A stretch of DNA of 64,000 nucleotides from an uncultured cyanobacterium (GCA_963718615.1 OY970368.1:5920001-5984000), one strand, 5' to 3'; shown: positions 1 through 64,000, numbered from the stretch's first letter. The notes: a model not told the origin generated them from the letters alone. Numbers and translations: made by a program.

Positions 1-585
1 AAGCATGACCTATTGGTCGTCTCGGACGAAATCTACGAAAAAATTCTCTACGACGATTGCGAACACCTCAGCATTGGGGCCGCTGGTCCAGAAATCTTTG
101 CCCGTACGATTATTAGCAATGGCTTTGCAAAAGCCTATGCCATGACCGGTTGGCGCATTGGCTATTTGGCCGGTCCGGTGGAGCTTATCCAAGCGGCGAC
201 GACATTGCAAAGCCAGAGCACGTCGAATGTTTGTACGTTTGCTCAGTATGGGGCGATCGCCGCCCTCGAAGGTTCCCAGGACTGTGTGGCAACCATGCTC
301 GATGCCTTCGCCCAGCGGCGACAGGTGATCCTAGATCGGCTGAATGCCATGCCCGGTGTCATTTGTCCCCAGCCCACGGGTGCTTTTTATGTTTTTCCCA
401 ATATTAGTAAGTTTGGGCTCTCTTCGCTGGACTTTTGCAAACAGCTTCTCGATCAGCACCAGGTCGCTACGGTTCCCGGCGCGGCCTTTGGCGAGGACGG
501 TTGCATTCGGCTCTCCTACGCCACCGATTTAACAACCATCGAGAAAGGGCTGGAGCGGCTAGAGACGTTTTTAGCAGGACTCTAG
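1..585 (+). CDS. PLP-dependent aminotransferase class I/II (aspartate aminotransferase-like), 5' end outside window
   Basis: Frame open from base 1; motifs [20 protein letters not shown] (PLP lysine), GAFY and VPGAAFG...IRLSYA. Confidence 0.9.
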
Positions 586-596
586 CGAGGAGACTT

Positions 597-666
597 TGGC
601 AGGACCGTGGCAGGACCGTGGCAGGATTGCCGGGACGAAAAATCAGGATTGCCGGGAAGAAAAATA
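597..666. repeat. Short tandem duplications (11-nt and 22-nt units)
   Basis: TGGCAGGACCG x2 plus a partial copy, then CAGGATTGCCGGGA(C/A)GAAAAAT x2. Confidence 0.8.
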
Positions 667-907
667 TAGGAAAACTCCAAAATCGGTTTAAAGAAGCTTT
701 ATCGGGAGAGACAAAGCCTATGGGTAACATAAAGATACGTGTTTGCTACTAAATCGATTGGCGTAGATGGGTATTTTCTATACACGAATGATTTAGAGAG
801 CTAGCAGTCCCAGGGTGTTGATTGTCTAGCTTCTCTTCATCGCTGCGATGTGTCCTGGTTTAGGTCGCAGGAGTGTTGTGCTTTCATCTCATCCCATCGT
901 GATTCAG

Positions 908-1897
908 ATGCTGTCTTCCTCTTCTCCCCCGCTTGTTTCCATTGGGCTGCCGGTTTTTAATGGCGAAAACTATCTAGAGCAGGCCATTCAATCGATCCTG
1001 GCGCAAACGTTGACGGATTTTGAGCTGATTATTTCGGATAATGGTTCGAGCGATCGCACCGAAATCCTCTGCCGCCAATACGCCGCCCAGGACGATCGCA
1101 TCCGTTATGTGCGCAACGCCGAAAATCTAGGTGGTGCGGCGAATTTTAATCGCACGGTGGCCTTGGCGCGAGGCAAATATTTTAAGTGGGCGGCCCATGA
1201 TGATGTGATCGCCCCCAGCTTCCTCGCCACCTGTGTCGCCGCCCTCGAAACCCATCCTGACTGCGTTTTGGCCCATCCCTGGACGACCATCATGAACGAA
1301 AAGGGTCAGGCTCAGCAGCCCTACCAGCGGGATGGAACGCTACGCACCCAGTCTCTGGAACGGCGAGAGCGATTTGGGGATTTGGTTCTGTGTCAGCACC
1401 AGTGCTATCAGCTCTTTGGCCTGATGCAAACGGAAGTACTGCGTCAAACGCCGCTCCATGGCAACTATGGCCATGCCGATGGGGTTTTGCTGGCGCGATT
1501 GGCGTTGATGGGGCCGTTTTGTGAGATCCCCGAACGGTTATTTTGGGCGCGATCGCACCCCGAGCAAACCCTCTATCGCTTTATCTGGAGCCAAAAGCGC
1601 CCGGATTACTATGGGTTGACGATCTGGTGTGATCCTGCCCAGGCCGGACGGTTGATTTTGCCCAAATGGAAAATTCTGACTGAATATGCTCGGGCGATCG
1701 CCGCTGTTCCAATGGACCGGGGCGATCGCTGGGCCTGTGGGCAAATTCTGCTGCGCTGGGCTCGGATCTATTGGAAGGGACTGGTCCGAGACGGAGTCGT
1801 CGCATGCTCCTATCCTGGGCAAAAACTCGTTCGAGTCTGCCTGTCTCGGTTTCCCAAAATCGGCCCTGCTTCTCTCCCCTTTAAAGCGATTTCCTAG
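908..1897 (+). CDS. Glycosyltransferase family 2
   Basis: VSIGLPVFNGENYL...IISDNGSSD...NLGGAANFN...KWAAHDD; ATG at 908 preferred over 848. Confidence 0.9.
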   Translation: MLSSSSPPLVSIGLPVFNGENYLEQAIQSILAQTLTDFELIISDNGSSDRTEILCRQYAAQDDRIRYVRNAENLGGAANFNRTVALARGKYFKWAAHDDVIAPSFLATCVAALETHPDCVLAHPWTTIMNEKGQAQQPYQRDGTLRTQSLERRERFGDLVLCQHQCYQLFGLMQTEVLRQTPLHGNYGHADGVLLARLALMGPFCEIPERLFWARSHPEQTLYRFIWSQKRPDYYGLTIWCDPAQAGRLILPKWKILTEYARAIAAVPMDRGDRWACGQILLRWARIYWKGLVRDGVVACSYPGQKLVRVCLSRFPKIGPASLPFKAIS

Positions 1898-1912
1898 GTT
1901 TGGGTTAGGTTT

Positions 1913-2731
1913 ATGTTGATCTTTATTATTCCCCTACGGGGACGAGCCACGGCTCGGTCCTGGTTCCAGGTTTGCCAACTGTTTGAGCGCTGTCTACGCT
2001 CGGTCTGTAACCAGCGGAGCGATCGCTTTCAGGTCATTGTGGTTTGCAACGAAAAACCGGCAATTCCCTTTGAGCATCCTCAGGTGGAATACGTACAAGT
2101 GGATTATCCCCTGCCGCTCCATGAGCGAGGACGGTCTGAGGCGGAAACCCGGCTGATTATCGGTCACACGGACAAAGGTCGAAAAATTTTGCAAGGGCTG
2201 GTCGAAGCCGAAAAATATTATCCCACCCACACCATGGTGGTCGATGCTGATGATTGCGTCAGTCGGCGGTTAGCGGAATTCGTCAGCCATGCGCCCCAGG
2301 CCAACGGTTGGTTTATTCGGCGAGGGTATCGCTATCGAGAAGGGGGCGATCGCCTCTACCTCAAACGTCGAAAATTCCATGAAATGTGCGGCACTTGCAA
2401 TATTATCCGCTACGACCTCAATGCCCTTCCCCCAGAACCCGAATACGACCGGGGTTACGGCTATTACACGTTTTATATTGATCACGAAAAAGTGAAGGGG
2501 AATCTCGATCGCCACCACCATCCCCTCAAACCGCTGCCGTTCCTAGGCGCAATTTATATTGTTGGGACCGGCGAAAATCTCTACTATGACGCGCACAGAC
2601 TCACCACGTCACCCTTGGCTCGACTCAATCAAAAAGCCTTGACCCCGAAGATTCGCGGCGAATTTGGGCTGTATCCTTTGAGTCTGGATCAGCCCAAACC
2701 GGTCCTGATTGATTTTTTGCGGCTAACTTAA
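1913..2731 (+). CDS. GT-A fold glycosyltransferase (GT2-like)
   Basis: FIIPL...[10 protein letters not shown], DxD motif VVDADD; 15 nt downstream of the GT2 gene. Confidence 0.75.
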
Positions 2732-2970
2732 AAAACCTGTTCGATTTCGGCGATTTCAGGGATACATTCCCGCAGCTTGCGTTCGATCCCCATCCGCAGC
2801 GTCATTGCCGAACTGGGGCAGGAACCGCAAGCTCCTTGGAGACGAAGTTTGACGACGGGGCCCTCAATGTCCACTAACTCCACGTTGCCGCCGTCGGCCA
2901 TGAGATAAGGGCGCAGTTCGTTGAGGACCGTTTCTACGTTGTCGTTTGTGAGTGCTAATGCTTCAGCCAT
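2728..2970 (-). CDS. nfuA: NifU C-terminal domain (Nfu) Fe-S carrier protein
   Basis: [15 protein letters not shown]...[15 protein letters not shown] (CxxC). Confidence 0.92.
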
Positions 2971-3039
2971 GGTAATTTCTTCAGGTTGCTAGAGAAAGAG
3001 GCAGTTCCCTCTCAATGGTACACAAAGAACCGAAACCCG

Positions 3040-3079
3040 AAAAAAATGCCAGCCTCGCTCCCTGTAAACGCGGCTGGCA
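3040..3079 (-). terminator. Intrinsic terminator downstream of the small ORF
   Basis: Minus strand TGCCAGCC...GGCTGGCA stem followed by T7. Confidence 0.7.
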
Positions 3080-3209
3080 ATCATCATCTGAACAGAACGA
3101 GGACTTCCGCAGAGACCTTGGGCTCTGATTCCCTGGGAAGACATTAAGATGCACCCTAAACCTAAAAACCTAAAATGCTTGAGGTTAAGATTTGGGCGAA
3201 AGCTGGGGC

Positions 3210-3344
3210 TTAGGCGTCTTCTTCAAGACGAATAATATAGCCCTTACGCTTTTCGGGTTTGGGCTTATCTTTGGCATCTGCCGCCGCAAGCTCCTTGGTA
3301 AAGATCGCTAGGAAGAGAACTCCTAACAAAATCGGCATAATCAT
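3210..3344 (-). CDS. 44-aa small protein with N-terminal hydrophobic helix (not in ORF track)
   Basis: MIMPILLGVLFLAIFTKELAAADAKDKPKPEKRKGYIIRLEEDA; AGGGA upstream of ATG; terminator downstream. Confidence 0.6.
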   Translation of the reverse strand: MIMPILLGVLFLAIFTKELAAADAKDKPKPEKRKGYIIRLEEDA

Positions 3345-3580
3345 GGTGTGATATTCCCTGAGAACGGTGAGTGAAGCCGTTTGATTAGCTTGTCTCTACT
3401 TTCCCAGGGGTCTCAGATTCTGTCGATACAGGATCCGTCAGAGTTTTCGGGACCAAAAGATAAGGATTTGTTCACAAAGCGCTTCCAATTGCAGCAAACT
3501 ACAGGAAAATACAGCGATCGCCCCGGTAAACTACTGAAATCCCTGTGTCTATCTGTGCATTCATGCGCGATCGCAAACCA

Positions 3581-5101
3581 ATGGGGGCTAACGAGGCTCT
3601 GCAATTTATTAACGAGGTGCTGACCCAGGAGCTGGGTGAGCAGGCGCTGAATGATCTTCAGCAGGAGCTTTTGCGAGGGGTCTGGGTGGGAAAAAGCTAC
3701 AAGGAGATTCACCGGGACTTTCCTGTCTGTGGCCTAGAACATCTCAGCCGGAATGTGGCTTCTCAGCTTTGGCAACGGTTAAGCAAGGTGACGGGGGAGA
3801 AGGTCAGAAAGACCACTGTGCGGACGGCGATCGCCCGCGCCATCGAACAGCGACAATGGCAGCCTCTGGGATATTCTACGCCTCAGTCCTTAAATCCGCA
3901 GCCTTCTGCCGAAGATTTCACAGAAGCTTTCATGGAAGATTGCACAGAGGCCTTCACGGAAGCTGCTTCAGAGGCATCAGAGCTTCACCCAGCGCCGCAA
4001 TCTATCCTAGCGGAAGCGGACGGAGATTTTTCTGATTCTGGAGAATTTCCCGATCGCGGCTTTCCGGAGGCCCATGAACAACCCCAGCTTAGTTGGGTAG
4101 AAGCTCCGGATACGAGCATTTTTTATGGGCGTAAACAGGAACTCCAGGAGCTCGACCAGCGGATTCGGCTAGATGGCTGTCGGCTTTTGGTTCTCTGCGG
4201 TACGGCGGGAGTTGGTAAGACGCTGCTGGCCAGTAAGCTCGGGCAGCAGGTGAAGCAGCAGTTTAAGCAGATGGTCTGGAAGTCGCTGCGCGACTCGCCG
4301 CCGCTGCCGTTGGAGCATTTGATCGCGGACTTGATGCGATCGCTCACCGGATCTCCCACGGCGCTCAATTCTCCAGCGGTTCCAACCTCCTTAGATCTGG
4401 TGAAATACTTATTTGAACAAAGCTGTTTGATTGTATTGGATAGCTTTGAGACCGTGCTTCTGGGGGGAGACGACGAAGGTCGCTATTGCCGGGGGTACGA
4501 GGCCTATCGCGATTTGATTTTGCGGCTGGGCAGCACAGCCCATCAGAGTTGTGTGGTGCTGACCACGCGGGAAAAACCCCAAGAAGTGGCAACGTTGGAA
4601 GGACCGGAGGGGCGAACCGTCTGTCTGACCTTGCAGGGGCTCAAGGAACTGGATGCCCAGGATTTGCTAGAAAGTAAAGGGCTGTGGGCGGATTCCCCAG
4701 GGGCTTGGCTACCGCTGATGCAGGCTTGTGATGGCAATCCTCGGGCGCTGCAGGCGATCGCCAGTCAATGTCGCGAATTGTTTGATGGCAATGCCCAGCT
4801 CCTGCTGCGCTATCTTCGGCCCTGCATCGACTCTGACATTCTGCAACTCCAGGCGGCGCAGTGGCAGCGACTTTCGCGCGCTGAACAGCAGACGTTGCAG
4901 GCGTTGCTGCAAGCGCGTCAGCAGCCCCGCACAGTGCCGACGTTGCTTTATTTTACGGAGGTGCAGCCCATTCCAGAGGTGGCTCCGGAGCGGTTGCCGA
5001 TGGTGTTGCAGTCGTTATTGAGGCGATCCCTCGTGACGAAATCCGGGGCCTATTATGCAGTAGTGCCGTTAATGGAGCAGTATCTCCGATCCATGGGCTG
5101 A
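3581..5101 (+). CDS. NB-ARC/STAND NTPase with N-terminal helical (HTH-like) domain and no C-terminal WD40/TPR repeats
   Basis: WVEAPDTSIFYGR, Walker A GTAGVGKT, Walker B CLIVLDSFE, LTTRE, GNPRAL; start 3581 inferred (ORF open from 3545). Confidence 0.85.
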   Translation: MGANEALQFINEVLTQELGEQALNDLQQELLRGVWVGKSYKEIHRDFPVCGLEHLSRNVASQLWQRLSKVTGEKVRKTTVRTAIARAIEQRQWQPLGYSTPQSLNPQPSAEDFTEAFMEDCTEAFTEAASEASELHPAPQSILAEADGDFSDSGEFPDRGFPEAHEQPQLSWVEAPDTSIFYGRKQELQELDQRIRLDGCRLLVLCGTAGVGKTLLASKLGQQVKQQFKQMVWKSLRDSPPLPLEHLIADLMRSLTGSPTALNSPAVPTSLDLVKYLFEQSCLIVLDSFETVLLGGDDEGRYCRGYEAYRDLILRLGSTAHQSCVVLTTREKPQEVATLEGPEGRTVCLTLQGLKELDAQDLLESKGLWADSPGAWLPLMQACDGNPRALQAIASQCRELFDGNAQLLLRYLRPCIDSDILQLQAAQWQRLSRAEQQTLQALLQARQQPRTVPTLLYFTEVQPIPEVAPERLPMVLQSLLRRSLVTKSGAYYAVVPLMEQYLRSMG

Positions 5102-5306
5102 GCCTCGCGCAATGGAGCTTAAGAAACTTGCAGATCAGGTTCTTGCAGATGGTCCTCCGTCTGCTTCTTCGAGTCCCTTCTATCCTCCCTTCTATCCTAA
5201 GATAGATTTTTGAATCTCTATCAAAAGTAATAGTCTGTAGAAAATAAATAAATCTCACTTAGACTTTAGTCTGTTTTCTCAAACCCTCGGATCTTTAGGA
5301 TTACTC

Positions 5307-7244
5307 ATGTCCAGTTCCTATCGAACCATTCTTATCCTCTGTGATGCAGATGAATGCGATCGCTCCTATCTCCATGACCTAGCACGCGACTCTAATTTTA
5401 GACTTGTCATCGGGCGAACCGATAGTCCGATTGTTAGTCTATGCAAATCCCAGAACATTGATGTGATTGTCTGGGATTTGTCTGAATCCGAGGGTGATCC
5501 GATTGAAAGCTTGCATCAATTCCAGCCCCAGTTATCTGCAAGTCAGCGACCGTGGGTTGTGATTGGGGGCGATCAGGTGGAGGTTGCTGTGGGTTGCTTG
5601 CAGGCTGGAGCCGCCGATTATCTGGTCAAAACCAGGCTTACGCCTGAGCGCTTACGGCTGGCGCTGAAGACAGAAAGCGCCTTGCACCAATCGGAAGCAC
5701 GCTATCGAGTCCTATTCAAAACCATGGAGGATGGTTTCTGCGTCATTGAGGTGATATTTGATGCTGAAAAAACACCCGTTGACTATCGTTTTGTCGAACT
5801 TAATCCCGCCTTTGAACGACATACCGGCCTTCGAGAAGCCGCAGGCAAAACTGCCCGTCAACTGCTTCCAGAGTTAGAAGAGCATTGGTTCCAAATCTAC
5901 GGCAGCGTTGCCCTGACGGGGGAGCCAGTTCGATTTGAGAATGGCTCTGAGGCCATGAATCGCTGGTTTGAAGTCTATGCCTTTCGGATTGAACAGCCGG
6001 AAGATCGCAAAGTTGCTGTGCTGTTTAGGGAGATTAGCGATCGCAAAACCCTTGAAACCCAGCAAGAGCGGCTGTTAAAACAAGAGCAGAAAGCCCGAGA
6101 GGCAGCGGAGCGAGCCAATCGCATCAAAGACGATTTTTTGGCGATTTTATCCCATGAGTTGCGATCGCCCCTCAACCCCATTTTAGGATGGTCAAGGCTA
6201 TTGCAAACCCATAGTCTCAATGCGGAGAAAACAGCCTTAGCCCTAGCCACAATTGAGCGCAATGCAAAATTGCAAACACAACTCGTCGATGATTTGTTGG
6301 ATGTTGCAAAAATTCTTCGCGGCAAGCTGACCTTGAACAGGGCTCCGGTTAACCTTTCTGAGATGATTGAGTCGGCCATTGAGACGGTTAGAGCCTTTGC
6401 TCAAATGCACGCGGTTTCGCTCTATATGGACATCCAATCGATGGGGCCAGTGTGTGGCGACGAAGCTCGTCTGCAACAGGTGATTTGGAATCTCCTATCC
6501 AATGCAATCAAATTTACGCCTAGGGGGGGTCGGGTTGATATTTATTTAGAACAAGTCGACCATCATGCTCAAATCCGAATTCAGGATACGGGAAAAGGCA
6601 TTAATCCTACATTTCTGCCGCATATTTTTGATTCTTTTCGTCAGGAAGATGCTTCTATTACCCGTCAGCATGGGGGGCTTGGCCTGGGGCTGGCGATTGT
6701 TCGGCATTTAGTCGAAACTCAGGGCGGAACGATCGCCGCAGAAAGTGCAGGCGAAGGCCAAGGGGCGACCTTTACCGTCACATTTCCGCTATTCAATCAG
6801 GAAAACAATTCAGCGATCGCGGCTCAGAATGCCCCTGAAAATTTTGATCTGACCGGCCTTCGTATCCTCACAGTGGATGACAACTCCGATGCCTGTGAAC
6901 TGATGCAAATCCTACTTGCCCAATACGGAGCCAACGTGATGACGGCTGCCTCGGCGACTGAAGCCTTGGCCCTGCTAGAGGTTTTTCAGCCGGATGTATT
7001 GGTCAGCGATTTGGGAATGCCTGAAATGGATGGTTATGCCTTGATTGAGCAGATTCGGACATTCTCCCCCGAGCGCTGTGGGCAGATTCCGGCGATCGCC
7101 CTCACCGCCTACGCCCGAGAAACAGATATCCAACGAGCTCTCGCCTGCGGCTATCAAAAGCACTTAATTAAGCCCCTCGATGTAGACCATCTGATTCAAG
7201 CCGTTGCTGCGTTGATGGCCAATCCGCCAATTTCGAGACCTTAG
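5307..7244 (+). CDS. Hybrid sensor histidine kinase (degenerate REC-PAS-HisKA-HATPase-REC)
   Basis: LSHELRSPL, NLLSNAIKFT, DTGKGI, GGLGLGL; C-terminal VDDN...SDLGMPEMDG...KP. Confidence 0.92.
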   Translation: MSSSYRTILILCDADECDRSYLHDLARDSNFRLVIGRTDSPIVSLCKSQNIDVIVWDLSESEGDPIESLHQFQPQLSASQRPWVVIGGDQVEVAVGCLQAGAADYLVKTRLTPERLRLALKTESALHQSEARYRVLFKTMEDGFCVIEVIFDAEKTPVDYRFVELNPAFERHTGLREAAGKTARQLLPELEEHWFQIYGSVALTGEPVRFENGSEAMNRWFEVYAFRIEQPEDRKVAVLFREISDRKTLETQQERLLKQEQKAREAAERANRIKDDFLAILSHELRSPLNPILGWSRLLQTHSLNAEKTALALATIERNAKLQTQLVDDLLDVAKILRGKLTLNRAPVNLSEMIESAIETVRAFAQMHAVSLYMDIQSMGPVCGDEARLQQVIWNLLSNAIKFTPRGGRVDIYLEQVDHHAQIRIQDTGKGINPTFLPHIFDSFRQEDASITRQHGGLGLGLAIVRHLVETQGGTIAAESAGEGQGATFTVTFPLFNQENNSAIAAQNAPENFDLTGLRILTVDDNSDACELMQILLAQYGANVMTAASATEALALLEVFQPDVLVSDLGMPEMDGYALIEQIRTFSPERCGQIPAIALTAYARETDIQRALACGYQKHLIKPLDVDHLIQAVAALMANPPISRP

Positions 7245-7347
7245 GCACGGTACTCAAGCCGTTTTCAAACAGGCAAGCTAAGGTTGAAAGAACCCTAGAC
7301 GGTGATGGATCGGCTGGGGAGAGACCATCGAATGTGATCGAGACGCT

Positions 7348-9393
7348 ATGAACTTTTTGCAGGATTTAGACCAGGTGGCGATCGCCCGCCAAAAGGCCGT
7401 AACTCATCTGGGCCAGATCATCCATCTTCTGAGCGAGTCTGAAACTGCCGAGCCAGGTCGATCGGGGGCGCTAGAGCTGAGCCAAGCGGTGGAAACCCTC
7501 AAAACCACCCGGCAAAACCTGGAAATGGGGGTGTTTCGGCTGTTGGTCCTGGGGGATCTGAAGCGGGGGAAAAGTACGCTGCTGAATGCCCTCTTGGGCG
7601 ATCGCCTCCTGCCCAGTGATGTGACGCCTTGCACGGCGGTCCTGACGGTGGTCAAGTATGGGCCGCAAAAGCAGGTGACGGTGTATTTTGTGGGCGATCG
7701 CCCCCCGCAAACCCTGAGTTTTGACGCCTTTCGCGAAACCTACACGATTTCCCCCGACGAAACCAAACGGCTGGAAGCGGAGCAACAATTGGCCTTTCCA
7801 CAGGTCAGCCATGCGGTCGTCGAGCATCCGCTGCCGCTGCTGCAATCGGGAATTGAGCTGATCGACACACCGGGGCTGAACGACACCGAAGCCCGCAATC
7901 GTCAGGTCTTGGACTATCTCAACAGTTGCCATGCAGTTCTGTTTGTGCTCAGCGCCTCCCAGCCCTGCACGCTAGAGGAGCGGCGGTATTTGCAAAACTA
8001 TTTGCTCAATCGGGGGTTGACGGTCTTTTTCCTAATCAATGGCTGGGACCGGATTCGGGACGGGTTGGTGGATCCAGAAGACGCCAATGCAGTTGCTGAG
8101 GCAGAAGCGAAGGTTCGACAGGTGTTTCAGGCCGGTTTGGGTGATGCGGTGACGACGGAGGCGTATGGCGATCGCGTCTTCGAAATTTCGGCGCTGCAAG
8201 CCCTGCGCCAGAAGCTCAAGCATCCCGAAGCAACCCTGGAAGGCACGGGACTGGATCGGTTTTTGGCGACGTTGGGGCAATATTTAGCTCGCGATCGCGC
8301 TCCAGCGGAACTCCAGCGCGTCCAAGCCCTGGCCCAGCAAACCCATCAGCGGGTGCGGGAGGCGATCGAACGGCGGATTCCCCTGTTGGAACAAAGCCAG
8401 ATGGAATTGGAGGCCAACATTGCGTCGATCCAGTCGGAATTTGACCAGTTGGCGGCAATTCGGGACCAGTTTGGCCAATTGATTCAGCGCACCCGAGAGG
8501 AACAGGCGGGGGCGATCGCCGAGTCATTTAAAACCTATATTCTCAAACTGGAACTGACGTTTGAAGAGGACTTTGTCGCCTCCCAGCCAGACCTAGAATT
8601 TCTGCAATTTATCCAAAAGGAAAATCGCGCTAAGTTTCACCGCCAGTTTCGCCAAGCCTTCGAACGCTACATGAACGATCGCCTGGTGGCCTGGGAATTC
8701 ATGGCAAAACAGAACCTCGGCAAAAGTTTTGATCAGCTCCAGGAAGAGGCTAAGGTCTATGCAGATGCCTATGCAAAAGTGATTGATGTCATGAATCAGA
8801 AGCTGTTGGGCGATCGCTTTACCCTCTTCGAGCAACAGTACAAGTCGGAGGAGGGACAGGCTTGGTTGGATGCGATCGCAGAGATTTTCGAAGCCCTGCC
8901 GGATCAGCTTAACCAAAGCATCCGGCCCTTCAATCAGTTTTGGCAGCAGGTCTTGCTCTATGCCTGTATCTACGCAGCGGTGAATATTGCCGTAATTTTA
9001 GTCGGTATTGTTTTCAGCAGTTTGTTCCTCAGCATTGTGGCGGCGTTAGCTGTAGGAGCAGGGGTTGTGGGAGCGCAGGCAGAAGTTGTGCGGCAAACTT
9101 TTCTTAAGAAAACCAAGGAAGAGTTCGTCAAATGTTTGCCTCAAATTGCCGATGAGCAACAGCCGCTGATTCGTCGTGCAGTCCAGCGATGCTTTGACAA
9201 CTACGAAGCGGAGGTGACAGAACGGATCAATGGCGACATTGGCCGACGCCGCGCCGAGCTCAACAATCTGCTCAAGCAAAAGGAATCGACAGCGGTGAAT
9301 CAGGGGCAAGAGGTTCAGCGATTGCGGCAGTTGGAGCAGAGCCTAACGGAGCAAGTGCAGCAGCTTGGACAGGTTATCCCCCAGACTGATTGA
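7348..9393 (+). CDS. Bacterial dynamin-like GTPase
   Basis: G1 GDLKRGKST, G2 TPCTA, G3 DTPG, G4-like NGWD; helical stalk; long hydrophobic segment near the C-terminus. Confidence 0.88.
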   Translation: MNFLQDLDQVAIARQKAVTHLGQIIHLLSESETAEPGRSGALELSQAVETLKTTRQNLEMGVFRLLVLGDLKRGKSTLLNALLGDRLLPSDVTPCTAVLTVVKYGPQKQVTVYFVGDRPPQTLSFDAFRETYTISPDETKRLEAEQQLAFPQVSHAVVEHPLPLLQSGIELIDTPGLNDTEARNRQVLDYLNSCHAVLFVLSASQPCTLEERRYLQNYLLNRGLTVFFLINGWDRIRDGLVDPEDANAVAEAEAKVRQVFQAGLGDAVTTEAYGDRVFEISALQALRQKLKHPEATLEGTGLDRFLATLGQYLARDRAPAELQRVQALAQQTHQRVREAIERRIPLLEQSQMELEANIASIQSEFDQLAAIRDQFGQLIQRTREEQAGAIAESFKTYILKLELTFEEDFVASQPDLEFLQFIQKENRAKFHRQFRQAFERYMNDRLVAWEFMAKQNLGKSFDQLQEEAKVYADAYAKVIDVMNQKLLGDRFTLFEQQYKSEEGQAWLDAIAEIFEALPDQLNQSIRPFNQFWQQVLLYACIYAAVNIAVILVGIVFSSLFLSIVAALAVGAGVVGAQAEVVRQTFLKKTKEEFVKCLPQIADEQQPLIRRAVQRCFDNYEAEVTERINGDIGRRRAELNNLLKQKESTAVNQGQEVQRLRQLEQSLTEQVQQLGQVIPQTD

Positions 9394-9434
9394 CAGTCGG
9401 GTCTGACCTGCCATTGGGGGAGTCTGCTCCTGAT

Positions 9435-10169
9435 TTAGAGATCCTCAGGGCGAATGCCAAGTTCCAACAGCTTAGTCCGTAAACGAGCATTTTCTGTTTC
9501 TATGGTTTGTTGCGTTGCCGTCAAGGTCTGGTTTGCCTTGAGTAAGGCTTGATTGGCCTCGGATAGCTCGTCGGGGGTTAGGAGCTTTTCTCCGGTGTCC
9601 TCACGGTAAAACCGCAGCAAACCGTCTTCAACGACCAATCTTAACTGGAGGACTTCGCTGCGGCGATCGCCCACCACTTGGTAGCGCTCACCATCATGGC
9701 GGTAGCCCAACAAATGCTCCGCAATCCACTCCCCCTTGGGATCAAATTGCCAGTATTCTCGTACACCCAGTTGCTCATAAAGTAACTTTTTGAAGGTTTG
9801 ATCCTCATCCTGCGTTCCCTTCGAGGTGACTTCAAAAATAATGGCTGGGACTTCACCTTCCTCCCAAAGTTTGTAATGCTCCCGTCCACCAGGTAGCACA
9901 TCAAAAACCACCATGACATCTGGAGCTACACGCAATCTGGGGTAGCCTTGGGCATAGTAGAGAAATTGGTTGGAGAGGACGGTGCCGGGGTGATCCGGCG
10001 ATCGCGAAAACCGGCTCGATTCTGTGTTGAGATATTGTTTGAGAATCGAGAAGATCGTGATGATCGCCACTAAATGTACATAGGTCTCTGCCAACGGTTC
10101 ACCATCACTGCTGGGATAGACAATCTCAAGGGATTGGGGCGGCTGGGACTGAGCGCTCAGAATGGTCAT
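9435..10169 (-). CDS. Uma2 family (DUF820) endonuclease-like protein with coiled-coil tail
   Basis: YPSSDGEPLAET, APDVMVVF, FEVTSKGT...D...K...Y...GVREYW.FDP. Confidence 0.9.
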   Translation of the reverse strand: MTILSAQSQPPQSLEIVYPSSDGEPLAETYVHLVAIITIFSILKQYLNTESSRFSRSPDHPGTVLSNQFLYYAQGYPRLRVAPDVMVVFDVLPGGREHYKLWEEGEVPAIIFEVTSKGTQDEDQTFKKLLYEQLGVREYWQFDPKGEWIAEHLLGYRHDGERYQVVGDRRSEVLQLRLVVEDGLLRFYREDTGEKLLTPDELSEANQALLKANQTLTATQQTIETENARLRTKLLELGIRPEDL

Positions 10170-10241
10170 GCTCGCCTAGGGTTGAAAGGAGTAAGAAAGC
10201 TACTCTCTATGCTAAACGAAAGGTTGAGACTGCTTTTGATC

Positions 10242-10275
10242 AAAAAGCTGGGGACACTGCAATGCAATGTCCCCA
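10242..10275 (-). terminator. Intrinsic terminator of chlP
   Basis: Minus strand GGGGACATTGCA-T-TGCAGTGTCCCC hairpin then AGCTTTTT. Confidence 0.75.
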
Positions 10276-10320
10276 AGAAATTTTCTAGGTCAATCCATCA
10301 ATCCGTCAGTATGCCTGGGG

Positions 10321-11547
10321 CTAGGGAGCCAAAGCATTGCCGCGAATCAGACTGCCGATCGTCTTCGCCGTGATCTTGAGCTGCACCAGGGGATTGGCCG
10401 GAACCACCGTCTTATACAGATAGCTATCAAACGTTAGCTTCTGCACATCAATGTCTTCGCACATTTCCACGAAGGCTTCACGGGCGGCATCGGAGGTGTA
10501 GAACACCTTCTGGAGAATATCCAGCACCTTGTAAGTGGCCCCGTAGGTTTTGTCCCACTTCTTCAGGTAGGCCTTTTTCAAGCCTGCTTCCGTCGGGACC
10601 TTTGCGCCTGCTTCAGACAACGCGACGATCGCCTCCGCACACATCCGACCAGACTTGGCCGCGAAATAAATGCCCTCGCCAGAGCACTTCGTCACATAGC
10701 CTGCTGCATCACCCACCAGCGCCACGCGACCCACAACCCGGCGGGGACGGGGATGCTCGGGAATTGGGTGAGCTTCTACCTTGATGATTTCGCCACCTTC
10801 AATGCGGTGGGCTGCGCGTTTGCGAATGCCTGCTTGGAGCTTCTTGATATCGCGCTGGTTGACGCTCATGGTGCCAGTGCCAACGGCGACGTGGTCGTAT
10901 TTGGGGAAGACCCAGGCATAGAAATCTGTGGAAACATCGTCCCCCACATACATTTCGGCCCGCTCTTTGTAATACTCCATCTTGTCGTCGGGGATGCGGA
11001 TGCGCTCTTGGAAGGCGATCGCATAATTATAGTCCCCGGCATCGATGGCCTTGGCAACGCGGGAGTTGGCCCCATCCGCTCCAATCACCAGATCGACTTT
11101 CAGCGTCTTGGCTTCGCCTTGCAGCCCTTCGCCCGAGTGGTCCGCATAGTGCAGGACGTAGGGATCTTTGTCGTTCCCTGGAATTTCTAACTTGTGAACC
11201 GTGCCATTAATCAGATGAGCACCGAGCTCCGCCGCCCGGTTACGTAGGAACCCATCCAGGACTTCGCGGCGGCACATGCCAATGTACTCGTTGTCCTTGA
11301 GTGTATGACCGATGTCCACTTCCACATTGGACGGTGAAATCATCTTCATCTTCCGCACGCGGCGATCGATGATCTCCTGAGGTAAGTCAAACTCTTCCAC
11401 CATGCACAGCGGAATGGCACCACCGCAGGGCTTCGCGTTATCTAATTTGCGCTCGATTAAGTAGGTCTCAATCCCAGCTTTTACTAGGGTCTCAGCAGCG
11501 CAAGAGCCTGCTGGACCACCCCCTACAACAGCTACCCGTAGTGCCAA
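10321..11547 (-). CDS. chlP: Geranylgeranyl reductase
   Basis: LRVAVVGGGPAG, AKPCGGAIPLCM, VEAHPIPEHPRPRR, TKCSGEGIYFAAKSGRMCAE. Confidence 0.97.
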   Translation of the reverse strand: MALRVAVVGGGPAGSCAAETLVKAGIETYLIERKLDNAKPCGGAIPLCMVEEFDLPQEIIDRRVRKMKMISPSNVEVDIGHTLKDNEYIGMCRREVLDGFLRNRAAELGAHLINGTVHKLEIPGNDKDPYVLHYADHSGEGLQGEAKTLKVDLVIGADGANSRVAKAIDAGDYNYAIAFQERIRIPDDKMEYYKERAEMYVGDDVSTDFYAWVFPKYDHVAVGTGTMSVNQRDIKKLQAGIRKRAAHRIEGGEIIKVEAHPIPEHPRPRRVVGRVALVGDAAGYVTKCSGEGIYFAAKSGRMCAEAIVALSEAGAKVPTEAGLKKAYLKKWDKTYGATYKVLDILQKVFYTSDAAREAFVEMCEDIDVQKLTFDSYLYKTVVPANPLVQLKITAKTIGSLIRGNALAP

Positions 11548-11721
11548 GGCCGTTCTCCAGATTACTGATGGCTACGAGGATGGATCCTATCATGGTCGTT
11601 GGAGGGGCTGATCCTGTGGTCTCGGTCTATGTGACTGAACTGAAATGGAGCGTAATTTTTTGAAATATTTTGTGAACTATGCCGTTAAATGCGTGAATCA
11701 GGTGCATGGCTTGAGACGCTT

Positions 11722-12468
11722 TTAGGCTTGCGATGCTTGACCGAAGCGCTCACGCCGTTTTTTGAGCACACTGACCCCAAAACCGATCAGCCCTGGTAGC
11801 AATGCCGGTGTTGGCACTGAGGTGGGAGGGACTGTTTGAATTTGGGCTGTGAATTGGGTGGAGTCACTCAGATCATTGCCTTCAGGGTTAATGGCAAAAT
11901 CCAAAACACTGCCGACTGCCAAGGTCTGCTGTAATGAGTAGTTAAAGACGGTGAAATTATTGGTGGCCTGCTCGTAGATCTTTGCGCCATCTAGAAAGAT
12001 ATAGCCGATGGTGCCGTCATTCGATTGCGAGTTGATGTCGCCAAAGCGTCCAGAGATCGTCACGTCGCCTGCAAAATCGCTGACCCAACGCCGCACGGCC
12101 CAATGGTTTTCTGTATCCGGGAATGTGGCGGGGTGACCCATGACATTGTTCAGCATCGTCCAAGTGTATTGGGTTGACGGGTCGTATTGAGTCTCATTAG
12201 GCTGATCGATGGTTTCTTCCCAGAACTGTCCGCTGTCAAAATATTTCATTTCCTGGAAAGTCGAGGTCGGGATCGAACTAAAGGCTGTTTGGTTTTTAGG
12301 GATTTCGTAGTAGCCGTAGTACCAGCCATCTTGACCCTGTTGATCTGAAAAATCTTGTACAGAATCTGCAATTACAGCTGCTTGCACAGACTGGGGTGGG
12401 AGGGCGATCGCCCCACAAAATAAGCCCATTGCCAGAGGAATTGTCCTAAACATGCTAAGCTTAACCAT
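11722..12468 (-). CDS. Secreted protein with PTPA-CTERM (PEP-CTERM-like) sorting signal
   Basis: Signal peptide ending near VQA-A; C-terminal VPTPALLPGLIGFGVSVLKKRR; start at 12468 or 12453. Confidence 0.8.
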   Translation of the reverse strand: MVKLSMFRTIPLAMGLFCGAIALPPQSVQAAVIADSVQDFSDQQGQDGWYYGYYEIPKNQTAFSSIPTSTFQEMKYFDSGQFWEETIDQPNETQYDPSTQYTWTMLNNVMGHPATFPDTENHWAVRRWVSDFAGDVTISGRFGDINSQSNDGTIGYIFLDGAKIYEQATNNFTVFNYSLQQTLAVGSVLDFAINPEGNDLSDSTQFTAQIQTVPPTSVPTPALLPGLIGFGVSVLKKRRERFGQASQA

Positions 12469-12818
12469 AATATCCACCGACTTCAACACAGAGATACAAC
12501 AGGTGGTAGATTCTGATTTTGATCCTGACTTGGCCGCAATAGAGACGTGTGCGCAGATTGAGTTCACTGACTGTACTCAATATTACTTTTCCCAGAATGA
12601 ATCTAGCGATCGCACCTCTAGGGTTTATCAAAGTTTTATCGAACGAGCCAGAATTATCTCGATTCCTCGCGGTTCCTCCCCTAGGACTGTTACGTTTCGA
12701 TAGATTGCTTAATCTTGTAAGAGGTTTTAGGCCAATTGGCTACGCGCAATGGCTGAAGCTAGGAGGGAGAGGCTGGGGCGATCGCCTATGGGCTAGTCGT
12801 GAACGTCGTCTTTCTCGA

Positions 12819-13073
12819 TTAGCGGGTAACAATCTCTCCTCTCCACAGGTACTGGCTTAATTGCTGACCGACTCGGCGTTCTTCTTCTGGGTGCTTGGGT
12901 AATTGCCAGCGCAGGGCATCGTAGAGGAGATGACGGTAGAGGTCGAAGCTGGCTTCGAGGAGGTCGCTGTAGGTAGTGGTAGTGGCGATCGCCCAACGAT
13001 AGGCAAACAAGGCAGAAGATAATCCTAGTGGTATGACCAACAAATCTCAAGATTTGCCCCCCATGGCCCAAAT
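12819..13073 (-). pseudogene. Orphan 3' fragment paralogous to the C-terminus of the upstream 4-TM protein
   Basis: LGLSSALFAYRWAI...EASFDLYRHLLYDALRW...ERRVGQ aligns with LGLLSAWFAYRWAI...EATFDLHRHLLYQALRW...ERRVGQ; in-frame TGA just upstream of the track ORF. Confidence 0.75.
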
Positions 13074-13086
13074 TCCTCGGAATCAG

Positions 13087-14098
13087 TCAGTTCAGATAGC
13101 TTATGAAGCCGGATTGTAGGTATCGGGTCAGGTCTTGACCCACTCGGCGTTCAATGGTTGGGTCGGGAGGGAGAGTCCAGCGGAGGGCTTGGTAGAGCAG
13201 GTGGCGATGGAGGTCGAAGGTGGCTTCGATTAGTTCGCCGTAGAGGCTGGCAGCGGCGATCGCCCAGCGGTAAGCAAACCAAGCTGAGAGTAGGCCCAGC
13301 AACAAAGGCCAGGTCGCTAAAGGCGTTTGGGCAAGGGCGGCCCAGCCGCAGAAGAGGAGGCTCCACAACCAGACGCGGACGGCAGTGTTGAGGTCGGCGC
13401 GGGCTTCTTGGAGGTCTTTTTTGACGGGGTCGGGCAGGAGCATCCAGAAGGCGAGACCAGCAAATGATGGCGTCGAGGCCATATTTGTGGAGGGGTTGGC
13501 GCTCGGCGGCGCGGAGCAGGTTGCCGAGGCGGGTGGGCATGAGGTCGGTGTTGGTTTGGGGCAGGGCTCGCAGTTCTTGCCGGATGCGGATTAGGGTTTG
13601 TTGTTGCTGGGGGGTGAGGAGGTGCTCGTTGAGTTGGAGATAGTCGGTGCGTTGGGCGGGGGTGAGCTGGGCTGCACCTTGGGTTTCGATGATCGTTTTT
13701 AGGGTTTGGAGTTTTGTGCGTTGTTGGGCTTCGAGGCTGCGGAGGGTTTGGCTGTCTTTGCTGAGTTGGGTTTTGCGATCGCGATACTGCCGAATTCGCC
13801 ATTGTTTAAGCGGACGGATCCAGAGGGGGCCGTAGCCTTCGAGGAAGCGCAGGGTGGCGAAGTCGAAGCGTTGGACAATGAAGGCGGAGGTGGCGATCGC
13901 GCAAAAGACACCGACAAGCAAGGCGGTTTGCAGGGGGTTGGGATATTGGCTGAATTGTGCGATGAGGGGTTTCCAGCCCCAGCGTTGCAGGATGGCGGCG
14001 AAGCCCCCGAGCCAGAAGACAAAGGCGGGGGTGAGTAGGGTGGCGACCCATTGTTCGGCGAGTTTACCGCCAAAGCTTTCGAGGACTTTTGCGGTCAT
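13087..14098 (-). pseudogene. CHAT-associated 4-TM membrane protein (about 336 aa if repaired), split by a 1-nt frameshift near 13447-13450
   Basis: Frame 1 ends ...PTRLGNLLRAAE...YGLDAIICWSRL and frame 2 continues WMLLPD...; the junction reads CGC CTT C TGG ATG. Confidence 0.8.
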
Positions 14099-14107
14099 GG
14101 ATGCACC

Positions 14108-14503
14108 TTAGGACTGGGCGGGAACGAGGGGAACGAGATGGGTGGGGCAGAGAGGGATGGGCTCATTCCCTTCCCGATACCAAGTGTAGTCATCGCCGAT
14201 CGGGCAAACATATTTCGTTGCAGGTTGGAGTGCTTCGTTGCCAGCGAGACGAGAATCGCCGAGGGAACGTGTAATCTGGTCTGGATTTTCCCCCTTGAGA
14301 TAGCGCTTCATCCAGGCTCGGGTGGACTCGAATTGCCGCAGTTCTTCGGTTATTAAAAGTTCAACTGATTGTCCAGGTTTTGTTTGGGTGAGTAGGATTT
14401 GTAATCGTTGATCAACCTGTTCCGCAGTTGCCGAGTCGAGTAATGTTGACAGCTCAGAACGAATCGCATGGGCAGCGTCAGTGATGGTTCTGGGTTGAGT
14501 CAT
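14108..14503 (-). CDS. 131-aa CHAT-associated protein: helical N-terminus plus C-terminal YVCP-x17-CPTH motif
   Basis: Clean ORF ending 9 nt upstream of the TM gene; putative metal-binding tail YVCPIGDDYTWYREGNEPIPLCPTHLVPLVP. Confidence 0.8.
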   Translation of the reverse strand: MTQPRTITDAAHAIRSELSTLLDSATAEQVDQRLQILLTQTKPGQSVELLITEELRQFESTRAWMKRYLKGENPDQITRSLGDSRLAGNEALQPATKYVCPIGDDYTWYREGNEPIPLCPTHLVPLVPAQS

Positions 14504-14557
14504 GTTGGGTTACCTGGGGTGCAAAGGATGGCTCAGGGGCAGGCAGATTCGATCAGG

Positions 14558-14983
14558 TTATTGCCAGGGGTTGAGCAGGCTTAGTCCCGTGGTGCTGAAG
14601 TCTGATACGTTACGGGTTACAAGGATTATTCTATGCCGTAGGGCGACAGCGGCGATGAGAGAGTCCATTACCGCCATGGGGGTTCCTTGCTGTCGTTGTT
14701 GGGCTGTCATCTGTCCCCAAATTAAAAATACGTCGCTATCTAGGGGCAGAATTCGGTTGGCAAATTGATGAAAGAGGGATTCGTTGAGCCAGATCTCTAG
14801 CTCGGTGCGTCGATTGGATGGGGGGCGGTTATTGATGCCGAACTGGATTTCGCCAATGGTGACAGCACTGAGGAAGACTTGCTCCGGATCTGTGCGGTTG
14901 AGCCAATCGATGACTTTGGGTTCGGGCTGGGGTTTGACGAATTCGGAAATGACGCAGGTATCGAGGAGGTATTGCAGGGTCAT
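14558..14983 (-). CDS. vapC: VapC family PIN-domain toxin
   Basis: YLLDTCVISE, TIGEI, MDSLIAAVAL, LVTRNVSDF, NPW. Confidence 0.92.
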   Translation of the reverse strand: MTLQYLLDTCVISEFVKPQPEPKVIDWLNRTDPEQVFLSAVTIGEIQFGINNRPPSNRRTELEIWLNESLFHQFANRILPLDSDVFLIWGQMTAQQRQQGTPMAVMDSLIAAVALRHRIILVTRNVSDFSTTGLSLLNPWQ

Positions 14984-15231
14984 AGCTCAATCGGACGGAG
15001 GCTGGTGCTGGGATTGCGGTCCAGGTTTAGTCCACTATCGCGCAGCGGGGAAGCGAGGAAGAAGTCTCCGAGGCGCTGTTGGGGGGCGGTGAGTTTTTTG
15101 TATTTGGCGAAGGGCATGACCACGGCGATTTCGACGCCATGGCGGGTGATGATTTGGGGGCCTTCGGAGAGTGCCCGATCGATTAGCTCAGAGAGTTTGT
15201 TTTTGGCTTCTTGGAGTTGCCAGGAGGTCAT
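14980..15231 (-). CDS. Phd/YefM family antitoxin
   Basis: WQLQEAKNKLSELIDRALSEGPQIITRHG; 4-nt overlap with vapC. Confidence 0.92.
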   Translation of the reverse strand: MTSWQLQEAKNKLSELIDRALSEGPQIITRHGVEIAVVMPFAKYKKLTAPQQRLGDFFLASPLRDSGLNLDRNPSTSLRPIEL

Positions 15232-15305
15232 GGTGGTTGGGAGATTCCAGCTAGACTGTCTAGATTATAGTCGGAGCTGTTCGGGTTTTGGGGGGACGGG
15301 AGGGG

Positions 15306-18300
15306 CTAGATGCCGGTGTAGCTGAAGGCTGCCCAGTGGAAGGGGTGGGCGTAGGTGCGATCGCTGGGGTCTTCCCAGGCGAGTTTGTTGTAGAGGTCGC
15401 GGGCGATCGCCTCTGGGAGGCCGAGGAAGCGATCGCGGGGGGCTTGGGGAGGAGGGCTGTCGGGGAATTCTGGGAGTACGGCTTTTAGTGCCTGGATTTT
15501 TTCAGCGTTGGTGGTGTCGCGGAGCCAGATTTGGGCTTGGCGCAGGGCTTGGTCGGGTTCAAGCTGGTGGCTGCGCCAGAGGTCGTAGAATTTGGTGAGC
15601 AGGAGCATGGTGCTGAGGTCGCTGACGGCCCAGAGGGAGGCGATGACGGCGGCGACTCCGGCTTGGAGGAGGCCGGTGGGGAGGCTGATGGCTTCGTCGG
15701 CGTTTTCGGTGCCGATCATGCCGGTTTCGCAGGCGGAGAGGATGGCGAGGCGGAGGCCGCTGTTGCCCTTTTCGGTATCGGCGAGGTTGAGGGCGAAGAT
15801 GTCTTTGAGGGTGAGGAGGCCGTCGCTCATGAGCAGGCCGCTTTGGAGGGGTTCGCGCAGGTTGGCGGTGCCGTGGCAGGCGAAGTGGGCGATCGCCACG
15901 TTGGTCAGTTGCGATCGCACCTGTTCTACGGTGGCTTGGTCATGACGAAGGACGGTGGAATTCTGGAAGGTGGCGATCGCGGCTTGTACTTCGCGTTCTG
16001 AGCTAGGCAGGTCTTGTTTGGGGTTGTCGATGGCTAGGATCGAATTAGCCTGGACGCGATCGGCAATGGCTTTTGCGGCGGTAAGGGATTTGGCGTTGGG
16101 GGCGTAGGTGATCTGGAGGTGGTCGAGGGCGTAGCGGCGGCCTGTGGGTTGGGTTTTGTCTGGGGTCCAGGCGGCGTGGAGGGGGAGGAGGCTGATGTAG
16201 CCGGTGGGGATGAGGGTGGTGCGATCGAATCCGAGGTCTTTGAGCTGCTGAACCATTGGCCCGATTAGGGGTTCCCAGATTTGCTGGGTGATGGCGTCGA
16301 TTATGTTGTGCCAGGTTTGGCGATCGTTGCTGGCGTTGTTGTAGGCGGCGAACCAGGTTTGGATGAGGTCGGTGAGTTGGGTGTCGGTGAAGTCGTTGAG
16401 CCAGATTGGATAGATGTCGTTGGGGGTGACGACGAGGGCGAGGCTGCCTGCGGGGGTGGTGAGGAGGTAGGTGAGGGGGGTGTCTGGGGTGACGGCTTTT
16501 TGAACGTCTTCGAGTGTGGGGAGGGTGAGGAAGGTTTCGTAGCCGGGTTGTTGGCGGATTTGGTCGATGGTTTCGGTGAGTTCTTGGCGGAGGCGGGTGG
16601 CTTCGTTGCGGAGGGTTTCGGGGGTGATGCTGTGGCGATCGACGCTGGTCATGCGATCGCGCTGTTGGGCTTCGAGGTTGCGGAGTTGTTGGGTGATGGT
16701 TTGGTATTGAATGTAGGGATCTGGAGCTAGAGTTTGCAGTTGGGTGAGGTTGGCGCGATCGCGATCGAGGCTTTCACTGAGTCCACGGGCGCGACCTTGC
16801 TCTAGGGCGAGGACGGCTTTGGATAAATTTCTTGTGCGAGCGAAGGCATAGGCGGCACGGTGGGGAAGATTGGCGGTCTCGGATAGTGAGGCAGATTTGC
16901 TGTCGAGGAGGGTGGCGCTTTGATAGAGACTTTCTGCGGCGGTAAGTGCTTGGTCATAAATAGGAACGGCTTCTGACCAGCGTTGCTGATCGCTGTAGAG
17001 ATTGGCTAGACTGCGAGCGGTTATTCGACATTCATAGGAGAATCGTGTTGGTTCAAAGATGGTCAGGCTAGCGCAGTAATTGGCGATTGCTTGTTCAATA
17101 TTCTTCGCACGATCGCCTTCGATGCGGAAATAGTATGCAACTGCCAGATTCATGGTGGTTTGTGCCCACTCGAACGGCATGGCGGTTTGCGTCCTCACGG
17201 TCAAGGCTCGCTTATATGCGGCGATCATTTGTTCAATGTTCTCGGCGTGATCGCCTTCGATTCGGGAATAGTATGCACTTGCCAGGCCCATGGTGGTTTG
17301 TGCCCACTCGATCGGCATCGCCGCTTCCGTCCTCACCGTCAAGGCTTGCTCGTAGGCTTTGATCGCCTGTTCGATATTCTCCGCGCGATCGCCTTTAATA
17401 CGGTCAGCGTATGAATTTGCCAGGTTCATGGTGGCTTGTGCCCACTCGAACGGCATGGCGGTTTGCGTCATCACCAACAAGGCTTGCTCGTAGTAGGCAA
17501 TTGCTTGTTCAATATTCTTGGCGCGATCGCCTTTGATGCGTTGTTTGTATACAGCTGCCAGATTCATGGTGGTTTCTGCCCACTCGATCGGCATGGCCGC
17601 TTCCGTCCTCACGGTCAAGGCTTGCCCGTAGGCTTTGATCGCCTGTTCGATATTCTCCGCGCGATCGCCTTTAATACGGTCAGCGTATGAATTTGCCAGG
17701 TTCATGGTGGCTTGTGCCCACTCGAACGGCATGGCGGTTTGCGTCATCACCAACAAGGCTTGCTCATGGAAGGCGATCGCTCGTTCAATATTCTCGGCGC
17801 GATCACCTTTAATGCGGTTATTGTATGCAAGTGCCAGATTCATGGTGGTTCGTGCCCACTCAATCGGCATGGCGGTTCGTGTCATCACGGTCAATGCTTG
17901 CTGGTAGAAGGCGATCGCTTGTTCAATATTCTCGGTGCGATCGCCTTTAATGCGGTTATTGTATGCAAGTGCCAGATTCATGGTGGTTCGTGCCCAATCG
18001 AACGGCATGGCGGTTTGCGTCGTCACCAACAAGGCTTGCTCGTAGAAAGCGATCGCTCGTTCAATGTTCTTGGAGCGATCGCCTTTGATGCGGTTATTGT
18101 ATACATTTGCCAGACCCATGGTGGTTTGTGCCCATTCGATCGGCATTGCGGTTTGCGTCCTCACCCTCAATGCTTGCTCGTAGAAGGCGATCGCTTGTTC
18201 CATATTCTCGGAGCGATCGCCTTTGATGCGGTTCTTGTATGCGGTTGCCAAGTTATTGGTGGTTTGTGCCCACTCGATCGGCATTGCGGTTTGCGTCATC

Positions 18301-19403
18301 ACCGTCAAGGCTTGCTCGTAGAAGGCGATCGCTTGTTCAATGTTCTTGGAGCGATCGCCTTTGATGCGGTCAGAGTATGCAGTTGCCAGACCCATGGTGG
18401 TTTGTGCCCACTCGATCGGCATCGCCGCTTCCGTCATCACCGTCAAGGCTTGCTCGTAAGCTTTGATCGCTCGTTCCATATTCTCGGCTCGATCGCCTTT
18501 GATGCGTTCATAGTATGCGGTTGCCAAGTTATTTGTGGTGGTGGCCCACTTGATCGGCATCGCCGCTTCCGTCCTCACTGTCAAGGCTTGCTCGTAGGCT
18601 TTGATCGCTTGTTCCATATTCTCGGCACGATCACCTTTGATTCGGTTCTTGTATGCGGTTGCCAAGCTAATGGTGGTTTGTGCCCAATCGATCGGCATCG
18701 CCGCTTGCGTCCTCACCGTCAAGACTTGCTCGTAGGCTTTGATCGCCTGTTCGATATTCTCCGCCCGATCGCCTTTGATGCGGAAATAGTATGCGATTGC
18801 CAAGTTCATGGTGCTTTGTGCCCACATTGGCGGATTTGCTGTCTGGGTTCTAACCGACAAAACAACCGCACACCCGGCCAGGGCGATTTCGATATTATTA
18901 GCCCGACTCCCCAATGGAAAATTCTGGAAATGGATGCTGATATTTTCAACTAGAGCTGCTATTGCTTCGGCTGTCTCTGCGTCAGCAAACTCAAGCACAG
19001 CCTTAGCCCAAGTCTGCAATGTTTGAGCCAATCCTAGATGCAGTTTGGTTTGATTGGCCGCTAAAATGGAGTGCACAGCCTGTTGGCCCGTCCCAAAATT
19101 CTCCAATTCAGCCTTGAAAATTGCCATCAATAATGGCATCAGCGCCGCTTCATCCAAATTATCTGCATTCGTTGATTTCACTAATCCCAACCCTTGCGCC
19201 AACTGCCCCGCAAATTGCCGCAGCCTTCCCGCATTACCTTCACCTTGACTCTCCATCCAGTCAGCATATTGCCCCATCACCGCCACCAGCCCCTCATCCA
19301 CCAACCCCGCATTCGCCTCAAGCAGCGCCGCCTCTTCCCCCTGAGCACAGCCCAGCAGTTGCTCAATCAACCGCGCGTAGGCATTCAATCGTTCCTCACC
19401 CAT
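15306..19403 (-). CDS. TPR-repeat CHAT (caspase/HetF-like) protease, 1365 aa
   Basis: 13 tandem 46-aa TPR-like repeats; LEQGRARGL; intact His-Cys dyad HFACHG and LSACETG; C-terminal HPFHWAAF. Confidence 0.93.
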   Translation of the reverse strand: MGEERLNAYARLIEQLLGCAQGEEAALLEANAGLVDEGLVAVMGQYADWMESQGEGNAGRLRQFAGQLAQGLGLVKSTNADNLDEAALMPLLMAIFKAELENFGTGQQAVHSILAANQTKLHLGLAQTLQTWAKAVLEFADAETAEAIAALVENISIHFQNFPLGSRANNIEIALAGCAVVLSVRTQTANPPMWAQSTMNLAIAYYFRIKGDRAENIEQAIKAYEQVLTVRTQAAMPIDWAQTTISLATAYKNRIKGDRAENMEQAIKAYEQALTVRTEAAMPIKWATTTNNLATAYYERIKGDRAENMERAIKAYEQALTVMTEAAMPIEWAQTTMGLATAYSDRIKGDRSKNIEQAIAFYEQALTVMTQTAMPIEWAQTTNNLATAYKNRIKGDRSENMEQAIAFYEQALRVRTQTAMPIEWAQTTMGLANVYNNRIKGDRSKNIERAIAFYEQALLVTTQTAMPFDWARTTMNLALAYNNRIKGDRTENIEQAIAFYQQALTVMTRTAMPIEWARTTMNLALAYNNRIKGDRAENIERAIAFHEQALLVMTQTAMPFEWAQATMNLANSYADRIKGDRAENIEQAIKAYGQALTVRTEAAMPIEWAETTMNLAAVYKQRIKGDRAKNIEQAIAYYEQALLVMTQTAMPFEWAQATMNLANSYADRIKGDRAENIEQAIKAYEQALTVRTEAAMPIEWAQTTMGLASAYYSRIEGDHAENIEQMIAAYKRALTVRTQTAMPFEWAQTTMNLAVAYYFRIEGDRAKNIEQAIANYCASLTIFEPTRFSYECRITARSLANLYSDQQRWSEAVPIYDQALTAAESLYQSATLLDSKSASLSETANLPHRAAYAFARTRNLSKAVLALEQGRARGLSESLDRDRANLTQLQTLAPDPYIQYQTITQQLRNLEAQQRDRMTSVDRHSITPETLRNEATRLRQELTETIDQIRQQPGYETFLTLPTLEDVQKAVTPDTPLTYLLTTPAGSLALVVTPNDIYPIWLNDFTDTQLTDLIQTWFAAYNNASNDRQTWHNIIDAITQQIWEPLIGPMVQQLKDLGFDRTTLIPTGYISLLPLHAAWTPDKTQPTGRRYALDHLQITYAPNAKSLTAAKAIADRVQANSILAIDNPKQDLPSSEREVQAAIATFQNSTVLRHDQATVEQVRSQLTNVAIAHFACHGTANLREPLQSGLLMSDGLLTLKDIFALNLADTEKGNSGLRLAILSACETGMIGTENADEAISLPTGLLQAGVAAVIASLWAVSDLSTMLLLTKFYDLWRSHQLEPDQALRQAQIWLRDTTNAEKIQALKAVLPEFPDSPPPQAPRDRFLGLPEAIARDLYNKLAWEDPSDRTYAHPFHWAAFSYTGI
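17031..18824 (-). repeat. Intragenic tandem array of 13 x 138-nt units
   Basis: Unit W-A-x-T-T-x-x-L-A-x-x-Y-x-x-R-I-K-G-D-R...M-P-x-E; units 9 and 11 near-identical at 276-nt spacing. Confidence 0.92.
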
Positions 19404-19621
19404 GGTGGCAGCCGCTCCGTAATCGATATCTGTGCCATTGATATCTCTATATTTACCTACGGCAAACGGCTAAATCAGTGATCTTACGCATAAAACATAT
19501 TTCAGCCCGCTTCCATCAAGCCCCCATCAACCCCGCAGAGCATCACCCCATAGCCCCCAAATGACTATCTACCTCCAAAAACCACCTCCGCACCCAACTC
19601 AAGCGAGAACCACACCTCTAC

Positions 19622-20215
19622 CTACAACACCTCACTCAAATCCACCACCAATCCCGGCAATACATCCTCACCACTGAGTTGACCAGGAGAGACCTGCACC
19701 TCCGCAGTAGCTTCACCCACACGATAAATCTCCACAGTTTTCTGTTGGGGATTCACCAACCAACCCAAACGCACACCATTCTCACGATACTCCTGCATCT
19801 TCGCCTGCAAAGTTGTCAAACTATCACTTTTGGACCGCAACTCAATCACAAAATCCGGAACGATCGCCGGAAAAGTCACCGCTGCTGACAGCCCAGCCAG
19901 CTTCTCTTGGGCAATCCAAGTAACATCAGGCGATCGCACTGCTCCAGAAGGCAACACAAACCCGCCCGAAGAATCAAAAACCTCACCCAACCGACTTTGT
20001 AAATTCCACTGGTACACCTGTGAAGCAAGATTAATATTTTTTTTCGAGCTTTCCCAACCGACAGGTGGCATAGTCACCAATTCTCCGTTAGCCGTCAACT
20101 CAAAATTTAGGTCTGGATTATCTAGGCAAATCTGCTGGAATTCAGCAAGAGTCAACCGCAGCGTAACATTGCGGATATCAATGAGTAGCGGTTGAGATGT
20201 CTCTAGAACCTGCAT
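19622..20215 (-). CDS. Uma2 family (DUF820) endonuclease-like protein
   Basis: NPDLNFELTANGELVTMPP, FDSSGGF, RSPDVTW, PDFVIELRS, KMQEYRENGVRLGWLVNP. Confidence 0.92.
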   Translation of the reverse strand: MQVLETSQPLLIDIRNVTLRLTLAEFQQICLDNPDLNFELTANGELVTMPPVGWESSKKNINLASQVYQWNLQSRLGEVFDSSGGFVLPSGAVRSPDVTWIAQEKLAGLSAAVTFPAIVPDFVIELRSKSDSLTTLQAKMQEYRENGVRLGWLVNPQQKTVEIYRVGEATAEVQVSPGQLSGEDVLPGLVVDLSEVL

Positions 20216-20319
20216 AGACTACCTCGAAGCATATCTATCTCCTATTGTAAGTGACAGACACGAGATCAACCCATGCAAATGGAAGCGCTTTTCATCAGTC
20301 TCGATCGCCTTTGACACAG

Positions 20320-20568
20320 TCAGAGCATCCATTTACCCGTATTCAAAACAATGTCACTCATCAACGACAAATGCCTCGTCTCCCGTCGCCACTGAGCAGC
20401 CAATTGCTCGAATCGTTGGGATAAATCTGACGAAGCGTCCAAGGTAGCCGGAAACTCCAGCAATCGCTCTTGCAAAACCTCAGCAGGCGATCGCCCACCT
20501 TCAGCGAGGCGCGCCAACAGCTCATCCGGAATCTCTAAGCTAATCTGTGCCATCGGTTTCTGGCCCAT
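20320..20568 (-). pseudogene. Small antitoxin-like ORF, probably 3'-truncated
   Basis: RHH-like start QISLEIPDELL, then RFEQLAAQWRRET...; the recalled family normally continues HPAYQQIIGMG, which is absent here. Confidence 0.45.
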
Positions 20569-20671
20569 AGAGTCTCCGTCTCAGTGTAGCTTACAGGCTA
20601 ATGGAAGGGGGGAGGTCGCCCACTCCCAGCACCGAAGGTCTTGCTTCACTGCATTTATCAACATTGTCAAT

Positions 20672-20746
20672 CAGCGCCAATTCCAATCCGTCCAAACTCA
20701 CTTGGATAACCTTGATCGCGATACAGCTACACCGAAATGAGGAGAC
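20672..20746 (+). repeat. 75-nt direct repeat, copy 1
   Basis: 68/75 identical to 22471-22545. Confidence 0.9.
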
Positions 20747-20752
20747 AAATCG

Positions 20753-20947
20753 ATGAACTCAAACGTCAAGTTTCAGGCGCAGATTCAGAGCATGAAAGCC
20801 CAGATTGAAGCGATGCGAGCCGAAACTGAAGCCTCTGCCAAGCAGCATGACGACTGGGTTGCCCAGCAAAATCAACGGCAGTCCAAATCCATACTGGCCC
20901 GCATCGTCCACAGCGTCCTGGTTGCACTGAAACTCATGGCCTCGTGA
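20753..20947 (+). CDS. 64-aa hypothetical protein (coiled coil plus hydrophobic C-terminus)
   Basis: GAGGAG ribosome-binding site upstream of ATG. Confidence 0.6.
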   Translation: MNSNVKFQAQIQSMKAQIEAMRAETEASAKQHDDWVAQQNQRQSKSILARIVHSVLVALKLMAS

Positions 20948-21110
20948 GCGATCGCCTCCTCGCCACCTTCGGCACCAGGGAAGACGATCGCCTTCACCCA
21001 GCTCCAGAGGATCGCCCCGTCGAAACCAGCATCAACGACATCTAAAAAGCCATCTCTGACAGCGTTACAATTAAATCTCCCCCTCAACTCTCACCTAAGG
21101 AGGCGTAGCG

Positions 21111-21473
21111 ATGACCATCCAAGACACCGCCATCGAAAAACTCCGCCACCTTCCCGACCCCCTCGCCCAACTGGTCAACGACTTCATCGACATCCTCCTC
21201 AACCAGTGGGCCAAACTCCCCCAATACCGATCCCATCAGACCCCGCTCACGCCAGCCTCTACCTTTACCGCACTAGCTCCAGATCCCCAAACCGCCTGGG
21301 ATAGCGCCATGGCCCAAATCGCCAACCCCGACCCCAATCAACATGCCGCAGTCACCCATCTCTTCGCGACTTGGGCCACAGAAAACGACGCAGCAGAACA
21401 ACAACAAACTCTCCAATGGCTCACCCGAGCCCTAGACGAAGATCGCCTCTCCGATTGCCCCCTCTTCCCATGA
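21111..21473 (+). CDS. Antitoxin-like protein (DUF2281-like N-terminus)
   Basis: AAGGAGG RBS; IEKLRHLPDPLAQLVNDFID; ends ALDEDRLSDCPLFP with ATGA overlap into the next gene. Confidence 0.65.
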   Translation: MTIQDTAIEKLRHLPDPLAQLVNDFIDILLNQWAKLPQYRSHQTPLTPASTFTALAPDPQTAWDSAMAQIANPDPNQHAAVTHLFATWATENDAAEQQQTLQWLTRALDEDRLSDCPLFP

Positions 21474-21583
21474 GTCGTATCGTTCTATTCGTCAAAAATA
21501 ACGGTCACGAAGTCATTGTCGCGACCTCCAATGTCGGCCATCTCACCCGATTTATTGCAGCCGCAGACTGGCAGGCCATTTAG
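21470..21583 (+). pseudogene. Internally deleted PIN-domain toxin remnant (37 aa)
   Basis: MSRIVL start fused directly to a PIN-type C-terminus VIVATSNVGHLTRF...DWQAI. Confidence 0.6.
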
Positions 21584-21651
21584 GAAATTGAGCGTTAAAC
21601 CGATGTGCTACGAGCGATCCTAATTTCCACCTTTATTAAATCAATAACGCC

Positions 21652-21930
21652 ATGCCTCCGATCCAACTCCTAGACATCGCAACGACCCTCAAACCCATCC
21701 CTGCCCAAAAACTAACCCTCGTAGAACCCGAGCATCAATCCATCGCCAGCCTTCCCACCGGACAAGTGGGCACAATCGTTGAAATCTATCCCACCGAACA
21801 ATCCTCTACCGATCAACCTAAATATCTGATCGAATTTGCCGACACCCAAGGCCGCGAATACGCCATGGTCATCCTGCGCGCCGATGAGATCCTCGTCCTG
21901 CACTACGAGCTAGCCGTCGCCGCAGGCTGA
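21652..21930 (+). CDS. DUF4926 domain protein
   Basis: IQLLDI...LPTGQVGTIVEIY...YLIEFADTQGREYAM. Confidence 0.8.
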   Translation: MPPIQLLDIATTLKPIPAQKLTLVEPEHQSIASLPTGQVGTIVEIYPTEQSSTDQPKYLIEFADTQGREYAMVILRADEILVLHYELAVAAG

Positions 21931-22142
21931 AGCAACGCCAAAATTGGCAAACTCAACGGTTGCTGCCCCACCCGCTTAGAAAAAAACAAAATTTCCAACA
22001 TCTCAATATTGCCCGACTCCGGATTCACCCGAGCCAACACCTCATCCGCCAACTCCTCCATTTCCTGCTCAGCATAGCTAGAACAAAGCTGAATCGTCAG
22101 AATATCGCCCACCGGGTCATAACAGAACGTCAAATTTCCCAT
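21903..22142 (-). CDS. DUF2283-like putative antitoxin
   Basis: MGNLTFCYDPVGDILTI...NPESGNIEMLEILFFSKR; ATG at 22142. Confidence 0.65.
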   Translation of the reverse strand: MGNLTFCYDPVGDILTIQLCSSYAEQEMEELADEVLARVNPESGNIEMLEILFFSKRVGQQPLSLPILALLQPAATASS

Positions 22143-22146
22143 GATC

Positions 22147-22410
22147 TCAACTTCCTCCAGCAAGCTTACGCGCAGTGTAGGCCGTAATAATCCAATGACG
22201 AGTTGGGTCGCTATCTGAAATTGTAACAACCACAAAGTAGCGCCCAGTACGAATGGAATCAAACCACTTGGAAAATCGCAGTCCTCTGTGATCGCGATCG
22301 CTAGGCCGCACCAGATCTGGCTCAGCTAAGGTCTCCACCAGCTCTGAACGATAATCAGGCAGCGTTCCCGGATGGCTGACCCTAATGTGTTGTTCCCGCT
22401 CATCCGTTAA
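22147..22410 (-). pseudogene. 5'-truncated RelE/PBECR-like nuclease toxin
   Basis: LTDEREQHI...HP...ETLAEPDLV...VVV...WIITAY; similarity stops at about 22410, where an unrelated plus-strand fragment begins. Confidence 0.55.
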
Positions 22411-22470
22411 GGCATCGACGCCGACATCTGGCAAACCCTCACCTACACCCAAAAAGTTAAAATCCTCATC

Positions 22471-22545
22471 CAGCGCCAACTCCAATCCGTCCAAACCCAC
22501 TTGGACAACCTTGACCGCGAGACAGCCATACCGAAATGAGGAGAC
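22471..22545 (+). repeat. 75-nt direct repeat, copy 2
   Basis: 68/75 identical to 20672-20746; encodes QRQLQSVQTHLDNLDRETAIPK-stop plus GGAG. Confidence 0.9.
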
Positions 22546-22567
22546 CACTAGATTGCTCACTCCGTTT

Positions 22568-23785
22568 CTAGGCAATACTGCCCCGCTTCCGTGCTTCCTT
22601 GTAGGATGTGCCCACATTCTTCAACCCTGCTTTGACCATTTGCCGTTCCAGCATGCCGAAAAAGCGCTGGCGATCGCCCCCCCGCACCACCGCCTGATTA
22701 TGGGCCTCCGCCAACGCCACCGGATAGCCATAGCCCTTCTGCACCTGCCCCAGCATTAAACTCAACGCCGAATCGAGAAACGCTGGATCCCTCGCCACCC
22801 AAGCGGGAACCTCCACCCGCGCAATTTCGCTGCCCACATGGACATAGCAAAAATAAACCGTTTGCTGGGGACCATAGTCCGCCAAAACCTTCGCCGAGCT
22901 GCGCCAGAGCGGTCCCCGTTCTCCCGGCTCTAAATAGCTTGACCAAAGCGTCACATCCCGCAAGGCAGACAGGGTTTGGCAAGGCGCAGCATCGATTTTG
23001 CCCCCACAGTGCGTCTCGCAATCAGGATAGTTGTAAGGACAAGTCTGAAGTCGCAGAAAATTGAGCGATTCGGTGCTGCGCGAGGCGCTAATGTAGCTCA
23101 GGAGTGGGATCTTTTGGTGCTGCAACTGTTCCCAGGCCGTGAGAATGGGAGGAAGAATGCGATCGCGCGCCTCCCCCGGCAATCCCTCCAAAAACCAATA
23201 AATCAACGACCCATCCACCATCGCCAATATCGGTGCAACCCCGTAGGGACGAACCGCCGTTCGTCCAGATTCTGCCGTTTGTCCCAGCCCTTGCCCCAAC
23301 TCCGCCAGAATTTCGATTTCCGAAACCGTCCGTCGATACCCCATCCATTCCTCCGTGCGAATCCCCCAGGGTCGCGATTCGTAGAGATCTTCCGGTTGAT
23401 AGACAATTTCCGGCAAACTATCGAGCTGGGGATGGCGACTTTGGCCATAGTGGAGGACAACGCGACCAATATTGATCAGATAACAATAGGCAATTTCGTG
23501 GTGGCTGGGGGCAATTTGGGAACCGTCCGTGGCGAGGATCGTGTGTTGAGGGGGGGGAGGGGCGATCGCCACCCGTGTTTCCAACGGTTCCATCGGTTCA
23601 GCGGCAGTGAAGGCAAGGCGATCGCCCCAGTCCAGGAGCTTTTGGGCTAACTCTGCTTGCTGGGGTTGGGCTTGGGCGACCAACCGCCGGGCACGTTCCA
23701 GGCGCTTTTGACTAGCGATCGCCTCCTGGGCCAAATGATCACTAATCCCCTGCATTTGTCGGGCCAACTGAGTGAGGTCTAGCAT
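22568..23785 (-). CDS. nurA: NurA family nuclease
   Basis: ATDGSQI, MVDGSLIYW, ARVEVPAW, GYPVALAEAHNQAVV. Confidence 0.88.
   Translation of the reverse strand: MLDLTQLARQMQGISDHLAQEAIASQKRLERARRLVAQAQPQQAELAQKLLDWGDRLAFTAAEPMEPLETRVAIAPPPPQHTILATDGSQIAPSHHEIAYCYLINIGRVVLHYGQSRHPQLDSLPEIVYQPEDLYESRPWGIRTEEWMGYRRTVSEIEILAELGQGLGQTAESGRTAVRPYGVAPILAMVDGSLIYWFLEGLPGEARDRILPPILTAWEQLQHQKIPLLSYISASRSTESLNFLRLQTCPYNYPDCETHCGGKIDAAPCQTLSALRDVTLWSSYLEPGERGPLWRSSAKVLADYGPQQTVYFCYVHVGSEIARVEVPAWVARDPAFLDSALSLMLGQVQKGYGYPVALAEAHNQAVVRGGDRQRFFGMLERQMVKAGLKNVGTSYKEARKRGSIA
23243..23266 (+). repeat. GTAG-type REP-like palindrome inside nurA
   Basis: GTAG-GGACGAAC-CGCC-GTTCGTCC, perfect 8-bp stem. Confidence 0.7.
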
Positions 23786-23836
23786 GGTCGTTTACCCGTG
23801 ATCTTTTTGCCCGTGCTCTCTTTACCAGTGCTCTCT

Positions 23837-24658
23837 TTACCAGTGCTCTAGGGGGTCCGTAAACCGTTGTAAGCTGAGCAGCGAAATTTGAGAATCCGCT
23901 TGGGCGGCTTGGCGATCGCCCTCCAGGTTATAGCCCCAGTCTACCAAGAACAATCGTACTTCCTGCAAATCTTCTTGGGCCTGGACCCCCCGCAGGGCTT
24001 CAAGACGATCTTCGACAAACCAGAGGCTGGGGTTTCTCCCTTCCTGGGCGTTGAATTGTGCTTTGAGGTCGCGCAGGGTCTGGTATTTGGGCTGTTTGAT
24101 TGCTTTGCCGATGATTTGAGCCGGGTCCAGGGCCACGCCCGCCTCGGCCAACAATTGCTGGATAAAGCGGCCTTCCTTGGTAGAGACGATAAACAGTTGG
24201 GTGGAGCTGGCTTGGATGGCTTGGAGTTGGCCGAGAACGCCGGGATAGAAGCGGTGGAGGGCGAGCCATTGGTCTAGGTTCGTTTGGATTTGGCGATCGC
24301 GCTCCCCATCCACTTGCTGGGCTAACTGCCGAGGGTCTTGGCGTTCATTTTCGCCTCCATATTCCCGTTCATTCTCCAGAATGGCTTGCCGCACCTGAGG
24401 CCAATCCGCCAAAATCGCGGCTTCATCCACTCCCTGCACCAAACCAGCAATCAGCACTGGCATTTCCCACCCAGTTTCAATCACCGGACGCAGGCGATAG
24501 AACTGCTCAGCCAGACCCTGGGGCGGCGTTATCTTGGTTGCGATCTCGGCAATCCGCCAAGCCCGCCCATAGGCCTGCCAAGCGGTTTGAAAGTATTCCT
24601 GGAGTCCATCACAAATGACCCCATCAAAGTCCAGGGCAAGAAGATCCGGGGGCTGCAT
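23837..24658 (-). CDS. HAD family hydrolase
   Basis: LALDFDGVICDG, VSTKEGRF, FVEDRL, LVDWGYN; ATG at 24658. Confidence 0.85.
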   Translation of the reverse strand: MQPPDLLALDFDGVICDGLQEYFQTAWQAYGRAWRIAEIATKITPPQGLAEQFYRLRPVIETGWEMPVLIAGLVQGVDEAAILADWPQVRQAILENEREYGGENERQDPRQLAQQVDGERDRQIQTNLDQWLALHRFYPGVLGQLQAIQASSTQLFIVSTKEGRFIQQLLAEAGVALDPAQIIGKAIKQPKYQTLRDLKAQFNAQEGRNPSLWFVEDRLEALRGVQAQEDLQEVRLFLVDWGYNLEGDRQAAQADSQISLLSLQRFTDPLEHW

Positions 24659-24782
24659 GATTCGGGATGGGGATAAAAGGATAAACACAAGGATAAACAC
24701 AAGAAAGGACGCGAGGCGATCGCGTCCTTCTGATTTAGCTGAGTTAGCCAAAGATTGGCTTTTAGCTGGAGATTGGCTGAAG

Positions 24783-24854
24783 CTGGGGTGCTAGGATTCG
24801 AACCCAGGAATGGCGAGACCAAAACCCGCTGCCTTACCACTTGGCGACACCCCA
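24783..24854 (-). tRNA. trnQ: tRNA-Gln(TTG)
   Basis: TGGGGTGTCGCCAAGTGGTAAGGCAGCGGGTTTTGGTCTCGCCATTCCTGGGTTCGAATCCTAGCACCCCAG folds as a cloverleaf; CCA not encoded. Confidence 0.96.
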
Positions 24855-24872
24855 TTGGTGTTTGCCTTTGTA

Positions 24873-24903
24873 AGAATAACAGCAGGCACCGGGGAGGTGT
24901 CAA
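24873..24903 (-). promoter_or_regulatory. Putative promoter of tRNA-Gln
   Basis: TTGACA and extended -10 TG-T-TATTCT; the 19-nt spacer is long. Confidence 0.4.
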
Positions 24904-24958
24904 GATCTTCCCCAAAAAATCTTTGAGGAACGTTCAAGAGTGGATCTAAAGAGCGGAT

Positions 24959-26968
<2,010 letters not shown>

Positions 26969-27027
26969 AGAGGGACGAAACTTCAAAAGGATAAAAGGAC
27001 AGATCAAAACGTAGAAAAAAGAGTTTG

Positions 27028-28221
27028 TTAAACCACCGAACCGGGAAACCGCATGGGCGTAGCCGGATGACTCCGAGCCTTTGCAACATCACAGTCAGAC
27101 GCTGAGGTCTGTCCCTTAAGGGGTCTGACAAAACCAGTAGCGATCGCCACCGCTTGCTGAAACAGATCGGGGTGATCTTCCAGGAGTCCCGGTCGATCTT
27201 CCAAGGCCGTCAGCACCGGCAAGAGTGCCGCACGGGCCGAGCTACCATAGGCAACCCCGGCGATCGTGCGTTTCCCTAATCGGTCCTGTATACGGTCCTG
27301 CTGCAGCAAGCCCAGGGTGCGGAGTTTGGCCACGGTGTATCGATTCGTGCCGCCCGCGAGTTGAATAAAGCCCGGCAGATGATGCGCGTGCAGTTGCAAC
27401 ACCTTCTTCGCCAGTTGAATCGTGGCATGGGTGGTGCCCGCGCCAATGTCGCCACTCATAGGGCGACCATCGGTTTGCCAAATCAAAACCAGTCGGTCTG
27501 GACCTTGATCTGGCGCTTCTGGATCTGGCCCGCCTAGGGTTTTGAGCTCCGGAGCCATGATTTGGTAAAGCTGTTGCAAATAGTCGGTGATGCCATCGCC
27601 ATCGGGACAGCTCACGGCAACGAGTTTCAGCTGAGAAAGCCAAGGGGCGATCGCGCCCCACAACCGCTGAAAGCCCTCAATGTGACCGACCTGGGTATGG
27701 ATCTCAACGGCATCTATGCCCATCTTGGTCACCAATGCCATGACGCTCGCCGGAGCCGATAGATAAGCGCGAGTCGTGATCTGCCCCACCGGACAAACGG
27801 GTAAGCAGCGACCACAACCATAGCAGCGGCTGTCGAGCACCCCACTGGTTGATTCCGATGAAAAGACAATTGCCTGGGCCGGGCAAATCCGTTCGCAGGG
27901 CCGGGGGCAATCTCTGGGACACCGTTGGGGATCAAACTCGGCCTTGCGGAAATGGGGATCTTCGCCGTCGTTGAGGCTGACCATGAGGAGGGGTCGGTCA
28001 AGACCTCGGCGATCGCGTTCCGGCTGGGCCACCCGAATCCCCTCTAAAGCCGCAGCCACCACAGCGGGATCAGCCGCCACATCAACACAGTCTGCGCCAC
28101 TCCAGGCATAGGCCAATGCCAAGCTGCGGACGCTCGGCAAATGTTGGAAACTGGCACCACAAATGAGCTTAAACCAGTGACCGTCTTCCAGGGATCGTAG
28201 GGGATGGTGTAATGAACTCAC
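27028..28221 (-). CDS. ldpA: Circadian input Fe-S protein LdpA
   Basis: [61 protein letters not shown]. Confidence 0.92.
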
Positions 28222-28345
28222 CCTTTGATATTAGCGTCAATTCAAGGCGTCGGTAGGCTAAGCGTACCAATTTCCTCCTTGATCCCCGGTAGTTTACAAA
28301 ACAAAACCGAAAACAGATCCCCAAACCCAGATCCCCAAACCCGAT

Positions 28346-28837
28346 CTAAATCAATTCGCTTAGGGGTTTCCAGCTAAACTGGCGATCGCCCCCCATTTCC
28401 ACAACGATTTTGATCCGGCTCTCTTTTTTCGGCAGGTTCACTAAATAGCTCAGCTCTTGCTTCGAAAGCACCTGGCCCTCTATTAGCCAAAGCAACACGC
28501 CCTTGGTTTTGGCATCCAACTCGCCCAACTGGCAGCTCAAAATCGGGGGCACAAAATAAACAGGACCGACAGCCGCTTCACGGCCAATGGTCTTTTTACC
28601 CAAGTGGGGCGGACGCACCCCGTGGACCCCATTCAGATAGCGGTCCAAATCGCCCAGCCCCCGTGCCGTCAGGGAAACGGCTCGATAGCCGGAGGCCCGA
28701 GCTCGCCGTAGATAGCGACCTTCCATTCCCCCTTCCAGGGGCGCATAGACCGCCAGGGCTCCGGCCTGCTCCAATGCCTTAATAAACGGACGACCTGTGC
28801 TCAGAATCGGCGGAAAAGAAAGGGCAGAGAAAACCAT
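28346..28837 (-). CDS. ndhN: NAD(P)H-quinone oxidoreductase subunit N
   Basis: GALAVYAPLEGG.EGRY.RR.RA.GY...ARGLGDL...HGVRPPHLGK. Confidence 0.93.
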   Translation of the reverse strand: MVFSALSFPPILSTGRPFIKALEQAGALAVYAPLEGGMEGRYLRRARASGYRAVSLTARGLGDLDRYLNGVHGVRPPHLGKKTIGREAAVGPVYFVPPILSCQLGELDAKTKGVLLWLIEGQVLSKQELSYLVNLPKKESRIKIVVEMGGDRQFSWKPLSELI

Positions 28838-28951
28838 AGGGATGGAGCACTTGCTAAACAATATTCTTCCGTTGCCTATTGTGGCCTATTGTATAGCGCC
28901 AGTCTATCTCCCCGGTTCAACCTGGGCCGTTCAAAAAAATCCGTATTCATA

Positions 28952-28980
28952 TAGACAAAACGGTCCCCTATCCCTATACT
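28952..28980 (+). promoter_or_regulatory. Sigma70-type promoter of the ribosomal protein superoperon
   Basis: TAGACA-N17-TATACT about 410 nt upstream of rplC. Confidence 0.6.
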
Positions 28981-29389
28981 GAATAACTGCCGCCAAAATT
29001 GGGGGTTGACCTTAAACGAGCGTTCGACAACTGTTAGGCGAACGTTTTAAGGCAGCTCATCAGAAAGTGCGAATGAGATGACCCGTAAGGGTTAAGCTTG
29101 CCAAGCGTTTCTGGTTGTTCAGGGATACTGGGAGAACCTCTCCTAAGTCCTGGCAAGTTGCGGTTAAGAAGTGAAACCTGTCTTTCGTTGCCGAAAATCC
29201 TTAGGATTTTGGGCGTTGGAGTTCGGTTGCCAGAATACGAGCAGTTACAAGGGCTCTTTCCCGAAGAGCGCTTGCCTGTTTTGCTGCTTGCTAATTCGGG
29301 TGGGTTGCGTGTGTCGCACAATCTCATAGTTGATATGCGCATCATAGCCCCGCTTCCACTGTCCTGTATGTATAGGGAGAACATTTGCC

Positions 29390-30025
29390 GTGTCTATCGG
29401 TATTCTCGGCACCAAGGTGGGGATGACCCAAATTTTTGACGAAGCAGGAAAGGCAATCCCTGTGACCGTCATTCAGGCTGGTCCTTGCACCGTTACCCAG
29501 GTGAAGACCCAGCAAACTGACGGCTATGAAGCTGTGCAGTTGGGCTATGGCGAAACTCGCGAAAAGCTCCTGAATAAGCCTCAAAAAGGCCATCTGGCCA
29601 AATCGAACGCGGGCAATCTGCGTCACCTCAAGGAGTACCGCGTGGATAGCGCCGGATCCTATGAGCTCGGTCAGGCGATCGGCGTAGATCGGTTTGAGTC
29701 GGGCCAGTTGATCGATGTAACGGGTAAAACCATGGGGCGTGGTTTTTCGGGTTACCAAAAACGTCACAACTTTAAGCGGGGTCCCATGACCCACGGTTCG
29801 AAAAACCACCGTCAGCCGGGTTCTACGGGAGCCGGTACGACCCCTGGGCGGATCTATCCCGGTAAGCGCATGGCGGGTCGCTATGGCAACGAACAAGTTA
29901 CGGTTCGGAAGCTTACCGTTGTACGGGTGGACACCGAGCAAAACTTGATTTTGGTTCGCGGTGCGGTCCCTGGCAAGCCTGGAGCCCTCCTCAGTATCGC
30001 GCCAGCCAACATCGTTGGACGTTAA
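29390..30025 (+). CDS. rplC: 50S ribosomal protein L3
   Basis: [30 protein letters not shown]. Confidence 0.98.
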
Positions 30026-30105
30026 GGGATTGGCTGTGGCCGGTCAAGAATGGGGCACGTCCTTCGTGCGATCGCATTTGAGTGCAAAGGCAGAGGAATT
30101 GAGAG

Positions 30106-30738
30106 ATGGTTGATTGCGACGTTAAAGATTGGCAGGGAGAATCCGCCGGTAAGGCATCCCTAGACCTCAAAACGGCAAAAGAAGAAAACGCCCGCCACAT
30201 TGTTCACCGGGCGCTGGTGCGCCAACTGGCCAATGCTCGCCAGGGAACGGTATCGACTAAAACCCGTGCTGAAGTCCGGGGGGGCGGTCGGAAGCCTTGG
30301 CGGCAAAAAGGAACGGGTCGGGCCCGTGCCGGTTCGATTCGGTCGCCGTTGTGGCGGGGTGGGGGTGTCATTTTTGGCCCCAAGCCTCGGGACTATAGCC
30401 TCAAGATGAACCGCAAAGAGCGGCGTCTTGCGCTCCGGACCGCCCTGATCAGCCGCTCGGAAGACTTGATTGTGGTCAAAGAGTTTGCGGAGCAGCTCCC
30501 CCGTCCCAAAACCAAGTCCTTTATGGAAGCGGTTGAGCGTTGGGGCATTGAAGCCGGTCAAAAGGTTTTGTTGATCGTGGCGGAGAAAAACGAGAATGTC
30601 TATCTCTCGGTCCGCAATATTGCCACGGTCAAGCTGATCCTGGCAGATAGTCTTAATGTTTATGACCTGCTCAATGCCGACAAGATTGTCAGCACTGAAG
30701 CGGCGATCGCAAAAATCCAGGAGGTTTACGGTGAGTAA
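30106..30738 (+). CDS. rplD: 50S ribosomal protein L4
   Basis: [26 protein letters not shown]. Confidence 0.98.
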
Positions 30739-31036
30739 AAGATTTGAAGCCCGCGACTTAGCGGATATCATTTATCGCCCCATCATTACCGAGAAAGCCA
30801 CGCGCCTCCTGGAAGAAAACCAGTACACCTTTGAGGTGGATCCTCGGGCCGCTAAGCCCGATATCAAGGCGGCGATCGAATCTTTGTTTAATGTCAAAGT
30901 CGTTGGGATTAGCACCCTGCGCCCTCCCCGCAAAAAGCGTCGCGTCGGTCAATACGTCGGCCATCGCGCCCAGGTTAAGCGCGCCATCGTTAAGCTCGCC
31001 GAGGGAGATAGCATTACCCTCTTCCCCGAAGTTTAA
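30731..31036 (+). CDS. rplW: 50S ribosomal protein L23
   Basis: PIITEKAT...NQYTFEVD; GTG start overlapping rplD. Confidence 0.96.
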
Positions 31037-31112
31037 GTTCGCTGCGGTCGAACTCCCCCTTGGGATGAACCGCTCCTGCTCACTGTCGCACTGATGTATC
31101 AGGTTTGAAGAA

Positions 31113-31976
31113 ATGGGTATCCGTGCATATCGGCCATACACCCCCGGCACTCGCGAGCGCGTCGTCTCCGACTTTGCGGAGATCACCCGCGATAAGCCCG
31201 AAAAGTCCTTAACGAAGGCAAAGCACCGCGCCAAAGGTCGAAACAACCGAGGTGTGATTACCTGTCGCCACCGGGGCGGCGGTAGTAAAAAGCGTTACCG
31301 GGTTGTGGATTTTCGTCGCGACAAGCGCAATGTTCCCGCCAAAGTTGCAGCGATCGAGTACGATCCCAACCGCAATGCGCGAATTGCGCTCCTTTATTAC
31401 GAAGATGGCGAAAAGCGCTACATTCTTCATCCCGCTGGCCTAGAAGTCGGCGGCACCGTCATCGCTGGAGAAGAGGTGGCCTTTGAAGTCGGCAATGCAA
31501 TGCCCTTGGCCAATGTGCCCTTGGGTTCCCAAGTTCATAATGTAGAGCTGGTTGCCGGTAAGGGAGGACAAATTGTCCGAGCCGCAGGTGCTTCCGCTCA
31601 GGTTGTGGCCAAGGATGGTAACTATGTTGCGCTCAAGCTGCCTTCTACTGAAGTTCGTTTGGTTCGCCGCGAATGTTATGCCACGCTTGGCGTTGTGGGC
31701 AACGGAGAAGTGCGCAACACGACCTTGGGCAAAGCGGGCCGGACGCGCTGGAAAGGTCGTCGTCCCCAGGTTCGCGGTAGCGTCATGAACCCAGTGGATC
31801 ACCCCCATGGTGGCGGTGAGGGTCGTGCACCGATTGGTCGTAGCGGACCGGTAACCCCTTGGGGTAAACCTGCCTTGGGCAAGAAGACCCGCAAGAAGAA
31901 CAAACCGAGCGATCGCTTAGTTCTCCGCCGCCGCCGTAAGACCTCGAAGCGGAGCCGTGGTGGCCGTGAGGCTTAA
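31113..31976 (+). CDS. rplB: 50S ribosomal protein L2
   Basis: [26 protein letters not shown]. Confidence 0.98.
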
Positions 31977-32054
31977 GGCAAAGCCCTTTACTGGCGCTTA
32001 GATTCCCAACGAATACCCTGCTGAAAGTTTTACGACAATACCCACGAAAACACC

Positions 32055-32330
32055 ATGTCACGCTCTCTCAAAAAAGGTCCTTTTGTTGCAGACCATCTGA
32101 TGAGCAAAATCGAAAAGATGAATGCTCGCGGCGAGAAGCAGGTGATTAAAACCTGGTCTCGGGCTTCCACGATTTTGCCCAACATGATTGGTCATACCAT
32201 CGCGGTCCATAACGGTCGGCAGCATGTGCCCGTCTATGTCACTGAGCAAATGGTCGGCCACAAGCTAGGCGAATTTGCTCCTACCCGCACCTTTCGCGGA
32301 CACACCAAGGATAAGAAAGCAGGCCGCTAG
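32055..32330 (+). CDS. rpsS: 30S ribosomal protein S19
   Basis: [22 protein letters not shown]. Confidence 0.98.
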
Positions 32331-32406
32331 GGCTTGTCTCTCTCCTGATTAAACCCATCCGCTGAGCAATATCAGCCGAGCAACATCAGCCGAGGAAATC
32401 AGTTCA

Positions 32407-32766
32407 ATGGCGATCGATACCACCACAGAAGCACGCTCTGTAGCCCGCTATATCCGGATGTCTCCGTCCAAGGTGCGCCGCGTGCTTGACCAGATCCGAG
32501 GCCGTTCCTATCGGGAGGCCCTGATCGTTTTGGAATTTATGCCCTATCGGGCCTGCGAGCCGGTTCTCAAGGTGCTGCGTTCCGCTGTCGCAAATGCTGA
32601 ACACAACATGGGTTTGGATCCGTCCACCCTGGTTGTGAGCCAAGCCTTTGCAGACCAAGGACCAGTCCTCAAGCGCTTCCGTCCTCGCGCGCAAGGGCGT
32701 GCTTACCAGATTCGTAAGGGAACTTGCCACATTACTGTGGCGGTTGCACCCACTGCGGATGAGTAA
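32407..32766 (+). CDS. rplV: 50S ribosomal protein L22
   Basis: [31 protein letters not shown]. Confidence 0.98.
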
Positions 32767-32853
32767 AGCATTTGAAGTTGCAAGCTGTGCCGGCGTGAAT
32801 CATTAAACGCCCGTCATTTGTAGGAAAGCCAAGAGTTTTAGAGGAACGCGCTT

Positions 32854-33591
32854 GTGGGACAGAAAATACATCCAATTGGATTTCGATTAGGGATTACGCA
32901 GGAGCACCGCTCCCGCTGGTTTGCGGATGCCAAACGCTATCCAGCACTGCTTCAGGAAGACCACCTGATTCGGCAATACATCAATAAGAATTTGGCCAAC
33001 GCCGGTTTAGCCGATATTCGCATTGAGCGCAAAGCAGACCAAATCGAGCTGGAAATTCGCACGGCTCGTCCGGGTGTGGTCGTCGGTCGTGGGGGCGCGG
33101 GCATTGAGAATCTGCGCCAGGGTCTGCAAAAGGAGCTTTCGAGCTATGGCGATCGCCAAATTCGCATCAACGTCGTTGAAGTAGAGCGGGTCGATGCCGA
33201 AGCGGCGCTAATCGCCGAATATATTGGCCAACAGCTAGAGCGTCGGGTTTCCTTCCGTCGCGTTGTCCGTCAGGCCATGCAGCGGGCTCAACGGGCTGGA
33301 GTCAAGGGGATCAAGGTTCAAGTCAGTGGTCGTCTCAACGGCGCTGAAATTGCTCGGACCGAATGGACCCGCGAAGGTCGCGTGCCGCTCCATACCCTGC
33401 GGGCAGATATTGATTACTGCTATCGCACGGCTCAGACCACCTACGGAATTCTCGGGATTAAAGTTTGGGTCTTTAAGGGCGAGGTCATTCCGGGCCAAGA
33501 CGATAAGCCATCGGCGACTCCCGCCCAACCCCGTCGTCGTGCGTCTCGCCGTCGCACCCAACAGTTTGAAGATCGTTCTAACGAAGGTTAA
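32854..33591 (+). CDS. rpsC: 30S ribosomal protein S3
   Basis: [38 protein letters not shown]. Confidence 0.98.
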
Positions 33592-33597
33592 GACGCC

Positions 33598-34023
33598 ATG
33601 CTCAGTCCAAGACGTACAAAATTCCGTAAGCAGCACCGAGGACGGATGCGAGGGGAGGCCAGTCGGGGCAATACCCTGGCCTTTGGAGATTATGCTCTTC
33701 AGGCCCTAGAACCCTCCTGGATTACCTCTCGCCAAATTGAAGCGGCTCGTCGAGCTATGACCCGCTACATCCGTCGGGGTGGAAAAATCTGGATCCGGAT
33801 CTTCCCCGATAAGCCTGTGACCATGCGTCCGGCTGAAACCCGGATGGGTTCTGGTAAAGGTAACCCGGAGTACTGGGTGGCTGTGGTCAAGCCCGGTCGG
33901 ATTATGTTTGAGCTGAATGGTGTGACTGAAGAAATCGCCCGCGAAGCGATGCGTTTGGCCGCCTTTAAGCTTCCCATCAAAACCAAGTTCGTTATGCGGG
34001 AGCAACAGGAGGAGCAACCCTAA
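33598..34023 (+). CDS. rplP: 50S ribosomal protein L16
   Basis: [22 protein letters not shown]. Confidence 0.98.
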
Positions 34024-34241
34024 TGGCACTTCCCAAAATTGCTGAGGTTCGTGAACTCAACGACGAAGAATTGGCAGACCAGATTGTTGCGGTCAAACGT
34101 GAGTTGTTTGAATTGCGGTTTCAGTTGGCAACGCGCCAGCTTGCAGCCCCGCATTACTTCAAACATAAAAAGCACCGCCTGGCTCAGCTTCTGACCGTAG
34201 AACGCGAGCGTCAAAACAAGGCCGTGGCCCAAAATTCGTAG
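34023..34241 (+). CDS. rpmC: 50S ribosomal protein L29
   Basis: KRELFELRFQLAT; operon position. Confidence 0.96.
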   Translation: MALPKIAEVRELNDEELADQIVAVKRELFELRFQLATRQLAAPHYFKHKKHRLAQLLTVERERQNKAVAQNS

Positions 34242-34296
34242 TTCAACCCCCGTGGTTTGATCATCCAGGTTTTCAAGACGCTCGGAGAAAGTTTCG

Positions 34297-34542
34297 ATGG
34301 CAGTAAAAGAGAGAGTTGGACTTGTCGTTAGCGACAAGATGCAAAAAACTGTGGTGGTGGCGGTTGAAAACCGTGCTCCCCACCCTAAGTACGCAAAGAT
34401 TATGGTTCGTACCAAGCGCTATAAAGTGCATGACGAAGAGAACCAGTGCAAGGTGGGCGATCGCGTCCGCATCCGTGAAACGCGTCCCCTCAGCAAAACC
34501 AAGCGCTGGACCGTTGCCGAAGTTCTGACCAGTGCCACCTAG
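34297..34542 (+). CDS. rpsQ: 30S ribosomal protein S17
   Basis: [25 protein letters not shown]. Confidence 0.98.
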
Positions 34543-34563
34543 GGTATCCGGAGGAAAATCCCC

Positions 34564-34929
34564 ATGATTCAGCAGGAAACCTATCTCAATGTGGCGGATA
34601 ACAGCGGTGCCCGCAAACTGATGTGTATCCGTGTCCTCGGCAGCAACCGTCGCTATGCCGGGATCGGTGATGTCATTGTCGCTGTGGTAAAAGATGCGCT
34701 TCCAAACATGCCGGTGAAAAAATCCGACGTGGTCAAGGCAGTCGTGGTCCGCACGAAGAAAAGTCTGCGTCGCGAAAGCGGGATGAGCATTCGCTTTGAT
34801 GACAATGCCGCCGTCATTATCAATGATGCAGGCAATCCACGGGGAACCCGTGTGTTTGGCCCTGTCGCGCGGGAATTGCGCGATCGCAACTACATGAAAA
34901 TCGTCTCTCTGGCTCCGGAGGTGCTCTAA
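34564..34929 (+). CDS. rplN: 50S ribosomal protein L14
   Basis: [22 protein letters not shown]. Confidence 0.98.
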
Positions 34930-35280
34930 ATGGCCAAGCCATCCAAGAAATCCACCCATGCCCAGCACATGCATGTCAAAAAGGGTGATACGGTCCAAGT
35001 CATCACCGGAAAAGACAAAGGCAAAGTGGGGGAAGTCCTCCGCGTCCTCCCGAAGGAAAGCCGTGTGTTGGTAGCGGGTGTCAATATGCGGACCAAGCAC
35101 CTTAAGGCGAAAGCCGAAGGTGAGTCCGGGCAAATCGTCACCGAAGAAGCATCGATTCACAGCTCGAACGTCATGCTCTATTCCACCAAAGAAAAGGTGG
35201 CGAGTCGCGTTTGCTATACCTTCACTGAAGACGGTCGCAAGGTTCGCAAACTCAAAAAAACCGGTGAAGTCATCGACTAA
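34930..35280 (+). CDS. rplX: 50S ribosomal protein L24
   Basis: KOW motif [19 protein letters not shown]. Confidence 0.98.
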
Positions 35281-35399
35281 TCATCGGCCCAAGCCCAACG
35301 ACCGCAGGAAGGACTGAATAAATTTCGCCTTCATCCCGGTCATCCGTTTACCCTTTCCGCTGACCTGACACAGACCAGGACAGCCCTACAGACAAGACC

Positions 35400-35948
35400 A
35401 TGGCACACAAACCGCTTAAAGAACGTTACTCATCAGAGATTGTTCCCAAGCTCATGGAGCAGTTTGGGTACACCAACATTCACCAAGTCCCCAAATTGGT
35501 CAAGGTGACCATTAACCGGGGTTTGGGGGATGCTGCGCAAAATGCAAAGGCACTGGAATCTTCCCAAACCGAAATTGCGACGATCACCGGCCAAAAACCG
35601 GTAGTCACTCGGGCCAAGAAGGCGATCGCCGGTTTCAAAATTCGCCAAGGCATGCCCATCGGCATCATGGTGACCCTGCGGCGCGATCGCATGTACGGCT
35701 TCCTCGATCGTCTTCTCAATCTCTCGCTTCCCCGGATTCGGGACTTTCGAGGAGTCAGCCCCCGCAGCTTCGATGGGCGCGGTAACTACACCCTCGGGGT
35801 ACGTGAGCAACTCATTTTCCCCGAAGTCAGCTACGACCAAATCGACCAGATTCGGGGTCTAGATATTTCCATCGTGACAACAGCACACACCGACGAAGAG
35901 GGACGCGCCCTGCTCAAAGAAATGGGCATGCCCTTCCGGGATAACTGA
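35400..35948 (+). CDS. rplE: 50S ribosomal protein L5
   Basis: [22 protein letters not shown]. Confidence 0.98.
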
Positions 35949-35972
35949 GGCAGTTCCAAGTAAGGAAAAACT

Positions 35973-36374
35973 ATGGCGGTTAACGATCCAATTGCAGATA
36001 TGCTGACGCGCATCCGGAACGCCAACCTGGCGCGCCACGATACGACGTCGATCCCCGCAAGCCGGATGATCCACAGCATCGCCCAGGTGCTGCAACAAGA
36101 AGGCTTCATTGGCGAGATTAAAGAAGAAGGTGAAGGCATCAAGCGCAGCATTGTGCTGTCGTTGAAATACAACGAAGCCACGCGTCAGCCAGTCATCAAG
36201 AAACTCAAGCGGATTAGCAAACCCGGTCTTCGCGTGTATGCCAACCGTCGGGAGTTGCCTCGGGTTCTGGGCGGTATTGGCGTTGCCATCATCTCCACCT
36301 CGCAAGGCATTATGACCGATCGCGAAGCGCGTCGTCAGGGTCTCGGTGGCGAAGTTCTTTGCTACGTCTGGTAA
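35973..36374 (+). CDS. rpsH: 30S ribosomal protein S8
   Basis: [22 protein letters not shown]. Confidence 0.98.
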
Positions 36375-36461
36375 TCCATCTGGACCCACCCGTTGGAAGA
36401 GGTTCCGCCCGGACTTCCTCTGCCGACTCAGTTATTTAGCTGTTTTCTAGGAGCGATTGTC

Positions 36462-37001
36462 GTGTCTCGTATTGGTAAGCGTCCCATTCCAATTCCGGAT
36501 AAGGTGGCCATCACCATTCAAGGCAATCATGTGAGTGTTAAAGGGCCTAAGGGCGAGCTCGCTCGAGAGCTGCCTAACGGTGTAACCGTAGCCCAGGAAG
36601 ATAACACGATTGTCGTGAATCGGGTCGATGAATCCCGCCTTGCCCGTGAGCGCCATGGCCTATGCCGCACCCTTGTGGCCAACATGGTTGAAGGCGTCTC
36701 CCAAGGGTTTAGCCGTGACCTTGAAATCATCGGCGTTGGTTATCGGGCCCAAGTCCAGGGAAAAGACTTAATTCTCAACCTGGGCTACAGCAATCCCGTA
36801 ACCATCCAGCCCCCTGATGGCATTCAATTTGCGGTCGATAAAAACGTGCGCGTCACGGTTTCTGGCATTAGCAAAGAGCTCGTAGGAGACATTGCTGCCA
36901 AAGTTCGCTCCACGCGTCCGCCGGAGCCCTACAAAGGTAAAGGCGTTCGCTATGTGGGTGAAGTCGTGCGCCGTAAGGCTGGTAAGACAGGGAAGAAATA
37001 A
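36462..37001 (+). CDS. rplF: 50S ribosomal protein L6
   Basis: GTG start SRIGKRPI; PPEPYKGKG. Confidence 0.97.
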
Positions 37002-37004
37002 GCC

Positions 37005-37364
37005 ATGAAGTACACCCGTAAAGAATCAACCCAGCGTCGCCATCAGCGCATTCGTCGTCGGGTTTCTGGAACCTCTGAACGCCCCCGTTTGGCTGTGTTC
37101 CGCTCCAACAATCACATCTATGCTCAGGTGATTGATGACACAGCGCATCACACCTTGGTCTCCGCTTCAACTTTGGATCCTGATCTCAAAGCCGACGTAA
37201 CAGGCGGTAATTGCGATGCGTCGGTTAAGGTTGGAGAGTTGGTGGCCAAGCGCGCCCTGGATAAAGGCATCAAGCAGGTGGTGTTTGACCGAGGTGGCAA
37301 GCTCTATCACGGTCGAATCAAAGCCCTAGCAGATGCCGCCCGTGAAGCCGGTCTGGAGTTCTAA
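37005..37364 (+). CDS. rplR: 50S ribosomal protein L18
   Basis: [31 protein letters not shown]. Confidence 0.98.
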
Positions 37365-37380
37365 GGAGACAAGGAATCAG

Positions 37381-37932
37381 ATGACTAACAGTGGGAACAG
37401 CGGTGGCGGCAACAACAGCCGCCGCAAAGGCAATCGCAATCGCGAGAAAGAAACCGAGTGGGAAGAGCGGGTCGTTCAGATTCGCCGGGTCACCAAGGTG
37501 GTCAAAGGCGGTAAAAAACTGAGCTTCCGGGCGATCGTGGTCGTTGGCAATGGCAAAGGCCAAGTCGGCGTTGGCGTTGGCAAAGCTGCTGATGTGGTTG
37601 GTGCGGTCCGTAAGGGCGTCGCTGATGGCAAAAAGCACTTGGTCACTGTACCGCTCACCAAGAACAACTCGATCCCTCAGCCTTCGACCGGCATTAGTGG
37701 TGCAGCGAAGGTGATGACTCGCCCTGCTGCCCCTGGTACCGGTGTAATTGCAGGGGGGGCGGTGCGAACCGTACTAGAGCTATCGGGCGTTAAGAATATC
37801 TTGGCCAAGCAGTTGGGTTCTGACAACCAGCTCAACAATGCTCGGGCAACCATTGATGCCTTAGCCGGTCTACGGACCTTTAGCTCGGTTGCCAAAGAGC
37901 GGGGCGTTCCTCTGGAACAGCTCTACGGCTAA
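37381..37932 (+). CDS. rpsE: 30S ribosomal protein S5
   Basis: [18 protein letters not shown]; ATG at 37381. Confidence 0.97.
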
Positions 37933-37962
37933 AGCAGTTTCATTGCAAACAGGTGAAGCGAT

Positions 37963-38427
37963 ATGAGAATTGGAGACGTCGGACCCAAAGCGGGTTCCCA
38001 AAAACGTCGGACCCGCAAAGGTCGTGGTATTTCGGCGGGACAAGGCGCAAGCTGCGGCTTCGGGATGCGGGGTCAAAAGTCCCGTTCTGGTCGCCCCACT
38101 CGCCCTGGATTTGAAGGGGGGCAATTGCCTCTCTATCGTCGTCTGCCCAAGTTAAAGCACTTTACGGTCATTAACCGGAAGCAATACACTACGGTCAATG
38201 TCAGCAAATTAGCTAATTTGTCTGCCAACACCCAGGTGACCCTTGACTCCCTTATGGCCGTCGGCATTGTGACCACCAATGACGGACCACTCAAAGTTTT
38301 GGGCGATGGTGAGCTGAATGTGGCGCTAGAAGTCCATGCTGCGGCTTTTACGGCTTCTGCCAAGCAGAAGATCGAGGCAGCAGGGGGAAGCTATGTTCTG
38401 ACCACAGCGGCCCAACCTGAAGCCTAA
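37963..38427 (+). CDS. rplO: 50S ribosomal protein L15
   Basis: [22 protein letters not shown]. Confidence 0.98.
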
Positions 38428-38534
38428 AGGACTAAATCCTAGGTTACCAACCTAAGTTTGAAGGTCTTAAATCAAACGTCTAAGCCGGAAATCTCAATTC
38501 AACTGTCAGCAAGTCAACCTACACTCAACCGCCT

Positions 38535-39851
38535 ATGGTTATCAGTCGAGGAAAAACGCCTTCCGCGCAAGAAACATTTATGCAAATGGCCCAGGCATCG
38601 GGTCTGCGCGGGCGTGTGTTAGTGACGATTGGCTTGCTGTTGCTAGCCCGTGTTGGCATTGCGATTCCGTTGCCTGGGATTAATCGCCCTGCCTTTTCTT
38701 CCGCTTTGCAAGATAACACTGGGTTAGGAGGCGTTCTAGGTTTTCTAGATATCTTCTCCGGCGGTGGCTTATCTGCTCTAGGGGTTTTTGCCCTAGGGAT
38801 TTTGCCCTTCATCAATGCTTCCATCATCATTCAACTGCTGACGGCGGCGTTGCCTTCTCTGGAAGATTTGCAGAAAAATGAAGGGGAAGCGGGTCGCCGG
38901 AAAATTTCGCAAATTACTCGCTATGTGGCGTTGGGCTGGGCGCTATTGCAAGGAACAGCAATTGGATTATGGGTCAATACGTTTGCCTATGATCCAGGTA
39001 CGTTTTTCATCTTTAAAACCGTTGTGGCGCTGGCAGCGGGCTCTATGTTTGTCATGTGGCTGGGCGAGTTGATTACTGAGCGCGGGATTGGCAATGGAGC
39101 GTCGCTGCTGATTTTTATCAACATCGTGGCGACGTTGCCTCGCTCCCTTGCTAATACGTTTCAACTTGCCCAATCGGATCAGAACGCGGTAGGCGGTATT
39201 GTGATTTTAGGACTTGTGTTCCTTATCACGATTGTCGGCATTGTGTTCGTCCAAGAGGGAACTCGACGCATTCCGATTGTCTCTGCTCGCCGTCAGGTGG
39301 GTAAGCGAATGTTTGCGGAGAAGAGCAGCTATCTACCCTTACGCCTCAATCAGGGTGGGGTCATGCCCATCATTTTTGCGTCAACGGTGTTGATTTTGCC
39401 CTCTTTCATTGCGAATGCTGCGCAGAATGAAACGGTTGCTAAAATCGTGAGCTATCTGCAGCCCAATGGACCTGCTCCCTGGATTTACGCGCTGTTCTAT
39501 CTGGTTTTAATTCTGTTCTTCAGCTACTTTTATGCCTCTCTCATCGTCAATCCGGTGGATATGGCCCAAAACTTGAAGAAGATGGGATCCAGTATTCCGG
39601 GTATTCGTCCTGGGCGAGCGACGAGTGAGTACATTAGCCGTGTGCTCAATCGCCTAACGTTGCTAGGAGCGATTTTTCTGGGTCTGGTTGCAATTGTACC
39701 GACGGCGGTAGAAGGAGCAACCCAGGTCAAAACCTTTCAAGGCTTTGGGGCAACGTCACTGCTGATTTTGGTGGGGGTTGCGATCGACACCTCTCGTCAG
39801 GTTCAGACCTATGTGATTTCCCAACGATACGAAGGGATGGTGAAGCAGTAG
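38535..39851 (+). CDS. secY: Preprotein translocase subunit SecY
   Basis: [44 protein letters not shown]. Confidence 0.98.
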
Positions 39852-40402
39852 TGAAACGTCTAATTTTCCTAGGACCCCCTGGAGCGGGTAAAGGGACCCA
39901 GGCTGCGGTTGTGGCTCAGGAAGCAAACATTGCCCATATCTCGACGGGGGATATTCTCCGCGCCGCCGTGGCGAACCAGACGGATTTGGGCAAGAAAGCC
40001 GAGACCTATATGTCTCGGGGTGACCTGGTTCCAGATGACTTGGTGCTGGGTTTGGTGAAAGAGCGTCTAGAGCAGGCGGATGCTCAGGCTGGTTGGATTT
40101 TGGACGGTTTTCCCCGCAATGCGGTTCAGGCGGAAGCTTTGGATGTGTTGCTGGCTGGAATTCATCAAAGTCCGGATTCGGCGGTCAATTTTGACGTTCC
40201 GGATGAGGCGTTAGTCCAGCGCCTTCTCCAACGCGGTCGAAAGGATGACGAAGAGGCGGTGATTCGTCATCGACTTGTGGTCTACCGGGAACAAACAGCT
40301 CCGCTGATTGCTTTTTATCAGCAACGGGGCAAGTTGGTTTCTGTGAATGGGGATGCTTCAGTTGAAGAGGTCACGACTCATCTGCGATCGCTCCTGTCCT
40401 AA
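39851..40402 (+). CDS. adk: Adenylate kinase (short form)
   Basis: [24 protein letters not shown]. Confidence 0.97.
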
Positions 40403-40479
40403 GCTGGCTCCCGATTTCATCATCTTCGGACTACCCTGGAAGAGAATCTGTTGAGTTACTTGGAAGGAGTTCAAGCAGT

Positions 40480-40704
40480 TTGTCTAAACAAGATCTCATT
40501 GAAATGGAGGGGACCGTCACGGAATCATTGCCAAATGCAATGTTTCGGGTCGATCTCGACAATGGCTTTAACGTGTTGGCCCATATCTCAGGCAAGATCC
40601 GCCGCAATTACATCAAGATTTTGCCGGGCGATCGCGTCAAGGTCGAACTCACACCCTACGACCTCAGTAAAGGTCGGATTACTTACCGCTTGCGTAAGAA
40701 ATAA
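40480..40704 (+). CDS. infA: Translation initiation factor IF-1
   Basis: [27 protein letters not shown]. Confidence 0.98.
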
Positions 40705-40818
40705 TCCAACCGCTCTTCTGGCGCTTAAGGATGTGGTTTTGAGTGTTCGCACTCATTACAGATCTGCGCGCCCATTCTGTTGTAAACTACTAGTTTTGTA
40801 AGGATTGCCAAGGCAGTC

Positions 40819-40935
40819 ATGAAAGTTAGACCTTCAGTACGGAAAATGTGTGATAAGTGCCGCGTCATTCGTCGACGGGGCCGCGTCATGGTGATTTGTG
40901 CGGTGAACCCCAAGCACAAGCAGCGGCAAGGTTAG
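40819..40935 (+). CDS. rpmJ: 50S ribosomal protein L36 (not in ORF track)
   Basis: [38 protein letters not shown]. Confidence 0.98.
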
Positions 40936-40995
40936 ACCTTGCAAGCGCCACGATGTTAGATTAGGGGATTTTTCAAGCCAGAGGGAGAAAAGAAG

Positions 40996-41376
40996 GTGGC
41001 TCGGATTGCAGGAGTAGATTTGCCGCGAGATAAGCGGATTGAAATTGGGTTGACCTATATCTATGGGGTTGGCCTGAGTCGCTCTCACGAAATATTAGCT
41101 AAGACAGGCGTCAACCCCGATACGCGGGTTCGCGATCTGTCCGACGCAGATGTCGCGGCACTGCGTGAAGCCGTTGAAAATGGTTACCAGATCGAAGGTG
41201 ACCTGCGGCGCTGGGAAGCGATGAACATCAAGCGCTTGATGGATATCGGAACCTATCGGGGTCGTCGCCATCGTGCGGGCTTGCCCTTGCGAGGCCAGCG
41301 GACACGGACCAATGCTCGGACTCGTCGAGGTTCGAAGCGGACTGTGGCCGGTAAGAAAAAGGCTCCGAAGAAGTAA
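40996..41376 (+). CDS. rpsM: 30S ribosomal protein S13
   Basis: [21 protein letters not shown]. Confidence 0.98.
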
Positions 41377-41518
41377 AAATTTTTTGTGCTTGTCTTTTGT
41401 GCGGGTCTGAGGGTGACGGTTGTAGTTCTTCCAATGGCCCAAAATCTAGCTCCGATATCGATCTGGCGGCAAGTGCAGAGCAACTGTTTAACTCGACACC
41501 TTTAGCTTGGGAAGTTCT

Positions 41519-41911
41519 ATGGCGCGACCAACTCGAAAAACTGGAAGTAAAAAGCAAAAACGCAACGTTCCCAATGGCGTTGCTCACATTCGTTCAACCT
41601 TTAATAACACCATTATTTCAATCACAGATCCTGTGGGTGAAGTTGTGTCCTGGGCATCCGCTGGCTCCAGTGGATTTAAAGGTGCAAAGAAGGGGACTCC
41701 CTTTGCCGCGCAAACCGCAGCGGAAAGCGCTGGACGCAAAGCCATGGACCAAGGCATGCGCCAAATTGAAGTGATGGTTAGCGGTCCGGGTTCGGGTCGG
41801 GAAACAGCAATTCGGGCGTTACAGGGCTCTGGCTTGGAGATTACACTCATTCGAGATGTGACCCCAATTCCTCACAATGGCTGTCGTCCTCCCAAGCGTC
41901 GTCGCGTTTAA
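41519..41911 (+). CDS. rpsK: 30S ribosomal protein S11
   Basis: [21 protein letters not shown]. Confidence 0.98.
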
Positions 41912-41960
41912 ACCATGGGACGCTGTTGACTAAGCCGAGAAGCAAGAGGGAGGGAAGCCT

Positions 41961-42893
41961 GTGGCATTTCAAGTTGAATGCATTGAGACCACGATTGAAA
42001 AAGACCAGAGCCAATACAGTAAGTTTGTCATTGAGCCGCTAGGTCGGGGGCAAGGAACAACGGTCGGTAATGCGCTGCGCCGAGTGCTGCTGTCCAATTT
42101 GGGTGGAGCGGCGATGACGGCAGTGCGAATTTCTGGCGTTAGCCATGAGTTTGCCACGATTCCGGGCGTTCGAGAGGACGTTTTGGATATTTTGCTGAAC
42201 GTCAAACAGATTGTTCTGCGCTCCCATTCTGCCCAGCCCCAGATTGGTCGTCTGCATGTCCAGGGGCCTGCGATGGTCACCGCAGGACATATTGACTTCA
42301 ATCCGGATGTTGAGGTGATTAACCCGAACCAATACATCGCGACGATCGCGGCAGGATCGACGCTAGAAATGGAGTTTCGGGTTGAGCAGGGTGAAGGCTA
42401 TCGCACGTTTGAGCGGAGTCAAGAGGATGCCACTGCGGTGGACTTTCTGCAAATTGATGCCGTGTTTATGCCGGTGCGGAAGGTGAACTATACCGTTGAG
42501 GCAACGCGATCGCCCGAGAATCTAGAGCAGGATCGTCTGCAAATCGAAATTTGGTCGAATGGCAGCATCACTCCTCAGGAGGCGTTGAGCCAAGCGGCCA
42601 GCATGCTGGTGGATCTCTTTAACCCGCTACGGGAAATCAACTTTGATTCTCCTGGAGAAGAAGAGACTATCGAGCGCCCCGAGAATCAGGTTCCCATCGA
42701 AGAGCTACAGCTCTCGGTACGGGCCTACAACTGTCTCAAGCGAGCCCAGATCAACTCCGTTGCCGATCTCCTGGACTATTCCCAGGAAGATTTGCTGGAG
42801 ATCAAAAACTTTGGGCAAAAGTCAGCGGAAGAAGTGGTCGAGGCGCTCCAGCAGCACCTTGGCATTACGCTGCCCCAGTCCAAGCACGGTTAA
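41961..42893 (+). CDS. rpoA: RNA polymerase alpha subunit
   Basis: GTTVGNALRRVLLS, GVREDV, LSVRAYNCLKRA, NFGQKSAEEV. Confidence 0.98.
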   Translation: MAFQVECIETTIEKDQSQYSKFVIEPLGRGQGTTVGNALRRVLLSNLGGAAMTAVRISGVSHEFATIPGVREDVLDILLNVKQIVLRSHSAQPQIGRLHVQGPAMVTAGHIDFNPDVEVINPNQYIATIAAGSTLEMEFRVEQGEGYRTFERSQEDATAVDFLQIDAVFMPVRKVNYTVEATRSPENLEQDRLQIEIWSNGSITPQEALSQAASMLVDLFNPLREINFDSPGEEETIERPENQVPIEELQLSVRAYNCLKRAQINSVADLLDYSQEDLLEIKNFGQKSAEEVVEALQQHLGITLPQSKHG

Positions 42894-42914
42894 TTCCAGA
42901 AACAGTAGAACATC

Positions 42915-43265
42915 ATGCGTCATCGTTGTCGTGTCCCTCAGCTCGGTCGGCCTGCTGACCAGCGTAAGGCTCTTCTGCGTTCGCTCACCACTGAGCTGCT
43001 GCGCAACGGCCAAATCAAAACCACCAAGGCTCGTGCCAAAGCGGTGCGTTCCGAAGTGGAAGGCATTATTACGCTTGCCAAGGATGGTAGCCTGGCGGCT
43101 CGCCGTCGTGCCTTGGGCTATATCTATGACAAGAGCCTAGTCCATGCCATTTTTGAGCAGGCTCAGACACGCTATGGTGAGCGCAACGGCGGTTATACCC
43201 GCATTTTGCGCACCATTCGTCGTCGGGGTGACAACTCAGACATGGCCATCATTGAGTTGGTTTAG
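42915..43265 (+). CDS. rplQ: 50S ribosomal protein L17
   Basis: [13 protein letters not shown]. Confidence 0.98.
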
Positions 43266-43294
43266 ACGGCTGTAGGGCCAGTCCTGGTTTTTCC

Positions 43295-44188
43295 ATGGTG
43301 ATGTCTTCTGCATCCAGTCTTCGCTTTCCGATTCCTGCGGTTGACCCAACGGTTCGGCGCATTGCCCTTGTGCTTCAGTATCAAGGCGATCGCTTCTACG
43401 GTTGGCAACGGCAACCCCAGGGTCGAACAGTACAGGCTGAACTGGAGGAGGCGATCGCAACCCTGGTCGATCATCCTGTTCGGATCCATGCTGCCGGACG
43501 AACCGATAGCGGCGTTCACGCCGCTGCCCAGGTGGTTCACTTTGACACCACCAGTCCGATTCCGGCCCATCGCTGGATGGCGGCCCTCAATAGTCGTCTT
43601 CCAAGCGATATGATTGTGAGGGCTTCTGCAGCGGTACCCCAAGATTGGCACGCCCGATTTTCCGCCCTTTGGCGACGGTATCGCTACACGCTCTACACTG
43701 ACCACCGACCCAACCTTTTTCTTCGCCCGTTTGTTTGGCACTACTACCGAGCCCCCCTCGACGAACGCAAGATGTTGGCTGCACTGACCCCGCTGTTGGG
43801 CAGACATCATCTTTCCGCCTTCGAGCGATCGCGCTCCGGTCGGCCCCATTCCTGGGTAGATGTCCAAGATATCCTGTGCCAGCGGCGGGGTCCGTTCATC
43901 GAGATTGAGGTTCAAGCCAGCGGTTTTCTCTACGGCATGATTCGTTTGCTCGTAGGAATGCTGGTCCAGGTGGGTGAGGGTTCTCGGACCGTCGAACGCT
44001 TTACAGAAATCTGGCAAACCGAACGCCGGGATCTTGTAAAGCACTCAGCGCCAGCCCAAGGACTCTGTCTATTGCGGGTTGGCTATCCCGAGCCACCGTT
44101 TCCGCTGGAGGCATGGTACGACAATCAGCCCCGGTTTTGGTTAACCGAATTGCCTGATTTAAGTGCCGCCCCATGTCCCCCCAGCTAA
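43295..44188 (+). CDS. truA: tRNA pseudouridine(38-40) synthase
   Basis: [37 protein letters not shown]. Confidence 0.96.
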
Positions 44189-44240
44189 ACCTTGGCCGTT
44201 TTGTAACCGTTTTTCGATCGCATGCTTGAGTAAAGACGTC

Positions 44241-44693
44241 ATGAACAAAACCTATCTCCCTCCCCAATCTGCAATTGAACGGAAATGGTACGTCGTTGAT
44301 GCGGCGGACCAGCGCCTAGGCCGTCTCTCCACGGAGATTGCGGCGACCCTGCGCGGCAAGAAAAAGCCCATTTTTACGCCCCACTTGGATACCGGTGACT
44401 TCGTGGTGGTGATTAATGCCGAAAAAGTGACGGTAACCGGCAATAAGGGTCAGCAAAAACTCTATCGTCGTCACTCCGGTCGTCCCGGCGGCATGAAAAC
44501 CGAAACTTTTGACAAGCTCCAAGCTCGCATTCCCGAGCGCATTATTGAGCAAGCCGTCAAAGGGATGCTGCCCAAGAATACCCTAGGGCGTCAGCTCTTT
44601 CGGAAGCTCAAAGTCTATGCTGGACCTGAGCATCCCCACGCCGCTCAGAATCCCGAACCCTTAGTCATCAATACGATTCCAGGAGAACGCTAA
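44241..44693 (+). CDS. rplM: 50S ribosomal protein L13
   Basis: [22 protein letters not shown]; ATG at 44241. Confidence 0.97.
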
Positions 44694-44696
44694 ATC

Positions 44697-45110
44697 ATGC
44701 AGGCAACGGATCAATCCAACACCGCCGTTTATTGGGGTACCGGTCGTCGCAAGACCTCAGTGGCGCGGGTGCGTTTGGTTCCCGGTACGGGGGCCATGAA
44801 GATCAATGGTCGTGAGGGCCAAGAATACCTTCAGTTCAATCCTTCCTACCTCAACTCGGCCAAGGCTCCCTTGGAAACCCTGGGACTTGAAGGGGAATAT
44901 GACATTTTGGTGAATGTTTTCGGGGGCGGTCTGACCGGCCAATCCGATGCCATCAAACTAGGAGTGGCCCGTGCCCTTTGCGAACTGGATCCCGATAACC
45001 GTAAGCCCCTAAAGGTGGAAGGCTATCTCACCCGTGATCCCCGAGCTAAGGAACGGAAGAAGTACGGTTTGCGCAAAGCCCGGAAAGCACCGCAGTACTC
45101 GAAGCGTTAA
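44697..45110 (+). CDS. rpsI: 30S ribosomal protein S9
   Basis: [19 protein letters not shown]. Confidence 0.98.
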
Positions 45111-45164
45111 GGAATTGCCGGGTTGCGTAAGGGAAGTGAGGCAATTTGATTTTTGGAGGCAATT

Positions 45165-45398
45165 ATGGCAAAGGCAGAGATTCATCCCCAGTGGTATCCC
45201 GACGCGAAAGTCTACTGTAATGGCGAATTGGTCATGACCGTTGGGTCGACCAAGCCGGAACTGCATGTAGATGTATGGTCGGGGAACCATCCCTTTTATA
45301 CAGGAACGCAAAAAATTATTGATACGGAAGGTCGTGTGGAACGCTTTATGCGGAAATACGGCATGTTTGAGGCTCCGGCTCAAGCAGAAAACGGCTAG
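45165..45398 (+). CDS. rpmE: 50S ribosomal protein L31
   Basis: IHPQWY, HPFYTG, GRVERF; GGAGG RBS. Confidence 0.97.
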   Translation: MAKAEIHPQWYPDAKVYCNGELVMTVGSTKPELHVDVWSGNHPFYTGTQKIIDTEGRVERFMRKYGMFEAPAQAENG

Positions 45399-45450
45399 AC
45401 ATGACGGGGCGAGGGGGCGATCGCCATCACCCCTTCGTCAATCGTTTAAA

Positions 45451-45482
45451 GTGGGCTAAGCTCTGTCGAAGCCCACATTTTT
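45451..45482 (+). terminator. Putative intrinsic terminator after rpmE
   Basis: GTGGGCT...AGCCCAC stem followed by ATTTTT. Confidence 0.55.
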
Positions 45483-45564
45483 CATAGCTATTGATTGCAT
45501 CGTTAGATTGCATGGCTATGAATGCTCCCTAGCTTGAGCGACTCGTTTTTTAGGTCTAATCGTC

Positions 45565-46662
45565 ATGGCTGAAGCGTATTTACTCGACAAACTGAAGTCC
45601 GTCGAAGAAACCTTTCACGAACTCACTCGCAAAATGGCGGATCCAGATATCGCCAGCCAGCCGGGCGAGTTTCAGCGCGTGGCGAAGGCCCGTGCGGATC
45701 TAGAAGAAGTTGTGACGACCTATGAAACCTGGAAACAGACGGTTTCAGATCTAGAGGGTGCCAAGCAGGTCCTGAAAGAGGCAGCCAATGATCTGGAAAT
45801 GCGAGAAATGGCCAAGCTCGAAGTGGAAGAACTCCAGGAAAAGCTGCCTGGGTTGGAAGACCGCCTTAAAATTTTGCTGCTGCCTCGGGACCCTAACGAC
45901 GATAAAAATATCATGTTGGAAATCCGGGCCGGCGCTGGCGGGGACGAAGCCGGAATTTGGGCCGGGGATTTGCTCAATCTCTACATGCGCTATGCGGCGA
46001 GCCAAGGGTGGCGTGTCAGTTTGGTGAGTGAATCTATTGGAGATATGGGGGGCTATAGCGAAGTCATTGTTGAAGTCACGGGAGAACAAGTTTTTAGCAA
46101 ACTGAAATATGAAGCGGGGGTGCACCGAGTTCAGCGAGTGCCAAAGACCGAATCGGGAGGGCGCGTCCATACTTCAACAGCAACGGTGGCGATTATGCCG
46201 GAAGTTGATGAGGTAGAAGTTGAAATTGATCCCAAGGATATCGAGATGAAAACGGCTCGCTCCGGCGGTGCAGGCGGGCAGAATGTTAACAAAGTGGAAA
46301 CGGCGGTGGATTTGATCCACAAGCCAACGGGGATTCGGGTATTTTGTACGGAGGAGCGATCGCAGCTCCAAAACCGCGAGCGGGCCATGCAGATTTTGCG
46401 GGCCAAGCTTTACGAAATCAAACTCCAAGAACAACAGGCCGCCGAGCGATCGAAGCGACTCTCGCAAGTGGGAACCGGGTCACGGGCAGAAAAAATTCGC
46501 ACCTATAATTACAAAGACAACCGCGTCACCGACCATCGCCTTAATCAAAACTTCCCGCTCAACAGTGTCCTGGAAGGCGAACTTGAGTCCGTGTTGCAGT
46601 CTTGCATTGGGAAAGATCAGCAGGCAATGTTGGTGGAACTGGCTGAACAGATGAATAATTAA
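45565..46662 (+). CDS. prfA: Peptide chain release factor 1
   Basis: RF1-type PxT motif (VPKTES), [14 protein letters not shown]. Confidence 0.97.
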
Positions 46663-46685
46663 CAGTGAATCACGACTGTGAATCA

Positions 46686-47858
46686 TTAAGGCCGAGCGGC
46701 GACGGTGGGGAAGAGGGCTTGGAAATCGCGATCGCGCCGTCCCAAAGTTTCATAGAAAAAGAAGGCCACCCCACCCAGCTTGGCCTTTCTTACGCTCTCA
46801 ACTTGGGTTTCGATCTGCTTGATCGGAATCTCTCGACCTTTGAGACCCACCAGAATACCAATGCCTGTAGGAATATGGCCTTGAGCTTTTTGGACCGTGG
46901 GGTGATTCAGCTCCGCAAGAAATCGAGGTAAGTCACTGCGATAAACTTGTACGATCAACTCCTCGATATAGCCTTCGCGCTCCCAACGCTGCCAGTCTTG
47001 CAAATAGGTTGTGTAGGCAAATTCGTGGGGGTTGGGGGCAAGGGAAACAATGGCATTGGGTTTGAGCGCTTTGACCGTATGGAAGAGTTGTGTCACAAAT
47101 ACACTGATCTTGTCGGCTCGCCAGCGAATCCATTCCGGATCATTAGGATCCTGAGGCGGGCGCTGACCCTTGTGCTCTCGTTGATAGAGTCTCGTTGTGT
47201 AGGCATCATAGCCAAAGTCGACGGGGAGGCCAAGATGGTCATCAAACTGAATCCCATCTACGTCGTAATGGGTGAGAATTTCTGCAACTAGAGCAATTAA
47301 AAATTGCTGAACTTGGGGATGAAAAGGACTGAGCCAACGGCGAGGAATGCGTTGCCCCTCTAGCCAAATATCGCTGCCATCGGCACGACGGGCAATCCAG
47401 TCGGGATGGCTTTGCGCCAGCGGTGTTACCTCCGGCAGCATAAAGCCAAACTCTAGCCAGGGAATGACCGCGAGTCCTAACCGATGCCCTTCCGTAACTG
47501 CCTCTGCCAGCATGTCTCGGCCTTGTAGGCCCGGTTCTGGATCTAGAGATGCTCCCACAACAGCTTGGGCAACTTTGCTGGGATAGAGCGTATAGCCATT
47601 GTTCAGCACGGTGGGGTAGATGGTGTTGAAACGCATCCGCTGTAGCCGTTCGAGCCCTTGTTTCAACCTAAGCTTGGAAAACAGCACATCGCTGTCAATA
47701 TTGGTGAGCCAGACTCCCCGCAGCTCCGGTTGGGTCGGCGAAGCGACTGACCGAGGTGCGGACTGAGCCCATAGGGATGCTGGGGATAGGATGCTCAACA
47801 GGCCCAAGATGAGGAGGGTGATGAGGGCAAACCGGGAGAGGCGGTGACGAAAACGCAT
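46686..47858 (-). CDS. Secreted glycoside hydrolase-like 10 (DUF187) protein
   Basis: Signal peptide; ELRGVWL, IPWLEFG, YDVDGIQFDDH, LQDW. Confidence 0.85.
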   Translation of the reverse strand: MRFRHRLSRFALITLLILGLLSILSPASLWAQSAPRSVASPTQPELRGVWLTNIDSDVLFSKLRLKQGLERLQRMRFNTIYPTVLNNGYTLYPSKVAQAVVGASLDPEPGLQGRDMLAEAVTEGHRLGLAVIPWLEFGFMLPEVTPLAQSHPDWIARRADGSDIWLEGQRIPRRWLSPFHPQVQQFLIALVAEILTHYDVDGIQFDDHLGLPVDFGYDAYTTRLYQREHKGQRPPQDPNDPEWIRWRADKISVFVTQLFHTVKALKPNAIVSLAPNPHEFAYTTYLQDWQRWEREGYIEELIVQVYRSDLPRFLAELNHPTVQKAQGHIPTGIGILVGLKGREIPIKQIETQVESVRKAKLGGVAFFFYETLGRRDRDFQALFPTVAARP

Positions 47859-48000
47859 AAACTCGGCGGCGTAGAAGCTGCGGTGTAGAGGCTGCTAATT
47901 CTGACAGTAGTAGGGAAGGACGAGTTCCTGATAGCGCTTCTTAAAATCAACCACGCCCATCAAAATCCATAAAATCAAAACCCGCAAAATCAAAACCCGC

Positions 48001-48038
48001 AAAAAAGAGACCCACCTCAATAGAATTTGAAGCGGGCC
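48001..48038 (-). terminator. Intrinsic terminator of the PP2C/CHAT cluster
   Basis: Minus strand GGCCCGCTTCAA...TTGAGGTGGGTC stem then TCTTTTTT. Confidence 0.65.
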
Positions 48039-48085
48039 TAATCTAGGCGTTAGGCTCCCCAGAGATTGGCTGGGATTCCCCCAAT

Positions 48086-48697
48086 TTAGTTGCGACGATT
48101 TTCCTGTTCAGTGAGCATCCACCGGGCGATCGCCATCGCCAGTCGTCCCTGCTCCACTTCCGAGAGTTCTTCCCAGTCGAGATCTTCGGGCAGTTCGGGT
48201 TCCTTGCCCCGCATCGCGTAGGCATAGGGACGGGCCAATACCTGTAAATCTTCGGCATCCCATTGGGGAAGACAATCCTGCACACAAGCCACAAGGCGAT
48301 CGACCGCTGACAGTTGGCTATCCATCAGATGGTCAACCTGCTCAAGCATCTTTGCGATCGCCCCTTGGGGAACCCGCAACGTCCGCCCCGCCAATTGCTG
48401 AATCACATCGCTAAGGCTGAGCTGTTCAGATTGAGCGGCTTCCATGGGGACATCGGGAGCAGCCCAAAGACCCTCCAAACTCGAAAAAAAAGCATCTGCC
48501 TCCGGTTCCGGAAACTCCATCTCGGGGACATGGGCCTCAAGGCTCTGGAGATAATTCTCAGCGGCTTCAGGATTCCAGGGATAGGGCGAATCGGCATGGA
48601 GCTCAGATTCGAGAATACGTTGGAGAAGTTCTGCTTTCGCGATCATGCGCGTCTGGGAAAGGGATAGTGGGGAATTATGCAAGGGGTTACGGTTCAT
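48086..48697 (-). CDS. Conserved cyanobacterial hypothetical protein, possibly PatU3-like
   Basis: Acidic helical 203-aa ORF with YPWNP, EDLQVLARPYAYAMRG and WEELSEVEQGRL; PatU3 likeness is from recalled pattern only. Confidence 0.6.
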   Translation of the reverse strand: MNRNPLHNSPLSLSQTRMIAKAELLQRILESELHADSPYPWNPEAAENYLQSLEAHVPEMEFPEPEADAFFSSLEGLWAAPDVPMEAAQSEQLSLSDVIQQLAGRTLRVPQGAIAKMLEQVDHLMDSQLSAVDRLVACVQDCLPQWDAEDLQVLARPYAYAMRGKEPELPEDLDWEELSEVEQGRLAMAIARWMLTEQENRRN

Positions 48698-48924
48698 AGC
48701 CCAACTCCGGGGAACACAGTCTTGAGGATGGCCTTTGGTGGCATTTTAGCGAGGAGATCGAGGGATGGAAAACAGTGGCTAAACTGCTTCTGGATGGGGG
48801 GTAAAGCCTCAGGGTTATCCCCCCAACTTCGATAACAAGGACTACAGAGAAGACTCAGGGAATTTCGCACGAATCAAGGTCCAAACGGGAAATAGATTAG
48901 GCCGAGTAAGTGGAAGAGGGTCAT

Positions 48925-48975
48925 AGGGTGAAGGGGTCAGGGGTGAAGGGGTCAGGGGTAACGGGGTTAGGGGTT
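48925..48975. repeat. Short tandem repeats (GGGGTGAA/GGGGTCA type) at a gene 3' end
   Basis: AGGGTGAAGGGGTCAGGGGTGAAGGGGTCAGGGGTAACGGGGTTAGGGG. Confidence 0.75.
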
Positions 48976-48976
48976 G

Positions 48977-50599
48977 TTAATAGTGAGTATCTCCATCTTG
49001 AAAGGTTTGAATAATGAATTCCAGGGTTTGCCCCTGGGTACTGCCCAGCCGCAATTGGGTGCCTGGCTGAAGTGCAATTTCTTGGTGATGCACCCGCTGC
49101 CAACCTTCCCGGCCTGCAATCAGCGTGCCGTACCGGGAAAAATCCCGGAGAAAATAGGTTGGCGCTTCGTCACCCATGCCGACTCGGCAAATAATTTCGG
49201 CATGTTTTTGGGACACCCAAGGCTCCTGAACGACTACATCATTTTCAGGACGACGGCCTACCCGCATCAACCCGCCTCGAATACTCCAAACCTTGAGCGG
49301 ATCGTTGAGCATACGCACCTGAGCTAAGGGCCAGCGGGATTCATGCCATTGGGTGGTTGAGTTGGTGGTCGGCAGCTCGGTTTTGCCTTCTAGGGGCTGC
49401 ATCACTTCCCCGTTAAATTCAGGGTGCATATACAGCACCGGTAGGGTCCAGCCCGGTTGGTTGAATTTGTAGAGAGTGAGTAGTTGCTGGCGGGCCATGG
49501 CGATTGCTTGATCGACGGGGGCGCGATCGCTCAACGCCTGGGAAAAAGCTTCCACAAAACAAAGGGCTTCTTCATCGGCGATCGAATCTCGCATCCCCAC
49601 AACGGCAGGAACCCCATGGTGAATCAAAACCTCTGCCAAACTACTGCGGGGAACCGTTTGGGCTATCCCCGTGGCCTCATCTACCATTGTGTAGGGCTGG
49701 GCACCCCAACAGGCATTGAAAATCGCCACGGCCACCTGGCAGCGCGTCAGCACCTGGGCCAATTCCGTACCGCTGAGGGTGATTTGGGGAGCCAGCAAGA
49801 CCCGACCGCCATCGGGGGCCGGAACCCCATGACCGGCATAAAAGAAAATGGTGTAGCCCCCTTGCTCCAGTTGGGTTACGAGTTCCGCTGGGCTCGGTTG
49901 GATGAGCATATCCACCTGACAAGAGGTGGAAAATCCCGTTCCACCGGGTTTGAGCTGGCTCGGATGTTGCAGATGCTCGGCAATAATGCGGGCTTCCTGT
50001 TCGAGTTGCAGAGCTGGAATCTCTGCCTCCCCCGCTTGACCCAGGACCAAAAGCACCTTCAGGACTTGGGTCAGGCGGGGGGGCATGAGCGGATCGACAT
50101 CGCTCGTGGTGCGGCTAAAGAGAATCTGCTGACTCAGTGACAGGGCCTGTTTCCCCACTTGGGGCTGCATAATTTCCCAGGGCAAGCGGGCCAATTCAGG
50201 GTCCCGTAGTTCTAGCCGCAGCCGTAAGGGCTTGCCCTGGCCCATGGCAATGCCTAAGCTTTGGCTATAGGCCGTGTGAATCGAACCATGGAAGAGCCAC
50301 TGCCAGAGCTGCAGGCCAAAATGCTGCATCAAACGGCTGCTGTAGCTGCCTTCCATCTCCGTCAAGGAAAGATCAAGACGGTCTAGGTCTTCCGGCAAAC
50401 CCTGGGTAATTTCTGGGGAGGCAAACAACGCGGCCCAAGCATGCCAAGCCTGACTGAGGGGCTCGGGCCACAGCCGATCGTGGTGAACATAGCCACCGGG
50501 ATAGGGCGCTTGCACAACCCATGTGGCCCAGTGCCCCGGACTCGAAGCCTGGAGCGGGGCGATCGCAACATTCAAACAGGGATTCTCAAACCCAATCAT
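48977..50599 (-). CDS. HetF-like CHAT protease with C-terminal FHA domain
   Basis: LRLRL...LARLPWE, FYAGHG, FNACWGA dyad, WTLPVLY; FHA motifs VGRRPENDV...VSQKHA...SRYGT. Confidence 0.88.
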   Translation of the reverse strand: MIGFENPCLNVAIAPLQASSPGHWATWVVQAPYPGGYVHHDRLWPEPLSQAWHAWAALFASPEITQGLPEDLDRLDLSLTEMEGSYSSRLMQHFGLQLWQWLFHGSIHTAYSQSLGIAMGQGKPLRLRLELRDPELARLPWEIMQPQVGKQALSLSQQILFSRTTSDVDPLMPPRLTQVLKVLLVLGQAGEAEIPALQLEQEARIIAEHLQHPSQLKPGGTGFSTSCQVDMLIQPSPAELVTQLEQGGYTIFFYAGHGVPAPDGGRVLLAPQITLSGTELAQVLTRCQVAVAIFNACWGAQPYTMVDEATGIAQTVPRSSLAEVLIHHGVPAVVGMRDSIADEEALCFVEAFSQALSDRAPVDQAIAMARQQLLTLYKFNQPGWTLPVLYMHPEFNGEVMQPLEGKTELPTTNSTTQWHESRWPLAQVRMLNDPLKVWSIRGGLMRVGRRPENDVVVQEPWVSQKHAEIICRVGMGDEAPTYFLRDFSRYGTLIAGREGWQRVHHQEIALQPGTQLRLGSTQGQTLEFIIQTFQDGDTHY

Positions 50600-52511
50600 G
50601 GAGGGGTCGGCTGGGGATAGGCTTCAAGGGATGGATCGACAGCAGCGGGGGACGGGGGGAAAGCTGAGCCGGTGTGGGTTCGGGTTCGGCCATGAGGGTT
50701 CTATGCAGGCCGTAACCGAGGGCGGAACAGAGGGCCAGTCCCCCCAGCAGCAGCACCAGTTTGGAGAGGAGAGAAAGACGCTGCGGTTGAGCGGAGCGGG
50801 GAACTTTGCTGCGAGGCGACCGCCGCCGGGGTTTTTGGCCGATCGTGGCATCTGACCCAGCCGGGAGCGAGATGGCTTCCAAAATTCGGACGAGAGCCGA
50901 GGCATCGGGAGGTTGGCGATCGCTCACCCGGTAATGCATCAAGGCAATGGTGGAATTGTCATGGCCATTGCGCTGATTCGCAACCTCCAACAGTTGGGAA
51001 GCTGCGAGGGCCACATTGACCGGTTGGGTAAAGATGGGGAGAAGGATGTGAGGCCAAACTTCGCTCACCCGTTCGTGGTCACTGAGGCCATCCGAGCATA
51101 GCAGCAGAACGGTCTCTTCCTCAAAAAAGAAGCGTTGCACCGTCGGACGCAGCACATTAGATGGCGTAATCCCAAGCGCCTGGGTCAGTGCCCCGGCACT
51201 GGAGGGACGGATGGCCTGACGATAAATGTTTTGGCCTTGGAGAACGGACTGGGATCCCACGTCGTCATCAACGGTGAGTTGCTGACAGCCCTGGGGGGTG
51301 ATGCGATAGATCCGGCTATCCCCCACGTGGCCGAGATAAAACAAATGGTTCATCAACCAAGTGGCAACTACGGTGGTGCCCATGCGCTGACGCTGGAGCC
51401 GTTTTTCTTGGTTGTTGCGATCCGTGAGCTGGTCGTTGGCCAAGTAAAAGGCCTTTTGCATGGCAAGGCCGGGGGGCGTGTTCTCCAGATTTTCCGGGGT
51501 TTGTAGGTAGCGATGGATCGTATCGGCTGCCATGCGGGCCGCCACTTCACCCCCATCGTGCCCCCCTAGCCCATCGCAGACGATCGTGATCGATTGCGGA
51601 CCCGAACGGGTCATGCGGAAGGTGCCGCCAGCGGGCAAACAGGCGTCTTCATTGTGGGAGCGATGGGGGCCTGAATCCGTACAGGTAGCCACTTGCAGGT
51701 CGGTGGTCAGGGTCTCTGCGGCGATCGCCAAGGCCCGATCCAAGCAAGCCACCAAAGACTCAGGGGTTTCAAAGCAACCGGCAATCAGGCGATCGCACAA
51801 CCCCCGCAAAAAGGGCCGCAAACTGCGATCCGCTGAATCAATCCAGTTTTGCCACAGCAGCCCCAATTGGGACAAATCCAAGTCCTCCCCCTGGGGATAC
51901 AACTCTAGGATGCGGACTAAACTACCATCAACCCGTAGATAATCCGGTTCTAGGAGCGTTTGGGCCACCCCTTCTTGATGGAGCGGACCCCACAGCCGAG
52001 CCAGTTGCCACAGCCAGCCCAACTGGCGATGGGGCGTGCTGGTAGACCATTGTTCTAGGAGCCCTGGCATGGGGAGGCCACCGGGGCTAGAGACCCCCTC
52101 AACGACGGCATGATCTCCATACAGGGGCGCGTCTTCTAGCAAAAAAACATTTGTTTGGTCCAAGCTCAGGAGCCCATAAACCTGAGGAATCGCGTGCCGA
52201 TAGTTGAGCAACCGCAGATAGGGCAAAAACACCTTAGGCAACTCTTGGCCCACATCGGGCACCTCCGGCAACATGCCAGGCTGGGTATCCAGAAGAACCC
52301 GGAGCTGGGGCGATCGCCCAGCACCATCCTCTACCACCCAATAGCGCTCACCGAGCAACTGTCCAGGTTCGAGTTTAGGCAGCGGTCCCACCGCCCAGAG
52401 ATAGCGACGAATTAAGGGAGTGCCGCACTGCTGACAGACCGAAGCATGCCCCTCATGGGGGGCCTGACAGCGGGGATTGGCGCAGTGAAGGGTAGATGGG
52501 GCTGTAGCCAT
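50586..52511 (-). CDS. PP2C-family Ser/Thr phosphatase with N-terminal 4-Cys ribbon, degenerate kinase-like region and C-terminal TM helix
   Basis: CANPRC...CQQC; RSHNED, CDGLGGH, VGDSR, CSDGL, GHDN; TM LVLLLGGLALCSALGYGL. Confidence 0.88.
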   Translation of the reverse strand: MATAPSTLHCANPRCQAPHEGHASVCQQCGTPLIRRYLWAVGPLPKLEPGQLLGERYWVVEDGAGRSPQLRVLLDTQPGMLPEVPDVGQELPKVFLPYLRLLNYRHAIPQVYGLLSLDQTNVFLLEDAPLYGDHAVVEGVSSPGGLPMPGLLEQWSTSTPHRQLGWLWQLARLWGPLHQEGVAQTLLEPDYLRVDGSLVRILELYPQGEDLDLSQLGLLWQNWIDSADRSLRPFLRGLCDRLIAGCFETPESLVACLDRALAIAAETLTTDLQVATCTDSGPHRSHNEDACLPAGGTFRMTRSGPQSITIVCDGLGGHDGGEVAARMAADTIHRYLQTPENLENTPPGLAMQKAFYLANDQLTDRNNQEKRLQRQRMGTTVVATWLMNHLFYLGHVGDSRIYRITPQGCQQLTVDDDVGSQSVLQGQNIYRQAIRPSSAGALTQALGITPSNVLRPTVQRFFFEEETVLLLCSDGLSDHERVSEVWPHILLPIFTQPVNVALAASQLLEVANQRNGHDNSTIALMHYRVSDRQPPDASALVRILEAISLPAGSDATIGQKPRRRSPRSKVPRSAQPQRLSLLSKLVLLLGGLALCSALGYGLHRTLMAEPEPTPAQLSPRPPLLSIHPLKPIPSRPLHDWV

Positions 52512-52592
52512 AGGACAGGTTAATCGCATCAGCGGAAATCACCGGGCAGCAGCGAAACAAGGGCTGGTCAACGTAACCTGCTGAATTTCCTT

Positions 52593-52934
52593 TTAGGATT
52601 CCCCAGAGACGACCTGAGGCAACCCCATGCTGTAGTTCAAAACCCGGCTATTCAGGTTATAGGCCACCTGTCCTTTTTGCAGCAGGTCGCGGATAAAGAG
52701 CTCCAGATCTGAACCAATCCGACGCAGGTTGTACTCGGTGAGATCGGCCCCAGCATTGGCTTCGACCAGTTCGTCAAACTTGCGGTATACCTGCTGCAAC
52801 GTTTCTTCGGGCCAGGTCAGCTCATTATCCGGATCCACATCAAGGGTCAGTACGTGATCGCTAGGGACAAACTCGCCATCTTGAACCTCAGCGGAAAAGA
52901 TGCGAACGTGGCGGGTGGTTGATTTTAGCAGCAT
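52593..52934 (-). CDS. ndhM: NAD(P)H-quinone oxidoreductase subunit M
   Basis: [41 protein letters not shown]; alternative start at 52970. Confidence 0.95.
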
Positions 52935-52992
52935 GGCCTTAGAAACGCACGACGGTTCTTCATTCTCCATTATGCAGGGGATTATAGACTGG

Positions 52993-54660
52993 CTAGTCCA
53001 TTTCCTCAGAATCAACTTCGCCTTGGTAGACCGGCAGCAACACCGAGAAGGTTGACCCTTGGCCGAGGCGGCTATTAACGGTGATCGAACCGCCGCAGCG
53101 CAGGAGCAGTTGTTGGACAATCGTGAGGCCTAGCCCCGCCCCGCCACAGTCTTCGCCATGGGTAGACCGGACGCGGTAGAACCGATTAAAAATTTTGGGA
53201 ATTTCGCCGGAGGCAATGCCGATGCCGGTGTCTTGGACATCAATTTGCACATAGTCGCCCTGGGGTTTGGCCCGCACCCAGACTCGACCTCCCTTATCGG
53301 TAAATTTGATACTGTTGTGGAGCAAGTTGACGATAATTTGCCGCAGCCAGGGCACGAGCGAAGACACCGCCGGTAGCGTATCGGGAATGGTGTAGGCCAA
53401 CATGATTTCTTTTTCTTGGGCCAAGGGCTGATAGGTGCTGACGACACCGGGCACAATTTCTGCCAAGGGCAGGGGCTGCATTGTGGTTTCACCCACCTGT
53501 TCGATTTGGGCGAGGTTGAGCAGGCCGCTAATGAGGGAGTTTTGGCGATCGCACTCCGTATTCAGCAACTGAATATACCGCTGCCGCTGATTGGTCTTCA
53601 AACTGGGAGAATTCAGCAGTGACAGCGCCGTTTTCATATTGGTGAGGGGCGTCCGCAGCTCCTGAACCACCATATTGAGAAATTCGTCCTTCAGCCGGAT
53701 CGCATTGATCAGCTCTTCGTGCTGAAGTTGGAGCGTTTCCGCCATTTCTGCCTGTTTGCGATAGGCGCTGACCCGTCGCCACAGCTCCTCCTGACGCTGG
53801 AGCTGCTTCATAATCAACTGATTGAGTAGATCCGTTTCGCGGGAGCTCTGGTCTGACAGCGTAAATAGCTGATCCCAATGCTGCAACAGGGCTTCAATAC
53901 TGATGCTGGCCTCACTGGTTTCTTGATAGGCCGCTGGTCCTCCCAACTTCACCCGCAAACTATTGGTGGGAACTCGCATCAGCGCTTGCTGGATTCCCTG
54001 GAGAATTTGGTGAACGACAGTTGCCCGACAGGAATAAAGCAACCGCAGTTGAGATTTGTTGTCGCCGCCCTCCTCTGGATTACCCACGACGGTTAAGAGT
54101 TCCGTCGTATCTTTGAGGCCCGTGGCCATGGGGGTGGCGGAGGCGGAGCTGTTCGTGCGTACTCGGCGGGCCAGAACCAACCCCTGAAACTTGGGAGAAA
54201 CCGCCATCAGAAAATATTCACCCCGCATCAGACTGCCGGGTTCCAACGGAATTGAAACCAGCGGCGTCATATTATTGCCCGACAGCCAGTCCACCCCTTC
54301 ATCGGAGAGGAGCTCTAGTCGACCGGGGGACGGGCTGCTCAGATTCAGCGGCAAAACCATTCCTTCGGTCTCGTCCTGACTGGCTTCGTAGTCCTGAGGC
54401 GAATAAAACGCAAAGGCAATTTGAGCGGCTTCGGACTGCTTGCAGTAGCGTTCTAGCTCTAGCTGCCAATTGCCCCCTCGGGGCAGTCGCGCCCAAAGCA
54501 CCGTCGGCATCCCCTGCTCGACCAGCAGATCGATAAAGCTAGTGATGGCCGACTTAAAGGTGGTGGCTCCGACTGGCAACGGCTGAAGGCTCGGATCTTC
54601 ATCCAGAACCATCTCATAGAGAGAAGTCCCCTCGAGACTTCCGCCTGTGAGGGTTGTCAT
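52993..54660 (-). CDS. DICT-domain sensor with histidine-kinase fold lacking the phospho-acceptor His
   Basis: DICT-like N-terminus ([17 protein letters not shown]); H-box QELRTPL; [22 protein letters not shown]; start at 54660 or 54723. Confidence 0.8.
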
Positions 54661-55099
54661 GGGCAGTTCAGTGGAGAACGGAGACTGAAACAGTTGAGAT
54701 CTGGAGTGACTGGAGCTGACCACGTCGGTAACCTGTTGGGGGATTGTTCTAAACGTAATACGCTGGTGCTAAGGGATAAATTTTATACTTTATTCCCAGA
54801 AGGTGCACGGATTTGCTTGAGATACGGATTTGCTTGAGATGATGGATGAACCCTAGCGGAAGAGCAGGGGTGTCTAGTGCCCCTGTTTTAGAGGGAACCC
54901 AGAACAGGAGGGGGAATAACCCCTTGCGACAAAATTTTGTGTGGGGACGTTAGGGAATTGGGCAGGGCGTGTATATTAGACGGCGATCGAGTACGCTATG
55001 GCGAATTCTGATTGACGGTCCACGTTCCTGTTTCTCCAGTCTGTATTCTCAATCCGTCTGTTTTTCAATCCTGTCTGGTCACTCTGTCTGCTCCAACCT

Positions 55100-55900
55100 A
55101 TGGCATTTACTACGGTTTCTCCTGCTCAGGCTGCTGCTCAGGCATTGCGTCAGCCCTCAACCCTGGTGTCCACATCCGGGCTGCCGTTGGGCAGTCCCCC
55201 AGAGGCTGAGCCGCCCTTGGCGACCTCCGTCGGGTCCTGGATTGCGTTGAAAAATGTCACGAAATGCTACCAGCCGGAGGGTTGTGGTCTGCATCAAGTC
55301 AGTTTGGAAATTCCTCGGGGCGGATTTTTGTGGGTGACTGGACCTTCGGGGTCCGGAAAAACGACGCTGTTGAGATTGCTTTACGGGGCTGAAACACCCA
55401 GTCAGGGAACGGTGTGGGTCAATCAGCAGGAAGTGTCTAAATTGCGGGGCGATCGCCTCTCTCGCTTCCGTCGTCAGCTGGGCATTGTTTTTCAAGATTA
55501 CAAGCTGATTCCCAATCGGACGGTGGTTGAAAATATTGCCTTTGCCCTCTGGGCTCAGGGCTGTAATCAGGAGCAGGTGGCACGACGTTTGGCTCCAACG
55601 CTCAAGCTTGTGGGGTTGACCCATAAGGCCCAGGCGTTTCCCGAACAGTTATCGGGAGGAGAACAGCAGCGGGTGAGTTTGGCGCGGGCGATTGTCGGTA
55701 CGCCCCCCTTACTGTTGGCCGATGAACCAACTGGTAACTTGGATGCGGAAAATTCCCGTCAGGTGATTCGCATTCTCAACCAGCTCAACCGCATGGGGAT
55801 CACCGTGATTGTTACGACCCATGATGAGGCGATCGTCCAGCAATCCCCCCATCCCTGCATCGAGATTCGCAACGGGCGGATGGCTTGGGTGCGCCACTAG
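55100..55900 (+). CDS. ftsE: FtsE-like ABC ATPase
   Basis: GPSGSGKTT, GIVFQDYKLI, LSGGEQQRV, LLADEPTGNLD; no ftsX adjacent. Confidence 0.8.
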   Translation: MAFTTVSPAQAAAQALRQPSTLVSTSGLPLGSPPEAEPPLATSVGSWIALKNVTKCYQPEGCGLHQVSLEIPRGGFLWVTGPSGSGKTTLLRLLYGAETPSQGTVWVNQQEVSKLRGDRLSRFRRQLGIVFQDYKLIPNRTVVENIAFALWAQGCNQEQVARRLAPTLKLVGLTHKAQAFPEQLSGGEQQRVSLARAIVGTPPLLLADEPTGNLDAENSRQVIRILNQLNRMGITVIVTTHDEAIVQQSPHPCIEIRNGRMAWVRH

Positions 55901-56035
55901 ATGTGCCACTAGATGCGCCACCCGAAATGTTATGAAGTTATAAAGAAATTTACTCTCACCGTGCGAATGGGGATCACCTAGGGAATCCATAAGATCATCC
56001 ACTTGATCCCAATGCCCAATCGGAGGAAATTCGTC

Positions 56036-56704
56036 ATGGTTCAGCTATCCTCTACCACCTCCCAAATCGCCACTATTCAAGAGCAATGCTTAACCCAGCC
56101 GCTGTGGACAGGGACTTCGTCAGAGCGAGCCCGTAACGCGGCTCTGAGCCCGATCTTGACGGCCCTCCAAGACAAATTGGGCCAGGAAGCGTTGTGTCTG
56201 CGAGGGGCAGATTTGGCAGGGGCAGACCTGCGAGGGATCAATCTCCAAGGCGCGGATCTGAGTGAAGCTAACTTGACCGGAGCAAAGCTGGGGGGGGCTA
56301 ATTTGCGTAATGCTGACCTCACAGGGACAAAGCTAGTGCGGGTGGATCTCACCCGAGCCTTTCTGGATGGAGCCAGTTTGTGTGAGGCGGATCTTCAAGA
56401 TGCCAACTGCATTGGGGCGAGTTTCCTCGGAGTCATGATGTATCGTGCCAATTGTCAGGGCGTCAATTTTCAATGGGCACACCTCACCCAGGCCTATGCC
56501 ATGGAAGCCAATTTCCAAGGTGCCGTTTTGGACGAGACGGATTTGCGCTGGGCCAATCTCACCCGCGCCAACTTTACTGCTGCCTATCTCAAGCGCACCC
56601 AGGTCAGTCGTTCCATTCTCTGGGGTGCAAATTTACAAACGGCAGAACTGCGAGAGGTTAATTGGACCCAGGCTCGCCTACAGACGGCATTGCTTCCCCA
56701 CTAA
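56036..56704 (+). CDS. Pentapeptide repeat protein
   Basis: Long run of A(D/N)Lxx repeats. Confidence 0.9.
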
Positions 56705-57806
56705 GCACCAAGTTATCCCGGTGGATCACCGTTTCGGCACCGGGATAACCCAAAATGGATTCGATGCGATCGCTCCGTTGCCCCCGAATCCGCTCTAATT
56801 CCAAACTGCTGTAGTTCACCAAACCCCGCGCAATTTCCTGACCCATGGCGTCGCACAGCACCACCGCATCTTCACTCTGGAATTCGCCGCTCAAAGCGGT
56901 AATCCCGGCAGGGAGCAGCGAAGTACCCCGTTCCCGAATGGCCTGAACGGCCCCCGTATCCAGCATTAATCTGCCGGTTGGTACTAAACCATTGGCGATC
57001 CAGCGTTTTCGAGCATTGGTGGTGCGTGGCTGGGGGTCAAAACAGGTGCCGATCGCTTCTCCCTCTAGAATTTTGATCAGATTTTGGGGCGATCGCCCCT
57101 GGGTAATCACCGTGCGAACCCCCGCCTGGGTCGCCAAGCTCGCAGCTTTAATCTTCGTCGCCATACCGCCTGTGCCCCAGCGGGTTCCCTGACCCCCAAT
57201 CTGTACCTGAAGCTGCTCTAGTTCTGACAAATTTTTAACCTGAACAATCGGCTGGGCATCGGGATTGGAACGGGGGTCAGCGGAATAAAGCCGGTCAACA
57301 TCGGTCAAAATAAACAGCCAGTCCGCTTCCACCAGATCCGCTACCTGGGCCGAGAGCGTGTCGTTGTCGCCAAATTTGAGCTCGTCGTAGGAAACCGTGT
57401 CATTTTCGTTCACCACCGGAATCACGCCCAGCTCCAGCAGCTTGCGGAAGGTTCGCCGTACATTCACATAGCTGGTCCGTCGTTCAAAGTCTCCACGGGT
57501 GAGGAGGACCTGGGCGATCGCCTGCCCCAGGGTGCCAAACAGATCATCATAAATGCGCATCAGCCGCCCTTGTCCCACAGCAGCCACCGCCTGTTTCAGG
57601 TCAATGGTTTGAGGTCGTTCCGTCAGGCCCAGTCGCGCACAGCCCACCCCAACCGCCCCCGATGAAACCAGCACGATGGAATAATCTTGCTGGCGTAGCT
57701 GGCTCAGGGTTTCAACGAGGGCCGCAATATTAGAAAGCGCTAGGAGTCCCGTATCGGGCTGCGTCAGGCTAGAGGTTCCAATTTTGATTACAAGCGTTTG
57801 GGGCAT
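56658..57806 (-). CDS. proB: Glutamate 5-kinase
   Basis: [39 protein letters not shown]-terminal PUA domain. Confidence 0.96.
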
Positions 57807-58440
57807 ACCCGTCAATCCAGGCAATATAAAGTCGAGCAAAAAGACCCCAAATAGTGTAAGGCACCGGTTCCCTATCGTGGGGCCGATGCCTTACTGGTTT
57901 TATAGTTCCACTGTGGGATTTATAGGTCCACTATGGGTTTTTATGTTCAGGGTCTTTATGGGCTGACCCCGTTTAATCACAAAACCTAGAATGTCAGAAA
58001 GTGATCCCGAAAAGCGATTTCGTAATATTTGCTTTAGATTTGTCTCGAATGTTTTTTATAAATGTTGAAAAATAGACTGATGTTAAGTTTTGAAAAGTTA
58101 TTTGTGAGTGGCGACTCTAGTCTGTGACTGAGTTTTAGCCTTTCCAAATTAAAAGTTGAGTCATTCGATAGGAGATTTAGGCAAACTGGGAAGACCTAAA
58201 TTCAAAGTCTCTTAAAAAATCGTAACACTGCGAATTAATCCGACATCAGCAAATTCTAATATCGGCTTACTGTGAGGCTAATGTCGAGCGCTTGAAAAAT
58301 TTTTCTACAAAAGATTTTCTGAAAAAACTCTCTACAAAGAATTTTCTGCAAAGGGTTAAGAATAAAAAATAAGCCTCGAAAGATTCGCTGACGAGAGATA
58401 TGGTTTAACCCGTTGTTGAGCCTGGTGCTGAGCTTGGTGC

Positions 58441-58956
58441 TTACCCTGCAAAGGCCCCGATGAGACGCGAGAACCAAACCTCTAGGGAGCGTAGCCAATG
58501 CTTGCGGGGCAAATCCCCTGGGGAAACCATCGGATCGACTAAAACAGTAAACATCCCCAGCCGATTTCCGGCTAAGACATCGGTGAACAGGCGATCGCCC
58601 ACCATCCCCAGCTCACTAAAGGGTAAATTCATCTCCCTCGCCGCCTGACGCAACTTCCGCCGGGAGGGCTTGCCGGCCCCCCAGAGATAGGGCAGCGCTA
58701 GCTCTTTGCCAATGTGGGCAATCCGAGGCTGATTAATATTGTTACTCACCAACCAGATCTGCGTATGGGGGCGGAGGGCATCGACCCACTGACGAACTTC
58801 GTCGGACAGCTGGCGACTATAGGGAGAAATTAAGGTGTCATCCACATCCAAAATTAATCCTCGAAGACCGTTCTGTCGGACCAGATCAGGCGTGAGAGCG
58901 AGGATAGTGCCCTGAAGGACTAAATTGGGTTGTAAGAGCTGGCGGCACTGAATCAT
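58441..58956 (-). CDS. YqeG family HAD IIIA phosphatase
   Basis: LILDVDDTL, VSNN, AGKP, MVGDRLFTDVLAGNRLG. Confidence 0.92.
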   Translation of the reverse strand: MIQCRQLLQPNLVLQGTILALTPDLVRQNGLRGLILDVDDTLISPYSRQLSDEVRQWVDALRPHTQIWLVSNNINQPRIAHIGKELALPYLWGAGKPSRRKLRQAAREMNLPFSELGMVGDRLFTDVLAGNRLGMFTVLVDPMVSPGDLPRKHWLRSLEVWFSRLIGAFAG

Positions 58957-60143
58957 GATTCGGGTTTAGGAGCACCGGCTTCGCTGGCTTCACGCTTTTG
59001 AGCATCCCGAGCGTCGTGGATACTGTCCTGGGCCGCGAGATGCTCTGCAAAGGTACGACTAAAGACGTGAGTACCATCGTACCGTGCTACGTAAAAGAGA
59101 TAATCGGTGTTTTCAGGGGCCAGGGTGGCTTTCAGACTGGCAAGGCCGGGGCTGGAAATGGCCGTGGGAGGGAGTCCGGGGTTGAGATAGGTGTTGTAGG
59201 GAGAGGGGGTTCCCACTTCCGCAAAGGTCAATGGGCGATCGGGCGTCTGCGTAATCCCCAGCCCATATTCAACGGTGGGGTCGACCTCTAGCTTTTGACC
59301 AATCCGCAGCCGGTGGGCCAACACTCCAGCGATTAAGGGACGCTCCGTGGGAATCACCGCTTCTTTTTCGACAATGCTGGAGAACGTCACCCAATCTTCT
59401 AGGCTTAGATCCGTATTGGACTGCTGATAGAGCGGCAAGGCTTGGGTTTCAAACTGATTGAGCATGGCCTGGATCACCACCTGGGGAGAGACCTGACCTT
59501 GATCGATTTGATAGGTGTCGGGAAAGAGAAAGCCTTCGAGGTGGGGGAGGTTGGGGGGTAACCAAGGGTAGCGATCGCGCGGAATCTGCTGCACTGCGGT
59601 GAAAAACTCCTGGGCAGAGAACAGTCCCTGCTGCTCGAAATAGGCTCCCATTTGGCGAATATTCCAGCCCTCAGGAATCGTGAACTGGGCCTGAATCACG
59701 TCCCCTTGGCGAATCTGGGTGGCGATCGCCGGGAGCGAATCCGTGGGAGACAGCTCATAGACCCCCGCCTGAAACTCGCTGGACGCTCGACCCAATTTTT
59801 GCTGCAGTGACAGCCACTTGACCCAAAGATCCCAAGCGTGGGAAGAGCGAATCAGCCCCGCTTCTTCAAGCTGGCGGCCAATGCGATAGGCCGAGGTCCC
59901 AGGCTCAATTTCGAGCTGGCGAATGGCGCGATTCGCGTCATTCTGAGGGGCTGGGGCCGCTTGAACCGGTGCGCTAGCCCAGCTCCACCAACTCCAGCCC
60001 TGCCAGCCCGCCCCCGCCAACACCAAGAGCAAAATAGCCCAGAAGAGCGATCGCTGGGGAGAACGACGACGAGGCTTGGAATGGGCCTTAGGCATGGTTG
60101 CGGGATTCGGTTTGACAGTAGAGCGAGGCGGACTAGGTCTCAT
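58953..60143 (-). CDS. mltG: Endolytic transglycosylase MltG
   Basis: N-terminal TM; TIPEG, LEGFLFPDTY, SIVEKE, SPYNTY..PGLPPTAI.SPG, YLFYVA. Confidence 0.95.
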   Translation of the reverse strand: MRPSPPRSTVKPNPATMPKAHSKPRRRSPQRSLFWAILLLVLAGAGWQGWSWWSWASAPVQAAPAPQNDANRAIRQLEIEPGTSAYRIGRQLEEAGLIRSSHAWDLWVKWLSLQQKLGRASSEFQAGVYELSPTDSLPAIATQIRQGDVIQAQFTIPEGWNIRQMGAYFEQQGLFSAQEFFTAVQQIPRDRYPWLPPNLPHLEGFLFPDTYQIDQGQVSPQVVIQAMLNQFETQALPLYQQSNTDLSLEDWVTFSSIVEKEAVIPTERPLIAGVLAHRLRIGQKLEVDPTVEYGLGITQTPDRPLTFAEVGTPSPYNTYLNPGLPPTAISSPGLASLKATLAPENTDYLFYVARYDGTHVFSRTFAEHLAAQDSIHDARDAQKREASEAGAPKPES

Positions 60144-60294
60144 GGGGAAGTCTCCATCAACGGACGGAGAGCAGACAACTCCAAAAAGTTAAGCACAGGG
60201 TTTCACAATCGGCTACCGTTTTCGTCTCATGCAAACAATACCGAGCCAGTCCGAAAAAACCGCAGATTTGGAACCTCAGGCTTATCCCAAGCCT

Positions 60295-60858
60295 TTAATT
60301 ATCCGCTTCGCTATCGAGGTCTTCGCCCATTTCCTGGGCCAAAATTTCCTCAAGCAGCGGCTCAATTTCTGCAAACTCCTCAGGGGAAATCAGCTTCGGG
60401 GTTTCGTCTTCCATGCGCGTTACGATTAAAAACGGCTCTAGGGGCGTGTAAATCCCGTACTCCCGCTCTTCGTGATAGAAAATCGCGAGCAGCTGAAACT
60501 CCTCAGATTCCTCCGCCTCAAAGCCATTCATATCGCCGTTGAGATCGGATTCGTCTTCCTCTTCCACTTCTGGCAGATCGCCCTCAACCGTTAGGGTAAT
60601 GGCCGTTTCGAGGAGCGTCAGATTTTGTTCGCTGAGCACGGCTTTTGCCGTGGGGAAGAGATGTTTGAGTTCCTTCTCGTCGTCCACGAGAACGGGTTCT
60701 TCGTCCTCTTCATCGTCCTGCCAGCTAAAAATTACAATCGGGGCATCCACCGGCTGGAGTAGACCATAGGTCTGGGTGTTGAGGGTCAGGGAGCGCTCCA
60801 GATAGCAGAGCAGCGATCGCCCAGTTTCATCGTGAAGCAGAACCGTCGGAGCGTCCAT
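60295..60858 (-). CDS. DUF3727 domain protein
   Basis: GRSLLCYLE, LLQPVDAP, AKAVLSE, TLTVEG, IYTPLEP; position next to ruvX. Confidence 0.85.
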   Translation of the reverse strand: MDAPTVLLHDETGRSLLCYLERSLTLNTQTYGLLQPVDAPIVIFSWQDDEEDEEPVLVDDEKELKHLFPTAKAVLSEQNLTLLETAITLTVEGDLPEVEEEDESDLNGDMNGFEAEESEEFQLLAIFYHEEREYGIYTPLEPFLIVTRMEDETPKLISPEEFAEIEPLLEEILAQEMGEDLDSEADN

Positions 60859-60984
60859 GTCAACATCAAATCATCGAGAGTGAATTCCCATCTTACGTGC
60901 AGACGGGGGCAGGAATAACCCGCGCTCAAATTTTGCGTAGCTGAGCCGGTAGCAGATGTTGCAAAAAGATCAAAGGCAAACCGG

Positions 60985-61413
60985 TTAAATCTGGGCACGA
61001 CGCTGATCTAACCAGCGCTGCAAAATAATCGCGGCGGCTTTGCGGTCAATGTCGGCTTTATTGCGGGAGGGGGCATAGCCTGCGGCCTGGATGAGCTCTT
61101 CCGCCTGCACCGAAGACAGCCGCTCATCCATGTATTCCAGGGGCAAATCGAGGGCCTTCGCCAGCCCCGAAGCATAGCGCTGGGTCTGGCGGGCCTGGGT
61201 CCCCAGCTCCCCATCTAGGGTATAGGGCAGTCCCGCCACCAAGATTTGAACCTCTCGCTCTTCAACCAGCTGACGAATCTGGGCAACATCCCGCGCAAAC
61301 CCCGTACGGCGTAGCGTCATTAGCCCCGTGGCAATCAGCCCGGTGCCGTCACATCCCGCAATGCCAACCCGCTTGCGGCCTATGTCCAAGCCTAACGCTG
61401 AGATTCGGGCCAT
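60985..61413 (-). CDS. ruvX: YqgF/RuvX family nuclease
   Basis: LGLDIGRKRVGIA, GLP, MDERLSS, IDRKAAAIILQ. Confidence 0.94.
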   Translation of the reverse strand: MARISALGLDIGRKRVGIAGCDGTGLIATGLMTLRRTGFARDVAQIRQLVEEREVQILVAGLPYTLDGELGTQARQTQRYASGLAKALDLPLEYMDERLSSVQAEELIQAAGYAPSRNKADIDRKAAAIILQRWLDQRRAQI

Positions 61414-62675
61414 GGGGGACGGGAGTTAGAGCGGAAGCGGTCTGAGGGGGAACGCCACCAGTCCAGCATTTGCGGATCCTGAAGACTGGCATAGTCCCAG
61501 CGGTCCCAAAACAGTTCGGAGGAGGAGCAAGCATCGAGGGAGATGCGGCCTGGGATGGGCTGGCGGTTGGGCTGGAACCCCTGGAGCATTTCAGCAATTT
61601 GTAGCCGTTCGATGGAAACGCCCCGAGACTCTCGCAGTTTGTGCCAAACCGAGCGGGAGAGCAGCAGCCGATGTTGAATCGGTTCAGCTTTGAGCTGCTG
61701 GAAGCATTCTTCCCGTTCGGGCTGATAGTCCGCCGAGGTGAGCTGGAGGGGAACGGGGGGATAGGCCTGGAGAACCTGAGCCATGTGGACCATTAGTTCT
61801 GGGTAGAGCCAGGTGTAGGCGGGGTGAACGGTGAGCTCGGCTTGGTGGGGGCGATCGCCATGACGAGACAGATTCAACCGCACATGGCCAATGGCAGCTT
61901 TGCGTTGGGGCTCAAATACATAGCCACTCACCCGATCGGTGCCCTCAACCATGCGATGGGCGCTACTCACCAGGGTCCGAGACAGGCTGGTGCGAAAGTC
62001 CTGAACGTGACGATCAAAGACCTGACGTAGGAGCGGTGGCATGGCCACGGTGTCAAGCTGATAGAGCAAGTGGGCATCGGCATTGCTCACGGGCAGCAAA
62101 TTGGGCAAATCCGGTGTGCGTTCGGCCAGGGCTTGCAGCGTCTCTGGAGCCATTTGCCATTGGGTAATTTGGGCCAAGGGCTGAAAGCCGTTTTGGCGAT
62201 AGAGCGCCACGCTGCTTTCATCGGTCACGTCTACTTCGCTGATCCAGGTGCGGGCTTCCCAAATCATCTCCAAACAGTGGCGCAGGAGCTGAGAACCAAC
62301 ATCGCTAGCCAGTTCCAAATCGCCACGCTCCGTAGTGCCGCCCTCCGCGACCACCCGGCTAATTTGCCAGGTACTGCGGCTGCGGTTGGTGGGGGTGACC
62401 TGGATCAGACCCAGAATCTTGCGATGGGCCCTACCAAACTCTGCCGGATCGCGCTCCGCCACCCGAAAATCTGCCAGATGCCGCCAGGGATTAGGTACCC
62501 AACTCAAGACCTTGAGAGGACCATACCAGCGGCGTAACCACTGGGCGATCGCCTGACTGGCCTCCTCATCTTGCCCAACGGTCGCCTGGGTCATGAGACG
62601 CTCAATCCCGTCCAGATCGCGGTACTGAAAGGGGCGAATCTGCAAACTGTTGGGGTCCTTAGAAGCATTCGGCAT
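61392..62675 (-). CDS. GNAT family N-acetyltransferase
   Basis: IRPFQYRDL, VGSQLL, ALYRQNGF. Confidence 0.8.
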   Translation of the reverse strand: MPNASKDPNSLQIRPFQYRDLDGIERLMTQATVGQDEEASQAIAQWLRRWYGPLKVLSWVPNPWRHLADFRVAERDPAEFGRAHRKILGLIQVTPTNRSRSTWQISRVVAEGGTTERGDLELASDVGSQLLRHCLEMIWEARTWISEVDVTDESSVALYRQNGFQPLAQITQWQMAPETLQALAERTPDLPNLLPVSNADAHLLYQLDTVAMPPLLRQVFDRHVQDFRTSLSRTLVSSAHRMVEGTDRVSGYVFEPQRKAAIGHVRLNLSRHGDRPHQAELTVHPAYTWLYPELMVHMAQVLQAYPPVPLQLTSADYQPEREECFQQLKAEPIQHRLLLSRSVWHKLRESRGVSIERLQIAEMLQGFQPNRQPIPGRISLDACSSSELFWDRWDYASLQDPQMLDWWRSPSDRFRSNSRPPWPESQR

Positions 62676-62721
62676 GGCAGAAGGGCGCGATGGGAATAGC
62701 AGATTTCCCCATCATAACCCG

Positions 62722-63969
62722 TCAACCTTGGGGCCGCAGCAGCACCACGGGCGTTTGCTCATCTGCGTTGCCAGCGGGATTGCTGCGCAGGGCTCGATTC
62801 AGGAAGTCCTCGGAGACCCTAGCAGTCGCGGCCAAGACCTTCACCGCCCCTAGGTCGTTGACATCGACGATGGCGCATTCCAGCCCGGTTTCCCGCTGAA
62901 TTTCATCCACCACGCCCTGGGGATTGTCGGGACCCAAAACAATGAACTGGTCATAGGGGGGCAGCGTACCGGTGACATCGTCCACCAGCCGAGCCTGTTC
63001 GCCGGCCAGTTGGTAAAAACCACCGCGATGGCCAAAGACACGGGCGATCGCCCCCCCCACAAACGCCGCAAACACCCGCCAAGGCCCCACCACATCCACT
63101 AGGGTTTGCAAACCGCAGGCCGTCGCCAAACTGGAGGTGGGTAGAAAGAAATAGCAAACCCGCTTGGCGACCCAGCCCGGTTTAACCTCCGTCGGGTGAC
63201 GCATGCGGCCCTGCATGATTGCGATCGGCGTTTCGCCAATGGTGACGATATCACCGGGTTTGGCATAGGGCACCACGTAGCGTTTGACGATTTCCACCGG
63301 GTTGTCTAGGGGCGTCAGCAGGTGGGTGCGGACAGGGAGGAGTGTTGCACCATCGCGATCGCGCCAAACGGGATTTTCCTCAATCGCGGGAAACTGCAAA
63401 GGAATCACCACATGACGCACCTTGGGAATACGCCCCTGGGGACCGTAGGTGACGTAATTCAGCTTGACCCAGGCCGATTGTAAATCGCTCAGATCAGGAC
63501 CCGTAATCTCAAGGGTGACCCGTAGTCGCGTGCGTTTGCCGGTTTTAACGATGTAAGCAAACCAATAGCCATCGGCACGGGCGGAGGCGTCGTCATGCTC
63601 CGGCGTAATCGTTGTTGACCATTGGAGATTGGCCAAGCTCCCCTTAGAAAGAAGTTTCGCCTCGCCATAGAGCTCGGGGACCATGATCTCTAGCGATCGC
63701 GTCTGATTCATCAGCTCCAGCTCACCAACCAATTTGTAATGCTGGGGGTCAAAGGTTTCCAGCCGCCAATTGCCGTGGGTCAACTCCAGCTCATTGCCAG
63801 GGCGTTGCCGATACTGCGCTTCAAAGGCCAAAGCGGCGGCTCCCGCTAATCCTGCGCCGACACCAACCCATAAACCCAGAGTTCCTAAGATCACGCTGCT
63901 CGCCTCACGGTGATTTCGCAGCTTATTAAAAGATAATTTGGCCGCAGTGTCACCTAGGGGAAACGACAT
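62722..63969 (-). CDS. F420-0:gamma-glutamyl ligase-like protein with N-terminal TM anchor
   Basis: GDIVTIGETP.AI.QGR, VDDVTGTLPPY, AIVDVNDLG, NPAGNADEQTP; true start may be GTG at 63894. Confidence 0.75.
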   Translation of the reverse strand: MSFPLGDTAAKLSFNKLRNHREASSVILGTLGLWVGVGAGLAGAAALAFEAQYRQRPGNELELTHGNWRLETFDPQHYKLVGELELMNQTRSLEIMVPELYGEAKLLSKGSLANLQWSTTITPEHDDASARADGYWFAYIVKTGKRTRLRVTLEITGPDLSDLQSAWVKLNYVTYGPQGRIPKVRHVVIPLQFPAIEENPVWRDRDGATLLPVRTHLLTPLDNPVEIVKRYVVPYAKPGDIVTIGETPIAIMQGRMRHPTEVKPGWVAKRVCYFFLPTSSLATACGLQTLVDVVGPWRVFAAFVGGAIARVFGHRGGFYQLAGEQARLVDDVTGTLPPYDQFIVLGPDNPQGVVDEIQRETGLECAIVDVNDLGAVKVLAATARVSEDFLNRALRSNPAGNADEQTPVVLLRPQG

Positions 63970-64000
63970 CTAGGGGATGGGGGTGAAAACCATCTCGACT

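Follow-up and report, generated by a model that had tools for sequence, protein, structure and literature searches.

A Three-Gene Module With a TPR-CHAT Protease

We identified a module of three neighbouring genes, encoding a TPR-CHAT protease, a small protein with a Cys/His-containing tail and a membrane protein with four transmembrane (TM) segments, which on balance probably functions as a protease-gated membrane effector in a defence or cell-death switch. The linkage of the genes, the domain anatomy of their products, the intact protease dyad and the absence of a match to the curated families searched are established. All parts of the module lie on the minus strand of the window (the whole stretch of 64,000 nucleotides that was analysed), where a preliminary description made from the sequence had placed them. 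Their neighbours in the window are the ChlP, NdhN, LdpA, NurA and Uma2 genes, which do not represent a classical defence island.

The protease gene (15306-19403) is an ORF for a 1365-aa protein that joins sensor repeats to a clan-CD protease. The CHAT catalytic domain (PF12770; aa 1038-1362, nt 15318-16292) scores 191.9 bits in Pfam, where the cut-off is 24 (E 2.1e-56), and matches to TPR_10 (2.9e-34) and TPR_12 were also found. The TPR-like repeats, visible in the translation, are encoded by a tandem array at 17082-18825 (Tandem Repeats Finder; 138-nt period, 12.6 copies, 82% matches). The segments faCHGtan and lsACETgm of the protease align with ilCHGean and lgACETdl of the solved Csx29 chain 8d9f_A (1.8e-8). 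We take the His of the CHG motif (FACHG) and the Cys of the ACET motif (SACETG) to be the catalytic residues, and since both motifs are in register with solved Csx29 CHAT chains, the His-Cys dyad is intact, as initially claimed. Identity with Csx29 was rejected, as the NCBIfam model NF041237 gave 66.4 bits against a cut-off of 300 and matched the CHAT part alone.

The protease gene is followed by a VapBC-type toxin-antitoxin pair, consisting of a Phd/YefM-type antitoxin gene (14980-15231, 83 aa; Pfam PhdYeFM_antitox 2.1e-17) and a VapC-type PIN toxin gene (14558-14983, 141 aa; Pfam PIN 1.1e-14), which overlaps the preceding antitoxin gene at 14980-14983. The pair is missing from most related loci, although the same pair is present in L065, and most relatives keep the CHAT gene and the small gene 19-80 nt apart, which bears out the view that the pair is an insertion. 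Next are the gene for the small two-domain protein (14108-14503, 131 aa), defined by its ORF, a homologue alignment and a structure model, and the membrane protein gene (13087-14098), whose ATG at 14098 lies 9 nt past the stop of the small gene, the spacing given originally.

Linkage of the Three Genes in Genomes, Metagenomes and Plasmids

In all eight loci with a small-protein homologue in the genome contigs, the small gene is flanked on the same strand by a CHAT gene upstream and by the membrane gene downstream. The membrane family is present in 10 of 401 cyanobacterial genomes. Ten further loci holding it came from 9 of 400 other cyanobacterial genomes and were classified with tblastn: five full triads, one more with a divergent 144-aa small gene, one CHAT gene with a truncated membrane gene, one orphan pair of small and membrane genes (L030, 9 kb from any CHAT), one distant variant with a CHAT gene and one fragment.

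The metagenome set comprised 80 loci, of which 64 extend at least 400 nt upstream and 51 reach more than 300 nt past the small gene. The small gene directly precedes the membrane gene in 63 of the 64 informative loci, usually with a gap of 7-60 nt, and a same-strand CHAT gene lies upstream in 38 of the 51, counts which overstate the independent support because many loci are near-duplicates (e.g., L048/L049, L074/L075, L102/L104, L120/L121). Two further loci carry a Peptidase_C14 + nSTAND1 + WD40 protein, upstream in L073 and downstream in L071. The CHAT gene is divergently oriented in three (Pfam-confirmed in L102 and L119, detected by a purpose-built HMM only in L104), and L093 has a CHAT-TPR gene downstream. 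No protease was seen in eight of the 51; five of these are short-flanked, and the flanks of L084, L100 and L114 run to several kb.

Plasmids extend this linkage. The gene order is small-membrane-CHAT on a Rhodococcus opacus plasmid and small-membrane-351 aa-CHAT in Streptomyces goshikiensis, the Rhodococcus and Streptomyces small proteins matching the family profile at 1.9e-24 and 4.7e-16; both plasmids keep the trio in a gene order that differs from the one in this window. On a plasmid of Nostoc C052 the small and membrane genes are followed by a 'caspase family' WD40 protein. In a distant Ralstonia member, the neighbouring small gene is unrelated and no CHAT gene is annotated. Linkage of both partners to CHAT genes elsewhere, on which the preliminary description had made its proposal depend, holds in two phyla, cyanobacteria and actinobacteria, and with the genes arranged in two different orders. 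Although 50 CHAT-domain matches occur in the whole genome, chance adjacency is excluded because the neighbourhood is conserved across loci, and the linkage supports the view that the three genes form a functional unit.

Anatomy of the Small Protein and the Membrane Protein

The structure model of the small protein (pLDDT 81.9) consists of a helical N-domain (residues 7-85), a flexible linker (86-91) and a Cys/Cys/His tail (96-128). The tail reads YVCP-x17-CPTH-LVPLVP, as first described. W64, G88, Y98, C100, C119 and H122 are invariant among homologues; C100, C119 and H122 are the only invariant Cys/His residues of the tail, and a second Cys near the first is present in 40 of 124 homologues. 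The stretch 86-91, around the invariant Gly88, is the only one modelled with low confidence. In 119 of 124 distinct homologues, a hydrophobic-x-Gly motif, which is a loose pattern, is contained in the 32 aa that precede the tail. Likeness of the tail to the heavy-metal-binding mini-domain of P1B-ATPases is suggested faintly by the residue pattern and by a single weak Foldseek hit (8ovl; E 3.6, prob 0.38, 37 columns); a Pfam search with 23 small-protein members gave no match at E <= 10.

The membrane protein gene is frameshifted in this genome. Its N part follows the frame of ORF 13151-14098 and is sound up to '...YGLDAIICWSRL', and reading resumes with 'WMLLPDPVKK...' in the frame of ORF 13087-13482. 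Residues 1-219 of the intact 336-aa homologue P0052 match 13442-14098 and residues 216-335 match 13108-13452, which places one extra base near 13442-13452. Intact relatives are 327-338 aa long. P0052 has hydrophobic segments at 18-36, 57-75, 240-258 and 270-288 and a long helical hairpin at 92-177; its model (pLDDT 88.7, pTM 0.81) is helical throughout, with a disordered loop at residues 1-7 only. The PTRLGNLLRAAE / YGLDA / W.RLW motif is near-invariant across 36 homologues, and both this motif and the four TM segments hold as proposed. Homologues differ greatly in the length of the TM2-TM3 hairpin, with totals of about 290 to 380 aa, and the family comprises 5970 cluster representatives at E <= 0.001.

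A displaced remnant at 12819-13043 (minus strand), recognized by sequence identity, is a 74-aa ORF that carries the last TM helix and C-terminal tail from an alternative version of the membrane gene's 3' end. It shares 65% identity with the present C-terminus and 84% (57/68) with that of P0051, which is also the closest relative of the N part of the membrane gene (92%); P0056 and P0053 are the nearest relatives of the present C-terminus. Recombination has replaced the C-terminal segment of the gene. This remnant, the very large size of the membrane family and the substitution of CHAT by C14 caspase-STAND-WD40 proteins are absent from the preliminary description.

The membrane gene is damaged elsewhere as well, by a frameshift in L001, an interrupting DDE transposase in L008 and truncation in L032, and the trio combines a patchy distribution with repeated decay of this gene across loci. 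Because of the frameshift and the VapBC insertion, the copy in this genome is probably inactive.

Comparison With Curated Families and Known Systems

The claim that neither partner belongs to a characterised family stood up to searches of Pfam and NCBIfam, which gave no match for either protein (Pfam-wide scans of 23 small and 36 membrane members), and of Pfam with 50 small-protein homologues. PADLOC-DB v2.0.0 returned no system match, only the weak rows PDC-S05 (3.8e-6, TPR region) and LmuA (0.0056, small protein). Neither model had a Foldseek match at E <= 0.001, and a pore-forming fold found no support, VIA-align matching a generic helical hairpin only (Z about 8). The CATASP, CATRA-N and CATRA-C models (PF20269, PF20270, PF20271) matched nothing in this genome at E <= 0.001. 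CATASP was also not detected in the 401 cyanobacterial genomes, trio holders included, nor at the trio loci of five plasmids, whose sole rows (E 0.018-0.085) lie elsewhere on the plasmids. As no genome exceeded the cut-off, these searches had no positive control. Comparison with named systems by PADLOC and CATRA-type models therefore left the trio without a match. According to citing passages, CATRA with CATASP (Burroughs and Aravind, J Bacteriol 2020) is also a caspase-dependent conflict system of three components with a small associated protein; judged by the Pfam models, the trio is distinct from it. In type III-E Craspase, Csx29 is a TPR-CHAT protein with the same catalytic motifs that cuts the neighbouring Csx30, but the partners of the trio are unrelated to Csx30/Csx31 and no Cas gene is present among the scanned neighbours.

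The closest parallels are operons in which a protease activates its neighbour. Bacterial gasdermins, as described in a preprint, lie beside a protease of the C14 or CHAT type that is joined to TPR, WD40 or NACHT/STAND parts, and cleavage in a flexible loop strips off an inhibitory piece, which leads to membrane damage (bioRxiv 10.1101/2021.06.07.447441). The trio loci show this sensor-protease arrangement and draw on the same protease repertoire, with TPR-CHAT in this genome and C14 + nSTAND1 + WD40 in L071 and L073. EACC1 and Pepco are described as small non-enzymatic proteins beside sensor-fused cysteine or serine proteases, unleashed as pore formers by site-specific cleavage and frequently found in cyanobacteria and actinomycetes (Evans et al., bioRxiv 10.1101/2025.11.14.688446). 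The pair of small and membrane proteins occupies the operon position of gasdermin, EACC1 or Pepco in the operons so described. A gasdermin effector was considered and rejected, because the partners lack a Pfam match and the model of the membrane partner is all-helical, with four TM segments. Unlike gasdermin, the effector of the trio consists of two proteins, one soluble with a Cys/His tail and the other all-helical with four TM segments, and the proposed latch would act in trans instead of as a C-terminal peptide in cis. EACC1 and Pepco are presented as single soluble proteins forming beta-rich pores, whereas the trio has a pre-inserted helical membrane protein and a separate small protein. 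The Pfam-wide scans of 23 small and 36 membrane members gave no EACC1 or Pepco (Trypco) match in a library that may omit these models, and the pair is absent from the ten families named in the main text of Evans et al., whose supplements may list more (bioRxiv 10.1101/2025.11.14.688446).

Proposed Mechanism and Alternatives

In the mechanism that we favour, the module combines a clan-CD protease fused to a repeat sensor (TPR-CHAT, or C14 caspase-STAND-WD40 in some relatives) with a two-gene membrane effector. The first effector part would be a cytosolic protein of ~130 aa in which a flexible linker joins the helical N-domain to a small Cys/Cys/His domain; the second would be an inner-membrane protein whose 2+2 TM helices flank a cytosolic helical region of ~160 residues. 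Binding of an invader- or stress-derived ligand by the repeat array would switch on the protease, which would cut the linker of the small protein around the hydrophobic-x-Gly motif (L86-A-G88) or at a basic site just before it. The membrane protein, until then bound and restrained by the small protein, would be freed to permeabilise or depolarise the membrane, resulting in growth arrest or death (abortive infection or regulated death). Signalling direction, substrate, cleavage site and membrane damage are what we infer here. The initial premise that CHAT proteases cut after Arg does not hold generally, since the CHAT protease associated with the Runella gasdermin is reported to cleave after Leu and to need a Leu-Gly dipeptide (bioRxiv 10.1101/2021.06.07.447441). 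In the small protein, the Arg78 site falls within a predicted helix.

Modelling of the partners together, as the preliminary description had suggested, yielded a weak pass for the small and membrane proteins, with a score of 0.34 (runs 0.27, 0.35, 0.34) against 0.00 for the best of three controls. In the calibration, 116 of 157 solved complexes attain the mark, as do 2 of 215 mismatched pairs, but passes at or below 0.60 comprise only 18 of these solved complexes and both passing mismatches. The runs share at least 83% of their contacts, with a partner pLDDT of at least 72, and hint at contact between the two proteins. It is conceivable, though short of probable, that the small and 4-TM proteins form an undescribed two-component counterpart of gasdermin, in which a helical membrane protein is kept shut by a soluble, possibly zinc-binding latch that caspase-like sensors cut to kill the cell. 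If so, the 4-TM family would be one of the larger unrecognised bacterial death-effector families.

The signal might also run in reverse, which we consider unlikely: the membrane and small proteins would sense a membrane or envelope event (e.g., phage entry), and the released small protein would bind the TPR array and activate CHAT, which would then be the effector, acting by broad or regulatory proteolysis. A 606-aa protein (P0351; E 1.5e-4 against 5.8 billion sequences), in which the N-domain of the small protein is fused N-terminal to a CHAT protease, is compatible with this and agrees with a role of the small protein as adaptor no less well than with one as substrate. Further, conservation within the trio is highest for the membrane protein (92% to its nearest relative versus 74% for the small protein), and a CHAT-bearing transmembrane anti-sigma factor regulating defence loci has been published (PMC11506125). 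The pair, however, also partners C14-STAND-WD40 proteins, and repeat or NACHT/STAND parts are treated as ligand sensors in the gasdermin and EACC1/Pepco preprints (bioRxiv 10.1101/2021.06.07.447441; bioRxiv 10.1101/2025.11.14.688446). The orphan pair L030 has no adjacent protease, and decay strikes the membrane gene but leaves the CHAT reading frame open, which would be expected were the membrane gene the costly component.

Somewhat more doubtful is a role of the small protein as a tether that docks the protease on the membrane protein, whose cytosolic hairpin or C-terminal tail would then be cut to open it. The fusion of N-domain and CHAT, which would render a separate tether unnecessary, speaks for this, as do the highly variable TM2-TM3 hairpin, the swap of the C-terminal segment and, weakly, the complex prediction (0.34 versus 0.00). 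Linker cleavage as favoured above is in better agreement with the confidently helical membrane model, disordered at residues 1-7 only, and with the small-protein linker being the sole flexible conserved motif found so far. Housekeeping or developmental proteolysis in filamentous or multicellular bacteria (e.g., control of transporters or cell-cell communication) is very improbable. The presence of the trio in cyanobacteria, Streptomyces and Rhodococcus, its housekeeping neighbours in the window and the lack of a PADLOC match speak for it. Against it, the sparse and patchy distribution (10 of 401 cyanobacterial genomes), the occurrence on plasmids, the frequent decay and insertions, the swapping of sensor types from locus to locus and the 50 CHAT-domain matches in this genome are all typical of conflict systems.

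Organization of the three-gene locus

We identified on the minus strand of the window a trio of genes encoding a TPR-CHAT protease, a small protein with a Cys/His tail and a membrane protein with four TM segments, and ORFs and Pfam matches confirmed the arrangement given in the preliminary description. The protease gene (15306-19403) encodes a protein of 1365 aa with a CHAT domain at aa 1038-1362 (Pfam 2.1e-56) and TPR repeats (TPR_10, 2.9e-34), whose coding sequence is a tandem array (17082-18825) of 12.6 copies with a 138-nt period. The CHG and ACET motifs of the CHAT domain align in register with solved Csx29 chains, in agreement with the intact His-Cys dyad described before; against the Csx29 family model the protein scores 66.4 bits, below the cut-off of 300. 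A PhdYeFM antitoxin gene (14980-15231; Pfam 2.1e-17) and a PIN/VapC toxin gene (14558-14983; Pfam 1.1e-14), both also on the minus strand, are followed by the small protein gene (14108-14503; 131 aa, no Pfam, NCBIfam or PADLOC family) and, starting 9 nt past its stop, the frameshifted membrane gene (13087-14098). Neither partner has a curated match in Pfam, NCBIfam or PADLOC (v2.0.0 has no model for either), in line with the preliminary description, which recognised neither as a characterised family.

Linkage of the three genes in other genomes

Gene neighbourhoods strongly support linkage of the three genes, and on this sequence evidence the trio is a unit. All eight small-protein loci in the genome collection have a CHAT gene upstream and a membrane gene downstream on one strand. 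The membrane family is present in 10 of 401 cyanobacterial genomes sampled, the source genome included, and the nine other genomes gave ten loci, which were typed by tblastn (one, L028, is the same contig as L002). Five of these ten are full triads. The small gene of L033 is divergent (144 aa), L032 has a CHAT gene and a truncated membrane gene, L030 is an orphan small-membrane pair in a genome with a full triad elsewhere, L036 is a distant variant with CHAT and L037 is a fragment.

Eighty metagenome loci were added, several of them near-duplicates, so that the following counts are not independent. The small gene stands immediately ahead of the membrane gene in 63 of the 64 loci with at least 400 nt upstream. 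No small gene was detected in L116. Where the sequence runs on for more than 300 nt past the small gene (51 loci), 38 have a CHAT gene upstream on the same strand. Five of the other 13 have short flanks, and a sixth, L073, has a Peptidase_C14+nSTAND1+WD40 protein upstream. A protein of this type lies downstream in L071, the CHAT gene is divergently oriented in L102, L104 and L119 (confirmed by Pfam for L102 and L119), and a protease is absent across several kb in L084, L100 and L114. L093, outside the 51, has a CHAT-TPR gene downstream. In the source genome 50 CHAT-domain matches pass the Pfam cut-off, against a single membrane-family locus, and CHAT abundance alone therefore fails to explain the linkage.

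The partners are also CHAT-linked beyond cyanobacteria, on Rhodococcus and Streptomyces plasmids, in keeping with the association proposed in the preliminary description. A tblastn search of plasmids with P0052, an intact 336-aa membrane relative, returned 26 records (Ralstonia 19, Streptomyces 5, Nostoc 1, Rhodococcus 1), six of which were inspected in PLSDB gene tables that are incomplete. The orders found were small (132 aa)-membrane (324)-CHAT (1320) in R. opacus, small (141)-membrane (307)-351-aa protein-CHAT (908) in S. goshikiensis, CHAT (1023)-124-aa gene-membrane (302) in Streptomyces NBC_01276, CHAT (406) adjoining a 487-aa membrane-family member in Streptomyces NBC_00158, and small (126)-membrane (306)-1557-aa 'caspase family' WD40 protein in Nostoc C052. 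In the Ralstonia plasmid the neighbour is an unrelated 134-aa protein and CHAT is absent from the gene annotation. The small-protein profile matches the Rhodococcus (1.9e-24) and S. goshikiensis (4.7e-16) proteins, and the 124-aa gene of NBC_01276 gave no match at E <= 1e-5.

The number of protease genes varies at some loci: a second CHAT gene lies directly past the membrane gene at L059:9042-10574 (Pfam CHAT 6.9e-67), and two tandem CHAT genes lie upstream at L072:3-6077 and L074:1-7589 (L074/L075).

Properties of the small and membrane proteins

None of 50 homologues of the small protein has a Pfam domain. Residues A10, L18, A27, L38, W64, G88, Y98, C100, C119 and H122 are invariant in 23 aligned members. 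The predicted model (pLDDT 81.9) consists of helices (7-85), a single low-confidence stretch (86-91) and a small beta unit (96-128). Among 124 distinct homologues whose tail is complete, the ending CPTH is the commonest (77) and 40 have a further Cys close to the first; the tail fits a putative three- or four-ligand metal site. For the small-protein model Foldseek gave no PDB match at E <= 0.001, and the highest Z in a wide VIA-align search was 6.3, CARD rows (Z 4.2-4.3) falling within noise. A death fold in the six-helix N-domain is a candidate reading. A homotypic adaptor arrangement, in which the CHAT N-terminus would resemble the small-protein N-domain, was rejected, as an hhalign probability of 0.7% indicates that the two are unlike. 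A search for longer forms yielded a sole fusion, P0351 (606 aa), in which the N-domain precedes a CHAT domain. The small gene of Elainella saxicola (L005:8407-9234) encodes 275 aa with the helical N-domain three times in tandem and one Cys/His tail, an arrangement that may be genuine or due to misassembly.

For the membrane protein the word index gives 345 homologues. A family profile recovers 5970 cluster representatives at E <= 0.001, of which 3696 remain at E <= 1e-10 and 590 at E <= 1e-30, and among 36 members no Pfam match was credible. Phage records gave no match to the protein. Four hydrophobic segments (18-36, 57-75, 240-258 and 270-288) lie on either side of the stretch 78-238, which contains 25 Lys/Arg and is therefore probably cytosolic, as both termini would then be. 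A nearly invariant MPTRLGN...YGLDA..CW.RLW block lies immediately ahead of TM3. With the P0052 model (pLDDT 88.7, pTM 0.81), Foldseek found no PDB match at E <= 0.001 and VIA-align only a helical hairpin (Z about 8); for both partner models, solved structures offered nothing beyond generic helical hairpins. ESM Atlas matches are exclusively unnamed clusters, from Cyanobacteriota, Actinomycetota and Pseudomonadota.

A plausible protease-gated membrane effector

In bacterial gasdermin operons the neighbouring protease is a C14 or CHAT enzyme carrying TPR, LRR, WD40 or NACHT (bioRxiv 10.1101/2021.06.07.447441), and the small-membrane pair occupies the position that the gasdermin has there. EACC1 and Pepco are described in the main text of a second preprint (bioRxiv 10.1101/2025.11.14.688446) as pore formers unleashed by proteases. 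By analogy with this position and this precedent, the trio is plausibly a protease-gated membrane effector. The pair is absent from the ten protease-associated effector families in that main text. By Pfam the trio also looks distinct from CATRA, the caspase-dependent ternary conflict system. In the comparison suggested earlier, CATASP, CATRA-N and CATRA-C had no match in the source genome, and CATASP had none in the 401 cyanobacterial genomes or, on five plasmids, at the loci that carry the trio; no positive control scored in these searches. The literature searched, with subscription journals mostly outside its coverage, held no description of the trio.

The protease would cut the small protein, most likely at its flexible linker, which contains the invariant Gly88. 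The Runella CHAT protease cuts in a flexible loop after Leu and requires Leu-Gly (bioRxiv 10.1101/2021.06.07.447441). Two loose patterns are widespread among the 124 small-protein homologues, a hydrophobic-x-Gly motif (119) and a basic-small pair such as R78-S79 (120); R78 itself falls in a stretch predicted to be helical. Complex prediction scored the small and membrane proteins at 0.34 against 0.00 for the best of three controls, with runs sharing at least 83% of contacts and a partner pLDDT of at least 72. In calibration, 116 of 157 solved complexes and 2 of 215 mismatches passed the mark, with scores of 0.60 or less for 18 of the 157 and for both of the mismatches that passed. The prediction weakly supports a contact between the two proteins. 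Rival readings would have the partners sense upstream with the signal running in reverse, or the small protein act as a tether while the membrane protein is cleaved. A role outside conflict is a further rival, and the surroundings in the window are housekeeping and Uma2 genes, with no classical defence island. Under the protease-gated reading, which way the signal runs, what is cut and that the membrane is damaged are all inferred.

Death effectors under protease control (gasdermins, EACC1, Pepco, MBL nucleases), which have parallels in animal pyroptosis, are coming to light as a central principle of bacterial immunity. The trio would extend them with an effector built differently, in which the membrane protein is helical and the latch to be cleaved is a separate protein. 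The trio is common to cyanobacteria and actinobacteria, and caspase-like sensors of at least two kinds use it. As the membrane family has 5970 representatives and matched no curated family in Pfam, NCBIfam or PADLOC, a function would annotate thousands of genes, and the three-gene system, of which intact copies exist, is amenable to toxicity, cleavage and liposome assays.

Insertions and decay at trio loci

Small genes of selfish or TA-like character have repeatedly settled in the gap between the CHAT and small genes. The window has its Phd/VapC pair there (14558-15231), and L065:1540-2219 carries almost the same pair. Other inserts are MNT-like plus HEPN-like pairs, named by motif (L001:2068-2727, L004:9297-9949), a PIN gene (L067:3285-3707), an MNT-like gene (L099:7225-7527) and a DUF7689 pair (L086:136-1078). 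Uma2-family inserts, assigned by Pfam for L062 only (3.1e-34), occupy the small-membrane gap in four metagenome loci and the CHAT-small gap in one (L062:7406-7969, L065:2975-3538, L085:7385-7969, L112:1024-1716 and L072:6188-6850, minus strand). A pair of tiny ORFs, one about 61 aa long (called as 94 aa in L005) and the other 86-92 aa, lies between the CHAT and small genes (L005:7846-8399, L080:7131-7579, L089:2008-2471); the second, starting MQTRDRP, is found alone at L065:2272-2535 and L032:10158-10544 (minus strand). The ORFs scanned have no Pfam match, and the pair, which is missing from the window, may represent either a fourth component or one more insert. A DDE transposase gene (451 aa; Pfam DDE_Tnp_1 9.8e-13) interrupts the membrane gene of Leptolyngbya sp. 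Heron Island J (L008:10364-12486), and the CHAT gene there is open.

In the window, the VapBC insertion is accompanied by the frameshift. P0052 residues 1-219 match 13442-14098 and residues 216-335 match 13108-13452 in another frame, which places one extra base, a mutation or an assembly error, near 13442-13452 and splits the W.RLW motif. Public sequencing runs held at most 0.13 of the sampled words in any run, and no RNA run with the sequence was listed. A 74-aa ORF (12819-13043, minus strand) resembles the last TM helix and tail. It shares 84% identity with the P0051 C-terminus, P0051 being the nearest relative of the N part, and the nearest relatives of the present C-terminus are P0056 and P0053. 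On these likenesses, the C-terminal segment has been exchanged by recombination with another allele and the ORF is what is left of the earlier, displaced 3' end. Promoter and terminator scans gave counts not above shuffled sequence.

Uma2 genes flank the window locus on both sides (9435-10169, 19622-20215). The window also contains an NB-ARC/STAND-type NTPase (3545-5101, plus strand), a bacterial dynamin-like protein (7348-9393, plus strand) and a protein bearing the PTPA-CTERM sorting signal (11722-12567, minus strand). Another CHAT match lies at 49466-50317 on the minus strand, and two more lie just ahead of the window.
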